Position numbers and translations under genes: made by a program. A stretch of 64,000 nt of DNA from a virus (lineage: Duplodnaviria > Caudoviricetes): IMG/VR virus record IMGVR_UViG_3300028591_000176, positions 1 through 64,000 of that record; one strand, given 5' to 3'. The notes under the pieces were generated by a model, which had not been told where the DNA came from, did no database searches, and saw only the letters and a list, made by a program, of their open reading frames with translations. Below, one piece after another: positions 1 to 64,000 of this stretch. Numbering within the stretch: position 1 is the stretch's first letter; each line of letters starts with the position of its first letter.

Positions 1-587
1 TCGTCTGGAAACACCTGTCGCAATACGCGCAAGAATACCTGTACGTCACGCGATGCCTGATGCCGCTGACGTTTTGCTTCACCTCTTTCCATAGCTTCTT
101 TCTCTTTTTCTTCTTTTTCTTTTTTGTTTGCAGTTTCTTTGTATTTCTCACTTGCCGCACCAAGCTTGCAGCCCTGTGCTTTCTTGACAGCTAACGCTTT
201 CTTCGTGCGGTCACTTGTCAGCTCGCGTTCGTATTGTGCAACACTGGCAAATACGCCTAACAGCAAAGAATTCATTACTGGCATGTCCGTGAAATGAATC
301 TCTATGCCAGTATTAACAACGCGGAAGCAGAACTCTACGTCGCGTGCCAATCTGTCAAGCTTCGCAATAACCAGCGGATATTCGTTCTGTTTGCAATAAC
401 AGATGGCCTGCGCAAGACCTTTTCTGTCTCTGTGCGTACCTGACTCGACGTCAACAAACTCCTGTACGCACTTGCCGTTTGCGTTCTTTATAAAGTCCTC
501 GCACATCTTTCTTTGTGCGTCAAGACCCAAACCCGAACGCCCTTGCTTTTGCGTAGATACACGCAGGTATGTTACATATTTTTTCAT
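1..587 (-). CDS. Serine recombinase (resolvase/invertase family), 3' end runs off the window
   Basis: Hand translation from ATG at 587: MKKYVTYLRVSTQKQGRSGLGLDAQR...VESG...LVIAKLDRLARD...SVAQYERELTSDRTKKAL. Shows the YxRVST catalytic-Ser motif and the DRLxR motif. Absent from the ORF track because no stop lies inside the window. Confidence 0.9.
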   Translation of the reverse strand, partial: MKKYVTYLRVSTQKQGRSGLGLDAQRKMCEDFIKNANGKCVQEFVDVESGTHRDRKGLAQAICYCKQNEYPLVIAKLDRLARDVEFCFRVVNTGIEIHFTDMPVMNSLLLGVFASVAQYERELTSDRTKKALAVKKAQGCKLGAASEKYKETANKKEKEEKEKEAMERGEAKRQRHQASRDVQVFLRVLRQVFPD

Positions 588-589
588 GA

Positions 590-799
590 CTAGTCAACTT
601 TAAAAAGATAACATGTTTCGCCAGCCGTTGTTATAAACTCTACGTCAGGATGGATGCAGCCAAACTCATAACTCTTGAATGTCTGAATGTACGTACTACG
701 TGGGTTTATCTTGCCTTTTGTAATACTGCTGACAATTGGCATATACATAGCCCCCTTTCTGAAATGGAATGCTTCATTTAACAACTCTCTCGCTTTCAT
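590..799 (-). CDS. Hypothetical protein (69 aa)
   Basis: ORF tightly packed in the leftward gene run, with an A-rich upstream region. Confidence 0.6.
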   Translation of the reverse strand: MKARELLNEAFHFRKGAMYMPIVSSITKGKINPRSTYIQTFKSYEFGCIHPDVEFITTAGETCYLFKVD

Positions 800-800
800 A

Positions 801-1133
801 TTACTTATATCTTATAAAACCAAGTATTGTCTCCAAATCCCAGTCATCGCATATACTTTCTAGGATTTCGTGAGCGTTATCCATAGCCGTTTCGTCGCAA
901 TCAATAATAACGTCAAACTTTTCAAGAATCTCTTCTTTGTCACGGCATCCAATTGCAAAGAGAATGTCAACAAACCTGTCATGATACACTTTCTTTTTCC
1001 ATGCAGCATTAATCTTGCGCACCAACTCTGGGTTGTGACCATTGTACGTGTCCATGATGTCGCTGTAGCTATTATCTTCGATATAGCTTACCAAGTCAAC
1101 AAGATATTCTGGACGAATATCTTTCTCTTCCAT
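801..1133 (-). CDS. Hypothetical acidic protein (110 aa)
   Basis: ORF in the leftward run, stop 1 nt from the next start. Confidence 0.7.
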   Translation of the reverse strand: MEEKDIRPEYLVDLVSYIEDNSYSDIMDTYNGHNPELVRKINAAWKKKVYHDRFVDILFAIGCRDKEEILEKFDVIIDCDETAMDNAHEILESICDDWDLETILGFIRYK

Positions 1134-1170
1134 AATTTTGATTGTTTGATTTATTAATTATATTTATTAA

Positions 1171-1260
1171 TTATAACCACATGAGAAAATAACAGATAGC
1201 CATTACTACCGCCACGTAGATTGTTCCCATGAAATTTTCTTTAAAATCTTTCTTGTTCAT
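1171..1260 (-). CDS. Possible 29-aa single-TM peptide (MNKKDFKENFMGTIYVAVVMAICYFLMWL)
   Basis: Fills the gap between two genes, ATG adjacent to the upstream stop, hydrophobic C-terminal half. Confidence 0.35.
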   Translation of the reverse strand: MNKKDFKENFMGTIYVAVVMAICYFLMWL

Positions 1261-1261
1261 A

Positions 1262-1795
1262 TTAGTCGACGTAATCAAAATAATACTGCATTGCCTTCTC
1301 ATGTTTCGGATGGCTCTCGTTAAACCAGTTAAAGTACAAACATCTTGCGTCATAATACAAGTCGCTGTACATTTCAGCGTACTGACGATTACCTCTTGCC
1401 GAGTGTTCCCAAGCCTTCATATTAAGCACAATAATAATCTCGGCAAAGAACTCGATGTCGTCTCGCCAATTCTGCAAAGCATTGCGGAGGGTACTGGCAA
1501 TTGCCGACATGCCTTCGACAGGCACGCACCATTCAGCCACGCTAAAGTCAGACGTGTACGTTGTCTTGCGCTTGTAGTTTTCACGCAAGTTGGACTCGAA
1601 GTTTCTTTCGCACCACATGCCGTAAACTAGCGCTCCCTGTAAACCGCCGTATTTCTTTGCAAACGGCATCAGCTGCTCACTCAGGTTGTCGTAATTGTGT
1701 GCCTTCACATAAGCACACATTTCGCTCACTTCCTCGTTAAAATCTTTCTTTGTCATAGTTGTAATGGTTTTAAAGTTTAATAAATCCGTTTTCAT
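1262..1795 (-). CDS. Hypothetical phage protein (true start possibly 1756)
   Basis: 177-aa ORF. The TTYTSDFSVAEW...IIVLNMKAWEH pattern resembles a family I recall from gut phages; function unknown. Confidence 0.75.
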   Translation of the reverse strand: MKTDLLNFKTITTMTKKDFNEEVSEMCAYVKAHNYDNLSEQLMPFAKKYGGLQGALVYGMWCERNFESNLRENYKRKTTYTSDFSVAEWCVPVEGMSAIASTLRNALQNWRDDIEFFAEIIIVLNMKAWEHSARGNRQYAEMYSDLYYDARCLYFNWFNESHPKHEKAMQYYFDYVD

Positions 1796-2057
1796 CTAAC
1801 TCGTACCACGATGCCAACAGGTAGTGGTCGTAGCCTTCGTAGTCTTTATCATACGACACGTACTGACAATACGTAGTACCTTTTTTGTCATCGCCATCAT
1901 CTTGCACCCATTCACGGAAGCCCATAAGACTGTTTGTTAAATCAAGCACAGGCCGCTGGCCGTTAAACTCCATGAAATTAAACGGGAAGTCCTGCGAATA
2001 AACAACCATCATGTCGCTGCCGACATGTGCCGTGATTGAAAAATTAAACTTTGCCAT
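1770..2057 (-). CDS. Hypothetical protein (95 aa)
   Basis: ORF in the leftward run with an A-rich start context. Confidence 0.7.
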   Translation of the reverse strand: MAKFNFSITAHVGSDMMVVYSQDFPFNFMEFNGQRPVLDLTNSLMGFREWVQDDGDDKKGTTYCQYVSYDKDYEGYDHYLLASWYELDENGFIKL

Positions 2058-2083
2058 AATACTTAATGTTTTGTGTGTTAATA

Positions 2084-2521
2084 CTAGATGTCTATACTAC
2101 CCCAAAAGCCTTCAATGGTATCAGTCTTGTCTTCAAACAAAACTTCAATACAAGTCAAGAAATAGCTGGACGCTTCCATGTTCGCCTCATAATCTTCTAT
2201 TTGATACGTTGCCGAACGAAAGAAGCTAATGAGTGAATAGCGAAGAGTGTCCAGAGACATCCTTTCTAAACCCATGTAAATGCGCCTGCCAAGAGCCTTG
2301 TACTCGTCAAAAACATCATCGTAGCTTTCGTTGTCTTTTTCAAAGTCCTCATCGTATTGCTCAGACCACGAATACACATTGAGACAGTAAATGTGGCTAA
2401 ATTGCTTTTTTACGTTAGCGCAAAACGATGGGCTACCGCCATACCTTGAACATGATGCCACTCCGCACACAAGACCTGCGGCCTTTATGTACTCTTTCTT
2501 ACCAATAATAAAGCTACTCAT
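2084..2521 (-). CDS. Hypothetical protein (145 aa)
   Basis: ORF in the leftward run with an A-rich start context. Confidence 0.75.
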   Translation of the reverse strand: MSSFIIGKKEYIKAAGLVCGVASCSRYGGSPSFCANVKKQFSHIYCLNVYSWSEQYDEDFEKDNESYDDVFDEYKALGRRIYMGLERMSLDTLRYSLISFFRSATYQIEDYEANMEASSYFLTCIEVLFEDKTDTIEGFWGSIDI

Positions 2522-2530
2522 AACGTTTAT

Positions 2531-2707
2531 TTAAGATTTAAATTCGACACTTTGCAAGTCGATACTTGCAATTTCGTCACATGGGAAATCATCGTCACCA
2601 ATGGATGCACAGGCATCCATCAGGGCTGCGTCTTCGTTAAAGCCTTCACCAACCTGCGTGAAGGCTGTGCCACTCACTAGAGTGACAAGAAATAAATACT
2701 TTTTCAT
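2531..2707 (-). CDS. Hypothetical small acidic protein (58 aa, MKKYLFLVTLVSG...)
   Basis: Hand-translated ORF below the track cut-off that fills the gap in the leftward run. Confidence 0.5.
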   Translation of the reverse strand: MKKYLFLVTLVSGTAFTQVGEGFNEDAALMDACASIGDDDFPCDEIASIDLQSVEFKS

Positions 2708-2833
2708 TGCTGTAATGGTTTAAGTGATTAATAAATTTTGTTCCCCGCAACAATGTCAGTTTGCGTTGACGGAATCTTACCGCATCGCAGGGATGCGCGG
2801 CGCGCGGGCGGGTGTCGATAGTGGCCACCGCCC

Positions 2834-3244
2834 TTATCCTAGCCATTTAAGCCACGCCTCACACTGGTCGACACGCTCGCGCAGCATCTTCTGGTCATCG
2901 AACTCATACCCGCGCTTAATACGTGCACGCAGGCTGGCAACCTCGCGCTCAAAATACGTGCGTGCGCTTCTCTCGGCTTTCTTAATATCGCTATCTGACA
3001 CACACTTGTCGATAATATTCTGGCGCACAAGTTCGCCAGTCCAGCTATCTTTGTCACTCCAAACAAAGCCCAGCCTGTCGCCATGTACGTCGTCAATCAT
3101 TCCGTAATGGATGCCGACCTTGACAAACATTCCAATGTATTGCTCCAGCCCTTTGTCGTTTTTCACAGCGGGCGACGGTGTACTGATTGTACCTTCCTGT
3201 AAACCCAACATTTCAAGTTCGCTCTGATTTAACTTTCTTTCCAT
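2834..3244 (-). CDS. Hypothetical protein (136 aa)
   Basis: ORF with AGGAGG 8 nt upstream of the ATG (plus-strand CCTCCT 3253-3258). Confidence 0.75.
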   Translation of the reverse strand: MERKLNQSELEMLGLQEGTISTPSPAVKNDKGLEQYIGMFVKVGIHYGMIDDVHGDRLGFVWSDKDSWTGELVRQNIIDKCVSDSDIKKAERSARTYFEREVASLRARIKRGYEFDDQKMLRERVDQCEAWLKWLG

Positions 3245-3266
3245 ATCTTTTGCCTCCTATGCTTTG

Positions 3267-4061
3267 TTATTTTTTAATACACGTTGTAAATAATTTCTCT
3301 AACTCCTCGACAGTTTTGATGTCCTTTGCGTCATAAAAGCTTAAAGCGACATCGTACTTTACGTTGTTTTCCTTCAGCCAAGAGCGCAATGCGTATCCTT
3401 GCAACGAGCCGCCAACATCGCTCCAGCCACACATTTCGCGGAAACGAAAACCAAAACGTCTGTTCCACGCTGCACTTAACAGCGGAAACGCCATCTTTAG
3501 CACGTCAATATGCTGACCGCTATCCTTTAGCTTTGTAATAAAGCCCGTCCTCTTTGAGCCGCTGTCGGCTACATTGCTAGCGTACAGGTTTACCCTGTAG
3601 CCCTTGCGTTCGAGGCTCATGATACAAGACACAACCCTTGCGCTGACCTTTGCAATCTCTTCTGCCGTCTCGTCTCCGTATGTGTTGCACCCGTATATAA
3701 CGGTCAGGACTTTCTGCGCCACTTTCTTCTCTTCAACCCAAAGCATATTGTTTGGTATGCCTGTAAGAAAGTTAGGTACATGCGGTGCAAAGCCTGCAAC
3801 ACGCGTCACGATGCGCTTCTGTACACCCGTGCTCGGCATGTGTATGTCTAGCTTGTCGCTTCCGCGTAACATCTTTGCCAGCTCATCGTCACCTTTGATG
3901 ATACGCTCCTCGGCCTCCTTGTACGTCTTCGTGCCGTACCACTCTTCGTTATACTCTGAATTGCTATTATAACCGCCCTTTTCGCTCCCAAGGTGAGCGA
4001 CCATCTCCGCAATGCTATTATAGCACACAAAGTCACTTTTTTTCATTTTTCTGCTTTTCAT
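3267..4061 (-). CDS. vWA-like partner of the adjacent AAA+ ATPase (putative)
   Basis: Directly downstream of a MoxR-type ATPase. Alternating beta/alpha pattern (VLTVIYGCN, YRVNLYA) with at best a degenerate MIDAS motif. Confidence 0.55.
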   Translation of the reverse strand: MKSRKMKKSDFVCYNSIAEMVAHLGSEKGGYNSNSEYNEEWYGTKTYKEAEERIIKGDDELAKMLRGSDKLDIHMPSTGVQKRIVTRVAGFAPHVPNFLTGIPNNMLWVEEKKVAQKVLTVIYGCNTYGDETAEEIAKVSARVVSCIMSLERKGYRVNLYASNVADSGSKRTGFITKLKDSGQHIDVLKMAFPLLSAAWNRRFGFRFREMCGWSDVGGSLQGYALRSWLKENNVKYDVALSFYDAKDIKTVEELEKLFTTCIKK

Positions 4062-4114
4062 ACCTCTTGCCTCCTATGCTTTAATATCGTTGTTTTAAGG
4101 GGAGGTGCGGATAT

Positions 4115-5593
4115 TTACCACACCTCCTCAGTACGCATCTGCTCAATGCAAGCCTTCATCGCCCGTGCCCACCTGTTTGACTTGTTTTCTAGATGCTCAT
4201 ACAGGTTTAGAGCATCGTCAACGGTCTTCTCCTGCAAGACCGAACCACGCAGCAGATGCGCATCATCGTTGCGGCAGCACTCCTGTAATGTGGCGAGGTC
4301 ACTGGCCTGCCTATAGCTGAATAGCTGACTGATGCCCGTCTTGTTAGCTGCCCTGCGGAGGTCTTCACCAAAGTTCACGATTTCCTCGTCACCGCCCGTT
4401 ATGCTTAGGAACACGTTACGGTCGTACGTCACCGTCTCAAAGAAGAAACGATTCTTAAAGCTAGTGTCCTGCATCTGTCGTGCCACGTACTCCATCGTCG
4501 CACCTGTCATGCGTGTGTTGCCTGCGGCAATAACACGGAAGTTCGGATGAGCGTTGACGTTGCCGATGACAGGAAAATCAAACCGCTTGTTTGCTATCGC
4601 GTTGTTTAACACGACAAGAGCCTCGGGTGCACTTGCGTCCACCTCATCCAAGAAGAACACACCTCCGTTCGCGAATGCCTTGTAAAATGCCGTCTCCACA
4701 AACTTGCCTGCGGCATCGCCGTAGCCTTTCAATTCGTAGGCGAATATCGCCTGCGACGTCTCGTAATAGTCCAAACCTAATGCCTCGGCAATCTGCTTTG
4801 CAGTGTACGACTTGCCGCTGCCAGCTGGTCCGTACATGTACAACGGCTTGCCAGCGTTGACAAGGTTGCAGAAGATGTCAAAATTCTTGTTGACAACGCC
4901 CTCGACCTTCACGATGCCTGCGGCAGACTTCACCTCTATGACACGACATTCCTGTTTGATGCCTGCAAAATACTCCTTCACGATGCTACGTACCTGCTCC
5001 TCGTTGACGGATGCCTCCTGCTGCTCAACTACAACAGGCTTAACAAGCCCTGCGATTTTCATGACAGCCTCAAACATGTCTGCGCCCATGCTGCCGTACT
5101 TTTCGGCTAACTCACGGCGAATGACGTCAGGCTCAATAAACTCAGACGCGATTTCTGCTGCGCTGCCCAAGACCTCCCGCTTGACGGGGTGGCTTTCCTG
5201 CTCCAGCTGCTCCCACACCTTTTCAGCCGTGACGTTTTCCACCTTGGCCTGCTCGGTCACCTCATTAACGACCTCCTCGACCTTAATTACCTCGACAGGC
5301 TCGCCGCCTAATTCGCGCACTTCGACCTGTGGGTTGATGACAGGCTCCTGCTTGGGCTTGCGTGCCTTCTTCGTGCCCTTTGCGCCCTTTGTGGCGAGAC
5401 TCCAGCCTTCCGCCAGCGTATGCATGTCGCGCCCGTCCTCAGACGTGCCTGCTGGCAAGACCATCGGGTACGACTCGTAAAAACGCTTGCCCTTATTCGG
5501 CCTGCGTGCCTCGCTGACAATCTGCCCGTTTTCTACTACAACGTTCAATACGTTGACAACTTCTCCCGTTGAAAGATTCTGTACTTTAATCAT
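4115..5593 (-). CDS. MoxR/CbbQ-like (AAA_5) AAA+ ATPase with long N-terminal extension
   Basis: Walker A GPAGSGKS, Walker B FFLDEVD, sensor region VIAAGNT, and a NRF arginine-finger-like motif. Acidic Glu/Val-rich linker in the N-terminal half. Confidence 0.85.
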   Translation of the reverse strand: MIKVQNLSTGEVVNVLNVVVENGQIVSEARRPNKGKRFYESYPMVLPAGTSEDGRDMHTLAEGWSLATKGAKGTKKARKPKQEPVINPQVEVRELGGEPVEVIKVEEVVNEVTEQAKVENVTAEKVWEQLEQESHPVKREVLGSAAEIASEFIEPDVIRRELAEKYGSMGADMFEAVMKIAGLVKPVVVEQQEASVNEEQVRSIVKEYFAGIKQECRVIEVKSAAGIVKVEGVVNKNFDIFCNLVNAGKPLYMYGPAGSGKSYTAKQIAEALGLDYYETSQAIFAYELKGYGDAAGKFVETAFYKAFANGGVFFLDEVDASAPEALVVLNNAIANKRFDFPVIGNVNAHPNFRVIAAGNTRMTGATMEYVARQMQDTSFKNRFFFETVTYDRNVFLSITGGDEEIVNFGEDLRRAANKTGISQLFSYRQASDLATLQECCRNDDAHLLRGSVLQEKTVDDALNLYEHLENKSNRWARAMKACIEQMRTEEVW

Positions 5594-5687
5594 GATAAAG
5601 TCCTCCGTTTGTTTAAATGATTAATGAAAAATGATTATTGTTTGTTACGTTTGCACAGACCGCTCGCTTTGCGCCCGCTAAAAGAGT

Positions 5688-5888
5688 TTATTTTTTCGAC
5701 CTGCTTTCGGCAGACACGTCTTCAAAAACGCAGACGAAGCCTGCCAAAAATACACATGCACACACAAAAAACGCATAGTCGCACCAAGCCTGTCGCAGTG
5801 CTGCACACACACATGCAAGATAGGGCAGCACGCCCATGCCCACAATTACGCACACAATACCCAAAATGAGCAATTTTCCGCTTTTCAT
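5688..5888 (-). CDS. Small membrane protein (66 aa, two hydrophobic segments)
   Basis: AGGAGGT 7 nt upstream; hydrophobic and Cys-rich. Confidence 0.6.
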   Translation of the reverse strand: MKSGKLLILGIVCVIVGMGVLPYLACVCAALRQAWCDYAFFVCACVFLAGFVCVFEDVSAESRSKK

Positions 5889-5931
5889 GATATAGACCTC
5901 CTGCTTATTAGTTAGACCGACTCCTGCCTAA

Positions 5932-6489
5932 TTATGCCTTCTCAAAGGTGACAGTGACGCTGCCGTCTGCACCCTTTTCGGTTTTCTTGATATAGACCTC
6001 ACCCTTTTCAATTAAAGCGTTTTTGTGCTCCTCGGCTACCTTTGCCTCCTCCTGAGCGTCAACGAGCTCGGCCGACTGACACAGACCTTCCAAAATAAGA
6101 CTATCGTCCCAGAGTTTTGGCGTACCGAGGACACGTACCTTCACCGACACGAATTTTACACCTTTTTTCGTTTCGACCTTTTCGTACATATTGACCTCCT
6201 TGGGCTCGCCCTTTTCGTTTGTGATGGTGACCTTGGCCGTTTCGCTTAAATACAAGCCCATAACGGCCTTGCCGTCGACGTTGATACGCAAAGCGTCTGC
6301 CCACCCTGCGCAAACGTTTTTAAAACCGAAAGATTCAATACCGAGCGATTCTAGTACTTCGGCATGCTTCGACTCTAGACCCGACAAGGCCTTTAATGCT
6401 TGATTGAATGTACCTGCGGCAGCATGTACTGGTGAACACTTGCCACGAAGGACGTTGATTTTGCTAACTTCATTTACTTTCTTTGTCAT
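5932..6489 (-). CDS. Hypothetical protein, first gene of the leftward early run (185 aa)
   Basis: AGGAGGT 7 nt upstream of the ATG; long ORF. Confidence 0.8.
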   Translation of the reverse strand: MTKKVNEVSKINVLRGKCSPVHAAAGTFNQALKALSGLESKHAEVLESLGIESFGFKNVCAGWADALRINVDGKAVMGLYLSETAKVTITNEKGEPKEVNMYEKVETKKGVKFVSVKVRVLGTPKLWDDSLILEGLCQSAELVDAQEEAKVAEEHKNALIEKGEVYIKKTEKGADGSVTVTFEKA

Positions 6490-6636
6490 AATTTTGACCT
6501 CCTGATTTTTGGTTTTAAATTAATAATGAATGATAAATAATACTTGCGCCTTGGGGAAAAGTCGCGAAAACTCCCAAGGTCTGCACCTGCCAAACGGCCT
6601 GCGCTTTTCTGCACCTTTTTTCAGTAACAAAAATAA

Positions 6637-6652
6637 TGTTTCACGTGAAACA
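6637..6652. promoter_or_regulatory. parS: parS-like centromere site (perfect palindrome TGTTTCACGTGAAACA)
   Basis: Exact match to the bacterial chromosomal parS consensus TGTTNCACGTGAAACA. Confidence 0.85.
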
Positions 6653-6862
6653 CTGTCTTCGTATATCAAAATTCTATATTTGCGTTTTATTGTTTCTGCA
6701 CCAAGTCATCATTTGCAACCTTCCGCAGTATTGCAACCTGCGAAAATGTTTTCAATAAAAATAGGTATTGCAAGCGCAAAGTCTTGCACCTAATTAACGC
6801 AAATTAAAGTACTGATTTTTTCCTCGTTTAGAATTTTTTCGTGTCAAATTTGGTCGGCAAAA

Positions 6863-6894
6863 TGTTTCACGTGGAACATGTTTCACGTGGAACA
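6863..6894. promoter_or_regulatory. parS: Two abutting parS-like sites (TGTTTCACGTGGAACA x2)
   Basis: 6863-6878 and 6879-6894 are identical 16-mers. Their reverse complement TGTTCCACGTGAAACA fits the parS consensus. Confidence 0.85.
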
Positions 6895-7408
6895 AATAAC
6901 TGCACTTAATAGCCAAATTACATGCAAGGAGTCTTCGGCCTCCCGTTTACATGTTTAGGTAAAATATCGTTATACCTTGTCCGTGTCCTCGCTACCTAAA
7001 AAGTGTTATATACTATTTTTCTATATCATGTAACCTTCCCGAGGCTACCTTTTCAGTCACTTGCAAAGTTATATCTTTCGTTTCTCACTTAGTCTGCGCT
7101 CCTGCCTAAATTACAAGTTATAAACCTTGTGTTCAGGGTGCAAAGATTTGCAAAGCATTTATCTTTTAGCATTATTCAGTTAACAGTCTTTTCGTTACAC
7201 TTTCAAAAGTATACCTGCTGCACCTTTTCTTTTGTATGGTAAATAAGTGAAAGAACATACAACAAATTACTTCGCTTTATGCAAGCTTTTCAAATGTAGT
7301 CGGGAAGGTATCTCAAGAAAATGAATTCTTTCGAAAGAGCTTCGTCCTCGTTGGACGTTTTTTAAACGGCCGTCCTCCGTTTTATCGCGTGAATCACTTT
7401 TCACGTTG

Positions 7409-7440
7409 CAAAGGTACAACGATTTTCTCAATTACGCAAT
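7409..7440 (-). promoter_or_regulatory. Bacteroidota-type promoter, leftward
   Basis: Minus-strand TACCTTTG (7409-7416) matches the -7 TAnnTTTG consensus, with ATTG 20 nt upstream. Confidence 0.6.
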
Positions 7441-7489
7441 ACTTTGCTATCTTTTTAACAAATAACGCCTAACTAGCTGAAAATCAGCA

Positions 7490-7960
7490 AAGTTTATGTT
7501 AAAATCGTATTAAAAATATGTTAACAATACATGAAAATGTGTACTATCTTTATTTTTTTTGTTTCGCAATTAATTGATTATTAATAACATATCCAAAAAT
7601 ATATAGAAATAAAGTAATAACTTTTTACTATAGTGTTAAGTTGAAAAAATATATTTTAAATAGTGTAATAGTATGCTAGTACGCCGTTTTATAGCCGGGT
7701 TATTAAAATTGCACAAAAATAGGAAAATGTGCAATTTTGTTGTATCTGATATATTGTCTATATACATATTTAATAATATAATAATGTAATAATATTATAG
7801 TGTACTATTATATTAATACACTATATAATATAATATATAATTTACTCTTTTATTTTAGTTAGTTAGTTTTTAGTATTTATATTGTTATGTTAGTTAGTGT
7901 GTATTGTTAGTTATTTAGTTATTTGTTTAGTTAGTTAGTATATACAAGTCGATACGAAAA
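7490..7960. repeat. Extremely AT-rich low-complexity tract with many TTAG/TAGT units
   Basis: Seen directly. No ORF; TTAG repeated many times at 7855-7940. Confidence 0.8.
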
Positions 7961-8245
7961 AACAAAATAGGCATGTTTTCGGGATAACTGGATAACTGGA
8001 AAAACGCTGAAAAGTTAGTTATTTGTTGTTTGGTGTACATGTTAGTTTTAAGCTAGTTTTAGCAAATGAACAATTGTCAAAAATAGCAAATTTCCGAAAA
8101 CGCTAGAAAATAGGCTCAGTCCGTCGACGTTACTCTAAACATGTTAGGGGTGGGGGGGGTGCCCAGCCAGCCCAATTGTCTGGTACAAACCCACTTTTTT
8201 GAAAAAAAATTTTTCAAAAACGAAAAATCAAAAAACGAAAAACGC

Positions 8246-8323
8246 ATTTTAAGCCGTTTTAAGCGGTTTTTTCTTTCTTTGTGGGACTTTATCCACTTTG
8301 GGTATAAAAGCGCGCCTATGGGC
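8246..8323 (-). repeat. Dispersed ~80-bp intergenic element, copy 1
   Basis: Reverse complement shares AAAACGGCTTAAAAT (15/15) and GCCC(A/G)TAGGCGCG (12/13) with 15990-16068 at near-identical spacing (50 vs 51 nt). Confidence 0.75.
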
Positions 8324-8614
8324 TTAAAAATGGCTTTTATGGGTTTTCTTTGTGTTTTATCATCCTGCGTGTGTCTGGTATAAGCAGATTACATGTTGTT
8401 ACATATTATTTCGCATTCGTTTTACATGTTGTTACATGCCTTTACATGTGTTTTTTTAAAAATGCCATAATTTTGCGTATTCGCGCGCGTGTGTGCGTAT
8501 ATGTGTATATATATTATATTGTGTATACCTTTAAAATAGTGTACATTCATAAAAAAGTGTACCTATTTAGTATAATTTTTGTTAAAGGATTATTGTTTTT
8601 ATGTTTTTTGTGCT

Positions 8615-8622
8615 TATCTTTG
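8615..8622 (+). promoter_or_regulatory. Bacteroidota -7 promoter element for the rightward replication operon
   Basis: TATCTTTG about 36 nt before the ATG at 8659. Confidence 0.65.
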
Positions 8623-8658
8623 CACAAAATTTCATGTAAAAGTAAAAAGTAGTGTTTT

Positions 8659-8925
8659 ATGATTAAGGTAGAGGATGAAAGAAGATGGGCTTCGATATTA
8701 CAGATAGTCCAGTCAAGTCATTTAGACATTGTTATGGCGAGTTTGTCAAATGTGCTTGCAGAGATAAACAACGAATTATCGGTTACTGAAAAAGGTAGCA
8801 ATGAATATTTTCGTCTTACGCACCTTATGACGTTGTTTGGTGGTTGTTATTCTGCGATACGTGGTGCAGATGGAATAATCACAGGTATGGTCATTGACAT
8901 GTTGGATGGTTTGAAAGGAAAGTAG
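8659..8925 (+). CDS. Hypothetical protein (88 aa)
   Basis: First ORF after the promoter. Confidence 0.65.
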   Translation: MIKVEDERRWASILQIVQSSHLDIVMASLSNVLAEINNELSVTEKGSNEYFRLTHLMTLFGGCYSAIRGADGIITGMVIDMLDGLKGK

Positions 8926-8950
8926 ATGTTTCATGAAAAAATAGAATTAT

Positions 8951-9379
8951 ATGAAAGCGAATGAATTGATGATTGGCGACTGGGTATACAACACCCATAA
9001 TCGCCAGAACGAACAAGTCGCAGAAATAGGCAGCGGTCTTGTTATGCTTGCATACAATGACCTGTATGAGTATGACGAAATAGAGCCGATTCCTCTTGTT
9101 CCTGAAATACTTAAAAAAATGGGCTTTAAGGTCGAATTAGAGCCAAAGTATGACGACACTTACACGAAAGACGTGTATCTTGCCTATCTGAAATGTGTTG
9201 ATGCTAGAGGTTGCGATGTCGAGGTTAGATATGAAACTAGCGGCAATGAGTTGTCGGTGTTTAGTTCTGACAGGCGCAACATTCTTCCTTGTAAGATGGT
9301 TGACATGCAGGTTTGTTTTGCGCATGAGTTACAGCATATCTTTAATATGCTTCAAATTGACAAAGAGATTATTTTATAG
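8951..9379 (+). CDS. Hypothetical phage protein (MKANELMIGDWV...IEPIPLVPEILKKMGF type)
   Basis: N-terminal and IPL..EIL.K.GF motifs resemble a family I recall from Bacteroidota phages; function unknown. Confidence 0.75.
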   Translation: MKANELMIGDWVYNTHNRQNEQVAEIGSGLVMLAYNDLYEYDEIEPIPLVPEILKKMGFKVELEPKYDDTYTKDVYLAYLKCVDARGCDVEVRYETSGNELSVFSSDRRNILPCKMVDMQVCFAHELQHIFNMLQIDKEIIL

Positions 9380-9403
9380 ATATAGAATTTAATTTGTTTT
9401 ATT

Positions 9404-9778
9404 ATGGATTTAACATGTAAAGTAGTAAGTATTTTGCCTGAGCAGAGTTTTACTGGCAGGCAGGGTGAGTTTGTTCGTTTTGGGTTTGTCGGTGAGACTC
9501 AGGGTCAGTATCCTAAGAAGGTCAAGTTCGATGTGTTAGGTAGGGACAAGTGGGAGAAGTTATCTCCTTTCATTGTTCTTGGTTCTGACGTGCAGGTGTT
9601 CTTTGACGTGTCGAGTCGTGAGTATAATGGCAAGTGGTTTACCCAGTGTGATGCCTATAGGGTGTCTGTTATTGCTGCTGGTGCTAGTGCTACGGCGCAG
9701 GCTACTTCTGTTGCTCCTCCTGCTCCTGTTCAGCCAGCTGAATCTGCTGCCGATGCGCCTGATGCGTTGCCATTCTAG
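9404..9778 (+). CDS. Single-stranded DNA-binding protein, DUF3127-like
   Basis: OB-fold-like N-terminus (GETQGQYPKKVKFD, FDVSSREYNGKWFT), Ala/Pro linker, acidic DALPF C-terminal tip. Confidence 0.85.
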   Translation: MDLTCKVVSILPEQSFTGRQGEFVRFGFVGETQGQYPKKVKFDVLGRDKWEKLSPFIVLGSDVQVFFDVSSREYNGKWFTQCDAYRVSVIAAGASATAQATSVAPPAPVQPAESAADAPDALPF

Positions 9779-9788
9779 CTAGTTTATA

Positions 9789-10187
9789 TTGACTATCGTT
9801 CACGGAATCATGAGAAGGAAGGATATTCGCAGGGTTGCGCGTGATGCTGCTTTGCAGTCGTTATGTCGTGATTACCTTGGTCGTTTGCGTCATGTGGCTG
9901 ACAAGCATGGTCTTGGCGACTGGCTGCGTGGTTTGATAAAGAGCAACCGTCGTGGTGAGTGTCGTGGCACGGAGCATGAGGTTGCGATGTTAAGTCGTTT
10001 GTGTGATGATGAGCGTGTGCAGCGTCAGGATGTGCCGCGTGTTCTTGGTATGTCTTACCGTAAGGCTAATGATGGTGGTTTCTTTGACAAGGTAAAGCGG
10101 CTACGTCATGTAGGTGTGTACAGTAAGATTGGCGCGTTGTTGTTAGGTAGTGAGTTAAAGGCGTTGAGTGATGACAGCGAGCGTTAG
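9789..10187 (+). CDS. Hypothetical basic protein (132 aa)
   Basis: ORF packed between SSB and the first MTase. Confidence 0.65.
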   Translation: MTIVHGIMRRKDIRRVARDAALQSLCRDYLGRLRHVADKHGLGDWLRGLIKSNRRGECRGTEHEVAMLSRLCDDERVQRQDVPRVLGMSYRKANDGGFFDKVKRLRHVGVYSKIGALLLGSELKALSDDSER

Positions 10188-10818
10188 TGTCATGATGAAT
10201 TGCGACTGTATGGAGTACATGCGGCTCTTGCCTGATGGTTATTTTGCTCTTGCCGTTGCTGACCCTCCTTATGGTATTGGCATCGCGTCAAATCCTGTCA
10301 GGCAGGCTCATGTGCGTAAAGAGTGGGATAGTACCATTCCGTCTGACAAATTTTTCAGCGAGCTGTTTCGTGTCTCGAAGAATCAGATTATCTGGGGTGG
10401 TAATTATTTCGGGCTTCCTCCCAACAAGCATTTTCTTATATGGGATAAGCTACAGCCGTTTGATTTCAGTCTTGCGATGTGTGAATATGCATGGTCTAGC
10501 TTTGACAAGCCAGCTAAGATATTCAGGATGCGTGTTGTGTCTTCTAATGGAGTTAGCAAGATTCATCCGACACAGAAGCCTGTCGAGCTTTACGCTTGGA
10601 TATTACGCAACTACGCCAATGCTGGTGACGTCATTTTTGACCCAATGGTCGGTTCTGGTAGTAGTCGTATTGCTGCATATAAGCTTGGCTTTGATTTCTG
10701 CGGATGTGAGATTGACAAAGATTATTTTGACGCGCAAGAAGAAAGATTTAAGTCAGAGTGTCTTGGTGACATACAGGTGAGCAAAGAAAAAACAGTCAAA
10801 CAGCTAACTTTGTTTTAA
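10168..10818 (+). CDS. Orphan DNA amino-methyltransferase (beta class, N6/N4), ends QLTLF
   Basis: DPPY catalytic motif, HPTQKPVELY, SAM-binding DPMVGSGS, GCEID. No cognate endonuclease adjacent. Confidence 0.92.
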   Translation: MMTASVSVMMNCDCMEYMRLLPDGYFALAVADPPYGIGIASNPVRQAHVRKEWDSTIPSDKFFSELFRVSKNQIIWGGNYFGLPPNKHFLIWDKLQPFDFSLAMCEYAWSSFDKPAKIFRMRVVSSNGVSKIHPTQKPVELYAWILRNYANAGDVIFDPMVGSGSSRIAAYKLGFDFCGCEIDKDYFDAQEERFKSECLGDIQVSKEKTVKQLTLF

Positions 10819-10819
10819 T

Positions 10820-11584
10820 ATGATTGAGCTTAATAAAATATACAATGGCGATTGTCTTGATGTAATGCAGGGGATAGACGACAAAAGTGTTGATTTGATT
10901 CTTTGCGACCTGCCTTATGGCACTACGCCGCTAAAGTGGGATAGCATAATTCCTTTTGAGCCGTTGTGGGATGCCTACAAGCGCATAATAAAGCCTGATG
11001 GTGCTATTGTGCTGTTTGCCGTGCAGCCGTTCACCACGATGCTTATTTCAAGCAATATCGCCATGTGGAAATACAATTGGGTTTGGGTTAAGGACAATGG
11101 CACTAATTTTCTCAACTCTCATTTTCAGCCGTTAAAGATTACGGAGGACATTTGTGTCTTTAGTTTTAGTGCAGCATCACAGAACAGCAATCCGATGACG
11201 TATAATCCACAGATGCGTGAAGGGTTTGACTCATACGTACGTGTCAGGGGCGAGCGTAAGCCTAATGCGGTCACGCGTTCCAAATTGCAGCGTTGTACTA
11301 CAAACAACGACGGCACGCGTTATCCGACGAATATTTTGTATTTCAAAAGAGACAAAGAGAAGTTGCATCCTACGGCGAAGCCCGTTGACCTGTTACGTTA
11401 CCTCATTCGCACGTATACAGGCGAAGGCGGGCTTGTTCTTGATAATTGCGCTGGCTCTGGTAGCACTTGTATTGCTGCCATTCGTGAGAAGCGTAACTGG
11501 ATAGGCATTGAGCTTGATGAGGGTTATTTTAACCTAGCTTCCGAAAGAATTGCGCTTGAAAAACGGCAATTAACCTTATTTTAG
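10820..11584 (+). CDS. Second orphan DNA amino-methyltransferase (beta class), ends QLTLF
   Basis: DLPY catalytic variant, HPTAKPVDLL, DNCAGSGS, GIELD. Confidence 0.92.
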   Translation: MIELNKIYNGDCLDVMQGIDDKSVDLILCDLPYGTTPLKWDSIIPFEPLWDAYKRIIKPDGAIVLFAVQPFTTMLISSNIAMWKYNWVWVKDNGTNFLNSHFQPLKITEDICVFSFSAASQNSNPMTYNPQMREGFDSYVRVRGERKPNAVTRSKLQRCTTNNDGTRYPTNILYFKRDKEKLHPTAKPVDLLRYLIRTYTGEGGLVLDNCAGSGSTCIAAIREKRNWIGIELDEGYFNLASERIALEKRQLTLF

Positions 11585-11602
11585 TTAAATAACGCAAAAT
11601 AT

Positions 11603-11633
11603 TTTGTTGTATGGGATAAAATGCCTATCTTTG
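11603..11633 (+). promoter_or_regulatory. Consensus Bacteroidota promoter for the initiator/primase-helicase operon
   Basis: TTTG (11603-11606), 19-nt spacer, TATCTTTG (11626-11633). Confidence 0.8.
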
Positions 11634-11654
11634 CAAAAGAAAAAAACGATTCGA

Positions 11655-11786
11655 TGCGCTGCCAGCTACAATAGGCGCAAAGAACGAGAGATACATGTTA
11701 TAACAATCTTGCCTACGCGGGTGGTATGATGTTAGAGTAGCTGCTGACGGATTATCACCCGCAGGCTTTTAAAAACAGCTACAATG
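11655..11786 (+). ncRNA. Candidate structured 5' leader (two hairpins with complementary loops)
   Basis: Hairpin 1 loop CAGCTAC (11663-11669), hairpin 2 loop GTAGCTG (11737-11743), and a second CAGCTACAAT overlapping the start codon (11776-11785). Confidence 0.55.
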
Positions 11787-12692
11787 GATTTTAACAGAGA
11801 ATGTTTTACGTTTCATGCAGGTTGGTACAATGCCGTTGCCACGCTTGATAATAATGTCAGGCTTGAGGTGTATGATGCCATTATGCGTAAGGCGTTGTTT
11901 AACGAGCCGCCAAGCCTTTCTGTTGCGGGGCGTGTTGCTATGGCTTTCATTGAGCCGCAGTTGGAGCATGATACCGACAAATGGCTTATGGTGCGTGAGA
12001 AGCGCAAGGAGAGTGGAAAGAAGGGCGGGCTAGCAAAAGCTAGCAAATGCTACCAAATGCTACCAAATGCTAGCATTTGCCAGAACGCGCCCGCGCAAGA
12101 AAGTGTAGACACTATTATGTCTAGTCCTATCAGTAATAATTATAATATTATACACGAAGATAAAGACAAGGACGTATTAATAGAAAAAGAAAAAGAAACA
12201 CACAAAGAACAAGAAAAGGCTGCGCTTGAAGAAAAGAAAGAGAAAGACAATCTTTTTGAGAAATGCTGGGTGGCTTACAATCGCAAGGGCAGCAAGAAGA
12301 AGGCGCGTGCGCAATGGGACAAGCTCAGTCAGAAAGACCGCGAGAAGGTTATGCCGCACATAACGGCATACGTTAGCAGTCGTGAAAGACAGTTCCAGCG
12401 TGACTTTGAGCGTTACATCCGTGACAAGACTTTCTTGGATGTTATCACCAAGGGCAACAGCGTTGTCTTTGACCCGTCTTTTGATGGCGGTGCGGAGTAT
12501 CGTCCTTTGACTGACGGGAACATCCACTGGAATGACTTTCATAAGTGTTATATCTACGTCGGCATGTTCTATGATAACATCATCGACGGGTATACGGATG
12601 ACAACCGCCCTGATGGTGCTTGTATAATGTTGAACAATGCGCGTGGCACATTGGTGTGGCGTGCAGAAAGAAAAGAATGGGAGAAGATATGA
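11784..12692 (+). CDS. Putative replication initiator/organiser (DUF6291-like N-terminus)
   Basis: N-terminal FTFHAGWYNAV...RLEVYDAIM pattern, low-complexity charged linker, helical C-terminal domain. Sits upstream of the primase-helicase. Confidence 0.6.
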   Translation: MDFNRECFTFHAGWYNAVATLDNNVRLEVYDAIMRKALFNEPPSLSVAGRVAMAFIEPQLEHDTDKWLMVREKRKESGKKGGLAKASKCYQMLPNASICQNAPAQESVDTIMSSPISNNYNIIHEDKDKDVLIEKEKETHKEQEKAALEEKKEKDNLFEKCWVAYNRKGSKKKARAQWDKLSQKDREKVMPHITAYVSSRERQFQRDFERYIRDKTFLDVITKGNSVVFDPSFDGGAEYRPLTDGNIHWNDFHKCYIYVGMFYDNIIDGYTDDNRPDGACIMLNNARGTLVWRAERKEWEKI

Positions 12693-12892
12693 AGACGAAG
12701 AATTGTTTTTTCTGCGGCGAGGAGGTCAGGTGGAATAGCGATGCAATGGCAAACGAGATTCTTACTGGCTATGATAAAGATGATACGGCTGTAGTTAGCT
12801 TTTTCACCTGCCCAAGATGTGGGCGTTCGTATAGGGTTGCAGACCCTTCGCAAGAGGAACGTGAGAACGAATACCGTGAGTACTATTGTTAA
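12689..12892 (+). CDS. Small zinc-finger protein (67 aa)
   Basis: ATG at 12689 overlaps the upstream TGA; CFFC...CPRC pairs. Confidence 0.7.
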   Translation: MKTKNCFFCGEEVRWNSDAMANEILTGYDKDDTAVVSFFTCPRCGRSYRVADPSQEERENEYREYYC

Positions 12893-12901
12893 ATATAAAA
12901 T

Positions 12902-14989
12902 ATGGATGTAAACGAAATAAGAAAGTGGCACGATACGTTCAAACGCGAAGATGAATTGTTTGAAATACGTATATTGGGTGACAGAACTTGGAGCGGCTAT
13001 TTTTACGATGTAGAGAGCGCGATAAAGGCACTTGAACCATTTGATAATGCCAATATTTATTATTCTGTCAACGAAGTCAAAAAAGCATGCGCAAGCCGCG
13101 ACCAATTCAATTGCTTTAGACAGGTTAAAGGAACTGCTACAAGCAAGCAGGATATAGCGCACCGTTGGTGGTTGCCTATTGATGTGGATTGTGAGCGTCC
13201 AAGCGGCGTTAGCTCAACGGATGCAGAAAAAGCAAAGGCACACAAGAAGGCACAGGACGTATTTGTTTTTTTGCGTGACAATGGCTTTAGCACGCCAGTC
13301 GTTTGCGACTCATCAAGCGGCTATCATTTGCTTTATCCTATTGATATGGATAACACACAAGAAAGCGAAGATGTTATTAAGGCTTTTCTTGAAATCCTTG
13401 CGAACAACTTTACTGATGAGAGCGTTAAAATAGACACAGTTTTGCATGACGCAAACAGGATACTTCGTTTGTCTGGAACTTTCGGTCGCAAAGGGCGTTC
13501 AAGCGAAGAACGTCCGCATCGTCTTGCAAAGATTCTTGCAGTACCTAAAGACTTTCGTCGCATGACAGCTTCTCAGATAGAGAGTTTTAACGAGAAGTAT
13601 TCGATAAAGATAGAGCAACCTCAACGGCGGGCTTATAACGCAAACGAGGCTTGCCCTGAATTTAATTTGCGCGATTTTATTCAAAAATATGGTATAGAGA
13701 TTGCGAAAGAAGTCCCAATTAGCGGAGGAGGAACGAAATACGTTCTAGCCCATTGCCCATTTGATGAAGGACATAAAGCTCCTGATTCTGCTTTGTTTGA
13801 ACTTCCTAACGGTGCTATTGCTTTTAAATGCTATCATAATTCTTGTTCGCAATATGATTGGCGTGCGTTTAGGCTGCATTTTGACCCCCACGCATACGAC
13901 CATGAAAGTGAGCCACGGCAATACGCGAAACAAATACCGCAGCCGCGCCAATATGCCGTTCAAAAGCCTAAATATGTGATAAAGGACGAGTCGCCAGAGT
14001 TAGGCGGCAAGTGGCTTTCTTTGTCCGACATAAAAAAGGTAGACCTTTCGCAGATAGAGACCGTGAAGACAGGGTTTGCCGAACTTGACAGGGCTATCGT
14101 CGGACTGAACATGGCCGAGGTCACGTTGCTTAGTGGCAGCAATAGCTCTGGAAAATCTTCATGGCTAAATACCCTTATCCTTAATGTCATCAATCAGGGT
14201 ACAAAGGTCGCGCTGTGGTCAGGCGAGCTGCCAGACTATATTCTGAAAACGTGGATACAGATGGTTGCTGCTGGCAAACGCAACTTGCGCCTGTCTCAAT
14301 TTAAGGAAGGCAAATATTATGTGCCTGATAACATTGCTGCGCACATCGACCAATGGCTTGATGGGAAATTCTTCCTGTACAACAATGAATATGGCAACAC
14401 ATGGGAGCAGATATTCCATGACATGAATGAATTGCTAAAACTTGGAGTTAAATTGTTTGTACTTGACAACCTTTTTAGCCTTAATATCGACCTGCTTGAA
14501 GGTGACAGGAATAACAAGCAGAAAGAACTTATATTGCAGATTAAGGAGTTTGCGAAAAAGAACAAGGTACATATCATTCTGGTTGCGCATCCTAGAAAGG
14601 CGATGACATTCCTGCGCAAGAATGACATTAGTGGTACTAGCGACTTAACTAATGCCGTCGATGATGTGTTCATCATACACCGCGTTAACAATGACTTTTT
14701 GCGCACTGGCGAGGAGTTCTTTGGCAAAGGTTCTATGAGCCGCTTTGAAAGCTATGGAAATGTGGTCGAGGTTGCAAAGAACCGTATGTATGGCGTTGTA
14801 GACCTTATGGTTGGGCTGCACTATGAAATAGAAAGCAGGCGGTTTAAGAACAGCATCGATGAAGATTTAAGATACGGGTGGGAGGCAGAGCCGCAGCAAC
14901 AATCCTTTGAATACAACGAACCAGCACCGCAGGAAAGCGATGATGGCCTGCCTTTTGCTGCCTTTACTGATAGCAATGCCCCATTTTAG
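12902..14989 (+). CDS. Primase-helicase fusion: AEP-like primase, Cys/His linker, SF4 (DnaB/T7 gp4-like) helicase
   Basis: DVD and SSSGYHLLY primase motifs, HCPF...CYHNSC, Walker A GSNSSGKS, Walker B FVLDNL, LVAHPRK, DISG, VAKNR. Confidence 0.85.
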   Translation: MDVNEIRKWHDTFKREDELFEIRILGDRTWSGYFYDVESAIKALEPFDNANIYYSVNEVKKACASRDQFNCFRQVKGTATSKQDIAHRWWLPIDVDCERPSGVSSTDAEKAKAHKKAQDVFVFLRDNGFSTPVVCDSSSGYHLLYPIDMDNTQESEDVIKAFLEILANNFTDESVKIDTVLHDANRILRLSGTFGRKGRSSEERPHRLAKILAVPKDFRRMTASQIESFNEKYSIKIEQPQRRAYNANEACPEFNLRDFIQKYGIEIAKEVPISGGGTKYVLAHCPFDEGHKAPDSALFELPNGAIAFKCYHNSCSQYDWRAFRLHFDPHAYDHESEPRQYAKQIPQPRQYAVQKPKYVIKDESPELGGKWLSLSDIKKVDLSQIETVKTGFAELDRAIVGLNMAEVTLLSGSNSSGKSSWLNTLILNVINQGTKVALWSGELPDYILKTWIQMVAAGKRNLRLSQFKEGKYYVPDNIAAHIDQWLDGKFFLYNNEYGNTWEQIFHDMNELLKLGVKLFVLDNLFSLNIDLLEGDRNNKQKELILQIKEFAKKNKVHIILVAHPRKAMTFLRKNDISGTSDLTNAVDDVFIIHRVNNDFLRTGEEFFGKGSMSRFESYGNVVEVAKNRMYGVVDLMVGLHYEIESRRFKNSIDEDLRYGWEAEPQQQSFEYNEPAPQESDDGLPFAAFTDSNAPF

Positions 14990-15018
14990 CATCTTTTATA
15001 TTAAAAATCATTAAATAA

Positions 15019-15050
15019 TTTGGAACGTATCAAATAATATCCTAACTTTG
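15019..15050 (+). promoter_or_regulatory. Consensus Bacteroidota promoter
   Basis: TTTG, 20-nt spacer, TAACTTTG. Confidence 0.75.
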
Positions 15051-15091
15051 CACCACAATTCACTTAATTATTAATTAATACACCTTATCGC

Positions 15092-15568
15092 ATGAAACCA
15101 AAAATTAATGTATCAGATGAACTTGCAAAGCTTTGCGAGAAATTTAAAGAGGATTCCGATTTCCTTGCCGTGTACAAGAATGGCAATCAAGTGGAAATCG
15201 CACTTATGGGCAATGATGACGATTTGCCTGAAATGTTTTCAAGGATGATTGAGGACTATCTGAACAACACCGATGCAGAAGGTATCCAGAAGGTTGCAAA
15301 CATCATCATTACGGCTGTTGAAAAAGTTCTTTCCAAACACGGCTTGGCAAGTTTGGGGTTAACGGTGCGCCTTACCGAAGCCATTGTCAAGAGCGTAACA
15401 AAGACACCAAAGCCTAGCAAGAAAAAGGCAAAGAAAGAAGACGAAGAAGATGACAAAGACTGTGAAAGCTGCGAGTTCCTGAAAGAATGTACTCTTAGCG
15501 AAGCAGTAGCCACACGCAAGCGTCTTGGCATCCCCAGACCTAAGAAGGCAAGGAAAAACAACGAATAA
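15092..15568 (+). CDS. Hypothetical protein with CxxC..C motif near a charged C-terminus
   Basis: 158-aa ORF after the promoter. Confidence 0.75.
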   Translation: MKPKINVSDELAKLCEKFKEDSDFLAVYKNGNQVEIALMGNDDDLPEMFSRMIEDYLNNTDAEGIQKVANIIITAVEKVLSKHGLASLGLTVRLTEAIVKSVTKTPKPSKKKAKKEDEEDDKDCESCEFLKECTLSEAVATRKRLGIPRPKKARKNNE

Positions 15569-15570
15569 CG

Positions 15571-15984
15571 ATGGAAAAGCCGACGTTATACTATAAGGAT
15601 GAAAAAGGCAGGTATCGGGTTTACGAAGAACCTGAGCCTGCTTTTGACAATCGCCTGTTTAGACGTGTCGTGCGTGGAAAGAAAGTCGAGTACAAGCCTT
15701 GTTCAATGCTTATGACCAACGACCTTGAAGAAGGAGTATGGGTTGTAGTTAAGCATGAGGGCAGTAAGTCTTTCACAAGCGGAAAGTACATGAACGAACG
15801 CTACATGCTCTTAAAGGCTAGCGATATTCAGGAAGTATCTCTTTCAAAGCTCGGCGGGATGGAACGGCTTGCCAACCACCTATCTCGCCACTGGCAGGAC
15901 ATCCCAAAGGGATTGTCTATCTATGACACATGCTGCGCCATTGTCGGTCTGCTTTTTAAATACGAAAAGGAAAAGGAAGCATGA
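15571..15984 (+). CDS. Hypothetical protein (137 aa)
   Basis: Packed ORF. Confidence 0.75.
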   Translation: MEKPTLYYKDEKGRYRVYEEPEPAFDNRLFRRVVRGKKVEYKPCSMLMTNDLEEGVWVVVKHEGSKSFTSGKYMNERYMLLKASDIQEVSLSKLGGMERLANHLSRHWQDIPKGLSIYDTCCAIVGLLFKYEKEKEA

Positions 15985-15989
15985 TAAAC

Positions 15990-16068
15990 GCCCGTAGGCG
16001 CGTTAAAAACACAAAGGTGGGCAACTATACTACATCATGGGCAAAAGCCCGCCAAAACGGCTTAAAAT
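15990..16068 (+). repeat. Dispersed ~80-bp intergenic element, copy 2, with phased A-tracts
   Basis: Matches copy 1 (inverted). A4 tracts at 16043, 16054, 16064 and 16075 (spacing 11/10/11). Confidence 0.75.
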
Positions 16069-16091
16069 AGCCTTAAAACGAATTTTGAACG

Positions 16092-16493
16092 ATGGATATA
16101 AACTTTCTAGGGCATATAGATGGGATACGATACACGGAAACTGCTGCTATCGTTACCGCAAGCGAGAGAAGGAAAGGGTTCAGAAAGTCCGATGGAACTA
16201 TCGTGGATGATGAAATACTTACTTTCCGATTCTTGTTCAAGCCCTATTTCAAAAGCTATATCAGCAAACATTTCAATTCTGGCATGCTGGTAAAGATAAA
16301 AGGAGTCATGCTGCCTTATGCAAAAGACCATCAGGGCAACATCATTGATGGTTTCACGTTGCTAGGGCAGACGATTGACATGGCATCTTATCAGACGAGC
16401 AGTGTTAAAGCTGAAAAGAGAATGATGAAAGAGTCGCAAGCGGCAAGCAATGAGACGCCAGACCTAGACGGATTCCAGCAGCCAGATTTTTAA
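16092..16493 (+). CDS. Second SSB-like OB-fold protein (putative)
   Basis: INFLGHI...GMLVKIKG pattern resembles SSB strands; acidic C-terminus DLDGFQQPDF. Confidence 0.5.
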   Translation: MDINFLGHIDGIRYTETAAIVTASERRKGFRKSDGTIVDDEILTFRFLFKPYFKSYISKHFNSGMLVKIKGVMLPYAKDHQGNIIDGFTLLGQTIDMASYQTSSVKAEKRMMKESQAASNETPDLDGFQQPDF

Positions 16494-16527
16494 CGATATT
16501 TTGTTTAACAAAGATAATTGCGCAATT

Positions 16528-16878
16528 ATGAAAAAGGAAAAGACATTTGAAACGCCGCAGGAAGAGATTGCTTACCTGCGCAAACAGAATGCTGGGCTAC
16601 GCGGCTATTGCCGAAAGCTTGAACAGGAAGTTGAACGCTTCAAGCGTTTGGACAAAGAAGGTGATGAGCTGAACGAAAAACGCCTTGCAGAGTGCGAGAA
16701 CTACCTTGCTGCCCTAAGTACAAAGGACAAGGTTATTACCGAGCTGACCAAGAAGTTGCAGCGTGCAAACGAAAAGAACATTGAGCTTACTGGCGACAAT
16801 AGCCATCTTCGTGAAGAGTACGGAAAGGTCAAGGCTTTCATGGCGTTGCCGTGGTATAAAAGGATTTTTGCGAAATAG
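16528..16878 (+). CDS. Coiled-coil hypothetical protein
   Basis: Heptad-rich sequence ending LPWYKRIF; ATG at 16528 preferred over TTG at 16501. Confidence 0.7.
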   Translation: MKKEKTFETPQEEIAYLRKQNAGLRGYCRKLEQEVERFKRLDKEGDELNEKRLAECENYLAALSTKDKVITELTKKLQRANEKNIELTGDNSHLREEYGKVKAFMALPWYKRIFAK

Positions 16879-16913
16879 GATTCTGCCATAAGGTTAATTG
16901 TTTTGAGAAGGGT

Positions 16914-16952
16914 GAAGCCCGCTGTCCTCACGGATGACGGGCTTCCTTTTTA
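16914..16952. terminator. Intrinsic terminator between convergent modules
   Basis: GAAGCCCG...CGGGCTTC stem followed by a T-run. Confidence 0.7.
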
Positions 16953-16991
16953 ATCGTATAAAAAATAGAACAGAAAAGAAGTAGTACACCT

Positions 16992-17477
16992 TTATGATGA
17001 TGTTTGTGGTGCGTCTAGAGTGTGTAACGTAAGTGTTCCTAGGATATATGAATCATTTCCGCGACCGAGCTTCACCGTAGTCGGCTTGTATGCCGAAAGG
17101 CACACGCAATGAACATACTTGTTCCCCATGTATCCGCTTTGAATCCACACATCGCTGTCTGTCATGTATTTGACAAACGTGTCATGTGTCGCCTGAGCGT
17201 CAAAGTTTAGCGATGACGAATACCTATTGCCTACAATAAAGGTGATGGAAATGTCCACGTTCTCACGTACGACTACTGGCTGATTACTCTGATTTACCGT
17301 GGTTATCAGGAAATCCTCTGCCTGCTCATTCACCCATTGCGCCGTGTAGATGTTCACTGGCTTGCCTAGTTCCAGAAAGCCATCCATCTTTAGAATCCTT
17401 ACGCCGCTGAACTGTGTCTCGATGTCTTGAAAAGTCCCACTCGCACTATTCTTGACTTGATATATTGGTTTGTTCAT
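16992..17477 (-). CDS. Tail-associated protein downstream of TMP (distal-tail-like, putative)
   Basis: Position after the TMP, about 160 aa, beta-rich. Confidence 0.5.
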   Translation of the reverse strand: MNKPIYQVKNSASGTFQDIETQFSGVRILKMDGFLELGKPVNIYTAQWVNEQAEDFLITTVNQSNQPVVVRENVDISITFIVGNRYSSSLNFDAQATHDTFVKYMTDSDVWIQSGYMGNKYVHCVCLSAYKPTTVKLGRGNDSYILGTLTLHTLDAPQTSS

Positions 17478-18076
17478 AATCTCAACTCCTTTCTAAATTC
17501 CTTAACTTTGCCCATGCAATATTTTCCTATCGTAACATCACATTGGTCGCTATACTTGAAAACCGTCACATTACTCTCTTCATCAATGTCGCTTAACGTT
17601 ACCTTGCTGTCATCAAAGAGCATTATCGTAACGTTATTGTAACCTCCGCAAACGATACGCACATCAGACGAACACCCAACATAAATTTTAATGGCTTTGG
17701 TGGCTTTAATTTCCATAAGTGGTATAGTTGACCACATGATGCACAAAACATCGTCAGCGTGGCTTAAAATGCCGTTATAGCCAACATATAGCTCGCTTTT
17801 ATAACCACCCTTTACGCCATCAACATCTATGGCGGTGTATTTGCCATTGATGTAGTCGCCAAAATCATTCATCAACGATTCCATTGTCATGCCATTGCCC
17901 TCATGGGCAAACGTAAGCAAATGAGGTATCGCCTGCATCGAGAGTGCCAAATCGACAAGTTTACGCTTGTCTTTGCTAGCGGCCTGCCACAGACCCTTGT
18001 ATTCAGTACAAAGGTCTGCGAGCAGCGCGTTCTTATAATATTCCTGTATTGCTTCCATAATCCACTTAACTTGCAA
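17474..18076 (-). CDS. Hypothetical virion-module protein (200 aa)
   Basis: Overlaps the TMP stop; repetitive beta-strand C-terminus. Confidence 0.6.
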   Translation of the reverse strand: MQVKWIMEAIQEYYKNALLADLCTEYKGLWQAASKDKRKLVDLALSMQAIPHLLTFAHEGNGMTMESLMNDFGDYINGKYTAIDVDGVKGGYKSELYVGYNGILSHADDVLCIMWSTIPLMEIKATKAIKIYVGCSSDVRIVCGGYNNVTIMLFDDSKVTLSDIDEESNVTVFKYSDQCDVTIGKYCMGKVKEFRKELRL

Positions 18077-21000
18077 GTTCGACGGTAAAGGCTCGTCCCG
18101 ATGGCGTTAATACACCCTCTAGGATTCCGTGTATGGCCATCTGCGTCTGATAGCTGTATTGCAGCTGCAAGAGTATCTGGCTTATAGTCCCTAGTTGAGC
18201 ATCAAAGTTAAACCCGACAACAACGTCACGAATCTGCGTCAGGATGTCCGTATGCAGGTACATCTGCTGTGACACATTGTTCATGTACGCTTCTAATGCG
18301 CCTGCCGTGTCTTCGGTTATCCCCTGAATGCCTTGCTGCAATGCACTTAGCTGCTTGTTGGCTTCAAGCGTCTTTGGTAGTATTCCAAGACGCTCTAGGT
18401 TGCCATAGAACTCACTTAGCGCAATATTGATTTCCTCTGCCGTAACACCAGCATCTTGTGCTATCTTGCGAAGCTCGTTCGTGGTAAGGAAATGGCCTCC
18501 TTCACTGCCTTCATCGGAGAATTTTTTGATTTCAGAGTATAGTGGGTCAAGTAGAGTGCCAATAATCTCGTTTATGACACCTTTTTTGACAAGATTCTGA
18601 ATCATTTCATCCATCTTCTCATTCATAGCGTCAAGCGTGTTTTCTCCAGCGCGCCATGCCTGTACCCAAGCATCGATAAACGCCTCCGCTGCACCCTTGA
18701 TGTCCGAGCCAGTCAACATTTCAACCACACCATCTGTAAGGTCTTTTAGCTCGCGCTTTGCACTAGCCACCTCACCTTCAAGTTCTATGATTGCATCTTC
18801 GTCTTGCTTCTTTTTCTTTCTAGACTTTTCAAGTTGCAGCTGACGTTCAAGTTCTGCAAGTTGTAGCTTCTTGTTTTCAATGGCAGCTCGTCTAGCACCT
18901 ATTTCGGCAGCACCCATGCTCTTTTCGACAGCATATTCAAGTTCTTCGTAAGTATTTTGCAAGCGGTTGACCGCCCGCTTTGAACTTTCAATGTTGCGTG
19001 TGATTTTCTTGTCACTATTATCAAGCCATGTGCTTACCGCGTTCCACGTTCCCTTGATAACGTTAACCGTGCCGCCAATGAAGTCGCCAGAATATATTTG
19101 TGCCACGCCCTGTCCTGCCTGCGAAAGTCCTTCTAGTGTGTTAGCGACATCATTTATTGCCTCAACGGTATCATCACCAGCACCAAGGGCTGCAAAAATT
19201 TCACCGATGGTTTTTAAACCATCAGCAGCTTTCTTCGCCTCGTCGCCGACAAGTTCCAATGCGTGTGCCCAGTCAACCATTTTGTCCTCGTCCTTTGTGA
19301 GCGATTCTTTTATCTTCTGGAATGAAGATTGTGTCTTTAGAATTTCCTTGTTAACCTTGTCAAGCTGTGCCTCTCTGGTTCTGCGGCTTATTCGTGCAGT
19401 ACCACCTTGCGGGTCGGTAACGGTGTAACTGCCGTCGCTATTAAGGGTGGCTGTTTCAAGCATCCTCCTTAACTCCAAGGCAATCTTGCGTGTCATTGCT
19501 GCGCTATGTTCCGCTATGCCGCCAAACAATGCCTTGTACGTCGGGAGCATTTGCAGTATATCTTCTTGCAGTTTTGCAATGACCTGTTCCTGTTCCTTAA
19601 TTTCAAGTTCAAGCAACTTGCGCTTTTCTTCGTGCGTTTCTTCTGCAAGCTTCTGGCGTAGACGTTCTAGCTTTTCCGTTTCAATGGCTATCTTTTCGTC
19701 TACATCCGCAAGCTTGTATTGCAGTTCCTGTGTTTTTTTTAGCGTTTCTTTTGCATCTTTTTTACGCAGCTCCTGTATCTCTTTGTAGTTCTTTTCAATT
19801 GCATCAAACGTAGATTGGTCGAGAACACCGTCAACGACTTGATTTCTGTACGTTTCTATGTCGTCACGCGTAAGGTCTAGAGTTGGCAACCTAAAATCAA
19901 TCTTGCGCTGCTCAAAAGACTTGTTTAGTGCACTAAGAACACGCTCCGCGTACTGGTCTATGGTTTGCGGTAATGCGTTCGGGTCGATGTCAAACATATC
20001 CAAGAACATGTCGCCCATTTCTGGATTGGCATCAAGTTCTACGGCTAGTTCATATTCATCTTTCAGCTTGCCAAGTTCATTGTTCAGCCCGTCTGTGATT
20101 TTCTTGTAATCAATCTTTGTGATTTCGACATTGATGTTGGCAAGAGCCTTTTCAAGTGCCTCTACGCCCTTTGTGTTGTTCAGCGCATTAGCAACTTTTA
20201 TCTGCTCTTGGTAGAACTCACGGACTTTCTGCAATGGCAATGCCGCAAGCTCTTCGGATGACAGAGTTTGAACACCATACTTTCGTAGTGTCGCATTGTT
20301 CTTAATGATGGTGTTGCCGTACTCTTCTGTAGCTTTAGCTATAGCTGTTTGTGCATCAACACCTATCTGCTTGTATTCTTTGAAACGTTTCTGGATGTCA
20401 GTTATGAGCTGCACCTCCTTGGTAAGGGCATCACCTAGGACGTCTTTCTTTGAGCCGCCGCCTTTGCCTCCTTTTGCAAATTGCTCGTAATCAAACCCTT
20501 GATTGTCCGCAATTTCTTTTAAAACTTTATTTTGGCTAATAAGCGTATTAAGCTCGTTTTGTTTTGCATTCTTGTCAATGTCGCTTAACTTTGCACTGTT
20601 TGCAAGCTGCTTGTTTAAAGACTCGATATTTTTCGAGTTGTTTTGATATTCTTCGCCAAGACGCTTTTCCCATTCAACATTGTCTTCTTCTTCTTTTTTT
20701 ATGTAAGTACCGTACTTTCTGACATTTTCTTCTCTTTCTCTAAAATAACGGTCAGCAGTCATTAATCCAGCACCCTCTGGTTCAATGTACGTGTTTTTGT
20801 ATTTCTCTATTTGCCTGTCTATCTCTTTTTGTTCTGTTCGCTTATAGACAACGTTTATAACAATGTCTGGCGTGTTGCGCAGGTTTGCTATTTGTTCCTG
20901 AATAAGGTTGTACGACCCGATTGCTCTTTCCTGCATTAATTCCGTGGCTTTGTCCCAAAGTTTTACAAAATCCTCACTGCCAGTTTGGTTCGTCTTAACA

Positions 21001-24000
21001 AGGAAGTCCATTCGTTCTCTGTCTTTCTTGTTAAGTTGGTCAAAAAAGGTTTCCCAAGCAGAACGACTTCCTTCTACTGCAGCAATGTTGGAATTTGTTA
21101 TCACTTTGTTAGCGACACCTTGCTTTGCAACCCATTTATCTAAGGCATCGTTTAACAATGCCTGCCCTTCTGCTGTGATTTTTTGTCCCTTTTCTGTTGC
21201 AAGGAAATTGTCGCGAACAATCGACGCAAACTCCCGTATGTTCGCCAGCTGCGTAGATGGGTCGTCACCCATTATTCTTGAAATGTCGGCTTTGTCTAAA
21301 ATCCCCGTAAAACGCTCCAACTCCGAGTATGCCTCCTCTGTGTCCCTACGAAAACCAGACAACAGCTGTTTAGCACCAAGAGAATAATCTTCATTTGCCT
21401 TTGCTAGGCTACCATATTTGTTTTGAATAACGTTTAGGTGGTCTGCATAGTCTATTAGGTCTTGTGCAAGACTGTCGTCTGCATAACCGCCTCCCATATT
21501 AAACAAACCGCGTTCTGCAATCCGCTTCGCCTCTTTCTCTATTTCTTGCGTCTGCTCTAGTACTCTTTTCCCTACATTAATTCGGTTGCCTAAATCTTCT
21601 ATTTCTTCTAATATGGAAACGTATTGCTTTGCGTTTTTGTTTGTTTTTTCTATTTCCTCTTGCATCCGTTCCCACATCTTCGACTTGTCTGATGCACTAG
21701 CGTTATCTATTGTGTCTAGCTGTTTGTGGTATTCGTCAAAGAACTTATCTATGGAGTTAATGTTTTCGTCAGCTGAATCTGCAATGGACTTGTTTAGTGC
21801 CTCATTCGCTCTTAGTAAGTCTTTGTACGAAAAACTGAGATACATAATTGCAGCCGCGCCAGCCATTGCCCAATTCCACGGATTAGAAAACACTGACACT
21901 AGAGATTTTAGTACGCTCTTAGCGGTATTCCCTAAAGCACCCCACATTTTCATATTACTTGCAAGGGCTGTATTTACTTGTACAAGACCAGTACGAACCG
22001 CAACGAGTTGAGCAGCCCTTACTAAACCAAAAGCGACAACAACCCCATATAGGATGTTACCAAACTCTCTCCATCGTTCAAACAGCCATTTTAATGCGGC
22101 TAGCCCAGAGGTAATGATGCCTTGCGAGTCTTTTCCAATTTCGTTAAGCATATTATTCCACGCAAGCGTCAGGTTGGCAAGCCGAACTTTTAACGTATCT
22201 GCTGCCTTCTCTTGGAAATTAAAGAATTTTCCGCCTTCGTCAGTCATTTTGTTGACAACTTCCATTACCTCGTTGTATCCTATGGCTTTTTTCTTGATTC
22301 TGTCATAGACATCGGATACGCTGACCAAACGCCCTTCTAGCTGTGTGTAATAGTCTGATAATTCTTTGACAAGAGGAATACCAGCGTTGCTAAACATGCG
22401 CGCATCGCGTGCGTTAAGATAGCCGTAAGCTTTAATCTGACCCAGTGCGTAAGTAAGTCGTTCAATTGGTATTCCAACGGCAGCTGCCATGTCAGCCAAA
22501 CGCTTTGTCGTGTCTACAACATCTTTTGCGGCGACATCATAAGCAACAAGCTGCTTTGCAGCTGCGCCAAGCTCCATAGTCGTAAACGGCGACTTGATTG
22601 CCATAGCGTTTAACTCCGCAAAAATCCTTGTGCCGTTCTGTGCGCTGTCTATAAGAATGCCGATTGAACGTTCAAGTAATTCGTATTGCCCTCGTACCTC
22701 TATGAGCTGCTTTATAAAGCTAGTTGTTGCTCCTACTGTAAAGTAAAACGCAAGGCGATTCTTCATGTAATTCCATGAACGCGCAAGTGCTTCGTTCTGG
22801 GCTATCATGTTGTTTTGTGTCCGCATCCATTTGTCTGCCTCACGCTGTAACCTAGAAAGGGCTTCATCAACCTGCCTTATTTCGTTTGCCGCATTTTTGT
22901 TTGTAAGGTCAATGCTAAGTTTATAAGAACGCAAGCGTTGCATTTTGTATGCAATGTCGTCCAGTGTCCTTTCGTCGCCCGCTAGTGCAGCCTTTAAATT
23001 AATTGGCGTATTGAGAGTTCTTTGCATAATATGTGCAGCGCGTGTGGTCGCTTGGAATCTCTCTACAATGTGGTCGCCTTTTCCTGCATTAATTTGTGCA
23101 ACGGTTAGTCTTTCGTATTGTTCGGTAAGCTTTTTGAGGTTTTCGCGCAAACTTTTTAACGTCGATTCGTTCCCTATTTCAAATCCTTCTCTTCTTTTAA
23201 AAACAGAACTGTTGTACTCTCTGACAATCGTTATGGCTTTTTGGGCTTTCTCTATATCAGCCCTAAGTGCTTGCCCAACAGCCGACTCCCTTTCTGCTGG
23301 AGATAAGTCAAAATAAGCCCTTCGCATTTCGACCACAGCCTGCGTCAACTCTTTTATCCCCTTGATTGGTGCACTGCTCGGAACACTGGCTTGCTGATGC
23401 ATCGAGTTTATTATTTCCTTGGATGTTTGACGCGCAGCCTCGCCCGTTCTTTTTATTTCTTCTCTTCTTTGTCGTTCCCTTTCTATCGATGTTTGACTGT
23501 ATTCTTGCTCCTTTGCTGCTGCGGCTCTAGCTTGCTGTTTCTGATTTTCTATTTCACTGGTATATTGCTTTGTTGCTTGCACGGCTTCGGCTGCTGTCGC
23601 GGTTTGCTTTTGCATTTCAGACCGCCCCTGCTTGAACCTCTCGTTTAACGCTGCAAGTTCTGGGTTGGCCTTTTGAAGACTGTTAACGTAGTTTTGTATC
23701 GCATGGCCTTGCGGTGCAATAACGTCACCCATTTGCGAAATACTCGCGCGCAACGCACGAATCTGATTGATGGTGCTATGAACAATTTCTTCGTATTTGT
23801 GAACACCCGCCGTTGCCATTTGGAAATATCCTTTATCTCCAGTTGTTGATGCGTCTCTCGCCATAGCGACGTAAGCGGAATATTGAGACCTAGCATCGCG
23901 CAACTTTTGAACAAGCAAATCAAGCTGTATGTTCATGGTTTGCAGAGTGTCGGCGTTACGGATTCCATTCGGATTTGCGGTTCGTATTGCAACTTGCTGC

Positions 24001-24308
24001 GCACGCGCCATTTCATCAAGAGTCGTTTTTTGCACCTTATATGCGCGCGTCGTCTCTTTTATTGCCTCTGTTTCCTCCTTTTGTTTTGTTGTCCTACGCG
24101 TAGACCCGCCGTCAGCAGAGCCGCCCATATCGACTTTAACGCTGCCTAGTTCGTTGAGCTTGCGTTTCATGGCATCGATACTGGTATTGAAATTGTCAAC
24201 CATCTTTTTCGTGCCTTGTTCGACATGTGCCACAAGCGCATCGATGGACTTTTTCAGTTCCGCATCGTTAAGATGGCCAACTATGATTGTGGGGTTTTCC
24301 CTTGCCAT
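18066..24308 (-). CDS. Tail tape measure protein (2080 aa)
   Basis: Very long and Ala/Glu/Lys-rich helical; tape-measure-domain pattern (AIKSPFTTMELGAAAKQLVAY...LTYALGQIKA); follows the chaperone pair. Confidence 0.9.
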   Translation of the reverse strand: MARENPTIIVGHLNDAELKKSIDALVAHVEQGTKKMVDNFNTSIDAMKRKLNELGSVKVDMGGSADGGSTRRTTKQKEETEAIKETTRAYKVQKTTLDEMARAQQVAIRTANPNGIRNADTLQTMNIQLDLLVQKLRDARSQYSAYVAMARDASTTGDKGYFQMATAGVHKYEEIVHSTINQIRALRASISQMGDVIAPQGHAIQNYVNSLQKANPELAALNERFKQGRSEMQKQTATAAEAVQATKQYTSEIENQKQQARAAAAKEQEYSQTSIERERQRREEIKRTGEAARQTSKEIINSMHQQASVPSSAPIKGIKELTQAVVEMRRAYFDLSPAERESAVGQALRADIEKAQKAITIVREYNSSVFKRREGFEIGNESTLKSLRENLKKLTEQYERLTVAQINAGKGDHIVERFQATTRAAHIMQRTLNTPINLKAALAGDERTLDDIAYKMQRLRSYKLSIDLTNKNAANEIRQVDEALSRLQREADKWMRTQNNMIAQNEALARSWNYMKNRLAFYFTVGATTSFIKQLIEVRGQYELLERSIGILIDSAQNGTRIFAELNAMAIKSPFTTMELGAAAKQLVAYDVAAKDVVDTTKRLADMAAAVGIPIERLTYALGQIKAYGYLNARDARMFSNAGIPLVKELSDYYTQLEGRLVSVSDVYDRIKKKAIGYNEVMEVVNKMTDEGGKFFNFQEKAADTLKVRLANLTLAWNNMLNEIGKDSQGIITSGLAALKWLFERWREFGNILYGVVVAFGLVRAAQLVAVRTGLVQVNTALASNMKMWGALGNTAKSVLKSLVSVFSNPWNWAMAGAAAIMYLSFSYKDLLRANEALNKSIADSADENINSIDKFFDEYHKQLDTIDNASASDKSKMWERMQEEIEKTNKNAKQYVSILEEIEDLGNRINVGKRVLEQTQEIEKEAKRIAERGLFNMGGGYADDSLAQDLIDYADHLNVIQNKYGSLAKANEDYSLGAKQLLSGFRRDTEEAYSELERFTGILDKADISRIMGDDPSTQLANIREFASIVRDNFLATEKGQKITAEGQALLNDALDKWVAKQGVANKVITNSNIAAVEGSRSAWETFFDQLNKKDRERMDFLVKTNQTGSEDFVKLWDKATELMQERAIGSYNLIQEQIANLRNTPDIVINVVYKRTEQKEIDRQIEKYKNTYIEPEGAGLMTADRYFREREENVRKYGTYIKKEEEDNVEWEKRLGEEYQNNSKNIESLNKQLANSAKLSDIDKNAKQNELNTLISQNKVLKEIADNQGFDYEQFAKGGKGGGSKKDVLGDALTKEVQLITDIQKRFKEYKQIGVDAQTAIAKATEEYGNTIIKNNATLRKYGVQTLSSEELAALPLQKVREFYQEQIKVANALNNTKGVEALEKALANINVEITKIDYKKITDGLNNELGKLKDEYELAVELDANPEMGDMFLDMFDIDPNALPQTIDQYAERVLSALNKSFEQRKIDFRLPTLDLTRDDIETYRNQVVDGVLDQSTFDAIEKNYKEIQELRKKDAKETLKKTQELQYKLADVDEKIAIETEKLERLRQKLAEETHEEKRKLLELEIKEQEQVIAKLQEDILQMLPTYKALFGGIAEHSAAMTRKIALELRRMLETATLNSDGSYTVTDPQGGTARISRRTREAQLDKVNKEILKTQSSFQKIKESLTKDEDKMVDWAHALELVGDEAKKAADGLKTIGEIFAALGAGDDTVEAINDVANTLEGLSQAGQGVAQIYSGDFIGGTVNVIKGTWNAVSTWLDNSDKKITRNIESSKRAVNRLQNTYEELEYAVEKSMGAAEIGARRAAIENKKLQLAELERQLQLEKSRKKKKQDEDAIIELEGEVASAKRELKDLTDGVVEMLTGSDIKGAAEAFIDAWVQAWRAGENTLDAMNEKMDEMIQNLVKKGVINEIIGTLLDPLYSEIKKFSDEGSEGGHFLTTNELRKIAQDAGVTAEEINIALSEFYGNLERLGILPKTLEANKQLSALQQGIQGITEDTAGALEAYMNNVSQQMYLHTDILTQIRDVVVGFNFDAQLGTISQILLQLQYSYQTQMAIHGILEGVLTPSGRAFTVELAS

Positions 24309-24332
24309 AAGCGTGTTAGTATATATGTTTGT

Positions 24333-24755
24333 TTACTTTTTCTTTCTATTCCTTACGGGGATTTCGTATTCTTCGCCCTCTTTGAGTTCAGGAATCTTCA
24401 ATCCCGACATAAAGTTATCAAGTTTATCCATCGATTCGGCGGTTTTCTTGTAGTCGTTCCACGCTTTCTTGTCGCTACCTTTCAAGTATTTTGTATGCGT
24501 GTTGTCTACCGCCATGAATTGTATCTGCGCGCACGAAAGACGATATAGGTAATCATCTAACGTGTACTGCGGAAATGCTCTCAGGAAGTCGGATGCGTCT
24601 GCAATGATAGTGCTTCCATAAACTGTGATGCTGTCTCCTCCGATTTCTTCTTCCTCGTCAGAAGTGAATCCGTAAGCGTACTCACCGATTTTTTGAGTAA
24701 AAAAAAAGCGGATAGGTCTACGGATTGTATAGCACCAAGAATGATAGCTGCCCAC
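24333..24755 (-). CDS. Tail assembly chaperone, frameshift-extended C-terminal part (lambda gpT analogue)
   Basis: Lies in the -1 frame of the upstream chaperone and is entered at a T9 slippery run (24699-24707). Confidence 0.7.
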   Translation of the reverse strand: MGSYHSWCYTIRRPIRFFFTQKIGEYAYGFTSDEEEEIGGDSITVYGSTIIADASDFLRAFPQYTLDDYLYRLSCAQIQFMAVDNTHTKYLKGSDKKAWNDYKKTAESMDKLDNFMSGLKIPELKEGEEYEIPVRNRKKK

Positions 24756-25150
24756 TGGTTAGGCTCAAATGTGCTGTTCATCACCTTTGTCTTCATCTGC
24801 TTTATCAGCGCATCGTTCCTTTCATCTGCATCATCACAAGGCTTAAATAGATGGTTGCACAGGACTATTGCCATTATCTCGCACATGGCATCTAAATCGG
24901 TACACAGAGCCGTTATAACAGCATTGTCCGTGTCTAGCGTTTCATCAGCCTTACGCATATCCATCACAAGACGGCAGATGCGATACAAAGAATAGTAACG
25001 CATGTCCTTTACGCGATACTCCTTTTCGCCTAGCCTTACCAACGATGGCGCATCATTTATGATGTCTAGGATGTCTCTTTTGGTGTCTATGCTAAAATCC
25101 TGCAACTCATCCATCTTTTGTCCTTCCTCTTCTTTCTTCTTTTTTACCAT
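24581..25150 (-). CDS. Tail assembly chaperone (lambda gpG analogue)
   Basis: Between the tail tube gene and TMP; contains GCT TTT TTT TTA. Confidence 0.75.
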   Translation of the reverse strand: MVKKKKEEEGQKMDELQDFSIDTKRDILDIINDAPSLVRLGEKEYRVKDMRYYSLYRICRLVMDMRKADETLDTDNAVITALCTDLDAMCEIMAIVLCNHLFKPCDDADERNDALIKQMKTKVMNSTFEPNQWAAIILGAIQSVDLSAFFLLKKSVSTLTDSLLTRKKKSEETASQFMEALSLQTHPTS

Positions 25151-25189
25151 AATCGTGAACGTTTTTTTCTTGTTTTCGTAAAACTAAAA

Positions 25190-25228
25190 AGGAGCGTCAC
25201 AGGGGACACCCCTATAAACGCTCCCCAC
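25190..25228 (-). terminator. Probable intrinsic terminator after the major tail protein gene
   Basis: GGAGCGT...ACGCTCC stem with an inner GGGG/CCCC stem; T-run follows on the minus strand. Confidence 0.55.
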
Positions 25229-25255
25229 GTTCACGAAAACAAAAGATTTGTTGCT

Positions 25256-25768
25256 TTACGTTGTTTTGTCGCCGACAATCTTGTACATGTGGTCTACATT
25301 AGGCGTAACGGTGGTGTCGGTGTAAACCAAAGCAGTAATGGTTACGTTATAGTTCAGCGCGCCATCGGCATCCTTCTTCAAAGTGCCAATGGTAAGACCC
25401 TTGTAAAGATACAGAGTGCCAAATCCGCGACCGAACGAAAGCTCCCAAGAATGCTCGGAAGTGAAAGCACTTGGAGCACCCTCATAGGTCTCGCCAACAG
25501 AAGACGTTCCATCGGCGTGTGTTCCACCGAACAGCGGTGTAAGTTCACTAAGCTCATAGTTTGCGAGTTCAAACGTCATCGTAACAGGGTTGCCCTGATA
25601 GAAGATGTCGAACGGAGCATCGTAAAACTCGGCCTCAATCTCTGTTGATTCAGGCTCATCCTGCGCAATGGTAAGACCACGAAGCACACCCATAAGCTGC
25701 ACGGTGGCCTCAGCACCGACCTCGCCGTACTTTAGGCCAATCGGCTTCAAAGTTGTTTTCTTTGCCAT
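25256..25768 (-). CDS. Major tail (tube) protein
   Basis: 170 aa, beta-rich, with canonical position between neck genes and the chaperone. Confidence 0.75.
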   Translation of the reverse strand: MAKKTTLKPIGLKYGEVGAEATVQLMGVLRGLTIAQDEPESTEIEAEFYDAPFDIFYQGNPVTMTFELANYELSELTPLFGGTHADGTSSVGETYEGAPSAFTSEHSWELSFGRGFGTLYLYKGLTIGTLKKDADGALNYNVTITALVYTDTTVTPNVDHMYKIVGDKTT

Positions 25769-25801
25769 AGTTATGTTCCTTTCTAAATTTTAAAATTATT
25801 A

Positions 25802-26239
25802 CTAATCTTGTTCTTCGATGACAACGATAAAAGATTTGATGAAAGTGTAGTATGCATTGTTGGCGTTTGATGATTCGCCGCCGTCAGCAGAGATAACGCT
25901 ATCTGATTCGATGTAATATGTCCCGTCGCGCACTTCCATTTGCTGGTTGATGATGTCGTTAACGGCATTTTCCATCACGGCATAGATGTCGTGGTCTACG
26001 CGCCCTCTGGACATCTGTGGAACGTACGCCTCAATATAGCACCTAACACGACCGTATGCATGCCCGCGAAACTCACTCTCGTCTACGATATTGCCGACAT
26101 GGATAACAAGGAAGCCGTTTGTTGTGTCCGATTCAAGCAGCTCCTGCGGTGCGCGCATATCATATACATTCTCTGTCACCACTCCGTAAAAGAGATTGTA
26201 TAGATAGTCGTATATGTCCATTCTTGATTCGTTGTACAT
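25802..26239 (-). CDS. Tail terminator/completion protein (putative)
   Basis: Synteny and size (145 aa). Confidence 0.55.
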   Translation of the reverse strand: MYNESRMDIYDYLYNLFYGVVTENVYDMRAPQELLESDTTNGFLVIHVGNIVDESEFRGHAYGRVRCYIEAYVPQMSRGRVDHDIYAVMENAVNDIINQQMEVRDGTYYIESDSVISADGGESSNANNAYYTFIKSFIVVIEEQD

Positions 26240-26252
26240 CTTCTTATGCGTT

Positions 26253-26855
26253 TTAGAACTTTGGTACGCTTACGCGGAAACGTGTTCTTGCTGGTTTCAG
26301 GTCTTGTTTGATTTCGTCATAGAACTGCGTCATAACCATAAACCTGTAAAACCCTGCGGACTTTCCTTTGATGGTCATATTAAAACCTTCTTCCCAATAG
26401 CCCCAATATGGTGCTAGTATTGCAAAAAATACACGCCAGCCACGCGACCGTTCGTTACCTCCGTATTTCTTTACGTATCGTTCGGCTATTTCTCTGCCCA
26501 CTACTGGAATCTGTGCGCCACGCCCTTCACTCAAAGCCGAAAACTCATGCAGGAATGATTCTGCGCTGCCTCCTCCGCGTTTTGTCGGTCGTGGCTGTAC
26601 ATCACCGCTCTCGCGGTAGAATCCGTAGTCTATAAGTTTCCCCTGATAAGAAACGCCCCAGCAAAGACTATTAAGCAGATTGTGCGTGCGGTCAAAATGA
26701 TTCCCCCAATGACCCGCGCGTATGGCATCGCCGATGTATTGTATTTCCTCCTTGGCATAGGCTATCAATCGCGCATTCTGTTCATCTACAACGATTTTCA
26801 TCATTGCATCTGCCATCTTCTTTGCGTTGAGACCTATTACCTTGGACTTTATCAT
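26253..26855 (-). CDS. Neck/tail completion protein (HK97 gp10-like, putative)
   Basis: Synteny; DRTHNLLNS and APYWGYWE patterns resemble RTGxLxxS and apYa.yvE motifs of that family. Confidence 0.55.
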   Translation of the reverse strand: MIKSKVIGLNAKKMADAMMKIVVDEQNARLIAYAKEEIQYIGDAIRAGHWGNHFDRTHNLLNSLCWGVSYQGKLIDYGFYRESGDVQPRPTKRGGGSAESFLHEFSALSEGRGAQIPVVGREIAERYVKKYGGNERSRGWRVFFAILAPYWGYWEEGFNMTIKGKSAGFYRFMVMTQFYDEIKQDLKPARTRFRVSVPKF

Positions 26856-26858
26856 CTG

Positions 26859-27194
26859 CTACCAACTGCTTCTTGTCGCGTAGATGCTCACACCGCCTAG
26901 CTGTGACGGGTCTGAATTATCTACGGTTAAAGTGAATGTTTCATCATAGCGCGTGATTTCAATCTTGTCACCCTTTCTTGGAACTATCCATTTGCCGTCA
27001 GCATCCTTAACCAACGGAATGCTGATGATGTACTTGGATGTCTGCATAGTCCATCCAATTTCATCGTTTGCCATGTGTTCATCCATGACACCTTCGTATA
27101 TAAGCAGTTCTTGGTCTTTTTCCATACCCTTTCCTGCTATTACTCTGGTTATCGTTCCAGTGTAAGGATATTCAAGAATCTCGTCTCGCGTCAT
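26859..27194 (-). CDS. Head closure/stopper protein (putative)
   Basis: Synteny, 111 aa, beta-rich. Confidence 0.55.
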   Translation of the reverse strand: MTRDEILEYPYTGTITRVIAGKGMEKDQELLIYEGVMDEHMANDEIGWTMQTSKYIISIPLVKDADGKWIVPRKGDKIEITRYDETFTLTVDNSDPSQLGGVSIYATRSSW

Positions 27195-27580
27195 AGCTTT
27201 GCAACGTCCTCTATGGGGATAAACTTAATTCGCCTGTCTTGCATCAATTCCGTAAGGGTGTCACCCCTATCGTCATCATAGCGATTGTATATCCTGATTG
27301 CGTACTTAATCTTCTCGTCTTGGTAAAAGTCCTGTTCTTGGCCAATAGTCTTCTGGTATCCGTTATGCGATTGCGACAACGATGCGGTATTGGAAGGACT
27401 TAAAAGTACGGCAGTAAAGATGATGTCCGCCGTCATCAGCTCACGCTGACGCTTTGTTACAACACTCTCGTCGTAAACATCATCATCTGGATTACACTCT
27501 CTGTCAAGCGCAATCTTAATGAAATTCTGTTCCTCAAACGAATATCTCGTTGATGCTTTAAGCCATTCTAATACCGTCAT
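27191..27580 (-). CDS. Head-tail adaptor (putative)
   Basis: Immediately after the capsid gene, helical, 129 aa. Confidence 0.55.
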   Translation of the reverse strand: MTVLEWLKASTRYSFEEQNFIKIALDRECNPDDDVYDESVVTKRQRELMTADIIFTAVLLSPSNTASLSQSHNGYQKTIGQEQDFYQDEKIKYAIRIYNRYDDDRGDTLTELMQDRRIKFIPIEDVAKL

Positions 27581-27666
27581 CGCTGCTACAACTAACTAAC
27601 CAACCAAAAACTAATAAACCAAAACAAATCTTATATGAGAGATTAACTTGTAAATTGCCACAAGTT

Positions 27667-28971
27667 TTATGGACGCGGCGGGTCTACAGGTGAGTTTCCT
27701 GTGCTGGAAATGTCAACGATTACGTGATACGGCGATTCATCAAGAACCGTAGCATAACGACCAATGACATCGGTATGGTAAGACTTCAGCTTGCCGTTAG
27801 GCACAATCTGGTTGATGACATTCAGGAATCCCTGCACCTTGGCAAGAGAGAACTGAATGTTGCTGTTCACCTCACCGCTACGCATCAGCTCTACGTCGGC
27901 GACCTTTGCATGTACAAGTACACCAGCATAACCAAGAGGACGGAGAACGACAACGTTCTGCTTCCAACCCTTGACGGTATGATAGGTGGTGATGCCCTGT
28001 ACGGTCTGCTGCTCGCGGATGATGCGGATGGGCGAAATCTTGCTGATAGGCGAACGGCTATACTCAACAAGCTGCTCCCAAGTGATGCTAGCAACATCGG
28101 TGCTTCCGCCAGCGGAGGTCACGATGATAACCTTGTCGGGTGCATACAAGCGGATATAGCGGTTGACCTCTGCAACAAAGGCAGCGTTCTTCAACAGCAC
28201 GCCAATAACGGTTTCCCAAGGAATATCCCACTCAAACGGCGTTCCGTCGGGAATGGCATTTGCCTCCTTGAACTCGGTCTCGATGATGCGCATCTGTTCA
28301 GGGATGTCTGCATCGGGGTCAGTCCACACATCATTGATGGCCTTCTTGTAGTTAGCCAAGGGGATATAAGCAGCCTGACTGGTGATGACACCGCTAAAGC
28401 CCTGTGTGGTAGCAGTACCACCTGCGGGGTTGGTAAGTGCAATGGTGTTCCCATAAGCGCCGCCGCGTGAGAGCGTCATAGCAGCCATGTTGGACACTGT
28501 AAGGTTGTGAGCCTTAACAAGGTCGGCAACGCCACGGACAAAGCCAGTGACAAGATTCTGGTCGCTACCAAGCTCGCGCAGGCGTGCCTGAAGCTCCAGC
28601 TTTGACATCGAGGTCTCAAACAGTCCCTTACCATACTGGTAGATAGAGCCTGTCTTCTCGGTGAATCCCTCGGCATCGAGCTGCATGGTCTCGCTCAGCG
28701 GAGCCATTGCGTCAGCCATAGGAACGGTGCGGTTAATCTTCTGCCGTACAGTCCATGCGGGATTCTTCTTGGTGTCACCAAGGTCGATGTCATACTCATT
28801 ACCCTCTACGCGGAAATGCTCCTGCCAGAAGAAGGCGTTCTCTTCAATCTCGATGGTGTTGTCGATAAGGGTCTGCAAGAACCCAACGTTAGTACCATCC
28901 ATAAAGCCCTTCTGATACAGCTTCTCAATAGCCTCATCGGGGTTAAAAGGGTATTTCAATGCGTTTGGCAT
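27667..28971 (-). CDS. Major capsid protein
   Basis: 434 aa, strongly biased codon usage, AGGAGG upstream, positioned after scaffold and decoration genes and before the adaptor. Confidence 0.8.
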   Translation of the reverse strand: MPNALKYPFNPDEAIEKLYQKGFMDGTNVGFLQTLIDNTIEIEENAFFWQEHFRVEGNEYDIDLGDTKKNPAWTVRQKINRTVPMADAMAPLSETMQLDAEGFTEKTGSIYQYGKGLFETSMSKLELQARLRELGSDQNLVTGFVRGVADLVKAHNLTVSNMAAMTLSRGGAYGNTIALTNPAGGTATTQGFSGVITSQAAYIPLANYKKAINDVWTDPDADIPEQMRIIETEFKEANAIPDGTPFEWDIPWETVIGVLLKNAAFVAEVNRYIRLYAPDKVIIVTSAGGSTDVASITWEQLVEYSRSPISKISPIRIIREQQTVQGITTYHTVKGWKQNVVVLRPLGYAGVLVHAKVADVELMRSGEVNSNIQFSLAKVQGFLNVINQIVPNGKLKSYHTDVIGRYATVLDESPYHVIVDISSTGNSPVDPPRP

Positions 28972-28991
28972 AATTCAGTTCCTCCTATCTT

Positions 28992-29795
28992 TTAAATCCA
29001 GAAAATACCATCAATGTACGAACGGTTCTTTGCAAGGACATACTGGGGCAGCGGCTGCATACGTGCAATCCAAGCCTGCTTGTTGTATACCGTGCTGATA
29101 GAGTAGTCGGCGTTCTCGATACCGAAGCCTTCGGTAGGCATAAGGTCGCGGTCAGCCTCAATGAACGTGTTGGGGTTAGGAACGAGAACCTTGCATGCGC
29201 CAGTAGCCTCACCTGCAAGGGCAACGTCTGCGGCCGCGTCTGCCTCAACGAGAATTGCACCAGCGGCAATCTTACTTGCGCTAAGAGCTGTGTCAACGGT
29301 TAGGGTAAACTTTTCGTTAGTCTCGTCGTAAACGACGGCAGTCACCTTGGTGTAAGTACCAGTGTAGTCCTTAACGCCGCTTGCCGAAACTACAAACGTT
29401 GCATCTGCCAAGTCCACCTTGTCATTGGCAACGGCTAGTTCACTTTCGGAAGAGACACCGATGGAGTCGCTGCCGATGTTCGGAGCAAGCATTAGATACA
29501 TTCCGACCTCTGGCGCATCGCTGTAACCATCACCTTCAATAACGATGGTAGTGCCGTTGGCTGCGATGTCAGCCTTGGTCTTGAACGAACGGAAAATCAG
29601 ACAGCCCTGAGCTGGAGTATACTGTACCAACTGTGCAGCATACAAGTGGTCAAAGCCTTTCTTTGGATTCAGAATAGTACCGCCGAGCAGAACGTTGCCG
29701 CGCTGTTCACCGTTGCTGTCTTTAACCCAAACCCACTTGCCACCGCGAACCTTGCGCGATGTTTCGTAGAAATAAGCTAAATTAGTTACTTGCAT
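28992..29795 (-). CDS. Capsid decoration/cement protein (putative)
   Basis: Between scaffold and capsid genes; Ala/Val/Thr-rich beta protein with the same codon bias as the capsid gene. Confidence 0.55.
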   Translation of the reverse strand: MQVTNLAYFYETSRKVRGGKWVWVKDSNGEQRGNVLLGGTILNPKKGFDHLYAAQLVQYTPAQGCLIFRSFKTKADIAANGTTIVIEGDGYSDAPEVGMYLMLAPNIGSDSIGVSSESELAVANDKVDLADATFVVSASGVKDYTGTYTKVTAVVYDETNEKFTLTVDTALSASKIAAGAILVEADAAADVALAGEATGACKVLVPNPNTFIEADRDLMPTEGFGIENADYSISTVYNKQAWIARMQPLPQYVLAKNRSYIDGIFWI

Positions 29796-29813
29796 AATTT
29801 TTTGAATTAAGTA

Positions 29814-30449
29814 TTACTTTACTTTTACTTTCGGTATTGAGGCAAGGAACTCTTCATCACGTTTCTGAATCTGCTTTGGCGCAAGCGGCTTTATGTCACC
29901 AATGCTGTCCTGAAAGATTTCTTGGAACTGTGCTACCAATGCCTTGGCCTGTTCCTTATCCTCTTTTTCAAGCTCTACGTTGAAAGACTTTGCGTATGTC
30001 TCAAAAGACTTGTGCAAGTCCTCACGTATGCTTTCCTTGGCAATGTCGATGATGCTCTTGAATTTATTCTTCTTCGCCTCCGCGTTTTTGAACTCCTTCA
30101 ATTCATCAAGCTGTTCTTGCAGCTCCTTCGGGATTTTCGGTTCGTCATCCTTGTCTTTCTTCTTGCCAAGTTTTCTTGTCAGCTCTGCAATCTGATTCTT
30201 GTACTCGTTCTCTTTTTCCTCAAAGGCTTTTTGCTTTGATGTAAGACCCTTTGATGTCGCGCTGAATGCTGTGTCAAGGTCGAACTTTAATGCAGCAATG
30301 GCATCTTCATCATCAGGTTCTACGTCTGGGTATCTTTTCGCAAAGAACTCCGAGAACTTTTCCTTAAAATCATCTGTGAGAGTTTCCGTTGTGTACGCTT
30401 TCTCCGTACAATAGTCGTTTGCTTTCTGCAAAACATCTTCCTTAGTCAT
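29814..30449 (-). CDS. Capsid scaffolding protein (putative)
   Basis: Highly charged, helical/coiled-coil, first gene of the head operon. Confidence 0.7.
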   Translation of the reverse strand: MTKEDVLQKANDYCTEKAYTTETLTDDFKEKFSEFFAKRYPDVEPDDEDAIAALKFDLDTAFSATSKGLTSKQKAFEEKENEYKNQIAELTRKLGKKKDKDDEPKIPKELQEQLDELKEFKNAEAKKNKFKSIIDIAKESIREDLHKSFETYAKSFNVELEKEDKEQAKALVAQFQEIFQDSIGDIKPLAPKQIQKRDEEFLASIPKVKVK

Positions 30450-30491
30450 AGTTTTCTCCTATTACGTTTGGTTAATAAAAAAAGTACGATG

Positions 30492-30524
30492 CAAAAATAC
30501 GAACAAAGTTAAGATGCCCACAAA
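30492..30524 (-). promoter_or_regulatory. Leftward promoter of the head/tail operon
   Basis: Minus-strand TTTG, 21-nt spacer, TATTTTTG. Confidence 0.65.
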
Positions 30525-30528
30525 AGAC

Positions 30529-30549
30529 TTATCGCAAAGTTATCGCAAA
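30529..30549. repeat. Tandem direct repeat TTATCGCAAA x2 (11-bp period) in the divergent promoter region
   Basis: 30529-30538 and 30540-30549 are identical. Confidence 0.7.
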
Positions 30550-30608
30550 TAACACAAAAAGCTATGGACTTTCTAATAATATAGAACAACACATATCGAA
30601 ATAATGTC

Positions 30609-30616
30609 TACTTTTG
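30609..30616 (+). promoter_or_regulatory. Rightward -7 element for the terminase operon
   Basis: TACTTTTG about 28 nt before the ATG; no clear -33 box. Confidence 0.5.
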
Positions 30617-30644
30617 CAAAAAGAAACCTGTTAAGAGATACGCA

Positions 30645-32420
30645 ATGGCCAGAAAGAGAAACGACATAGTATTATCCCCTTTGGAGGATGGCAACCAAAA
30701 GTACGCCATTCGCTCCAACGCAGATATTGTCGTGCTTACTGGCGGTACTGGCGGCGGAAAATCATACGCTTTGTATTATGCTCCAATGGAATATCTTGCC
30801 ATGAACGACAATGCGAAAATTGTCTGCTTTATGCGTAACGTTTCGGATTTCTGGGGGGCAGGAAAAGTGAATGATACGCTGAAAACAATGTACCCCTTGA
30901 TAGACCGCTCTGTAAAGAAACAGCCGCATGACCCAATCGGTGAGATAATACGAAACCAGACGGACATGGGTTTGAAGCTTTACAATGGCAGCGAGATAAA
31001 GTTTCAGCAGCTTGACAACGAAAGCCCTATCATCATAGATAAAATCGCCAAAGGTTTACAGGCTAAAAAGCTAATCTTTGACGAGAGCAACAAGTTTCTT
31101 TGGAGAACAATCACAGCCTTTATGCCTCGCTTGCGTAGTGATTCAAGCGGCAAAGCACAGATATTCCTTGCGCAAAACCCTGAACGTGAATGTTTTCTTC
31201 GCAAACTATGCGGGAAAGGAGAACATGGCGGCGGGTGGATAAATGATGACGGCACTGTTGATAAGTCAATGGATGGTGTCGTTATGTATTTCAATATGCA
31301 AGAGGGTGACGTGGAAAAGACCTACTTTGGTCGCACAAAGCGCGAGGTGTACGAAAAATGCAAAGACCATATTGATTCTCTTGTTGCACAAGACCCCGAT
31401 ATGACCTACGAAGATTTTATTCTTTCGATGGTGTTCTACACGTTCAGCGTCCGTGATAACAAAAGGATGCTGGCAAAGAACAAGGGATATAGGGGACTTG
31501 CTGCAAACGCTTCAACGGCAGCATCGGCATACAATGAGAACTGGAACTATAGCATCACGGACGACGAGAACAAAGATGAAGACCTGACAAATGTTCAGCT
31601 TAGTCAGATGGATGTCGAGCGCATGTTCCGTCCGATGGAAGTTCCGCGTGACTCTGTTGTTGTAAAGCGTTTTATGACGATGGATATGGCTACAACAGGC
31701 TTTGATAATCTCACACTAAAGTATTGGGAGTTATGGTCTCATTACGGCTTTATTTGTAGGGACATAAAGTATTCCACACAGAATAGCAACCGTGAAGCAG
31801 TAATGATGGCAATACATTTCCGCGACAAGCACAACTTGCAGGAGCGTGACATGATTCTTGATGTTCAGGGATTCGGATTCCTGCGCGACTGTTTCCCACG
31901 CGCAATATTTGTTTCTGGTGCTGGGCAAACCTCAAATAGGGGAAAGGCACAGTTCCGCACAATGAAAGACGAGGCTGGCCATGTGGCACTTGAAATGATT
32001 CAAAGCGGGCTTATACACTACGAGCCGCGCCTTGCTCAAATGCACTATGACCACAAGAACATGAAACGCGAAGGAGGCACGACGATACTGCGCCACATGA
32101 TTTTTGAAAGCAGAATATTCCAATTCGGGAAGACACCCAATGGGCGCATCCTTATGATGGATAAGGAAAAGATGAAAACCCTATTGAAAGGAATGTCACC
32201 CGACCTTATGGATAACATTATACTGCTTTGTGCGGGAACAATCTACGACTGCCATAGAATGCTGCGAGAGGATGCTGGCGTGATGAAGAAGAAAGCTGAA
32301 TCGAGCGACATGCTCGCGCTGTTAAACGTCAATGGCGAACAAAATGTTGATACGCGTATTAATCGCGTGAAGAAGATAAGAAACGCAACTGACATACTTA
32401 AAGTACTTAGTACAATATGA
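30645..32420 (+). CDS. terL: Terminase large subunit
   Basis: Walker A GGTGGGKS, Walker B LIFDES, C-terminal RNase H-like acidic residues (MDMATTGFD, SPDLMD); followed by portal. Confidence 0.88.
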   Translation: MARKRNDIVLSPLEDGNQKYAIRSNADIVVLTGGTGGGKSYALYYAPMEYLAMNDNAKIVCFMRNVSDFWGAGKVNDTLKTMYPLIDRSVKKQPHDPIGEIIRNQTDMGLKLYNGSEIKFQQLDNESPIIIDKIAKGLQAKKLIFDESNKFLWRTITAFMPRLRSDSSGKAQIFLAQNPERECFLRKLCGKGEHGGGWINDDGTVDKSMDGVVMYFNMQEGDVEKTYFGRTKREVYEKCKDHIDSLVAQDPDMTYEDFILSMVFYTFSVRDNKRMLAKNKGYRGLAANASTAASAYNENWNYSITDDENKDEDLTNVQLSQMDVERMFRPMEVPRDSVVVKRFMTMDMATTGFDNLTLKYWELWSHYGFICRDIKYSTQNSNREAVMMAIHFRDKHNLQERDMILDVQGFGFLRDCFPRAIFVSGAGQTSNRGKAQFRTMKDEAGHVALEMIQSGLIHYEPRLAQMHYDHKNMKREGGTTILRHMIFESRIFQFGKTPNGRILMMDKEKMKTLLKGMSPDLMDNIILLCAGTIYDCHRMLREDAGVMKKKAESSDMLALLNVNGEQNVDTRINRVKKIRNATDILKVLSTI

Positions 32421-33949
32421 TAAGAGAAAAGAGTATAAGCTGGTATATGGAAGACCCGACGCGGTTGATGCAAATGAAACCTTTCACGCGCGGCGGTCAC
32501 ATAAACTTACATGGCTACGAAGGGAACGAAATCCTGAATAACAGCACGCTAGCGACTGGCTTTGCCAATCTTAGTCTGAATCCCATTTCACAGGACACCT
32601 ACATCACGGAATACGACCCGTCGCTCCATCACATAATCCTCAACCGCATTATCCCACACATTGAGATTGTCATTGATGGATGCCCATTGCCGCAAGGTAC
32701 GATGGAGCTTACACAGACGGCCGCATTTCAGAAGTTGATTCATTCCGCTCATGTTCGCAATCTTGCAGCAAACAAGCTAGAGTTCAACCTTTGCAGCGAT
32801 GAGCCTGATGACAACGAAAGGAAGGTCTTTGGCGAAATCAAAAAGGAATGGATGTGGCGCGAATGTGAGTGGTTTAAGTACAAGGCTATAAGCACATGCA
32901 AAAAGCTTGGAAACTGCGCTACGTTATTCAGTTTCGACAAGAGTACCAATAGGTATACTATTGACAACTTTAGCTACAAGGACGGCTACCAGATAGTTCC
33001 AAATTATGATGAATACGGAACTGAAATAGCACGTTCTTTGTGCTATGAGATTGATGGAAAGGTCGTTATCGACACTTATGACGCAACCAAGCATTACCGC
33101 TGCACACAGACAAGTGAGGGATGGAGCATTCAAGTCGAGAAACATGGCTTTAGCCGTTGCCCGTTGCTTACCAATCGCGGTGCTGTAGCATGGGAATATG
33201 CAGAGAGCAACATTGAAATGTGGGAGCTTATGGCAAATATTCAGGCCATAGCACTAAAGCGTTTTGGAACGTTTGCCCTTGTGTTTACTGGCGAAATGGA
33301 CACCGACTCCTTTAAGCGCGATTCAAGCACTTTGATTATCAATCTTTCTAGCGACACCACAAACGGCAAGCAGTCGGCCGAGGTGCTAAAGTTCCCAGAG
33401 CCGCAAACAATGGACGGGTACTTAAAGACACTTGAAGAAAAGATTTCCCTTTTTAGTTCAACATCGTTCATCACTCCGAAAGACATCACCACATCGAACA
33501 GCGGAGGCAATGGCATAGCACTTGCGATGTCAAACGACTATTCTCTTGCCGTCCAATCCTCGCTTTCATGGCAACGCTATGTTAATGACATGGTGTACCT
33601 GCATCAAGAAGGTCTTGACCTAGAAAATGGCGGACAAAGAAAGTACGCAAAGGTAAGGATAGGTGCTGAGATTGTTCCTTGGTCACTTGAAACGAACAAT
33701 ACGAAGCTTATAAACTTGATGATGGAAGCTCCGTATCTCTCCACACAGACCGTAGTCGAACGCTGCCCAGATGCAGCACCTGACGAGGTTGAACGTGTCA
33801 AATCGGAACGTGGCGCACTTATTAGCCGCAATGACCAGACGGCACAGCAGGCGGCAGAAAAAGCTAATAGCATAGGCAATAACCGCAATGACATCATACG
33901 TGATAACGAAGAGAAAATTGAGGTAGAAGTGCCTGAAATAAACAACTAG
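32417..33949 (+). CDS. Portal protein
   Basis: 510 aa directly after TerL (4-nt overlap); SNSGGNGIAL and acidic C-terminus typical of SPP1-like portals. Confidence 0.8.
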   Translation: MIREKSISWYMEDPTRLMQMKPFTRGGHINLHGYEGNEILNNSTLATGFANLSLNPISQDTYITEYDPSLHHIILNRIIPHIEIVIDGCPLPQGTMELTQTAAFQKLIHSAHVRNLAANKLEFNLCSDEPDDNERKVFGEIKKEWMWRECEWFKYKAISTCKKLGNCATLFSFDKSTNRYTIDNFSYKDGYQIVPNYDEYGTEIARSLCYEIDGKVVIDTYDATKHYRCTQTSEGWSIQVEKHGFSRCPLLTNRGAVAWEYAESNIEMWELMANIQAIALKRFGTFALVFTGEMDTDSFKRDSSTLIINLSSDTTNGKQSAEVLKFPEPQTMDGYLKTLEEKISLFSSTSFITPKDITTSNSGGNGIALAMSNDYSLAVQSSLSWQRYVNDMVYLHQEGLDLENGGQRKYAKVRIGAEIVPWSLETNNTKLINLMMEAPYLSTQTVVERCPDAAPDEVERVKSERGALISRNDQTAQQAAEKANSIGNNRNDIIRDNEEKIEVEVPEINN

Positions 33950-33953
33950 CGTT

Positions 33954-34337
33954 ATGGGGTGGATGGAATTTATATTATCAATATCAACGCTTCTGCTTGG
34001 CACGGGATGGTTGTTCACTTATCGCGCCTATCGTAGAAAGGCAAATGGTGAGGCCACACAAGCAGAAGCGGACGGATGGAAATCACAACAGGAGGTGTAT
34101 CAAACAACAATAAAAGACCTCAAAGAGTCTTGCGAATACATCCGTAATGACAGGAATCTTCTTAGGGAAGAGAACACAAAGCTGCGTGCCGAAAATGACA
34201 TGCTGCGTGCAAAGATTAACAAGTTTGAGGACATAATTGCCGAGCTACGCGAAAAAGTGGCAAGGCAAGGCCGTCAGCTAGATGCAATTACTGGTAAACG
34301 CAAAAAGGAACAAAATGCAGATATTGAAAAAAGGTAG
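33954..34337 (+). CDS. Lysis-cassette membrane protein (N-terminal TM plus coiled coil; holin- or spanin-like)
   Basis: One N-terminal hydrophobic helix, long heptad region, directly upstream of the endolysin. Confidence 0.55.
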   Translation: MGWMEFILSISTLLLGTGWLFTYRAYRRKANGEATQAEADGWKSQQEVYQTTIKDLKESCEYIRNDRNLLREENTKLRAENDMLRAKINKFEDIIAELREKVARQGRQLDAITGKRKKEQNADIEKR

Positions 34338-34938
34338 CCGTGGCGAAGACGTAAAGAAGTTGCAGTTTGCGCTCAATCTTTTTGCCGATGGAATCTTTGG
34401 CGAACTCACGGAAGAGGGTGTTCGTACGTTCCAACGTGAGAACGGTCTTAAAGAGGATGGTATCGTGGGTGAAAAGACTTGGGATAAGATATTCAACAGA
34501 CCCGCTGGAACATCTTACCCAAAGTCACGTCGTACAATAAAAGAAATTATTGTGCATTGCAGCGCGACACCAGAAGGCAAGGACTTTACCGTTTCTGACA
34601 TTACGAATTGGCACAAGGCGCGTGGTTTCACCACGATAGGCTATCACTACGTAGTGTATCGTGACGGCAGCGTTCATAAAGGGCGCAATGTAAACATTAG
34701 CGGTGCGCACTGCACGGGGCACAATGCACATTCAATTGGCATTTGCTACATAGGTGGGTGTGCCGCTGATGGCAAAACCGCAAAAGATACGCGCACAAAC
34801 GCGCAGAGAGCCGCCCTAGAGATTACTTTACGCAAGCTGCGTACACTTTATCCAACGGCAAAGATTTATGGGCACAGGGACTTTGCAAATAAGGAATGCC
34901 CTAGCTTTGATGCAACAAAGGAATATCGGTCGATATGA
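34315..34938 (+). CDS. Endolysin: PG-binding domain plus N-acetylmuramoyl-L-alanine amidase (T7 lysozyme-like)
   Basis: LKKGSRGEDVKKLQ...DGIFG/DGIVG PG-binding repeats; IIVHCSAT, IGYHY, SIGICYIGG, GHRDF, CPSF Zn-amidase motifs. ATG 34315 is the likely start. Confidence 0.93.
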   Translation: MQILKKGSRGEDVKKLQFALNLFADGIFGELTEEGVRTFQRENGLKEDGIVGEKTWDKIFNRPAGTSYPKSRRTIKEIIVHCSATPEGKDFTVSDITNWHKARGFTTIGYHYVVYRDGSVHKGRNVNISGAHCTGHNAHSIGICYIGGCAADGKTAKDTRTNAQRAALEITLRKLRTLYPTAKIYGHRDFANKECPSFDATKEYRSI

Positions 34939-35387
34939 TGGGCGCAGAAGAATACAAGAAGATAAAAGACGAAGGCGAGAAATATCGCCTTGGGTGTGGC
35001 ACTATGATGTTCATCATCATTGCCATGTGCTTTTTGCTTTCTTCTTGCGCCACAAAATCAAAGATAGAATATGTTGACAGGGAAGTTGTAAAGTACGTAC
35101 ACTCCGTGCAACACGACACATTAATAAATAATGTCCATGACAGCATCTATCATACAATATTCCAAAAAGGCGATACTGTCTATGATACCAAGTATGTGGA
35201 GAAGACGGTATATAAGGACAGGATTGTTCACCATACCGACACGGTGTTGCGCGACTCGATACACAAAGAGATAAAAGAAGTGACCGTAGTAAAGAAAGAG
35301 ACACCCAAATGGTGTTATCTATCGCTGCTATGCGCTCCTTTCTTGATTTTTATATATAAAATTAAAAATAAGATATGGAAAAAATAA
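34935..35387 (+). CDS. Lipoprotein with C-terminal TM (unimolecular-spanin-like)
   Basis: Lipobox-like LLSSC after a hydrophobic stretch; C-terminal hydrophobic segment followed by a basic tail. Confidence 0.6.
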   Translation: MMGAEEYKKIKDEGEKYRLGCGTMMFIIIAMCFLLSSCATKSKIEYVDREVVKYVHSVQHDTLINNVHDSIYHTIFQKGDTVYDTKYVEKTVYKDRIVHHTDTVLRDSIHKEIKEVTVVKKETPKWCYLSLLCAPFLIFIYKIKNKIWKK

Positions 35388-35983
35388 GACATGTGTATGG
35401 CAACGTAATGAAGCTTGCAATACCTCTGACGATAAGAATAAGAACAATTTCCGACGGAAGAGAAACGGAAACAGAAAGCGACTTTTACCCGAATATGAAT
35501 TATCCGACAAAAGTTATTCTTGTCGGAGTTGGATTTATAAGATACGAATATGACGCGCTGATTGAAGACAATGTTGCTCTAATAAAAACAGGGACGGATG
35601 TTAGGGTGGGTACGTACCATATAGAAGTTCTTGCACATGACGAAAATTTAGAGCCAGTTAGGTTTAAAGAGCGGAATGTTATAGAAATTGTAGATGCAAC
35701 CGCAGATGCTGACATTGAAGCAGGCGTTGAGTTTAATGCAGAAACATATACGCTCGATGCGGCTGTTTTTTTCTACGCAAAAGGAGATAAGGGAGACAAA
35801 GGAGACAAGGGGGATGATGGGGTAGGAATCACGTCAGTCGAACAAGTACAGACATCTGGCATAAGCGGAGGCGTGAATGTAGTACGCATTACTCTCTCTA
35901 ACGGTGATGCAAGCGAATTTGAAATAAGAAACGGAAACAACCCAGCGATTTCCGTCGAAAACGAAACATTAATTTTTAAATAA
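35375..35983 (+). CDS. Baseplate/fibre-attachment protein with short collagen-like repeat
   Basis: GDKGDKGDKGDDG followed by GITSVEQ...LSNG..SEFEIRNG. Confidence 0.6.
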   Translation: MEKIRHVYGNVMKLAIPLTIRIRTISDGRETETESDFYPNMNYPTKVILVGVGFIRYEYDALIEDNVALIKTGTDVRVGTYHIEVLAHDENLEPVRFKERNVIEIVDATADADIEAGVEFNAETYTLDAAVFFYAKGDKGDKGDKGDDGVGITSVEQVQTSGISGGVNVVRITLSNGDASEFEIRNGNNPAISVENETLIFK

Positions 35984-35988
35984 AAACT

Positions 35989-38900
35989 ATGGATATAAGT
36001 AAGATACAAATCAACAACGTAAACTACAATCTAAAAGACGCAAGTGCAATAGCAAGCGGCATTTACGACTCTTCTAGCCAAAAGATTGTGTTTAAGAACA
36101 AAGACAACGTGGTCGTTTGTCAGATTGATGCTACACCGTTTATTGTGGATGGCATGGTTAGCAATGTAGCAGTATCCAATGGAAACCTTGTTATCACGTT
36201 TAATACAGACGCAGGGAAGTCGCCGATTAGCATTCCGCTGACTGATATATTTAATCCAGCTGAATACTACACGAAGATAGGCTATTTTGTATGCGACACA
36301 GCCGCAAATACAGCAGCAAAGACGATAAATGCGGCAGGTTTTGTGCTTTCGACTGGGGGTAGTATTAAGATAAAAATGACAAATGACAATACTGCTAATA
36401 ATGCCACTCTGAACATTAATAGCACTGGTGCAAAACCGCTTTACTACGCTGGATTGAGAGCTTCTTCCGATAACACTTGGGAATCAGGAGAGACCATCGA
36501 AGTTTACTATGACGGAACTAATTACATGGCCAATAATGTAGCAGGCGGAGGTGGCGATGGCGTTTTTGATGTTAGCGCTAAAACTGGCGATACCTATGAA
36601 AGTCTTAGCGCAGCACTGACTGCAATGGATGCTCTTCCTTCTGCTTATAAGAAAGGCGGAATGAGCATTAAATACATACAGAGTTCTGACAATAACTCTG
36701 TATATGTGCAGTATAGATTAATGACTCAGAACTTTACTACTGATACTTCCAAGTGGCAGGGCGTGGATGATAAGCCTACTAATGGGAGTGTGAATCTTGT
36801 GCAGAGTGGTGGTGTGGCTGAATCTACAGGAAGACTTGTCAGGCATTATACAATAAATAGTGGCAGCACTCATTCATCGCAAGCTGATAAGATTGACGTA
36901 GACATCAAGACTGGGGAATTGTTCTTTGTCATGGTTAGTGTATCTGGTACTGTGTATGCAAATCCAGGTACTTCAGATGTTAATCTAGGCAATGTAAGTG
37001 CTAACAGATATTACAGGTTTACTGCTGCGCAGGACATAACAAGTATAGGTGTTTACAACCCTCAGCAGTCAAGTACTGTGACGGTTACTTTTGAGGTGCT
37101 TGTTGGTCTTGCTGCTATTGCCTATAACACTACTATCAAGGACACTGAGCCTATTGTCGGCAGCAATAACTTTATTACTAGCGGCGGTGTTGCTAAAATG
37201 AAGATGCACATGCCTTATATTTCCTTTGTCGGGATAGGAGATACTTTTAAACCTGGAGATGTGTTTAGTGACCTGCTACCTGGACATAAAGTCAGGATTT
37301 ACATGGGTAGTACATCATGGAACTATGGTACTACTAACACAGTTGCGTTTGTATTTAGAATAATACTTACGATTAATGGTGCTGAACAATATCCTCTTGG
37401 TAATAATTACTATTATAGGTCAGGGTTGGTACTTCCTGAGTATTTTGATGTTGACATACCCTCGACATTTGTTAATGGCAGGGATAGCCTGCATATTGGT
37501 GGCAGGGCTGCACAGGGTGTTGAAGTAGGAGCTATTATAGAGGACACGACATACTATAATACTTCTATCGTGCCTGTACAAAACAATATATCTGCACTGC
37601 AGGGTAAAACTACCAATTGCATTAATGACGCTGTGCATACTATACCAAGCTGGGCTTCTAACAAGTCTTATGCTCTTGGTGACTTCGTGGTATATGACAA
37701 TAATTTCTACTCTTGTCATGTTGCTCATACGAGTGGAAGTACATTTGAGTCGGCAAATTTCTTCAAGTGGAACCTGCGGGATATTATAGAGAAGGATGCC
37801 CCTATGGCTCAGATATGTAAGAAGACATCATCATCAAACTATTATCTGCATAGGATTGGCAGCTATGCTATTCCCTTTAATTTCCACAAGAACCATACTT
37901 ACAGGTTTATTATAGAGGGTCTAAATGGTGAAAGGCAGGTGGCTCAGATTCAGGCCAGGACAAAGTATGACCAGAGTAGCGATGGAGGTATTGTCACCTT
38001 GCTTAGCAACAAGGGAGACGGCACTTATGATGTCAAGTATACGAATGATGTAGAGGGAATATTTATCAATGTTGTTCTGTCTGCCCAGTCTAATACTGAA
38101 ATCCCCGCTGTCTGTCCTACTATTTTCATGTATGACATAACTGCTGTTGCTGATGTCGTAAGCAGTGTCCAATCCATTGAAGCAGACATGCCTGATGTCA
38201 TGGAGCAGGTAGACAAGACTATTGATGTATATACTTTTATTGGTAATATACCGACACAAGGTGGTACTGCCACTGTGAATCGTGATATTACAGTAGAACA
38301 GGGTAAGCGATATGCTGTCAAGCTGACTGATGTTGTGTGGACTGCAGATAATTTGTCTACTGCATACAATGTGTTCTACATTGTGGACATGAATGGTACT
38401 ACACCAGCAAGTTCGGCTATACCTGGCACTACCTTTAACAGACCTTCTGATGTTCCATCTGACGGTATAATCAGGTTTGTCCCAGGTACAAATAAGGTAA
38501 GGATATGTTATAGGGGAGATGTTGGTTCCTCTATGGTCGCTGCTACTGTCAAACGTGGAAGCCTGACAAATACTGTTGACGATATAGATGATGCTGTAGA
38601 TGATATTGAAAAGGATATGCAGTATGTTTCAAATCAAGTAGGCGGCTCTATTGATGTATATGATTTCAAAGGTAACATAGTACAAAGTAGCTATGAACCA
38701 ACTGTAGACCATGATATTACAGTAGAACAAGGTAAGGAGTATGTGGTTATGCTTGCTATCAATACATGGACAACGGATAACATGAAGTCAAGTACAAATG
38801 TGTTCTATATCCGAAACATGAATGGCACAACTCAAGGCTCTGCTATTGCAGGTACTACTTTCAACAGACCTTCAAACATTCCTTCTGATGGCATCAGGTT

Positions 38901-40032
38901 TGTTCCTGGTACTAACAAAATAAGGATGTGTTTCAGGGGTGACGTCGGTTCTTTGGTGACTGCCAATACTATTAAATGTGGCCCTATTGCAAGTTTTGTG
39001 AATGCTGCCAGTAATCAGGATGTGGTTTCTCTTAATGGCGGTTTGCAGGTGCTGACTAATAAGTTCAAGAATCTGTCGAAGAGAAGGGGTTCTAATGGTG
39101 ATTCCAATGCTGGCAATAAGATTCTGAACTTGCTTTATTTCTCAGACTTGCATAATGGTCAGTCTAGCTTGCAGCGTCTGCTTGGCTTTGCAGATACTTT
39201 TGACACTTATATTGATGATGTGGTACATGGCGGTGATATGGTGAGTAACCTCTTTAGTGATACTAACCCATTCGCTGTCCTTGGAGGCAGTAAAGTGCTT
39301 ACTGTCATAGGCAATCATGACAACTGGCTTGGCAGTAGCAGCATGGCTCCTCAGCTGGATGTGTTCAACAAGTTTATAAAGCCTTACTATCAGGCATGGG
39401 GTGTTACTGTTCCAAGTGATGCTGAGACTGAGGGTTACTGCTATTGGTATAAGGACTATGACGAAAGCAAGCTGAGACTTATTGGTCTTGACTGCATGAA
39501 TTGGGACAGCACTCAGGCTGCATGGCTTAGTGATGTACTTGATGATGCTTATGCTGACGGCTATTCTGTGATTATTCTAAATCACTACTGTCCTCACACT
39601 TCCTTCAAGTCTGACAGGCAGTGTACTTTCTCTACTGTCTATGTAAATGGCTGCAGTAATTTCCTTAACTCTGAGGCAGCAGGTATTGTGCACTCCAAGA
39701 TTGAGGGAGGATTGAAGTTTGTGGTATGGCTCTTTGGCCATGAACACAAGGACTTCTTTGGTAATATTGAGACTTATCCTGAGCAGTATGCTCTTGCCAT
39801 TGATAAGACCTCGCCTACTTCTGACTGGACATCTGCTAATCCTGACTGGGAAAGAGACTCTATAAGAGTGTCTACGGGCAGGTCTCAGGATGCCTTTGAT
39901 GTTATCTCTGTTGACACTACTGCAGGTATTCTTACTGTTATGAGGATTGGCAATAATACAGATAAGTTTATGCGCCAGAAGAACTATCTGACATTTGACT
40001 ATGTAAATCATAAGATTGTTGGAAACTCTTAG
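35989..40032 (+). CDS. Mosaic tail fibre/spike with CBM-like module, tandem internal repeat and C-terminal metallophosphoesterase
   Basis: Fibre-type N-terminus; W...Y..GD.V.Y...Y.C..AH (CBM5/12-like) near 37650; two ~140-aa repeats starting 38221 and 38650; calcineurin-like motifs DLH, GD, GNHD, GHEH. Confidence 0.8.
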   Translation: MDISKIQINNVNYNLKDASAIASGIYDSSSQKIVFKNKDNVVVCQIDATPFIVDGMVSNVAVSNGNLVITFNTDAGKSPISIPLTDIFNPAEYYTKIGYFVCDTAANTAAKTINAAGFVLSTGGSIKIKMTNDNTANNATLNINSTGAKPLYYAGLRASSDNTWESGETIEVYYDGTNYMANNVAGGGGDGVFDVSAKTGDTYESLSAALTAMDALPSAYKKGGMSIKYIQSSDNNSVYVQYRLMTQNFTTDTSKWQGVDDKPTNGSVNLVQSGGVAESTGRLVRHYTINSGSTHSSQADKIDVDIKTGELFFVMVSVSGTVYANPGTSDVNLGNVSANRYYRFTAAQDITSIGVYNPQQSSTVTVTFEVLVGLAAIAYNTTIKDTEPIVGSNNFITSGGVAKMKMHMPYISFVGIGDTFKPGDVFSDLLPGHKVRIYMGSTSWNYGTTNTVAFVFRIILTINGAEQYPLGNNYYYRSGLVLPEYFDVDIPSTFVNGRDSLHIGGRAAQGVEVGAIIEDTTYYNTSIVPVQNNISALQGKTTNCINDAVHTIPSWASNKSYALGDFVVYDNNFYSCHVAHTSGSTFESANFFKWNLRDIIEKDAPMAQICKKTSSSNYYLHRIGSYAIPFNFHKNHTYRFIIEGLNGERQVAQIQARTKYDQSSDGGIVTLLSNKGDGTYDVKYTNDVEGIFINVVLSAQSNTEIPAVCPTIFMYDITAVADVVSSVQSIEADMPDVMEQVDKTIDVYTFIGNIPTQGGTATVNRDITVEQGKRYAVKLTDVVWTADNLSTAYNVFYIVDMNGTTPASSAIPGTTFNRPSDVPSDGIIRFVPGTNKVRICYRGDVGSSMVAATVKRGSLTNTVDDIDDAVDDIEKDMQYVSNQVGGSIDVYDFKGNIVQSSYEPTVDHDITVEQGKEYVVMLAINTWTTDNMKSSTNVFYIRNMNGTTQGSAIAGTTFNRPSNIPSDGIRFVPGTNKIRMCFRGDVGSLVTANTIKCGPIASFVNAASNQDVVSLNGGLQVLTNKFKNLSKRRGSNGDSNAGNKILNLLYFSDLHNGQSSLQRLLGFADTFDTYIDDVVHGGDMVSNLFSDTNPFAVLGGSKVLTVIGNHDNWLGSSSMAPQLDVFNKFIKPYYQAWGVTVPSDAETEGYCYWYKDYDESKLRLIGLDCMNWDSTQAAWLSDVLDDAYADGYSVIILNHYCPHTSFKSDRQCTFSTVYVNGCSNFLNSEAAGIVHSKIEGGLKFVVWLFGHEHKDFFGNIETYPEQYALAIDKTSPTSDWTSANPDWERDSIRVSTGRSQDAFDVISVDTTAGILTVMRIGNNTDKFMRQKNYLTFDYVNHKIVGNS

Positions 40033-40035
40033 GTT

Positions 40036-40119
40036 ATGAGCAGCTGGTTTATAAGACGTGCTAATGTGGTTAACTCGGCGGGAGGGAGGCTTCCTGCTGA
40101 GTTTACTGAGTTATTGTAA
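40036..40119 (+). pseudogene. Truncated remnant of a tail accessory gene (MSSWFIRRANVVNSAGGRLPAEFTELL*)
   Basis: Ends just inside the LPxxFxEL motif that begins the repeated domain of 47272..48564. Confidence 0.55.
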
Positions 40120-40237
40120 TAAGTAGGTACGTAATGGTAGGCCGTTTGGTTAGTCTCTATAGATATGGAATATGTTGTAGTAATAATGATTGGTAATGAA
40201 CATCTGTTCTACGATGATGCTACGAGCTAACAGATAG

Positions 40238-40270
40238 ATAAAAGAGGAGCACCAGAAAGCTCCTCTTTAT
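40238..40270 (+). terminator. Intrinsic terminator
   Basis: AAAGAGGAGC...GCTCCTCTTT stem. Confidence 0.75.
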
Positions 40271-40304
40271 AAAAAACATATTAGTAAATTTAAACAAAAA
40301 AACA

Positions 40305-43300
40305 ATGGCGGTAAAAAAAACTGGGCTAAATATAGCATTTCCAATATACAATGCAGATGGCACTTCTTTTCATAACCTTGTAATACGCAAGGCATCTTAT
40401 GAAAGTGTTGTCATGTCGCTCGGAGACAAGATAACTGGTGATGTTTATTACAAGGACAACACTCTTGTTGTGACGATGCAAGAGTATATTGTTTACGAAG
40501 GCGTACACTACCAACTTGTAAGCCCGCCGACAATAGTACGCGAAGGCATGGTCTCCGACAACGGAGACCTCAAAGGAATGACCAAATATTCCTTTGTGTT
40601 CCATCATCCGATGTACATCCTTTCAAACCTCCCTTTTTCTGACATAGCTGTTAATAATAGCGAAGAAAAATACCTTTCGCAGAGCAAGACTTTTAGTTGG
40701 ATAGGCAGACTACAAGACTTTATCGCAAAGATAAATGCAAACCTTGAAGGTACACAGTGGCATGCCATGTATAAGCCTAGTTCGGCAACATCTAAGGCAA
40801 GCGAGTTAAGCGAGGTGCTTTCTTTTGATAAAAACACTATTGCAGATGCTTTGAAAAATGCGTATGACACTTGGGAAGTTCCATTCATAATAATAAACTA
40901 CGATGGCATGCTTCCAATGGCATACAAAAGGCTTGAATATGTCAAGATAGAGGAAATAAGACAACTTGTGTCTGGTGAAGAATCCCCGTTGTTTTTGTTT
41001 TTGAACAACTTGCCGTCAGTCATTGCAGATGACAATAGGATATATTATAGCAAGATATACAACGGAGACGAACTTGTTCTTCATCTTATTCCTTGCATGA
41101 ATAGTACTAATGATGTTGGTCTTTACGATGCTGTGTCTGGCAACGCTTTTTGGAGCAACACAGACGTTACATTTTCTGCTGGAAACGTAATTGGTTACGG
41201 GAAAAACTATGAAATAATCTTTGGTTTACCGTCTAATGAAATTTATGGCGAAAACGGAGAAGTGTTTGTTTTTAAGTTCGGAAAGGGAGTCGGTTTAAAA
41301 AATAATTCGCGCACACCGAGAAACAACAAGATAGTAACGCGCATTGTCGGTGCTGGTGCTGAAAGAAATGTGCCTTATGGCTATCCTCAAATTTTGTGGA
41401 CTGGCAACCAAGCATGGAACTACACCATTGATAACGATTCTACAAATCCCAATTCATACCCTATCTACAATGGTATTGTCGGCGGTGTAAAAGTGCGGCT
41501 TATCAAGCATCCTTTCACACGCTCTAGGCTTATGCCGTCTGTGTATGTAGATACTGTAAACAAAAAGGTAAACCCACGGGCAACAGGCTACAATCCACAA
41601 ATAGAGATTATAGACTACTATGATGCGCCGCAGTCATATCCCAATCCGTTCAATGCTCTTACGCCTAGTGTAGAGATTCATGAGTTTGATGACATATATC
41701 CAGAGCTTGGTGAAGCAATGATTGTAGATGCCGTTCCTTGGGATGAGCCAAAGAATGCTAGCGGGGAGTCTTATGGTCAGTATATATCATGGAACGACTT
41801 TGTTAACGTGATGCTCGGGTATATGGATAACAACCGCACACAGCGTGAATATGATGCACTGAACAACATGTTAGCCAATATGACACTTGGTGATGCAAGC
41901 GGGCAAGATGCATTCAATGGCGGTTCTTACACCTACCAATGGTACTTTAGCAGCGATGCTGATTTCTTCTATGCAAAGTACATATCGGATAATGTCAACT
42001 TTGAATATGCCATCCTGAAAGATGAGCATGTGATGCCGACTCCGACATGGAATGATGACATGGACGAGAATGGCAATTATATTCAAAATTACTTTAAGAT
42101 GACATTGCCCGTGTTGTCGTTTGACTTGTATGCAAGCGCATCGATAACAGAGAAGATGGATATCTATATGCGTGGTGGCGCATGCATGGGGTGTACATTC
42201 CCGATAGAAGTGGATTGGGAAGATTATAAGGCAAATTTCTACGATAGCGATGGAAACTTTGACCCAGTTATAGGACAAGGCCATCCGCGTGACGAAGAAA
42301 AGTATCCTGACACATCACAACAGAGTGTTACGTTTATCGTCAAGAAAGAGATAGACACCTTTGGTACGCTCATGCCTAATATCTATCAACAACCGCATGC
42401 TGGCGATGAGTTTGTTATCCTTGGCATATCCTTGCCGACGACATACATCAGTGACGCAGAGTCGCGGCTGGATGATGCCATGATGGAGTATATGCTTGAA
42501 AACAACGTTCATTACTATGACTACCCGTTAAAGTTTGACGAGCATTTCCTTGCCACGCACACGGATATACTAGAACAGATACACAACAATACCATTGTTC
42601 GTTTTAAGTACGCAAACACAAACATGACATTGTATGTAAAGCAGATTTCCATTAAGTATGGTGAACAACCTCTGCCTAAGTACGACATAACACTTACGGA
42701 CGATGTTGAGATTGTTCTTAATCAAATAGGGCAGGTTACTGATGATGTTAGCCGTATTCGCGTCCAGATGTCTGAGTTGCAAAAGTACTATGGAGAGAAT
42801 GTTGTTGAAGAGATAAATTCCAAACTCAGCCGCATCAGTGATGATGTTGCGCAAGGCAGGATAACATTCCAGCAGGGGCTAAACGCCATCGGCAATGTTA
42901 TCTTGAACGATGAGATAAAAAGTGATGTCTATGATACAGGCTTGTACACGGGGCGCGGCTGGAGAATAGACCATTTGGGTAATGCCGAAATGGAATCATT
43001 AAAAGTACGTTCTTACCTTGAAGTGGTCGAGCTGCTTGTCAATAGGATGCGGGCACAAGAAGGCGATACGATGTTTACTGATAACGACCAGATAGACAAG
43101 GTTGAGCCGTTTTACGAACATGTGTTAATGCATCAGGGGGATAACCCAAAATTGAATAATTGGTATGAACGCAGCTTGGTTGACGGAGATTACGTTTATA
43201 CACTAACAGATGACACCACCATAGAGGTCGGCAAAGAATATTTTTATATTTCATCATACATACTATCTCTTAAAGAAAAATATGATGGATATGTCACTCC

Positions 43301-46300
43301 GCAGCAATTCGGCAATATCCTCAAAGGAACGATAAATACGCTAGCAGCAAAACAGGCTGGAATAAGCAATGTTACTGGCGGTGATGGCACGGATGCAGGC
43401 GGCAACAAATATTTCACATCATGGATGCGTGTCGTTGACACACACACCACAAGCCCAAGTTCTCTTGCCGTTAACCAAATAAAAGTCGTTCTTTATGGCG
43501 ACAATGATGTTCCAGCAGACACAAACTTTGTCCCATGTGAGCTGATGACTATTGCCCGTTGGGGGTGCGCTCTTGACCCGAGCGAAGAAGGCATTAGTAA
43601 TGCCGAAAAAGAAAGTCGCAGAAGCAGGCAGAATAGCTTTTATATAAGCACAAGCGAAGGCCGTATCGTCAAGCTTGTCGGTGTTAACAAGCCCATTTTG
43701 GAGAACTGGAACTATGGCACTACACTTGGCTTACTGCCAGACTTTGTTAAGAACTATGGTAATGTTCGTGAACGCATTATCGAAGGGCGTGACTATCTGT
43801 ATGCACAAGGTGTTGTTGTTGGAGATTTTATAAAGGTAAACGTTCAAGGCCAACCAATATCTACTATTGTTGATTGCGGCGACTGGGTGAACGGAAGTAC
43901 CGCACAAAACCCGACGGTAGGTAACGGGATATACTTATGCAATGAATACAACGAAAATACACTTCAATATGAAACACATAGGGTAAGACATAATAATGCT
44001 ATATGGCAATGCCTTCAACACCAACCAGTAAGTAATGGCGGTGTAAGCACGTATTATGAACCAAAGTCTGGTAGCCCATATTGGCAGCTTGTTGATGGCG
44101 TTGTAAGGTATAGCCTATTGCCTAGTGTTTCAGGCGTTGTATACAACCCCAATAATCAAACTTATAGTCCAACTACTGTTTATTGCTCGTATAGTAAATT
44201 TGTAGGAGAAGAAGAAATTGTTTCGCAAGATGATGCTAAAATTTACTATACAAAAGATAATGATACGCAGGAGTTTGAGTACACTTCTAGTGGTGTAAGT
44301 GCTGGCTCTGACGGTTTTACTACTAAAGTTACCTTTTTGTTAAAGGTTGGTAATAGTATTTTAGATAAGAAGAGCGTATCTGTTGTGCGTGACGGAACGA
44401 ATGGCGGTAGCGGAGACAACTCTACATGGTATGAAATTCGTACGTCTGTAGAAACAATTAAAATTACCAAGCCGCAAACAAGTGTTACAACATCGGTAGT
44501 TGCCACATTTTTCTGTCACGACGGCAGGAATGCACCACAAACTGTGGAAAAGTATTATGGAGTTTACAAGCGGAAGGGGAATGTATACGTCCAATTAAGC
44601 CACAATATAGATGATGGCGTGAATCAGCAAGCAACTTTTTCTGTTGTTGACTATGACGCGCTTGTATTTGTTATTGCGGATAGTACTTTTGCTCCATACG
44701 GAAGCGAAATTCCTAGCACGTATCTTGCTAAAAAAGAAGTTCCAGTTGTTGCAGATGGAGAGGATGGCGATGGCGCACACTCTATTCGCCGTTGGCTGCA
44801 AGTAACTCCTGAATCAATCAATGTTCTTGCCAATGGTAAAACTGAAGAATCCATGCGCCTAAGAATAGAAGCATGGGAACAGGTCGATGACAACACACCA
44901 ACAAGAAAGTCAGAAAGTGATTACTCTGATTTGCACGTTTATTACACTGGTGTAATTAAAAACGCTAATGGCGGGGATGTAATTTCAGCACCAAAGGCTT
45001 ATGGAGCGTATAAGATTGACGCAGACCAAGGAGACAACGAGTTTGTTTGGTATAATTGGGGGTGGCAAGCAAACGAGACAGGGGGGATTGTCGCCGCAAA
45101 CGCAAACATCATTGAAACATTAGAAGTAACTTGGTATGTAGATAGCTCTCTTACTGCTTACTATGATAAAAAAGAAATTGTTGTCAACAGAAAAGGCGAC
45201 ATGGGGCGTAACTACTATTATGCGGGCGAGTATGACCAAAACGAAGATTATTTGCTTACTGATTACGAAGCACCTTTTGTTAGCTATGACATTAACAACA
45301 TTACAAGGTATTATGTTCGCGTGGGTGCTAGTGGAACTATAAGCACTATTGACCCGTGGAATGACAATGATGGCGTTTACTGGGAGTTGATGACATCAGA
45401 CTTTAAGTATGTCATTGCAGAGGCTGTGTTTAGCAACTTTGCAAAGCTAGGCTCTTCTATTTTCAACAAGGACTATATGTTCTCACAGTACTGCTACGCC
45501 AAAGGCTTGGGCGGTATCAAAATGGATATACCATCGCTGTCATATAGCAGCATAACTTACTACAATAAAATCGACCCCAATGATGTTTTTGGCGAAGGTG
45601 ATATGTATATGCCAACGTCAGTATTTAATATCTACGACATCCAAACGGCTATTGGTTCTAGAACTGAAAATTATGAAGTAGATAATGATAATTGGGACGC
45701 AAGCAAATGCTCCGTTGCGACAAACCCAGAGATTAATGCTGGAGAATACTACACATTACAAATAAATGCATCGGTCGTTGACGGCACTCTTGATTTTTCA
45801 GTTGCAAAAGAGATTAGCGGCAGCGCGTTGTCTGACTCTATTTACGACGGGAGCATACAAGCAACCGCACAAGCATCGTTCTTTAGCTTTTATTATATAT
45901 TTAGAGCTTCGTCAAGCGGCGTGTTCAGCGTATATTTTAGGCGGCAGAATTCAACATCAATATCCCAAATAAAAGACATCTATTTAAGACCATGTAAGTA
46001 TGTGCCACAAATGGCAATGAACTTGTTGACGGGAAAAGCGGCATTCAACGACATTGATGCCCATGGAACATTACATGCCGATAGCTTGTCTTACGACAAC
46101 GTACTTTCTAACAACAATAACGACACGTTAAGGGTAGATGGCGAATCTATTGTTACGTTAGGCTCTGCTGCCGTAGGCACACGTATAATTTTACCAACGC
46201 CAGCAACATGCAAAGGAAGAAAGATAGAAATATATAGCATAATCCCAACATCTTCACAATGGTACGTAACATGGGATGGTGCTAATAGTTCAGCACAGTT

Positions 46301-46484
46301 TTATTCCATGCCTACGACGTCTGGGTACAACGGTTACGTGGAGTCACACCGTGTGGTGGATGGTTTTGGAGGGACATCATACTTGTTGGTGTATTCAGAT
46401 GGCGATAAATGGATAATACTAAAGCAAGAAACAGTATTCTCGTCTGATGGTAAACGATGGATTCTTAATGCGTTATTTCCTTAA
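40305..46484 (+). CDS. Tail hub/central fibre protein (2059 aa)
   Basis: N-terminal hub-like region (KIVTRIVGAGAERNVP), central coiled segment, beta-rich distal domains; position in the tail module. Confidence 0.75.
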   Translation: MAVKKTGLNIAFPIYNADGTSFHNLVIRKASYESVVMSLGDKITGDVYYKDNTLVVTMQEYIVYEGVHYQLVSPPTIVREGMVSDNGDLKGMTKYSFVFHHPMYILSNLPFSDIAVNNSEEKYLSQSKTFSWIGRLQDFIAKINANLEGTQWHAMYKPSSATSKASELSEVLSFDKNTIADALKNAYDTWEVPFIIINYDGMLPMAYKRLEYVKIEEIRQLVSGEESPLFLFLNNLPSVIADDNRIYYSKIYNGDELVLHLIPCMNSTNDVGLYDAVSGNAFWSNTDVTFSAGNVIGYGKNYEIIFGLPSNEIYGENGEVFVFKFGKGVGLKNNSRTPRNNKIVTRIVGAGAERNVPYGYPQILWTGNQAWNYTIDNDSTNPNSYPIYNGIVGGVKVRLIKHPFTRSRLMPSVYVDTVNKKVNPRATGYNPQIEIIDYYDAPQSYPNPFNALTPSVEIHEFDDIYPELGEAMIVDAVPWDEPKNASGESYGQYISWNDFVNVMLGYMDNNRTQREYDALNNMLANMTLGDASGQDAFNGGSYTYQWYFSSDADFFYAKYISDNVNFEYAILKDEHVMPTPTWNDDMDENGNYIQNYFKMTLPVLSFDLYASASITEKMDIYMRGGACMGCTFPIEVDWEDYKANFYDSDGNFDPVIGQGHPRDEEKYPDTSQQSVTFIVKKEIDTFGTLMPNIYQQPHAGDEFVILGISLPTTYISDAESRLDDAMMEYMLENNVHYYDYPLKFDEHFLATHTDILEQIHNNTIVRFKYANTNMTLYVKQISIKYGEQPLPKYDITLTDDVEIVLNQIGQVTDDVSRIRVQMSELQKYYGENVVEEINSKLSRISDDVAQGRITFQQGLNAIGNVILNDEIKSDVYDTGLYTGRGWRIDHLGNAEMESLKVRSYLEVVELLVNRMRAQEGDTMFTDNDQIDKVEPFYEHVLMHQGDNPKLNNWYERSLVDGDYVYTLTDDTTIEVGKEYFYISSYILSLKEKYDGYVTPQQFGNILKGTINTLAAKQAGISNVTGGDGTDAGGNKYFTSWMRVVDTHTTSPSSLAVNQIKVVLYGDNDVPADTNFVPCELMTIARWGCALDPSEEGISNAEKESRRSRQNSFYISTSEGRIVKLVGVNKPILENWNYGTTLGLLPDFVKNYGNVRERIIEGRDYLYAQGVVVGDFIKVNVQGQPISTIVDCGDWVNGSTAQNPTVGNGIYLCNEYNENTLQYETHRVRHNNAIWQCLQHQPVSNGGVSTYYEPKSGSPYWQLVDGVVRYSLLPSVSGVVYNPNNQTYSPTTVYCSYSKFVGEEEIVSQDDAKIYYTKDNDTQEFEYTSSGVSAGSDGFTTKVTFLLKVGNSILDKKSVSVVRDGTNGGSGDNSTWYEIRTSVETIKITKPQTSVTTSVVATFFCHDGRNAPQTVEKYYGVYKRKGNVYVQLSHNIDDGVNQQATFSVVDYDALVFVIADSTFAPYGSEIPSTYLAKKEVPVVADGEDGDGAHSIRRWLQVTPESINVLANGKTEESMRLRIEAWEQVDDNTPTRKSESDYSDLHVYYTGVIKNANGGDVISAPKAYGAYKIDADQGDNEFVWYNWGWQANETGGIVAANANIIETLEVTWYVDSSLTAYYDKKEIVVNRKGDMGRNYYYAGEYDQNEDYLLTDYEAPFVSYDINNITRYYVRVGASGTISTIDPWNDNDGVYWELMTSDFKYVIAEAVFSNFAKLGSSIFNKDYMFSQYCYAKGLGGIKMDIPSLSYSSITYYNKIDPNDVFGEGDMYMPTSVFNIYDIQTAIGSRTENYEVDNDNWDASKCSVATNPEINAGEYYTLQINASVVDGTLDFSVAKEISGSALSDSIYDGSIQATAQASFFSFYYIFRASSSGVFSVYFRRQNSTSISQIKDIYLRPCKYVPQMAMNLLTGKAAFNDIDAHGTLHADSLSYDNVLSNNNNDTLRVDGESIVTLGSAAVGTRIILPTPATCKGRKIEIYSIIPTSSQWYVTWDGANSSAQFYSMPTTSGYNGYVESHRVVDGFGGTSYLLVYSDGDKWIILKQETVFSSDGKRWILNALFP

Positions 46485-46500
46485 TATAATTGTATAAGAC

Positions 46501-46845
46501 ATGAAAATAGTGTATAATAACATCTTTCCAGCCCGTGGCTATATAGCAATGACTATATGGCCGTGGGTTTTTGTCCGCAAAAAAGACAAGTATACGGACG
46601 TTGTGGATAATCACGAAAAGATTCATGGCGAGCAGCAAAAGGAAATGCTATTGGTGCTTTACTATTTGCTATACGTTGTTGAATATATCATACGTTTCCT
46701 AATATGCTTTGACCACAAGACGGCATATCGCAGCATAAGCTTTGAGCGTGAAGCGAGGATAAACCAATCGGATATGGCATACGTCTATAACAGGAAACAT
46801 TATGCTTGGGCAAAATATCTATTTACTAAAAACAAAAAGATATGA
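46501..46845 (+). CDS. Small HExxH-motif protein (putative zinc metalloprotease-like)
   Basis: NHEKIH followed by ISFEREA. Confidence 0.55.
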   Translation: MKIVYNNIFPARGYIAMTIWPWVFVRKKDKYTDVVDNHEKIHGEQQKEMLLVLYYLLYVVEYIIRFLICFDHKTAYRSISFEREARINQSDMAYVYNRKHYAWAKYLFTKNKKI

Positions 46846-47108
46846 AGAAACTATTTGAGAACTTGACAGATGGTAGCGTGTGTGCTATCCTGTGTGTATT
46901 GAACTTTGTTATCGTGCTTACAACGGCATTGATTACAAAGGCTTTTAATAATGAGGTGTCTACTTTTGCTGGCGTTGGATTCCTTGTTGGGTTCTTTGCC
47001 ATGTGCGTTGAGTGGGCAACGGTGGGAAACAAACGCGAAAATGCACCCATGTGGTGCGTTGTAGGTGTTATAGTAGGTAGTGTTTACGCTTATTTACTTG
47101 GAGTATAA
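46842..47108 (+). CDS. Small three-TM membrane protein (holin candidate)
   Basis: 88 aa with three hydrophobic segments. Confidence 0.55.
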   Translation: MKKLFENLTDGSVCAILCVLNFVIVLTTALITKAFNNEVSTFAGVGFLVGFFAMCVEWATVGNKRENAPMWCVVGVIVGSVYAYLLGV

Positions 47109-47112
47109 GATT

Positions 47113-47256
47113 ATGGAGAAAGCACTTCTGGAAAACGCGCTGAAAGAGCTGTGCGCGGTCGATACGGTAAGCCTTGCCAATGCGGGCTACCTTGCCTTGG
47201 TGACGGCTGACGGCGTTCCTAGCGGTCATGTTAACGCATCGGTATTAACAACTTAA
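47113..47256 (+). CDS. 47-aa protein resembling the N-terminus of the next gene
   Basis: Hand translation MEKALLENALKELCAVDTVSLANAGYLALVTADGVPSGHVNASVLTT; LVTADGVPSGHV aligns with LVDKDGTPAGHI. Confidence 0.55.
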   Translation: MEKALLENALKELCAVDTVSLANAGYLALVTADGVPSGHVNASVLTT

Positions 47257-47271
47257 ACGGTATATAGAGAT

Positions 47272-48564
47272 ATGGAATTACAGAATTGTATGACTGATAT
47301 GTTGTCCACCTTGGCATCGGGCTTTGGTGACAAGGCTTTGATGCTCGTTGACAAGGACGGCACTCCTGCTGGGCATATCCTTGGAACGGAAATGGTGGGG
47401 GCGATGGAGTATGAAAAGTACAAGAGAAAGTTTGAACATCTGCCGATGGGTTTCGTTGAGTTGGAGTATTTGGAAAGTACGGGTACGCAGTACATTAACA
47501 CTGGGTATGAAATGACGGAAGGAAGTTCTTATAAAATGGAAGTAGACTTGCTACCGTCCGATTATAATACCAACTATTTCTTTAGTTTGGGTGCAGATTA
47601 CATTGGGTATTTCGCAGGTGTCTATAGCGGTGAAATAGGGCTTAATACTGGCGTTACTTTCCCTTCTTCTGGGAGGACTACACTGACGCTCTCTGTTGCA
47701 TCTAATGGCATGGACTGTTCTTTGACCGATGGTACTAACACTGTCACTTATACAAGGTCTAGTGGCAACTATAGCTATAGCCCAATTCTGTTTGGCAGAT
47801 ATACTTCTGCTGCAAACCTTGGAAGGTGTAAGATTTTCTCTGCGAAGATATACAAAGGGGCTACGATGTTGTTTGATTTAGTTCCCGCCATGCGTTCATC
47901 TGATGGCGAGGTGGGCATGTTCGACTTGATTACAGGCGCGTTCTTGACTAATGCTGGTGCTGGTTATTTCAGCTACAAGATTAAAGACTTCCCGCAAGGG
48001 TATACGCAGTTGGCATATATTGGCACGGATGGTTCTTCATGGATTAACACGGGAGTTTCTGGAGGCTCTGACACGCTATCTATAACTTGCGACTTCAAAT
48101 GGAGTACTATGGCAAATTACGCATATATATATGGCAACTATGTTAACGAAAACACGAACACGACCAGACTGCTCTTGTCTAATACTGACAACCGAATGTA
48201 TGCGACCAACAATGCAAAGGCGAACGGAGGTTCCGTCGGCTTTAATTGCGCACGGGGCATTAGGCATAGGATTGTTTCTTCATTCGATAGGGTTATCATC
48301 GATGGGACATCAATGGCTACAAGCGGAACAAAAGGAACGAACAACTCTGGAATTATTGCTTTTTTTAAGAGCAACGTAAATACAGGCGTAATAAATATAG
48401 GGGCGATAATTTACTCTTTTAACATTAAAAGCAATGGTGCTGATGTGCTTAATCTTGTCCCCGCTATGAGAGACTCTGACTCCGAAGTCGGCATGTACGA
48501 CCTTGTGAGCAACACGTTCCTTACCAACGCAGGCACGGGCACTTTCAGTTATGGCGAACTATAA
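47272..48564 (+). CDS. Tail accessory/receptor-binding protein with two tandem beta-sandwich (lectin-like) domains
   Basis: Repeats start at 47440 (LPMGFVELEYLESTGTQYINTG) and 47989 (FPQGYTQLAYIGTDGSSWINTG); both end LVPAMRxSDxEVGMxDL...FLTNAG.G.FSY. Confidence 0.7.
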   Translation: MELQNCMTDMLSTLASGFGDKALMLVDKDGTPAGHILGTEMVGAMEYEKYKRKFEHLPMGFVELEYLESTGTQYINTGYEMTEGSSYKMEVDLLPSDYNTNYFFSLGADYIGYFAGVYSGEIGLNTGVTFPSSGRTTLTLSVASNGMDCSLTDGTNTVTYTRSSGNYSYSPILFGRYTSAANLGRCKIFSAKIYKGATMLFDLVPAMRSSDGEVGMFDLITGAFLTNAGAGYFSYKIKDFPQGYTQLAYIGTDGSSWINTGVSGGSDTLSITCDFKWSTMANYAYIYGNYVNENTNTTRLLLSNTDNRMYATNNAKANGGSVGFNCARGIRHRIVSSFDRVIIDGTSMATSGTKGTNNSGIIAFFKSNVNTGVINIGAIIYSFNIKSNGADVLNLVPAMRDSDSEVGMYDLVSNTFLTNAGTGTFSYGEL

Positions 48565-48579
48565 AAAATCGGAATAAAT

Positions 48580-49971
48580 ATGGCAACACTACAAGCAGGC
48601 TTAAAGCCTCTCTTTAACAAGACATACAACAGGTACTCAAAAGACCTGAAGGACAAGTACATCATCACCACGGACAACAGCGGGAACATCACTGGCAAGG
48701 TCAGCGTAGGCTCGCTGCTCTCCAAGGCGAAGTACTCTGGCGGGTATATCGCCGATGGTGTCATCGTGACGCAGAACCCGCAGGCAGGGGATATTCTCTT
48801 CCTTGATGAGGAGGGCATCCGTGTATTCGTCAAGAATGCCAACGACGAGCTTATCAAGGCTAACCTGCCCGAAAGCTGGACGCTGGTGGGATATGTGTTC
48901 CACCGTGGCAAGACGGACATCATCACGGGCGAGACCGATGACCTGAATCAGGTGTGGGTGATAAACAAGGACGGTGCTAACTATAAGTACATTGATGTGT
49001 GGCAATTTGCCATCACTGCTATTGCTTCGACAAGCATCACGATAACGCTGCGGTTGAGTACGGACTACACCGTTGGTACTGCCGTGCCTATTACGCTTTC
49101 ATCTACCGCTCTTAACGCTACCACAGCCTCGGAAATTAGCACGGCTATCAGGGCAAAGGCGGCAGAGGTGAGCAGCGCAGGCACTTGGTGGGCATACTAC
49201 GACGAGGCGAACGATAGAATCATTGTGCAGAATGATGTGAATAATGACTATCGCCAGTATCAGGTAAGCGGAACGGGGTGTACTATTGCTCTTTCCGTAT
49301 GGGATGACATGCCAGCAAACTCGACGAGCGGAGTAAGGCAAGATAACGGCTCTGGAGGTGTAATGAACGCTACGCGCGGCACTACCTACTATTCAACCAA
49401 CGGGACTGCCGATACAAGCCTCGGTCTCACCAATGGACTGATGAACAAGGCGAGCTTTGACAACTCTGCCAATGCTGACGTGATAGCGTACAAGAACGGC
49501 GGCAAGACATACGATGATTATATCCGCGAGTATAAGATGCTGGCTCTGCCGCAGCCTCGCAGACAGGGATTGTTTACGCTACCTGTAGCACAGCAGCTAT
49601 CGTTGAAATATGCTCTCAGCGTCGCTCCTACCTATGCGGGTGGCGAGAAATACAAGTTCCCTGCCTTGAATGCTGGGTACAACGTAAGCTACGGTGGCGA
49701 CCTTGACTTCGGCGACTGGTGGACTCCAGGCGTTCAGGAGGCTCTGTACTTTATGCGTGACATAGAGGACGGCGACAATGCTTTCACCAAACTGGCGGCA
49801 AGTGCGACGAAGATGGGCACGCTGTCGTTTGCCAATAACGTCTACCGATGGTTAGCCCAGAGGTACCACGCCAACAGCAGTTGGATTTTCTATGGCGACG
49901 GCGGCTACCTCGGCAGCGGCTACGTAGCTTACAGCCTTCGCTGTCAGGCGGTCACCTGCCTCTACCTGTAA
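48580..49971 (+). CDS. Receptor-binding protein with DGR-type C-terminal variable region (C-type-lectin-like fold, putative)
   Basis: Ends WLAQRYHANSSWIFYGDGGYLGSGYVAYSLRCQAVT, matching the W..QRY....W.F.G..G.L......R.QAV pattern I recall for Bacteroidota DGR targets. Confidence 0.7.
   Translation: MATLQAGLKPLFNKTYNRYSKDLKDKYIITTDNSGNITGKVSVGSLLSKAKYSGGYIADGVIVTQNPQAGDILFLDEEGIRVFVKNANDELIKANLPESWTLVGYVFHRGKTDIITGETDDLNQVWVINKDGANYKYIDVWQFAITAIASTSITITLRLSTDYTVGTAVPITLSSTALNATTASEISTAIRAKAAEVSSAGTWWAYYDEANDRIIVQNDVNNDYRQYQVSGTGCTIALSVWDDMPANSTSGVRQDNGSGGVMNATRGTTYYSTNGTADTSLGLTNGLMNKASFDNSANADVIAYKNGGKTYDDYIREYKMLALPQPRRQGLFTLPVAQQLSLKYALSVAPTYAGGEKYKFPALNAGYNVSYGGDLDFGDWWTPGVQEALYFMRDIEDGDNAFTKLAASATKMGTLSFANNVYRWLAQRYHANSSWIFYGDGGYLGSGYVAYSLRCQAVTCLYL
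49849..49971 (+). other. Putative DGR variable repeat (VR)
   Basis: Variable-looking positions are nearly all NNC/NNT codons (TAT, GAC, GGC, TAC, AGC, GCT, CTT), as expected from AAC/AAT template codons. No TR copy found in the window. Confidence 0.6.
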
Positions 49972-49998
49972 AAAAATATCTCTTTTAGGGTTTGTCTT

Positions 49999-50040
49999 GT
50001 TGTAACGTGCTAACTTTTAGTGCGTTACAACTTTGTTTAT
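49999..50040 (+). terminator. Hairpin/terminator after the DGR target gene
   Basis: GTTGTAACG...CGTTACAAC stem extended by G:U pairs, followed by a T-rich tail. Confidence 0.65.
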
Positions 50041-50059
50041 GGACTTGAAAAAGTCCTCT

Positions 50060-50090
50060 ATTGTTTAATCCTTTTTAGGTTGTATCTTTG
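50060..50090 (+). promoter_or_regulatory. Promoter of the CCCE operon
   Basis: ATTG, 19-nt spacer, TATCTTTG (50083-50090); followed by hairpin ACGACAA...TTGTCGT at 50093-50118. Confidence 0.7.
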
Positions 50091-50152
50091 CAACGACAAA
50101 TGATGCGCATCTTGTCGTAAACAGAGTAATAACAACTTTAAAAAGGATTTTT

Positions 50153-51091
50153 ATGAGTGAGATTTATCAATTGCCAGACACTTCTGGCAACAACAACGGT
50201 GGCCTAGGCAACATTCCTTTCTCTATACCCATTGGTGGTTTTGGAATGGGCGGCGGCTTGTTTGGCGGCAACTACGGAATGAATGGGATTGCTGACCTAT
50301 TTGGACTGGCTATCATTGCTTCAATGTTCGGCTGGAACAATGGCGGATTTGGCAATGGCGGCTTTGGAGGAAATGGTTCAGGCGCAGCTTTTTTGGCTAA
50401 TCAGCTCTCGAACGACTCTGGGCGTGAACTCATTATGAACGCTATCACCAATCAGGGCGAGGCATCACGTACGGCCATTCAGACATTAAGCACTATGCTT
50501 GGTCAGGATTTCAATCTTGTCAATGGTGCTGTGACTAATGTGCAGAATGCATTGCAGACTCTTGCTTTGCAGCAGGCTGTGAGCGTGCCTCAGATTATCA
50601 ACTCTATCCAGTCGGGTGATGCAAGCATCATCAGTAGCTTCGAGAAGTGTTGTTGCGAGAACAAGCTCCTTGTCACACAACAGGGCTACGAGTCGCAGAT
50701 TGCAACCTTGAACCAAACCAACCAGCTTGGTTCGCAGGCAGACCGCAACACCAACGCTTTGCTTAATGCCATCAACGCCCAGACCGTTGCCATGAACGAC
50801 CAGTTCTGTGCAGCCCGCGAGCGCGACATGCAGGCAAAGATTGATACGCAGTCCGACATCATCACTCAGCTGCGTGGTCGGATTGACAATGCCAACCAGA
50901 CGGCTCAGATTACGGGATATGTCAATTCCCTGATTGCTCCCTTGCAGGCAAAGGTTACGGAGATTGCCGACAAGCAGCTTCCTACTGTTCCTGTTCAGTG
51001 GCCGCAGATTCAGGCCGTGAACACCACGCCTTACATGGGTGGTTGGAATGGTTTCTACGGCAACGGCTTTGGTAATAACATCGTGTTTTAA
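50153..51091 (+). CDS. Gly/Asn-rich protein with hydrophobic segment, CCCE motif and Gln/Asn-rich coiled coil; function unknown
   Basis: GGFGMGGGLFGG, a TM-like LFGLAIIASMFGW, KCCCENK, heptads, aromatic-Gly C-terminal tail. Confidence 0.85.
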   Translation: MSEIYQLPDTSGNNNGGLGNIPFSIPIGGFGMGGGLFGGNYGMNGIADLFGLAIIASMFGWNNGGFGNGGFGGNGSGAAFLANQLSNDSGRELIMNAITNQGEASRTAIQTLSTMLGQDFNLVNGAVTNVQNALQTLALQQAVSVPQIINSIQSGDASIISSFEKCCCENKLLVTQQGYESQIATLNQTNQLGSQADRNTNALLNAINAQTVAMNDQFCAARERDMQAKIDTQSDIITQLRGRIDNANQTAQITGYVNSLIAPLQAKVTEIADKQLPTVPVQWPQIQAVNTTPYMGGWNGFYGNGFGNNIVF

Positions 51092-51115
51092 GTAGGCGAA
51101 AGGAGGGTACGAAGT

Positions 51116-51451
51116 ATGTGTTTTAACAACATTACAACGAACGCGGGTGGTATCGCCTACCTACCTTCAACCAATGTTACCGTAGGTACTGATGCAGTTG
51201 ATATTGCACTAGGCTTCCGTCGTATTCAGCCAGTAGGCTATTTCACCGTTCGCCTGACCGATGCGATACCAGCAGGCACTACGACAACGCTGCCTATTAC
51301 GCTTACGCTCAATGGAACGACACGCGCCCTGACTCTGTTTGACGGCACACCTGTTACCGTTGCGGAGCTTATCGGTGGCACGGGAGCATTCCTTGTGTTC
51401 AACAATCGTTTCGATGGCATTCTTCAACTGATGTCACGTACTACGGTATAA
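51116..51451 (+). CDS. Small beta-sandwich-like protein of the CCCE operon
   Basis: Thr/Val/Gly-rich alternating pattern; AGGAGG 9 nt upstream. Confidence 0.8.
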   Translation: MCFNNITTNAGGIAYLPSTNVTVGTDAVDIALGFRRIQPVGYFTVRLTDAIPAGTTTTLPITLTLNGTTRALTLFDGTPVTVAELIGGTGAFLVFNNRFDGILQLMSRTTV

Positions 51452-51481
51452 GCAAGAGTAATTAACAAGTAAATAGTAACA

Positions 51482-52006
51482 ATGATGGATTTTAATAGTC
51501 TTGGGAACGGCAACCCTTTTTATATCCTTAGACAAGGAGAAAAGCCGATTTTAGAGGTAGGCACGGTAAAGTCAAAGACACAGCCACATGTCAAGTTTCC
51601 AACGCAAACGCCCAACCTTATGACTGGATTGCAGACACAGCAGGTTATTGATGTGACGGCAACCATCAATGGTAAGGATGAGACTTTTATGGATATTCCA
51701 ATAGGAGTTGAAATTGCGCAAAAAGGAAACGTGACATTCAGCGGTAGTCGTGAAGCGATGTTGCAGGCGGTAGATTCAATGCTACAGACTAGCAAGAAAG
51801 CCATCGACCAAGTGCCATATCATAAGACGGTTATTGCAGAAAGCGAGAAGATGATGGAGGTGCTTAACCCGCAATATGCGGAAAACAAGAAACAGGCACG
51901 CACCATCAGCGACCTTGAACGCCGACAGGCTGACACTGACAAGAAGCTTGATGCAATATTGGGTATCCTGCAAAAGCTGGATTCGCCCGCCACAAGTACC
52001 GTTTAG
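51482..52006 (+). CDS. Hypothetical protein of the CCCE operon (beta N-terminus, coiled-coil C-terminus)
   Basis: 174-aa ORF in the operon. Confidence 0.8.
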   Translation: MMDFNSLGNGNPFYILRQGEKPILEVGTVKSKTQPHVKFPTQTPNLMTGLQTQQVIDVTATINGKDETFMDIPIGVEIAQKGNVTFSGSREAMLQAVDSMLQTSKKAIDQVPYHKTVIAESEKMMEVLNPQYAENKKQARTISDLERRQADTDKKLDAILGILQKLDSPATSTV

Positions 52007-52035
52007 TCCATTAAACTATAGAAAGGAACAATCAA

Positions 52036-52278
52036 ATGGGATGGATTTTTATAGACAAGGATGACGAGCAGAGCCAGCAGAAGATGCGGCAGCAGATGCG
52101 TCGTAACATGCGTGGCGGTGGCTATAGTAGCGGTGGCTATAGCGGTGATGGTAATTATCGTGATGGCTATCGTCAGGGCTACAAGCACGGCTGGGAGGAC
52201 AAGTCCGACGAATGGATGGATAACGATGAGGAAATGGATTCCCGTCGCCGTCGTGACAGCCGTGGAAGATACATGTAA
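52036..52278 (+). CDS. Small low-complexity protein ending RRRRDSRGRYM
   Basis: Q/R/M-rich, GGY repeats, GYRQGYKHG, acidic stretch, then a basic RDSRGRY tail. Confidence 0.75.
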   Translation: MGWIFIDKDDEQSQQKMRQQMRRNMRGGGYSSGGYSGDGNYRDGYRQGYKHGWEDKSDEWMDNDEEMDSRRRRDSRGRYM

Positions 52279-52363
52279 AAATGGAACAGAAAGCGAAGGG
52301 ATTGGTGGATATACTCTGCCAATCCTTTCCAATGTTTAAAACATTAAAATAAATTGGAAAGTT

Positions 52364-52762
52364 ATGAAGCAATATATATCCGAAGGAAGGGCAATGTACG
52401 AAGACCAAAATCATGGTCTTTTCAGCAAGAGACTTGCAGAGTGGGCTATTGGTAAGATGCGTATGCAGGACGCATCCAATGGCGCGTTGAAAAAGATAGC
52501 TGCAAGAAAGCTTGATGATGTCAAGGAAGTGTTGAAAGAGAACAAGGTCGAGCTGCCAGAAGAGTTTTGCTATACGGCATGGTATTTGTTCAACATGGCT
52601 ATTGCCGACTACCCGAAGACATTAAAGACTGACGAGCAGCGTGCAATGTTCGTTGAGGAAACGTTGTGCGACCCTGATGGTATGCCAGAGAATGTTCTTG
52701 ACTGCTTTGTCGTTAAGATGTGCAATGCTGGCGTTCCGATATATTGGGAGTCATTTTTGTAA
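52364..52762 (+). CDS. Helical hypothetical protein of the CCCE operon
   Basis: 132-aa ORF; FSKRLAEWAIGKM, NMAIADY and DPDG motifs. Confidence 0.8.
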   Translation: MKQYISEGRAMYEDQNHGLFSKRLAEWAIGKMRMQDASNGALKKIAARKLDDVKEVLKENKVELPEEFCYTAWYLFNMAIADYPKTLKTDEQRAMFVEETLCDPDGMPENVLDCFVVKMCNAGVPIYWESFL

Positions 52763-52782
52763 TAGCAATACTCTTTAGGCTT

Positions 52783-53172
52783 ATGAAAACAGCGTACATA
52801 GACGTTGACGGTTACTGGGGTATAGCAATATGCTATGATTACGATGTTTCTAACCACGAAGATGAACACACTCTATGGGGGTATATGCGTTCATTTGGTA
52901 TGAAAGAAAGAAGTATCAATAAAGCGTTAAACATTCTCTCGAATTACAACACAGGAATGTGCGTATCAAACAATGATGTGCGGATGAGTGGCATATTTAT
53001 AAGCAAGGCAACAAGTCCGAGTGAATGGTGGTCATCGTGCTTGCATGAACTTAGACATTCAGCACAAGCAATCATTGATTACTACGGCGCTGATTGGAAT
53101 GAAGATGATGCTTATCTAACAGGCTTTCTTACTAAACGTGCTGTTGAGATATTGGGAGAACCTTGCAGATAG
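52783..53172 (+). CDS. HExxH-motif protein (putative metallopeptidase)
   Basis: LHELRH followed by EDDAYLTGF; ATG at 52783 preferred. Confidence 0.65.
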   Translation: MKTAYIDVDGYWGIAICYDYDVSNHEDEHTLWGYMRSFGMKERSINKALNILSNYNTGMCVSNNDVRMSGIFISKATSPSEWWSSCLHELRHSAQAIIDYYGADWNEDDAYLTGFLTKRAVEILGEPCR

Positions 53173-53195
53173 AGCCTCACTGTTGAGGTTCTATC
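53168..53195. terminator. Probable bidirectional terminator between convergent genes
   Basis: GATAGAGCCTCA...TGAGGTTCTATC stem followed by a T-run. Confidence 0.7.
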
Positions 53196-53797
53196 TTTTC
53201 AAGATACCAAAGAACCCCTTTTCCGTAATGACTTTTACTTCTCGTTGCTGCACTAATGCTCCCGCAATTTATGCCTGTTTCTTTTGACGCTTCCAAAATA
53301 GAATCAAAAGATTTAATAAAGTTTTTGTTTAAGTCATACATATAAACAGCATGAGGGCTATTTACTGTTTTGTTTTTGACAAGCGTTGCGTGCCTCTTAA
53401 TCTTTGTTTGTTCTAACCTTATTCTGTTTAATTGTCTTTCTCTCGTTATGGGGTTATTGCTGTTTTCCTTTGGAGTACACCACCTAAGATTACTTGATTT
53501 GTTGTTTTTGGGATTTCCATCAATGTGGTCAACTTGAATATCATTGTCTCCTTTCTCACAAAAACACATTGCAACAAGTCTATGAACTGCAATTTGTTTT
53601 CTTGTGTTATTTCGACAAAGAAGCACAAAAGGATAACCTTTTGGGTCACAAGCAAGTGCAAGAACCCTTTCTTTCGCATGTACATGTGTTCCTTTTTTAG
53701 AATAATACCATCTATCCAAAGATTTTACACGCCCAAGGTTACTAACTTGATAAAAGCCTTCCCATCCTTTGATGTCTTTCCAAATTTCTTGTTCCAT
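53177..53797 (-). mobile_element. Free-standing NUMOD4-HNH-NUMOD1 homing endonuclease
   Basis: EIWKDIKGWEGFYQVSNLGRVKS (NUMOD4), VDHIDGNPKNNKSSNLRW (HNH), VYMYDL...FDSILEASKETG (NUMOD1-like). Start at ATG 53797. Confidence 0.9.
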
Positions 53798-53892
53798 TAC
53801 TATTAAAAACGGAAATGCCCCGAAAGAGCCACCACGCATCTAACGGGACAAATCCATTTAGTCGTATATATTCGCTTAGTGGTGGATAAGCG
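53798..53892 (-). ncRNA. Candidate kissing-loop 5' leader of the HNH gene
   Basis: Minus strand: CGCTTA-tCCACCAC-TAAGCG hairpin, then a long hairpin whose loop contains GTGGTGG. Confidence 0.55.
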
Positions 53893-53905
53893 TTTATTTC
53901 TTTTG

Positions 53906-53937
53906 CAAAGATACAAAGAAAGTTTGGAACTTCCAAA
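53906..53937 (-). promoter_or_regulatory. Consensus Bacteroidota promoter for the HNH gene
   Basis: Minus-strand TTTG, 20-nt spacer, TATCTTTG. Confidence 0.8.
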
Positions 53938-53959
53938 TATATTAAGAATATTTAGCAAC

Positions 53960-54050
53960 TTAAAATAAAGCCGAATAAGCGCATTTCTTTTGTTCGGTGG
54001 GCAACTATCAAGGAAAGGTAAAGAAAATGCCGTGACTGGCTTAAAAACAA
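53960..54050 (+). repeat. Dispersed intergenic element, degenerate copy 3
   Basis: GGTGGGCAACTAT at 53996-54008 is identical to 16016-16028; GGCTTAAAA lies downstream as in copy 2. Confidence 0.55.
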
Positions 54051-54068
54051 GCAAATCACGGCTTTCTA

Positions 54069-54245
54069 TTATTTTATCATGTCCATATTCAGTCGTTTGT
54101 AACTAAATCTTAGTTTTTTAATGTCCCAACCATGCTTGCACATATTGGTCTTAAAACGTTTCTTAACCTTACGAGGCAGACGGTAGCGTTTGCCAGCAAT
54201 TTTCTTGTGCATCTTGCCTACTGGTCTAAATGCTTTTTGTTCCAT
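54069..54245 (-). CDS. Small basic protein (58 aa, RYRLPRKVKKRFK)
   Basis: Hand-translated; ATG 1 nt from the upstream stop. Confidence 0.55.
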   Translation of the reverse strand: MEQKAFRPVGKMHKKIAGKRYRLPRKVKKRFKTNMCKHGWDIKKLRFSYKRLNMDMIK

Positions 54246-54246
54246 A

Positions 54247-54711
54247 TTATTTCATTATATACGCAATTAGTTGTACAACCCAAGCCACAAACATAATGCC
54301 GAACGCCCACCAAAGGTTGCGAATGACTTTCTTTTGGTTTGATATAACTTCTTGGTAAAGCCCAAAGGCGGCTTTATGGTCTTTAACCCTCTTAGCGTTT
54401 CCTTCCTTTGCGTTGTCTTTCAAAACATCATTGCGGTCATAAGACGCTCCAGAACGTACAGAAGCAAGCATATCAGCATCTTCTTTTCTTATGAAATTAC
54501 AGACGCCATCTTCTGATAAATCGCAACCCATTATTTCGGCATAGCCTTTGTCCTTTACCCAAAGTAATTTTACAAGATTACCTTTTATAGCATCTTCCAA
54601 TCCTTTCTTGAACGTCTCCTTGTTTTCTTTAACTTTGTCATCAAAGTTCTTTTCGAGTTTAATAAGGCGTTCGTAGTCTTTCTGACTGATAATAATTCCT
54701 TTTGTTTCCAT
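54247..54711 (-). CDS. Hypothetical protein with C-terminal TM
   Basis: 154 aa; LWWAFGIMFVAWVVQLIAYIM. Confidence 0.7.
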   Translation of the reverse strand: METKGIIISQKDYERLIKLEKNFDDKVKENKETFKKGLEDAIKGNLVKLLWVKDKGYAEIMGCDLSEDGVCNFIRKEDADMLASVRSGASYDRNDVLKDNAKEGNAKRVKDHKAAFGLYQEVISNQKKVIRNLWWAFGIMFVAWVVQLIAYIMK

Positions 54712-54723
54712 AAGCGTTAAAGT

Positions 54724-55356
54724 TTAAAGGTGTCCTAAGTTTGGAAAGTAACGTCTTTGACTCTCGTCCCATTTTGCTATGCAACCACAGTGTTGACAGC
54801 GAAAATCAAGTCCTTCTACCGCATAGCCCTCACGATTGCATTGAGGGCAGATAGTATTATACTTTCTTGGTATCGTAATAAAATGCTTTGTGAAGCTATC
54901 TCCTGAATCCAAAGCCCCGCTGTCATACATCGATTTGATAAGTGAGAGAATATCACGTACGGAGGCTTCTGAAAGGTCTGCTGAACGGTCATGCAGTAAG
55001 TTGTTCAGTAGCTTTTGCACATCAGAGCCAGTGAACTTATAGTCTTCAAGTGTGCTAGCCTTTTCTTGCACATCAGACTGATACAACGATTCAAACTCGT
55101 CTTTCAGCTGTTGGCATTCCTGCGTTTCAAACATTACCTGCGCATCTTTCCTTACCGTCGAAAGGTACTCTTCTTCATCTTCGCTAGGTATATTACGCTT
55201 GAACTCTGCCGTGTCGTACACGTTGGCATAGGCTATCTCTAGCCTTTCTCCCAGCACTACCTGCAAGACAAACAGGTATTGTTGCGGCGTAAAATCTACA
55301 AGCCGCGTGTGTAGTTGGTTTTGTGAATCTAGATAATTAAGCATGCTATTTGTCAA
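54724..55356 (-). CDS. Hypothetical protein with C-terminal zinc finger; terminase-small-subunit-like candidate
   Basis: CPQC...CQHC. FTPQQYLFVLQVVLGERLEIAYANVY loosely resembles a TerS N-terminal HTH. Confidence 0.4.
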   Translation of the reverse strand: MTNSMLNYLDSQNQLHTRLVDFTPQQYLFVLQVVLGERLEIAYANVYDTAEFKRNIPSEDEEEYLSTVRKDAQVMFETQECQQLKDEFESLYQSDVQEKASTLEDYKFTGSDVQKLLNNLLHDRSADLSEASVRDILSLIKSMYDSGALDSGDSFTKHFITIPRKYNTICPQCNREGYAVEGLDFRCQHCGCIAKWDESQRRYFPNLGHL

Positions 55357-55750
55357 ATAGTTCTGGTTGTTTGCTATCCCTGACCTCTATGTCTTTAACC
55401 TCAACGAGCGTAAACTCAATTCGAGGCGTGTGCTTATCTATGTATTTGTTGGCTACAATCTTTACACAGTTGCGGTCGTTCTTAATGGCTTTACATGACT
55501 GCAAACAATCAAGCAAGCCTTTTAATGAGTTGTCGAGGTCTGGCTGGTTGCTTTGAAAATAAACATCTGCATAGAGTTCAAAGAAGCCTTGTATATTGCG
55601 GTTGCGATAACCACATTGCAAGTAGAAACGTTTCTCAAACTCTTTCATTGCCGATGTCTTTGCAAGGCTTGCATGCCCGCCTATCGTAATAATCTTGTAC
55701 GAATTGGACTTACTCGGCACGACCCCGTAAATCACCTGTTCGTGTTTCAT
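55346..55750 (-). CDS. RusA-like Holliday junction resolvase
   Basis: GVVPSKSN, PDLDNSLKGLLDCLQ...IKNDRN; ends QPELFDK. Confidence 0.8.
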   Translation of the reverse strand: MKHEQVIYGVVPSKSNSYKIITIGGHASLAKTSAMKEFEKRFYLQCGYRNRNIQGFFELYADVYFQSNQPDLDNSLKGLLDCLQSCKAIKNDRNCVKIVANKYIDKHTPRIEFTLVEVKDIEVRDSKQPELFDK

Positions 55751-56175
55751 TTCAGGACATCAAGGAATTTTGTTTCTTTCAGTTGTTTCATTTCCATATC
55801 TTCCAAGCCCTGTTCCATGTACTGCTTGGTAATCATGTGTGCTTCGTTAATGTCACGCGCAAACAATGCCACAACGTACTTTATCTCCTTTACCTCGTCT
55901 TTCTCTTCATCATAAAACCTGTCGGCAATGGTGGCAAAGTATATCTTATAGTTCTCGACAACGCTATAAACACTCTCGTCGTTTACTATTTCTTTTAGCT
56001 TTGACTTTCTTATTGCGCAAACCTCAAAATTCGTTTCTGAACCAAACACTTCAAACAGCTTGTTTTCAACGCCCTCAAAGCTTTCATGTCCTTTCAAGAT
56101 GTATGAGCGTTTCAATGTCTTGTCATTACCATTCTTGTCAATAATGGTAGATGATATTGTTGCTTCAAAAATCAT
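55747..56175 (-). CDS. DUF4494-like protein
   Basis: Duplicated beta-alpha pattern ending KETKFLDV, recalled as the Bacteroidota DUF4494 family. Confidence 0.65.
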   Translation of the reverse strand: MIFEATISSTIIDKNGNDKTLKRSYILKGHESFEGVENKLFEVFGSETNFEVCAIRKSKLKEIVNDESVYSVVENYKIYFATIADRFYDEEKDEVKEIKYVVALFARDINEAHMITKQYMEQGLEDMEMKQLKETKFLDVLK

Positions 56176-56178
56176 GTT

Positions 56179-56670
56179 TTATTTTTCTTTTATTGTTATG
56201 TTTACCTTGTCTCTAAGATGTCTTGGCACTTGTATGACAATAGTATTGTCTACTGCTGCATTAACATCATTTCTCTCACTTAACTTTATGATTCTTTTGA
56301 TAACCATCCAGCGTTTGTTCCATGCGGGATTGGTGTCAATGAGCATCGTCATTTTCGTAACGCCACTCTGTATAGTCCTATAGGCAAAAGGATACCCCAT
56401 CACTTCTAATGCTCTGGCCATCTTCTCATAGCTATCCTGCGTCATATAACGGTATGCGTACCAGAAAAGCCAGCGTGCGTGCGCATTCCAGATGTAGTTG
56501 TTATCATCAAGCATGTCCTTTACCGTTGTTTCGCACACGGATGCCACACATTCGGCTAGGTATTCATACACGCCATGTTCGCTTTTCTTTAGGCAGAGCA
56601 GGGCTTGTTCGATATTATCATCTACATGCTCTTTCCAGTCCTGCCTTATCTCTTCATCATTCTTTATCAT
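56179..56670 (-). CDS. DnaA-C-terminal-like helix-turn-helix protein (putative)
   Basis: VASVCETTVKDML...AHARWLFWYAYRYMTQDSYEKMARAL resembles the Bac_DnaA_C pattern. Confidence 0.5.
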   Translation of the reverse strand: MIKNDEEIRQDWKEHVDDNIEQALLCLKKSEHGVYEYLAECVASVCETTVKDMLDDNNYIWNAHARWLFWYAYRYMTQDSYEKMARALEVMGYPFAYRTIQSGVTKMTMLIDTNPAWNKRWMVIKRIIKLSERNDVNAAVDNTIVIQVPRHLRDKVNITIKEK

Positions 56671-57098
56671 CCTTTTTTCTTCCTCATTTCATTTATACCG
56701 TTTATAATCGACTGTTCTGCAAGTGGCATGCGTTCGACGTAGAGGTTTAATCGGTGCTTGTCTTTTCCAAGAATAGCATCCCACACGCCGATGATGGAAT
56801 ATTTGATTCGCAAGAAAAAGAACTCGCCTCTATATGCAACAACGTTGTCATCAGCGGTCTTTTTCATGTACACTTCCCATTGTGGTGTACGCTTTCTTGT
56901 GTAATAGCTTTGCGTGTTGATGTCGTATTGCATAATATCATTACGCTTTAGCCACAGGTAGCTATTCCCGTCATCTTTAAAGTAGACGGCGTTAATAGGC
57001 GATATATCAACGCCATCTACTGCAAGCCTGCCTTCATACTGACCGCCAGACTTGCGCTCTACGAAACCATTTATATAGCCATACTCGTCATTACTCAT
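56667..57098 (-). CDS. Hypothetical protein
   Basis: Packed ORF; ATG at 57098 preferred. Confidence 0.7.
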   Translation of the reverse strand: MSNDEYGYINGFVERKSGGQYEGRLAVDGVDISPINAVYFKDDGNSYLWLKRNDIMQYDINTQSYYTRKRTPQWEVYMKKTADDNVVAYRGEFFFLRIKYSIIGVWDAILGKDKHRLNLYVERMPLAEQSIINGINEMRKKKG

Positions 57099-57486
57099 AG
57101 TCCTCTTCCGTAAGCTCCCAGTTGTCGCAGCATTCAAGCAACCATTTTAGTCGTTCTGGGACTTTAGTGCCGCCTTTCTCGCGCGACTCAATATCCTTCT
57201 CGACATAGCTCTTTAGCTCTGCAATAAGCTCCAATGGTGTCATGTACTGGTTATGGAACTCTTCCTTCCAGACCGTTTGTGACGTGTCATCCCATTTGTC
57301 GCAATAACCAACGCCATCATCATCTCCACAATCGCAACACGGAATATAATTATCCGTTGTAATGGTCGTCTCTCTTTGTAGTCCAAACGAAGCTAGAATT
57401 TCAAAGTCATGTTCTGGTATTACAGGTTCGTTCCAAGGAGCATCAGGCGTGTCTGCTCCGTACGGGTAATCATAATTGTTGTACAT
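57091..57486 (-). CDS. Hypothetical acidic protein
   Basis: YPYGADTPDAPWNE motif; A-rich start context at 57486. Confidence 0.7.
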   Translation of the reverse strand: MYNNYDYPYGADTPDAPWNEPVIPEHDFEILASFGLQRETTITTDNYIPCCDCGDDDGVGYCDKWDDTSQTVWKEEFHNQYMTPLELIAELKSYVEKDIESREKGGTKVPERLKWLLECCDNWELTEEDYE

Positions 57487-57512
57487 AATATTGTTGTTTT
57501 TATGGTTAGAAA

Positions 57513-58637
57513 TCAATTTATAAGCATTGGCATGATTAGCGAGAGATATTCGTCTTTATTGTCGCCATAGCATACGGCTGCACGGCTAGGCTCTGTCATT
57601 TCGATGGTCACATACGTTGCATCTATGCTTTGCAGAAGCAGGAGAAGAATAGACCCCTTAAAGCCAATCAAAAGGTCTTCACCCCTATACGAACACAAGA
57701 CTGTTTCATGTGCCGACTTGCTGAAATCGAAATCCTCTGCGCTGACAACGACTTTTTGGTCACCAAACTGCAAAGCCACAAGCTCGCTCTTTTCATTTCC
57801 CATAGGAAGCACACGGCGCAGGGCGGCAATCATATCACCACGGCTGATAGTAGCCACAGCCTTACATTCTTTCGGGATAACACGATTATAGTCAGGATAA
57901 CGACCTTCAATAAGCCTTGCCGTAAGCTTGAAAGACTCATTGCTTATAACAACAGCCTTGTCCGTGAACTCAATCTTTACGTCACCATCCGTTGTGCTTA
58001 ACACCGACATTGCAATGTTTGCGGGTTTCTTTGGCAGCGTAAACGACGACTGTCCTTCGGCAGTAATGCTAACAGCCGAATCACAATACCGTGCAAGCTT
58101 CTGCCCATCGCTAGAGGCTGTTATAATAGCATTAGGCATAATATCGAAATGAATGCCGTTCATTACAGGACGAAGCTCATCATTAGCCGTAGCAAACCCA
58201 ACCTTCTCAATGTCACGAAGAAGATTTTTGCTATAGATAATATAGATAATCTGTGTGGTTGAATTTTCCATCGTCGCCATTGACATAGGAAATTCATCTG
58301 CGTTTTCATACGGCATGGAGAAACGACCGTTGTTGTAATGGCATGTGATGGTGTTGTTTTCGTTGATAACCATCCTTACGCTGTCATCATCAAGGTTACG
58401 TAATGCCAGAAGGAAATCATGCGCGTTGATACAAATCTTTGCTTCACCTTCCTGCTCTTTGATTGGGCATTTCACGCTAAGCCACACCTCACTGTCGCTT
58501 GTCGTAAGAATAGCCTTATCGGGATAGATGTGCATAAGCACATTATCGAGGATAGGCAATGCGTTTTTGTTACTCACCACCTTTGCGACCAGTGCCAACC
58601 GTGGTGTCATTTCTTTTGCTTCAAATATTACTTCCAT
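57513..58637 (-). CDS. dnaN: DNA polymerase III beta sliding clamp (phage-encoded)
   Basis: 374 aa; NALPILDNVL, RPVMNGI, SSDGQKL, LIEGRYPDYNRVIP, IGFK and C-terminal LIMPM are DnaN signatures. Confidence 0.92.
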   Translation of the reverse strand: MEVIFEAKEMTPRLALVAKVVSNKNALPILDNVLMHIYPDKAILTTSDSEVWLSVKCPIKEQEGEAKICINAHDFLLALRNLDDDSVRMVINENNTITCHYNNGRFSMPYENADEFPMSMATMENSTTQIIYIIYSKNLLRDIEKVGFATANDELRPVMNGIHFDIMPNAIITASSDGQKLARYCDSAVSITAEGQSSFTLPKKPANIAMSVLSTTDGDVKIEFTDKAVVISNESFKLTARLIEGRYPDYNRVIPKECKAVATISRGDMIAALRRVLPMGNEKSELVALQFGDQKVVVSAEDFDFSKSAHETVLCSYRGEDLLIGFKGSILLLLLQSIDATYVTIEMTEPSRAAVCYGDNKDEYLSLIMPMLIN

Positions 58638-58774
58638 AATTCTTTTGTTTATGTTGAACGTAAAAAGTGTCTTTTAAAAAGCCTACTACTTTCGCAAGCC
58701 TCGGCTTCGGAAAAAATGTGTACTGAAAAATCCTAAACTTAAAACAACAATAATATAATAAGATGAAATGGCAT

Positions 58775-59056
58775 TTAGCTCTTTCCTCCGCGCGCCCTGC
58801 GGTCGCCAGCAGTGTCCGACTTACTACCACGGTTTGTAGAAGACTTCTTGTACACAAGTCCATGCTTCGTGTGCGACAAGTCTTTTCCTTTCCGTGATGC
58901 TTTTCCGTACTTGCGGTCGTGCTGACGATTCTTAACCGTAAGCTCTGAACGCTTTTTGCGCTGTTCCGCTTTTTTATTAAACTTCCTATTGTACGCATTC
59001 TTCTTTGCTCTTGCTCTTGGATGCGTGCGATAGTATCTTGCAGACCTGCTGACCAT
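58775..59056 (-). CDS. Very basic small protein, possibly degenerate HNH-like
   Basis: Arg/Lys-rich; GKDLSH...NRG resembles minimal His-Me finger proteins. Confidence 0.5.
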   Translation of the reverse strand: MVSRSARYYRTHPRARAKKNAYNRKFNKKAEQRKKRSELTVKNRQHDRKYGKASRKGKDLSHTKHGLVYKKSSTNRGSKSDTAGDRRARGGKS

Positions 59057-59061
59057 TGCTA

Positions 59062-59454
59062 TTAGAATTTTTGATGTTTAAACTCTTCTACTTTTTCATT
59101 AAGCTCGCTTTTCAGCGAACCAAGATGTTCAAAGCTTTCTTTCGGCATCCGTGGCGCACCTGCATGCCATGCTTTTAAGTTCATACCGCGCAAGTTGTAT
59201 TCTGTACACTTGCTATTATATTCTAGCCATTCGGTATATTCATTTTTTGTGACATCATTCTTTACGCAAAAGATAATGTCATCCATGCTGATGAATAGCC
59301 AGTCTATGCAAGCATACAGCCCGCCAATCTCGTCGCCAACCCAATAGCCATATTCGCTATCTAGTTCCCAATTCTGCAAGAGGGCGTTAAGGTAGTTTGT
59401 TACCGACCTTTCGTATTCCTCTTGCAGCAGTGCTTTATGTGCTTTGGTTATCAT
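59062..59454 (-). CDS. Hypothetical protein
   Basis: ATG at 59454 adjacent to the dUTPase stop. Confidence 0.7.
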   Translation of the reverse strand: MITKAHKALLQEEYERSVTNYLNALLQNWELDSEYGYWVGDEIGGLYACIDWLFISMDDIIFCVKNDVTKNEYTEWLEYNSKCTEYNLRGMNLKAWHAGAPRMPKESFEHLGSLKSELNEKVEEFKHQKF

Positions 59455-59455
59455 A

Positions 59456-59920
59456 TTACTTTCCGCTAGAACCATACGAATCCAATCCCCTATCTGAGCC
59501 AGAAAGACTATCAGACTCAACAAACTCAATCTCTGGGTATGGCATAATTACTATCTGACCAATGCGCTCTCCGACACGATAGTCCCTGTCTTCATTTCGC
59601 CTTAGATACACAGAAGGCTCCCACATGGTGGCAAAAGACCAATGTTGTTTAAACTTGAAAGAAATCTCGCCCCTAAAACCACTGTCCACGACTCCAACCG
59701 AGTTGCTTAAAAGCAAATCTTTTTGTGCGTTGCTTGAACGCGGGAATACAAGACCAACGTAGCCTTTAGGTATCTCGAACGCGATGCCACAACCATAGAC
59801 AATATTTCCGTCATTATCATGGCTCATGGAATGAGCGTACAAATCGTAGCCAGCATCGGTATCATGAGCCTTTGTCGGCAATATCGAATCGTTATATAAC
59901 TTTTTAATTCTTACCTTCAT
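59456..59920 (-). CDS. dut: Trimeric dUTPase
   Basis: AGYDL, PRSS, GVVDSGFRGE, RIGQ and RG..SYGSSG motifs; start MKVRIKKL at 59920. Confidence 0.93.
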   Translation of the reverse strand: MKVRIKKLYNDSILPTKAHDTDAGYDLYAHSMSHDNDGNIVYGCGIAFEIPKGYVGLVFPRSSNAQKDLLLSNSVGVVDSGFRGEISFKFKQHWSFATMWEPSVYLRRNEDRDYRVGERIGQIVIMPYPEIEFVESDSLSGSDRGLDSYGSSGK

Positions 59921-60572
59921 CTGCCTGCTCCTCCATTGCACTTTCAAGTTCCTGTTCCTGAATGGCATTGATGTTCTCTTGCATGACCTGTTCGTCAGTC
60001 TTCTTTTCAAACAACGTACGCTCATTCATGTTGGCGGTAAACTCTTGCATCAGTTCGCCAATGCGATTGATGAATGACTTGTTTGTGACATCATCCGTTT
60101 TCTCTGACAGAACGATGCTGTTACGCGCGATGTTATGCAGGTAGTCCTCATACACAAGGAATGATTCAACTTCCGACTCGCCGATAAGGAATAGCGGCTG
60201 GAAGATGTTAAAGAGCCACCAGTCAACAAACGTGGCAATATTATATTCTGCTTGCTCCGCCTTATCCTTTAGCGTTGCCAATAGCTTTGAAAACGAAAGG
60301 CCGTTTTCGGTAAGGCAATCGTTATCTAACGTAATATCCACAAGCCTACTTATATACAAGTACGGGCGACTAATGCCAGTATTTGTGATGTGTGAAAACA
60401 GGTGGCGGTGGTATCCAGTTTCGACAACCGCCGTGTCGCTCGTTACAGTAAGGCGCAAGCCTTTGTCGCTAAAGAACACAGACTTGGTATCCTTGTCTTT
60501 TTCAACAAAGACGACGGCCTGCTTGATTCGTCTTTCAAGCTGTGCCTTTGTCTCTTTCTTTTGTTCTCGCAT
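59904..60572 (-). CDS. Hypothetical protein
   Basis: Long ORF; ATG at 60572 follows the stop of the upstream small ORF. Confidence 0.75.
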   Translation of the reverse strand: MREQKKETKAQLERRIKQAVVFVEKDKDTKSVFFSDKGLRLTVTSDTAVVETGYHRHLFSHITNTGISRPYLYISRLVDITLDNDCLTENGLSFSKLLATLKDKAEQAEYNIATFVDWWLFNIFQPLFLIGESEVESFLVYEDYLHNIARNSIVLSEKTDDVTNKSFINRIGELMQEFTANMNERTLFEKKTDEQVMQENINAIQEQELESAMEEQADEGKN

Positions 60573-60573
60573 T

Positions 60574-60720
60574 TTAACTTCCATGACTTTCAAGTTCTTT
60601 AATTCTTGCTTCTATTTGTTTTATCGCATTTTCTATCGTGCAGGTAGGATAGCTCTTTATTACATCTTTCAGCACGGACACCTGTGCCCGAAGCCTTAAT
60701 AATCCATAGTCCATCGTCAT
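60574..60720 (-). CDS. Small hypothetical protein (48 aa)
   Basis: Hand-translated MTMDYGLLRLRAQVSVLKDVIKSYPTCTIENAIKQIEARIKELESHGS; fills the gap exactly. Confidence 0.6.
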   Translation of the reverse strand: MTMDYGLLRLRAQVSVLKDVIKSYPTCTIENAIKQIEARIKELESHGS

Positions 60721-61247
60721 ACCTGTTTGTTCGTGTCCGAGTAAATAACTGACAAGCGCATAAGCAACCCTTCGTGTGTCGTTGGTATTCTTCCGCGAAT
60801 CTTATTCTTCTTGTTGTGTGCCTCGATAAAAGCGCGTGCTTCGCTATCGTTGTTGATGAAATCAAAATAGTACTCATGCTCTGGCATTACAACACCATCA
60901 TCGACTCCTTCGTTGACAATATCATTTACCTCGTTCAGGATTTGCTGCGCACGTTTCTTGGACTCTTCATCCAAGTCTAGCGTATCAATGTCCTCTACCT
61001 GTGTCATATAGTTTGGTACTACATACACTTGGCTAATGCTAACAAAAGGCTCTAGACCGAACGTTTTCTTTATACGTACGCTATCGTCCTTTTCCGCATT
61101 GAATGTAGCCACGGCATAAGCCTGCTTCCCGCTATACAGATTTACAACAGCAACACCGCGTTCAAACGATGTCACTCCGTCGTGTATCTTTTTGGGTATG
61201 CTAGGCAAACCTAGATATTCAAGTATTTCTTTTTCGTATACTATCAT
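60717..61247 (-). CDS. Hypothetical protein (176 aa)
   Basis: First ORF after the promoter at 61339-61370. Confidence 0.75.
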   Translation of the reverse strand: MIVYEKEILEYLGLPSIPKKIHDGVTSFERGVAVVNLYSGKQAYAVATFNAEKDDSVRIKKTFGLEPFVSISQVYVVPNYMTQVEDIDTLDLDEESKKRAQQILNEVNDIVNEGVDDGVVMPEHEYYFDFINNDSEARAFIEAHNKKNKIRGRIPTTHEGLLMRLSVIYSDTNKQV

Positions 61248-61338
61248 TGTTTTTTTTCTTTTATTAAAACGCTACTACGTTTCGCAACGGTTCGCGCAAC
61301 TATTCCAATTAAAAAAATATATGAGATATAAAACGATG

Positions 61339-61370
61339 CAAAGATACTAATAATATCTTTAAGTTCCAAA
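61339..61370 (-). promoter_or_regulatory. Consensus Bacteroidota promoter, leftward
   Basis: Minus-strand TTTG, 20-nt spacer, TATCTTTG. Confidence 0.8.
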
Positions 61371-61388
61371 TTTTTAACCTTTTTTATG

Positions 61389-61613
61389 TCATAAAACGCT
61401 TTTTAGCTTTTTTATTCTAGCCAATCCTTCATTTGTCGGCTTGCCTCTATCATCACAAGGAACAAGCACTTCGGTTCTGTCGTTTACTTTTACCCAGCGG
61501 TATCCTTTGCTGAGTTTTTCTTTTTCTTGGCGTTTAGCTTTTTCTAGCGCGCGTCTGTCTGCATCTGTCACGGTTCTATTGACATGTGTTGCAATCCAAT
61601 TTGTTTCGTTCAT
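61389..61613 (-). CDS. Hypothetical basic protein (74 aa)
   Basis: ORF at the end of the upstream leftward run. Confidence 0.65.
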   Translation of the reverse strand: MNETNWIATHVNRTVTDADRRALEKAKRQEKEKLSKGYRWVKVNDRTEVLVPCDDRGKPTNEGLARIKKLKSVL

Positions 61614-61641
61614 TTTCTTGTCGGTTTAATGTTGTTGTGTT

Positions 61642-62763
61642 TTACACTCTGTCTTTTAGGGATTTGAGCCAGTCAAGAAATTTGTCATAAGTTTTCCACT
61701 CATATTCTTTAGCATCGTGTTTGTTTGCTAAAATTTCATCCCGAATACCTTGCAAAGTTCTTTCATCCTCTTCACTCCACTCAGCAGGCTTCTTTCTAAC
61801 AGGTTCATAAAGTTCCCATTCATCTTGTTTTGTAATATCACAGATAATTCTGTCTTTGTACCAATACTTTCCACCTGTAATATTAGTAATTATAAATGAG
61901 CCAAAATCGTTAATATCAGAATTATGCTTTTTAATAATAGTATTACCAATATGGAAAATAGGAACAACAATCTTCTTCAACTCTTTCTTCTCGGAATCCC
62001 ACTCATATCCTGCTTCTTTCATTCTTTGGAACAAAAGTTCACGTTGTTCTTTGGTGGCTGGATGAATATCCATTTTATCTTGTTCTGTTAGTGAATAAAG
62101 ACTATCCATTATAAATCTTTTACCATCATAGCAACAATGATAAACAAAACCGCCAAAGGTTGGCTCTTGTTTAGTGCAATTTTTAATATCGTGCTTATAT
62201 AGTGAAATTTCATCTTTATAAAAAAGCACATCACCATCCTTTGCATCTTCGATAGCCCAATAACGGAAATAGTCAGATGCTTTACCATCATGCCTATTAA
62301 TAAATCGACACCCATCTTCGCCTTTTATAACATTATCTTTTTCTGCTTGATATGTTTTGCCTTTAATCGCAATAATTTTACCTCTTAAAGTATATGTCTG
62401 AGTGCATACATACCACTTCCCTTCTTCAATTTCAAATTTTGGTTCAACCTTATTAATAGATTTTCCGAAATATGGATCAATACTATTGTAATCCTTAACG
62501 TCAGAGTCATTCTGCTCACCTTGCCTTTCAAGCCAAGCAATACTTTTTAGAATCATCAATTCTAAATCATGTGGGTTGTTAACATCTGATTTAAGTTCAA
62601 GTTGAGTGACAATCCACTTTCTTATCTTCTCATCCTCAGACTCAGCAAGTTCGGGAAACATTTCTTCTTTCAAAGACTGTGAAAACATTATGTTTTCGCC
62701 ATCATATTTATGTAAAACTTTTAAAGCCTCGTCATAGGCTTTTGCTTTTTGTTCTTGTGTCAT
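61642..62763 (-). CDS. Mosaic hypothetical protein (373 aa)
   Basis: Short modules ESEDEKIRK, WAIEDAKDGDVL, IHPATKEQRELLF and WSEEDE; AT-rich. Confidence 0.75.
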   Translation of the reverse strand: MTQEQKAKAYDEALKVLHKYDGENIMFSQSLKEEMFPELAESEDEKIRKWIVTQLELKSDVNNPHDLELMILKSIAWLERQGEQNDSDVKDYNSIDPYFGKSINKVEPKFEIEEGKWYVCTQTYTLRGKIIAIKGKTYQAEKDNVIKGEDGCRFINRHDGKASDYFRYWAIEDAKDGDVLFYKDEISLYKHDIKNCTKQEPTFGGFVYHCCYDGKRFIMDSLYSLTEQDKMDIHPATKEQRELLFQRMKEAGYEWDSEKKELKKIVVPIFHIGNTIIKKHNSDINDFGSFIITNITGGKYWYKDRIICDITKQDEWELYEPVRKKPAEWSEEDERTLQGIRDEILANKHDAKEYEWKTYDKFLDWLKSLKDRV

Positions 62764-62775
62764 AATTACAAATAT

Positions 62776-63000
62776 TTAATCTAAATCGTAAATTTCATCA
62801 TTTGGTAATACCATAACGCCAAAGAATCTGAATGGATAGGAATTAATTCTTTGCCACCATACATTTTTAGTTGTGGTCATAAAACTATACCATCTAAACC
62901 AATGATATTTTTTTGCCCATATTAATTTAAAGCACCACGCTTTTGCTCCGAAACATAAAGCTGGCCATTCATGTATATATGCAAAACCGAATAGTTTCAT
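62776..63000 (-). CDS. Small aromatic-rich hypothetical protein
   Basis: Packed ORF. Confidence 0.5.
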   Translation of the reverse strand: MKLFGFAYIHEWPALCFGAKAWCFKLIWAKKYHWFRWYSFMTTTKNVWWQRINSYPFRFFGVMVLPNDEIYDLD

Positions 63001-63002
63001 AA

Positions 63003-63374
63003 TTACAATAATTTTCGTTCATGTAATTTTATTATCATCTCATAACAAGCATCAACAAAATAATCACACATATCAGTTTCTATACTTTCAAAATCCCTAT
63101 AAGGGTCTGTATATACAAGTTGGTACACATTGTCCTCTTTGTAAATTTGCAAGTACGATGAATTACCATCATTATCGAACAACTCATAAGGAAGTTGCTC
63201 AAGCAATGCTGCAAGACTCCAAGCCCTAACACAAGTATCATCAAATTGTTCATCCATAACCATTGGATAATACTCATGCTTCTGAACATCATAGTCCCAA
63301 TACATATCCGCACTTTCAAGTGGCAGTATCTCTGCCAGCTTCTTTGACTGTTCTAAATCTGTATAACTCTTCAT
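63003..63374 (-). CDS. Hypothetical protein, paralogue A
   Basis: MKSYTDLEQS...LPLESAD...AWSLAALL. Confidence 0.75.
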   Translation of the reverse strand: MKSYTDLEQSKKLAEILPLESADMYWDYDVQKHEYYPMVMDEQFDDTCVRAWSLAALLEQLPYELFDNDGNSSYLQIYKEDNVYQLVYTDPYRDFESIETDMCDYFVDACYEMIIKLHERKLL

Positions 63375-63769
63375 AATAAGTTCTGTTCTTTAAGCCAAAT
63401 AATCATATTTACGCAAGCATCAATAGGATTGTCTGCTGGTATTGTCTCGATGATGTAGTCATCAGTAGATTCTCCCTCTTTCTCATAGCAGCAGAGCCAT
63501 GAGCTTGTATAGTTGCCTTTTACATCGTAATAGCCAAAGCTAAGGCTGACGCAAGAGCCTTCTTTTTTGGGGAAGGTGTTCATTAGTGCTGCCAAAGACC
63601 ATGCTGGAATCACGACCTCTGGACTTGCCCATTCTGTGCCAGTTACCAAGATGTCATCCCATTCCTTTGTTGTCGGGTTTAAGATGGATTCGTAAAATCC
63701 ATCCGCACTTTCAAGTGGGAGGAACTTTCCCAAGGTTATGGACTGAGAGAGTGATGTGTATGCTTTCAT
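63371..63769 (-). CDS. Hypothetical protein, paralogue B
   Basis: MKAYTSLSQS...LPLESAD...AWSLAALM. Confidence 0.75.
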   Translation of the reverse strand: MKAYTSLSQSITLGKFLPLESADGFYESILNPTTKEWDDILVTGTEWASPEVVIPAWSLAALMNTFPKKEGSCVSLSFGYYDVKGNYTSSWLCCYEKEGESTDDYIIETIPADNPIDACVNMIIWLKEQNLL

Positions 63770-63957
63770 CTTATTGCTCTTTTAAGTTGGGTTATAAATA
63801 TCTCCGTTGATTCAAGGGCTTTGTAGATAGTAGCCCAGTCTCCTTCTGCCTCTGCTGTGTGTATGGCAGCAAGGCATTCTAGGTTTTCATCGTATATCTT
63901 GGCAAGCAGTTTAACAGCCATCTTGCGTTTGTTGTTGCGTGTCTCTTCTGTTGTCAT
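63766..63957 (-). CDS. Hypothetical protein (63 aa)
   Basis: Packed ORF with 4-nt overlap. Confidence 0.6.
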   Translation of the reverse strand: MTTEETRNNKRKMAVKLLAKIYDENLECLAAIHTAEAEGDWATIYKALESTEIFITQLKRAIR

Positions 63958-64000
63958 AGCTTTCCTTTCTTATTTCAATTTTCAAAATATCATCCTTATA

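Follow-up and report, generated by a model that had tools for sequence, protein, structure and literature searches.

One of the closest described counterparts of the locus reported here is found in phage T5. Its T5.077–T5.079 genes, listed among the early-region genes of that phage, form a self-contained cassette with an annotated promoter and terminator. In T5.077 (PHROG 8119), a hydrophobic helix is flanked by Gly-rich segments, and a CCC motif and a helical region rich in Q/N are also present; T5.078 is Q-rich, and T5.079 is a 64-aa Cys-rich peptide. The window that we analysed, 64,000 nucleotides of a Caudoviricetes virus (IMG/VR record IMGVR_UViG_3300028591_000176), holds a six-gene unit that is likewise self-contained, and its first protein, g1, shares these features of T5.077. 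Aligning g1 and T5.077 with hhalign gave a probability of 97.2% (E 2.9e-11), but over 48 columns only, and the CCC of T5.077 does not stand opposite that of the g1 family in this match. From this profile match, g1 is distantly related to T5.077. T5.078 is unrelated to g2, and phage T5 has no equivalents of g3–g6.

The unit spans positions 50153–53172 and consists of six co-oriented genes, here called g1 to g6 (Table 1). All six open reading frames were found on the plus strand where a sequence-only reading of the window had placed them, and the self-contained unit with its own promoter and terminator that this reading described is confirmed. Upstream of the cassette, a 15-bp stem (49999–50031) and a 6-bp stem (50041–50056) are each followed by a T-run. 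An ATTG −33-like element precedes the −7 box (TAnnTTTG) by 18 nt, and the box lies 70 nt before the g1 ATG. Of 76 related loci, 57 have a TAnnTTTG box in the 160 nt before g1, where ~3.8 would be expected, at a median distance of 69 nt from the ATG. The 5' hairpin noted earlier is present in the window but is not conserved: in 55 relatives the leaders show no folding advantage over shuffled sequences (median z 0.36). The hairpin between g4 and g5 is likely an attenuator dividing the unit into four plus two genes; a hairpin with a T-run precedes g5 in 17 of 68 relatives, compared with 7 of 180 control windows. The last hairpin is a strong bidirectional terminator common to the cassette and a convergent HNH endonuclease gene, and 13 of 66 relatives also have a terminator after the cassette.

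Table 1. Positions of the genes and signals of the cassette within the window.
Feature	Position	Strand	Remarks
Two terminator-like hairpins after the preceding 463-aa gene	49999–50056	+	Upstream boundary of the unit
Bacteroidota-type (Bacteroides-type) promoter	50061–50090	+	−7 box TATCTTTG at 50083–50090
5' leader hairpin	50093–50118	+	Arms ACGACAA / TTGTCGT
g1, 312 aa	50153–51091	+	PHROG 16490
g2, 111 aa	51116–51451	+	PHROG 31654; small, T/V-rich
g3, 174 aa	51482–52006	+	PHROG 28898
g4, 80 aa	52036–52278	+	Disordered RG/Y-rich peptide
Internal hairpin, g4–g5 gap	52293–52331	+	−24 kcal/mol
g5, 132 aa	52364–52762	+	Pfam DUF7841; PHROG 38431
g6, 129 aa from ATG	52783–53172	+	Alternative start: GTG at 52720
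Hairpin and T-run after g6	~53167–53200		−22.6 kcal/mol

A survey of gene neighbourhoods bore out that the genes co-occur as a conserved unit. The order g1, g2, g3, g5, g6 is kept in 64 of 80 related IMG/VR viral loci; the other 16 contigs lack at least one of g2, g3, g5 and g6, several of them being cut by the contig end. An HMM of g4 matched in 46 of the 64 loci, 17 of the remaining 18 have a small ORF in the g3–g5 gap, and most of the 14 such ORFs displayed have the g4 layout. The same gene order recurs in 10 of 13 MAG loci (rumen MAG contigs among them), in cr271_1, in the cultured Bacteroides phage C3_41T2LP of B. uniformis (g2 and g4 positions by annotation only) and, judged from gene sizes alone, in a B. 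thetaiotaomicron temperate phage or phage-plasmid, where an integrase adjoins it. Partial cassettes are present in cr272_1 and cr116_1. The crAss-like carriers belong to three families, and carriers overall include podo-, sipho- and temperate phages. Similar clusters had been expected in phages of both Bacillota and Bacteroidota. A spread to Bacillota phages was not seen. Hosts or bins are Bacteroidales with two exceptions, tiny contigs labelled 'Treponema' (4.9 kb) and 'Eubacteriales' (2.9 kb), which are probably mis-binned. The g1 protein family does extend to T5-like coliphages.

The flanks of the cassette vary between phages. It lies in late-gene orientation, usually just after large tail or fibre genes; in the window it borders replication genes, in C3_41T2LP it lies among recombination genes, and in four crAss lineages (cr53_1, cr4_1, cr116_1 and cr272_1) it adjoins holin or endolysin genes. 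In cr116_1 it separates the lysis genes from the capsid genes. No cassette genes were found in crAss001, a member of the same subfamily as cr116_1, so the cassette is an accessory, mobile unit. It must be useful, since it is kept intact while moving between unrelated phages.

The AlphaFold model of g1 starts with a Gly/Asn-rich N-terminal tail, a hydrophobic helix (residues 46–58), a Gly-rich linker and a helical bundle (78–154). Next come a continuous helix (157–274) and a Gly/aromatic tail with a final F. With ~118 residues, this helix would measure ~17–18 nm if straight, and the model thus presents g1 as a rod. The CCC motif (166–168) lies inside the helix, near its base, and is invariant or almost so in 63 diverse homologues (C166 in 95%, C167 in 98% and C168 in 100%); up to 14 Cys occur in the rod. 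The rod is rich in Q/N/T/A and poor in charge, in contrast to the charged helices of g3. An N-proximal hydrophobic helix with Gly-rich flanks is found in ~59 of the 63 homologues, with a mean Kyte-Doolittle value of 1.54 over 17 residues. By hydropathy and in the model, g1 has only this one hydrophobic helix and no C-terminal TM anchor. Its flanks are nearly free of K/R (0.2 vs. 0.56 within 15 residues), with slightly more K/R on the C-terminal side (22 sequences vs. 8). Because both flanks are almost without K/R, the segment may be no classical anchor. The family is very large: at 90% identity it counts over 6,800 metagenomic clusters, and at 50% identity 481. Foldseek searches with the g1 model returned no match at E below 1. 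Class I viral fusion proteins (influenza HA2, coronavirus S2) resemble g1 in having a Gly-rich hydrophobic segment followed by N/Q-rich heptads, and the g1 profile gave marginal matches to HA2/S2 among PDB sequences (E 7e-4 to 0.02), confined to the Gly-rich and heptad region. No fold match to them was found, however, and g1 lacks both a C-terminal TM anchor and a receptor subunit carrying a signal peptide. The resemblance is one of composition and need not mean membership. Depositors have labelled g1 homologues 'viral fiber' and 'spike', and GenBank crAss records 'spike/glycoprotein'; the latter labels probably stem from this HA2/S2-like composition.

Directly after g1 always comes g2 (60% mean column identity in its alignment), whose single conserved Cys lies at residue 2–4 in the motif M-G/N/S-C-F/N-N-I-T-T-N. 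Approximately residues 1–88 of g3 form an SH3/KOW/Tudor-like β-barrel, followed by a helical hairpin and a long charged helix (pLDDT 85.6); the best structural match to the barrel is EF-P domain I (Z 6.5), a generic fold. Conserved motifs of g4 are GYRxGYxHGWED and the C-terminal RRxRDSRGRYM. g5 matches DUF7841 at 41 bits (cutoff 25.2, E 2.6e-10), a domain that also makes up the N-terminal half of cr53_1 gp67, annotated as 'sigma factor/ubiquitin-like'. g6 is predicted to be a minimal zincin-type metallopeptidase with an intact active site: its HExxH motif occupies residues 88–92, H88, E89, H92 and E107 are invariant in 32 sequences, and it has an AYLxG motif. It shares the HExxH, the downstream Glu and a domain of ~130 aa with minimal zincins (SprT-like, ImmA/IrrE M78, DUF6782, 'PolyVal' MPTase). 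Unlike these, none of the 32 members checked reaches the threshold of a named Pfam peptidase family; DUF6782, SprT-like and Peptidase_M78 match only 3–4 of the 32, with best E values of 0.01–0.04 (0.01 in 4 of 32), and the g6 of the window scores 13.1 bits against DUF6782, where the cutoff is 27. No signal peptide or TM helix was found in g2–g6. In ~11 relatives an optional seventh gene codes for a charged domain of cytoplasmic appearance and for a TM helix resembling that of g1; the K-rich N-flank of this helix implies an N-in orientation, and by analogy suggests that g1 may also be N-in. These results agree with the sequence-only reading on the protein features, namely the G/N/F-rich ends, single hydrophobic helix, CCC and long helix of g1, the β plus coiled-coil make-up of g3, the disorder and basic tail of g4 and the HExxH of g6. 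They also extend its view that nothing here resembles a standard virion, lysis or replication protein: as judged by our homology searches, no characterised family of these kinds, nor of defence proteins, matches the six proteins, and PADLOC defence models gave no match to any of them at E ≤ 0.1.

The codon usage of g1 and g4 (GC3 0.58–0.59, A3 0.08–0.10; g1 alone, 0.58 and 0.10) is like that of a 434-aa putative capsid gene assigned by position only (GC3 0.61, A3 0.09). That of g6 is unlike the capsid's and indicates low expression. In the TAG-recoded cr4_1, a consensus-Q position of g1 is encoded by TAG, and seven TAG codons fall within the g3-like gene; according to a review, TAG recoding marks late genes (PMC10136315). 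The capsid-like codons of g1 and g4 and the recoding in cr4_1 point to a cassette that is probably late and highly expressed.

Our best guess is that the cassette is not an enzyme pathway and not a core part of the virion either. We tentatively propose that it builds a membrane-anchored assembly acting on the envelope of the infected cell late in infection. In such an assembly g1 would oligomerise, anchored in the cytoplasmic membrane, and its CCC and the N-terminal Cys of g2 would couple the two proteins through a disulfide or a shared metal. g3–g5 would be soluble partners, and g6, being scarce, would process one component. The target of the assembly would be the host envelope as the cycle ends. 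It would condition or hold the envelope for lysis or egress, or else protect the infected cell, and would supplement the phage's own holin-like, amidase and spanin-like set. A host-directed rather than virion-specific target would fit the portability of the cassette across podo-, sipho- and temperate phages and the T5.077 relative in coliphages, and the g1-like TM helix of the seventh gene favours a membrane setting. The lysis-gene neighbours in the four crAss lineages also speak for this reading. Several points count against this proposal. No homology fixes a function, the topology of g1 is ambiguous, and 15 kb away the phage has what looks like a complete lysis set of its own. If the rod of g1 is periplasmic, its tightest partner g2, which lacks an export signal, would be in another compartment.

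Late, abundant expression is an equally good fit to a virion component. The cassette could be an accessory virion module, with g1–g3 as a dispensable capsid or tail decoration or fibre, or as ejected cargo, g4 as an abundant basic internal protein and g6 as a maturation protease. The late-gene orientation, usually after tail or fibre genes, the capsid-like codons of g1 and g4 and the late-type recoding in cr4_1 are all consistent with this, as is the Q/N/T/A-rich, charge-poor rod, which resembles phage fibre stalks and differs from the charged g3 helices. The depositors' labels 'viral fiber' and 'spike' agree, but they go back to marginal coiled-coil matches. We nevertheless consider a virion module unlikely. 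The genes are absent from crAss001, the virion structure of which has reportedly been solved, and a relative in its subfamily carries the cassette; other carriers have unrelated virion types, and in C3_41T2LP the cassette lies among recombination genes. The Gly-flanked hydrophobic helix and the paralogous TM helix of the seventh gene better suit a protein of the cell membrane.

Were g1 instead N-out and C-in, its rods could form a membrane-tethered cytoplasmic scaffold that, with g3, g4 and g5, organises phage DNA or assembly at the membrane, as do phi29 p16.7 and p1. The lack of export signals in all partners, the slight C-side excess of K/R next to the g1 helix, the likeness of the g3 barrel to cytoplasmic KOW/Tudor modules and the basic RG-rich tail of g4 would suit a cytoplasmic location, and replication genes border the cassette in the window and enclose it in C3_41T2LP. 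However, a rod that is Q/N/T-rich with up to 14 Cys is odd for a cytoplasmic coiled coil, the K-rich N-flank of the homologous helix in the seventh gene implies the opposite orientation, and no DNA-binding domain was detected in the proteins, making such a scaffold distinctly unlikely.

Spanins (lambda Rz/Rz1; the T1 u-spanin gp11) are, like g1, membrane-anchored coiled coils with conserved cysteines and periplasmic length, and the cassette resembles spanin genes in adjoining lysis genes in several crAss-like phages, namely the four lineages named above. If g1 were a genuine spanin-type device, it would reach from the inner membrane across the periplasm, and its aromatic/Gly tail would engage the outer membrane and fuse or disrupt it at lysis. 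The N-proximal anchor recalls i-spanins, as do the coiled coil and cysteines, the helix plus bundle is of periplasmic scale, and the marginal HA2/S2 matches would accord with fusion. We judge this very unlikely all the same. The cassette, unlike spanins, has no lipoprotein partner or lipobox and no sequence relation to them, and five extra conserved genes would be left unexplained. No lipobox ORF exists in any frame of 50153–53172, and the sole match to a lipobox regex over ~30000–54000 was a 49-aa minus-strand ORF (31004–31153). The lysis set of the window comprises an Rz-like/holin-like gene, an amidase (34282–34938) and a spanin-like gene beside the endolysin; p150 (34935–35387) has a lipobox, LSSC (read by eye), and a C-terminal TM, the layout of a u-spanin. 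The cassette does not lie in this region, lysis-gene neighbours occur only in some crAss-like phages, and the unit is accessory rather than universal.

There is a similarly small chance that the cassette serves superinfection exclusion, or some other function at the host surface, and that its expression does not depend on the late programme. Like phage morons (lambda bor, lom), it has its own host-type promoter and terminator, a patchy spread that includes presence in cr116_1 and absence from crAss001, variable insertion sites and, in the temperate B. thetaiotaomicron phage, an integrase neighbour. Classical morons, in contrast, comprise one or two genes and are expressed by the prophage, whereas here six genes are co-conserved, many for exclusion; the capsid-like codons and TAG recoding speak for bulk expression late in infection, a timing that would not suit exclusion, and PADLOC found no match.

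The maturation role that the sequence-only reading proposed for the peptidase is reasonable as a conjecture; the codons of g6 are of the low-expression type and its active site is intact. The self-assembling structure proposed from sequence survives as a plausible structural role, given the long rod of g1 and the capsid-like codons of g1 and g4, but the specific forms named, whether a protective extracellular matrix or occlusion-like body crosslinked by disulfides, a pore or a condensate with nucleic acid, are extremely unlikely: the low complexity of g1 (Gly/Asn/aromatic) and g4 (RG/Y), their predicted abundance and the conserved cysteines do not tell a matrix from any other assembly, no structural or contextual sign of occlusion was found, and the weak matches of 63 g1 homologues to Baculo_PEP_C (14/63, best E 2e-4) and NPV_P10 (11/63, best E 0.026), with no listed member at the curated cutoff, are typical coiled-coil noise, listed among many other coiled-coil families.

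The cassette is carried by crAss-like phages, rumen phages and a temperate phage of B. thetaiotaomicron; one report places crAss-like phages among the most abundant human-gut viruses (PMC6235969). None of its six parts maps to a known function. Because so little is understood of lysis and egress in Bacteroidota, working out what the cassette does might bring to light a new mechanism of late infection or of the envelope in this group. It would also annotate thousands of genes now called 'hypothetical' or mis-annotated as 'spike/glycoprotein' or 'viral fiber', and the cultured pair B. uniformis MB20-41 and C3_41T2LP makes the question testable, as does phage T5. Set against the systems compared here, the cassette may be an undescribed phage machine, a possibility we put forward with caution: a Cys-clamped membrane rod, in which a disulfide or a shared metal site would join g1 and g2 via the CCC and the N-terminal Cys, and which would have a protease of its own besides soluble partners. 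Mobile among crAss-like, temperate and other Bacteroidales phages and reduced in T5-like coliphages, it would carry out a late envelope step outside the holin/endolysin/spanin paradigm.

In a gene-neighbourhood survey of 80 related viral loci, searched with iterated HMMs of the six cassette proteins, 64 loci carried all of g1, g2, g3, g5 and g6 (g1 to g6 being the plus-strand genes of the cassette, numbered 5' to 3'), arranged in the same order on a single strand. The remaining 16 lack one or more of these genes, and in several of them the contig ends within the unit. The g4 HMM matched in 46 of the 64 complete-order loci. A small ORF occupies the same gap in 17 of the 18 others, and most of the 14 gap ORFs inspected share a layout that begins with MGxI, runs through an acidic helix and a stretch rich in RG/Y, and closes with an RRxRDSRGRYM-like motif. 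The same gene order was found in 10 of 13 rumen MAG contigs, mostly binned as Bacteroidales (Prevotellaceae, Paludibacteraceae, Muribaculaceae and Bacteroidaceae). The cassette is more than a chance arrangement, and the conserved unit proposed by a sequence-only reading of this DNA holds.

The cassette is spread across phages whose flanking genes differ widely. Cultured Bacteroides phage C3_41T2LP, on which we found no paper, has the same order, while crAss-like phage cr271_1 (Intestiviridae) has g1, g2, g3, g5 and g6 with a small annotated ORF where g4 sits. Partial cassettes occur in cr272_1 (Suoliviridae) and cr116_1 (Steigviridae), and Loutivirinae crAss-like phages carry a reduced, reordered set consisting of a DUF7841 protein, g1, g2 and a g3-like gene. 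The crAss001 genome has no cassette genes; in its relative cr116_1 they are inserted between lysis and capsid genes. A circular B. thetaiotaomicron phage-plasmid of 61.9 kb carries the cassette beside its integrase, the order there being judged from the g1 match and annotated gene sizes. This record, deposited as a 'plasmid' of strain BFG-119 (NZ_CP103284.1), resembles a temperate phage genome, with a BACON protein, holin, GH108 lysozyme and integrase.

The window sits within a 76,969-bp IMG/VR virus record that is ~97% complete, and its g1 to g6 ORFs are closely packed on the plus strand. The 463-aa gene directly upstream is clearly GC-richer than its neighbours and is closed by two terminator-like hairpins. 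The promoter motif keeps a constant distance ahead of g1 and was detected in 57 of 76 loci, where ~3.8 would be expected. Downstream of g6, a hairpin of -22.6 kcal/mol with a T-run also serves the HNH endonuclease gene that converges on the cassette, and terminator-like sites are enriched at this place in relatives (13/66, vs. 7/180 control windows). Another hairpin (-24 kcal/mol) lies in the g4-g5 gap, and sites 5' of g5 are likewise enriched (17/68 relatives, vs. 7/180). The operon thus has its own promoter and terminator, as first proposed; the 5' leader hairpin proposed with them is present in the window, but was rejected as a conserved element since relatives do not keep it. The NUMOD4/HNH gene adjoins the cassette in C3_41T2LP as well. 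In three loci (L005-L007) the unit is split by such a gene, called on the opposite strand in the g2-g3 interval, and in L009, L016, L022, L031, L067, L068, L084 and L095 a ~700-nt gap lies at the same place.

Features of the cassette, its surroundings and related loci (window positions unless a locus or genome is named; L-numbers are related viral loci)
Feature	Position	Strand	Remarks
463-aa gene	48580-49971	+	GC 0.53, GC3 0.65
Bacteroidota -7 box TATCTTTG	50083-50090	+	70 nt ahead of g1 ATG
g1	50153-51091	+	312 aa ORF
g2	51116-51451	+	111 aa ORF
g3	51482-52006	+	174 aa ORF
g4	52036-52278	+	80 aa ORF
g5	52364-52762	+	132 aa ORF
g6	52783-53172	+	129 aa from ATG; alternative start GTG 52720
NUMOD4/HNH homing-endonuclease gene	53177-53839	-	
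Rz-like/holin-like gene	33954-34337		TM + coiled coil
Amidase	34282-34938		
150-aa ORF	34935-35387	+	directly after amidase; lipobox LSSC + C-terminal TM helix
g6 paralogues	up to ~2 kb past g6	-	L008, L010, L016, L019, L036, L052, L055, L058, L063, L065
g6 paralogue in cr116_1	L002 5276-5623		VOG3488; just upstream of g1
Seventh gene, example	L005 13764-14111		
Cassette genes of cr4_1 (L089)	NC_055893 4791-6790		
Large terminase gene	L005-L007 1012-3861		

Across 63 diverse aligned g1 homologues the N-terminal peptide is conserved, Gly/Asn-rich tracts border a hydrophobic helix, and a helical region and a Gly/aromatic tail, usually with W/F last, follow; the CCC triplet is invariant or nearly so. 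The AlphaFold model has a mean pLDDT of 68, rising to 85-95 at residues 190-270, and consists of a helix (46-58), a bundle (78-154) and a single continuous helix (157-274), which would measure ~17-18 nm if straight. Foldseek of this model against the PDB returned no match at E <= 0.001. The g1 profile matches influenza HA2 and coronavirus S2 marginally (E 7e-4 to 0.02) over the Gly-rich and heptad region. We read this likeness as composition and heptads, not membership; it probably explains the GenBank labels 'spike protein/glycoprotein' or 'viral fiber' on g1 homologues in crAss phages. The 1731-aa P0246, with 13 'matches' to g1, was rejected as S/T/N-rich repeat noise lacking the CCC.

g2 follows g1 in every case and has the highest column identity (60%) of five alignments; across the same loci g1, g2 and g3 are similar in their identity to the window copy (medians 66-68%). 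Its sole conserved Cys lies at residue 2-4, with no other Cys in 32 of 33 sequences, which hints that g2 may be coupled to the g1 CCC. In the confident g3 model (pLDDT 85.6), an SH3/KOW/Tudor-like barrel is joined to a helical hairpin and one long, charged helix. Foldseek against the PDB gave no match for it at E <= 0.001, a wide fold comparison (VIA-align) recovered just a generic SH3/KOW/Tudor barrel (Z 6.5), and BFVD returned uncharacterised proteins only, crAss-like phages being the source of the highest-ranked named entries. Judged by its invariant H88, E89, H92 and E107 and its AYLxG motif, g6 is a minimal zincin; no Pfam peptidase family matched at threshold. Small paralogues of g6 (HExxH … E … AYLxG) recur elsewhere in many related genomes. 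An optional seventh gene (~115 aa), absent in the window, follows g6 in ~11 relatives and encodes a charged helical N-domain and then a TM helix that strongly resembles the one in g1.

Codon usage differs along the operon. g1 and g4 (GC3 0.58-0.59, A3 0.08-0.10) are capsid-like, the reference being a 434-aa gene (GC3 0.61, A3 0.09) that has no PHROG match and is a putative capsid gene by position alone; g6 (GC3 0.36, A3 0.30) is similar to weakly expressed genes. Combined with the hairpin in the g4-g5 gap, these values suggest that g1-g4 are made in bulk and g5-g6 in small amounts. Phage cr4_1 is TAG-recoded: its g1 contains a single in-frame TAG, at a residue that is Q in the family consensus, and seven TAG codons occur in the g3-like gene. 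Both genes stay open when TAG is read as Q. According to a review (PMC10136315), crAss-like phages apply TAG recoding chiefly to late genes for structure and lysis, and the cr4_1 cassette therefore belongs to the recoded, late set. From these two lines, strong and late expression of the cassette is most likely.

On these data the cassette is a mobile and autonomous unit, made late and in quantity. At its core are a long rod bearing a membrane-active segment, a small obligate partner, a protease made at low level and three further proteins that are soluble. Our tentative reading is that these proteins may form an assembly anchored to the membrane of the infected cell, which would act on the envelope as the cycle ends, in an accessory role to the canonical lysis genes. 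We lean this way because the cassette moves between phages with unrelated virions, is missing from crAss001 yet present in a relative, adjoins lysis genes in four crAss lineages, and has in its seventh gene a g1-like TM helix. Late, abundant expression would suit an accessory virion decoration or cargo equally well, a reading we consider rather unlikely. The envelope assembly has weak points of its own: by the positive-inside rule the g1 sequence gives no orientation, and no export signal was found in g2-g6. Alongside it, a cytoplasmic scaffold tethered to the membrane seems improbable.

The large terminase, portal and lysis genes of the window lie at 30.6-35.4 kb. In L005-L007, close relatives, the terminase gene has Hom_end and LAGLIDADG signatures and an intein-like insert (949 aa vs. 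591 aa in the window). In the 150-aa ORF after the amidase, an internal Met precedes a lipoprotein-type signal (…FLLSSC), and the C-terminal TM helix has a basic end; the ORF shares the layout of a unimolecular spanin and has no PHROG or Pfam match. With this protein, the amidase and an Rz-like/holin-like gene encoded separately, and no lipobox ORF found in the operon, we rejected the cassette as the phage's lysis set; that it is itself a true spanin-type device is doubtful. Superinfection exclusion we hold to be just as doubtful, and a defence system was rejected for want of a PADLOC match. The matrix, pore or condensate of the sequence-only reading is very improbable, its occlusion-like body finding only sub-threshold Baculo_PEP_C/P10 matches, rejected as coiled-coil noise.

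The same reading had seen no likeness to standard families, and searches agree. g1, g2, g3 and g5 all fall in PHROGs without known function (g5 is Pfam DUF7841), PADLOC and NCBIfam searches returned nothing, and PDB sequence searches with single sequences and profiles of all families gave nothing significant beyond the marginal HA2/S2 matches. An ESM Atlas search found unnamed viral clusters only, blastn with the operon found no match in 50,697 phage records, and the crAss review (PMC10136315) is silent on the cassette. g1 relatives exceed 6,800 at 90% clustering, and at 50% identity they form 481 clusters. In deposited records the genes are labelled hypothetical or mis-annotated, their families known only as 'unknown' PHROGs and a DUF. 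Because no characterised system fits, we rate the cassette as far from known kinds, its function not established. T5.078 and T5.079, the partners of T5.077 in phage T5, are unrelated to g2-g6, and T5.078 was accordingly rejected as a g2 relative. T5.077, on which we found no paper, aligns with the g1 family at an hhalign probability of 97.2%, over 48 columns only, and has the same layout, CCC included.
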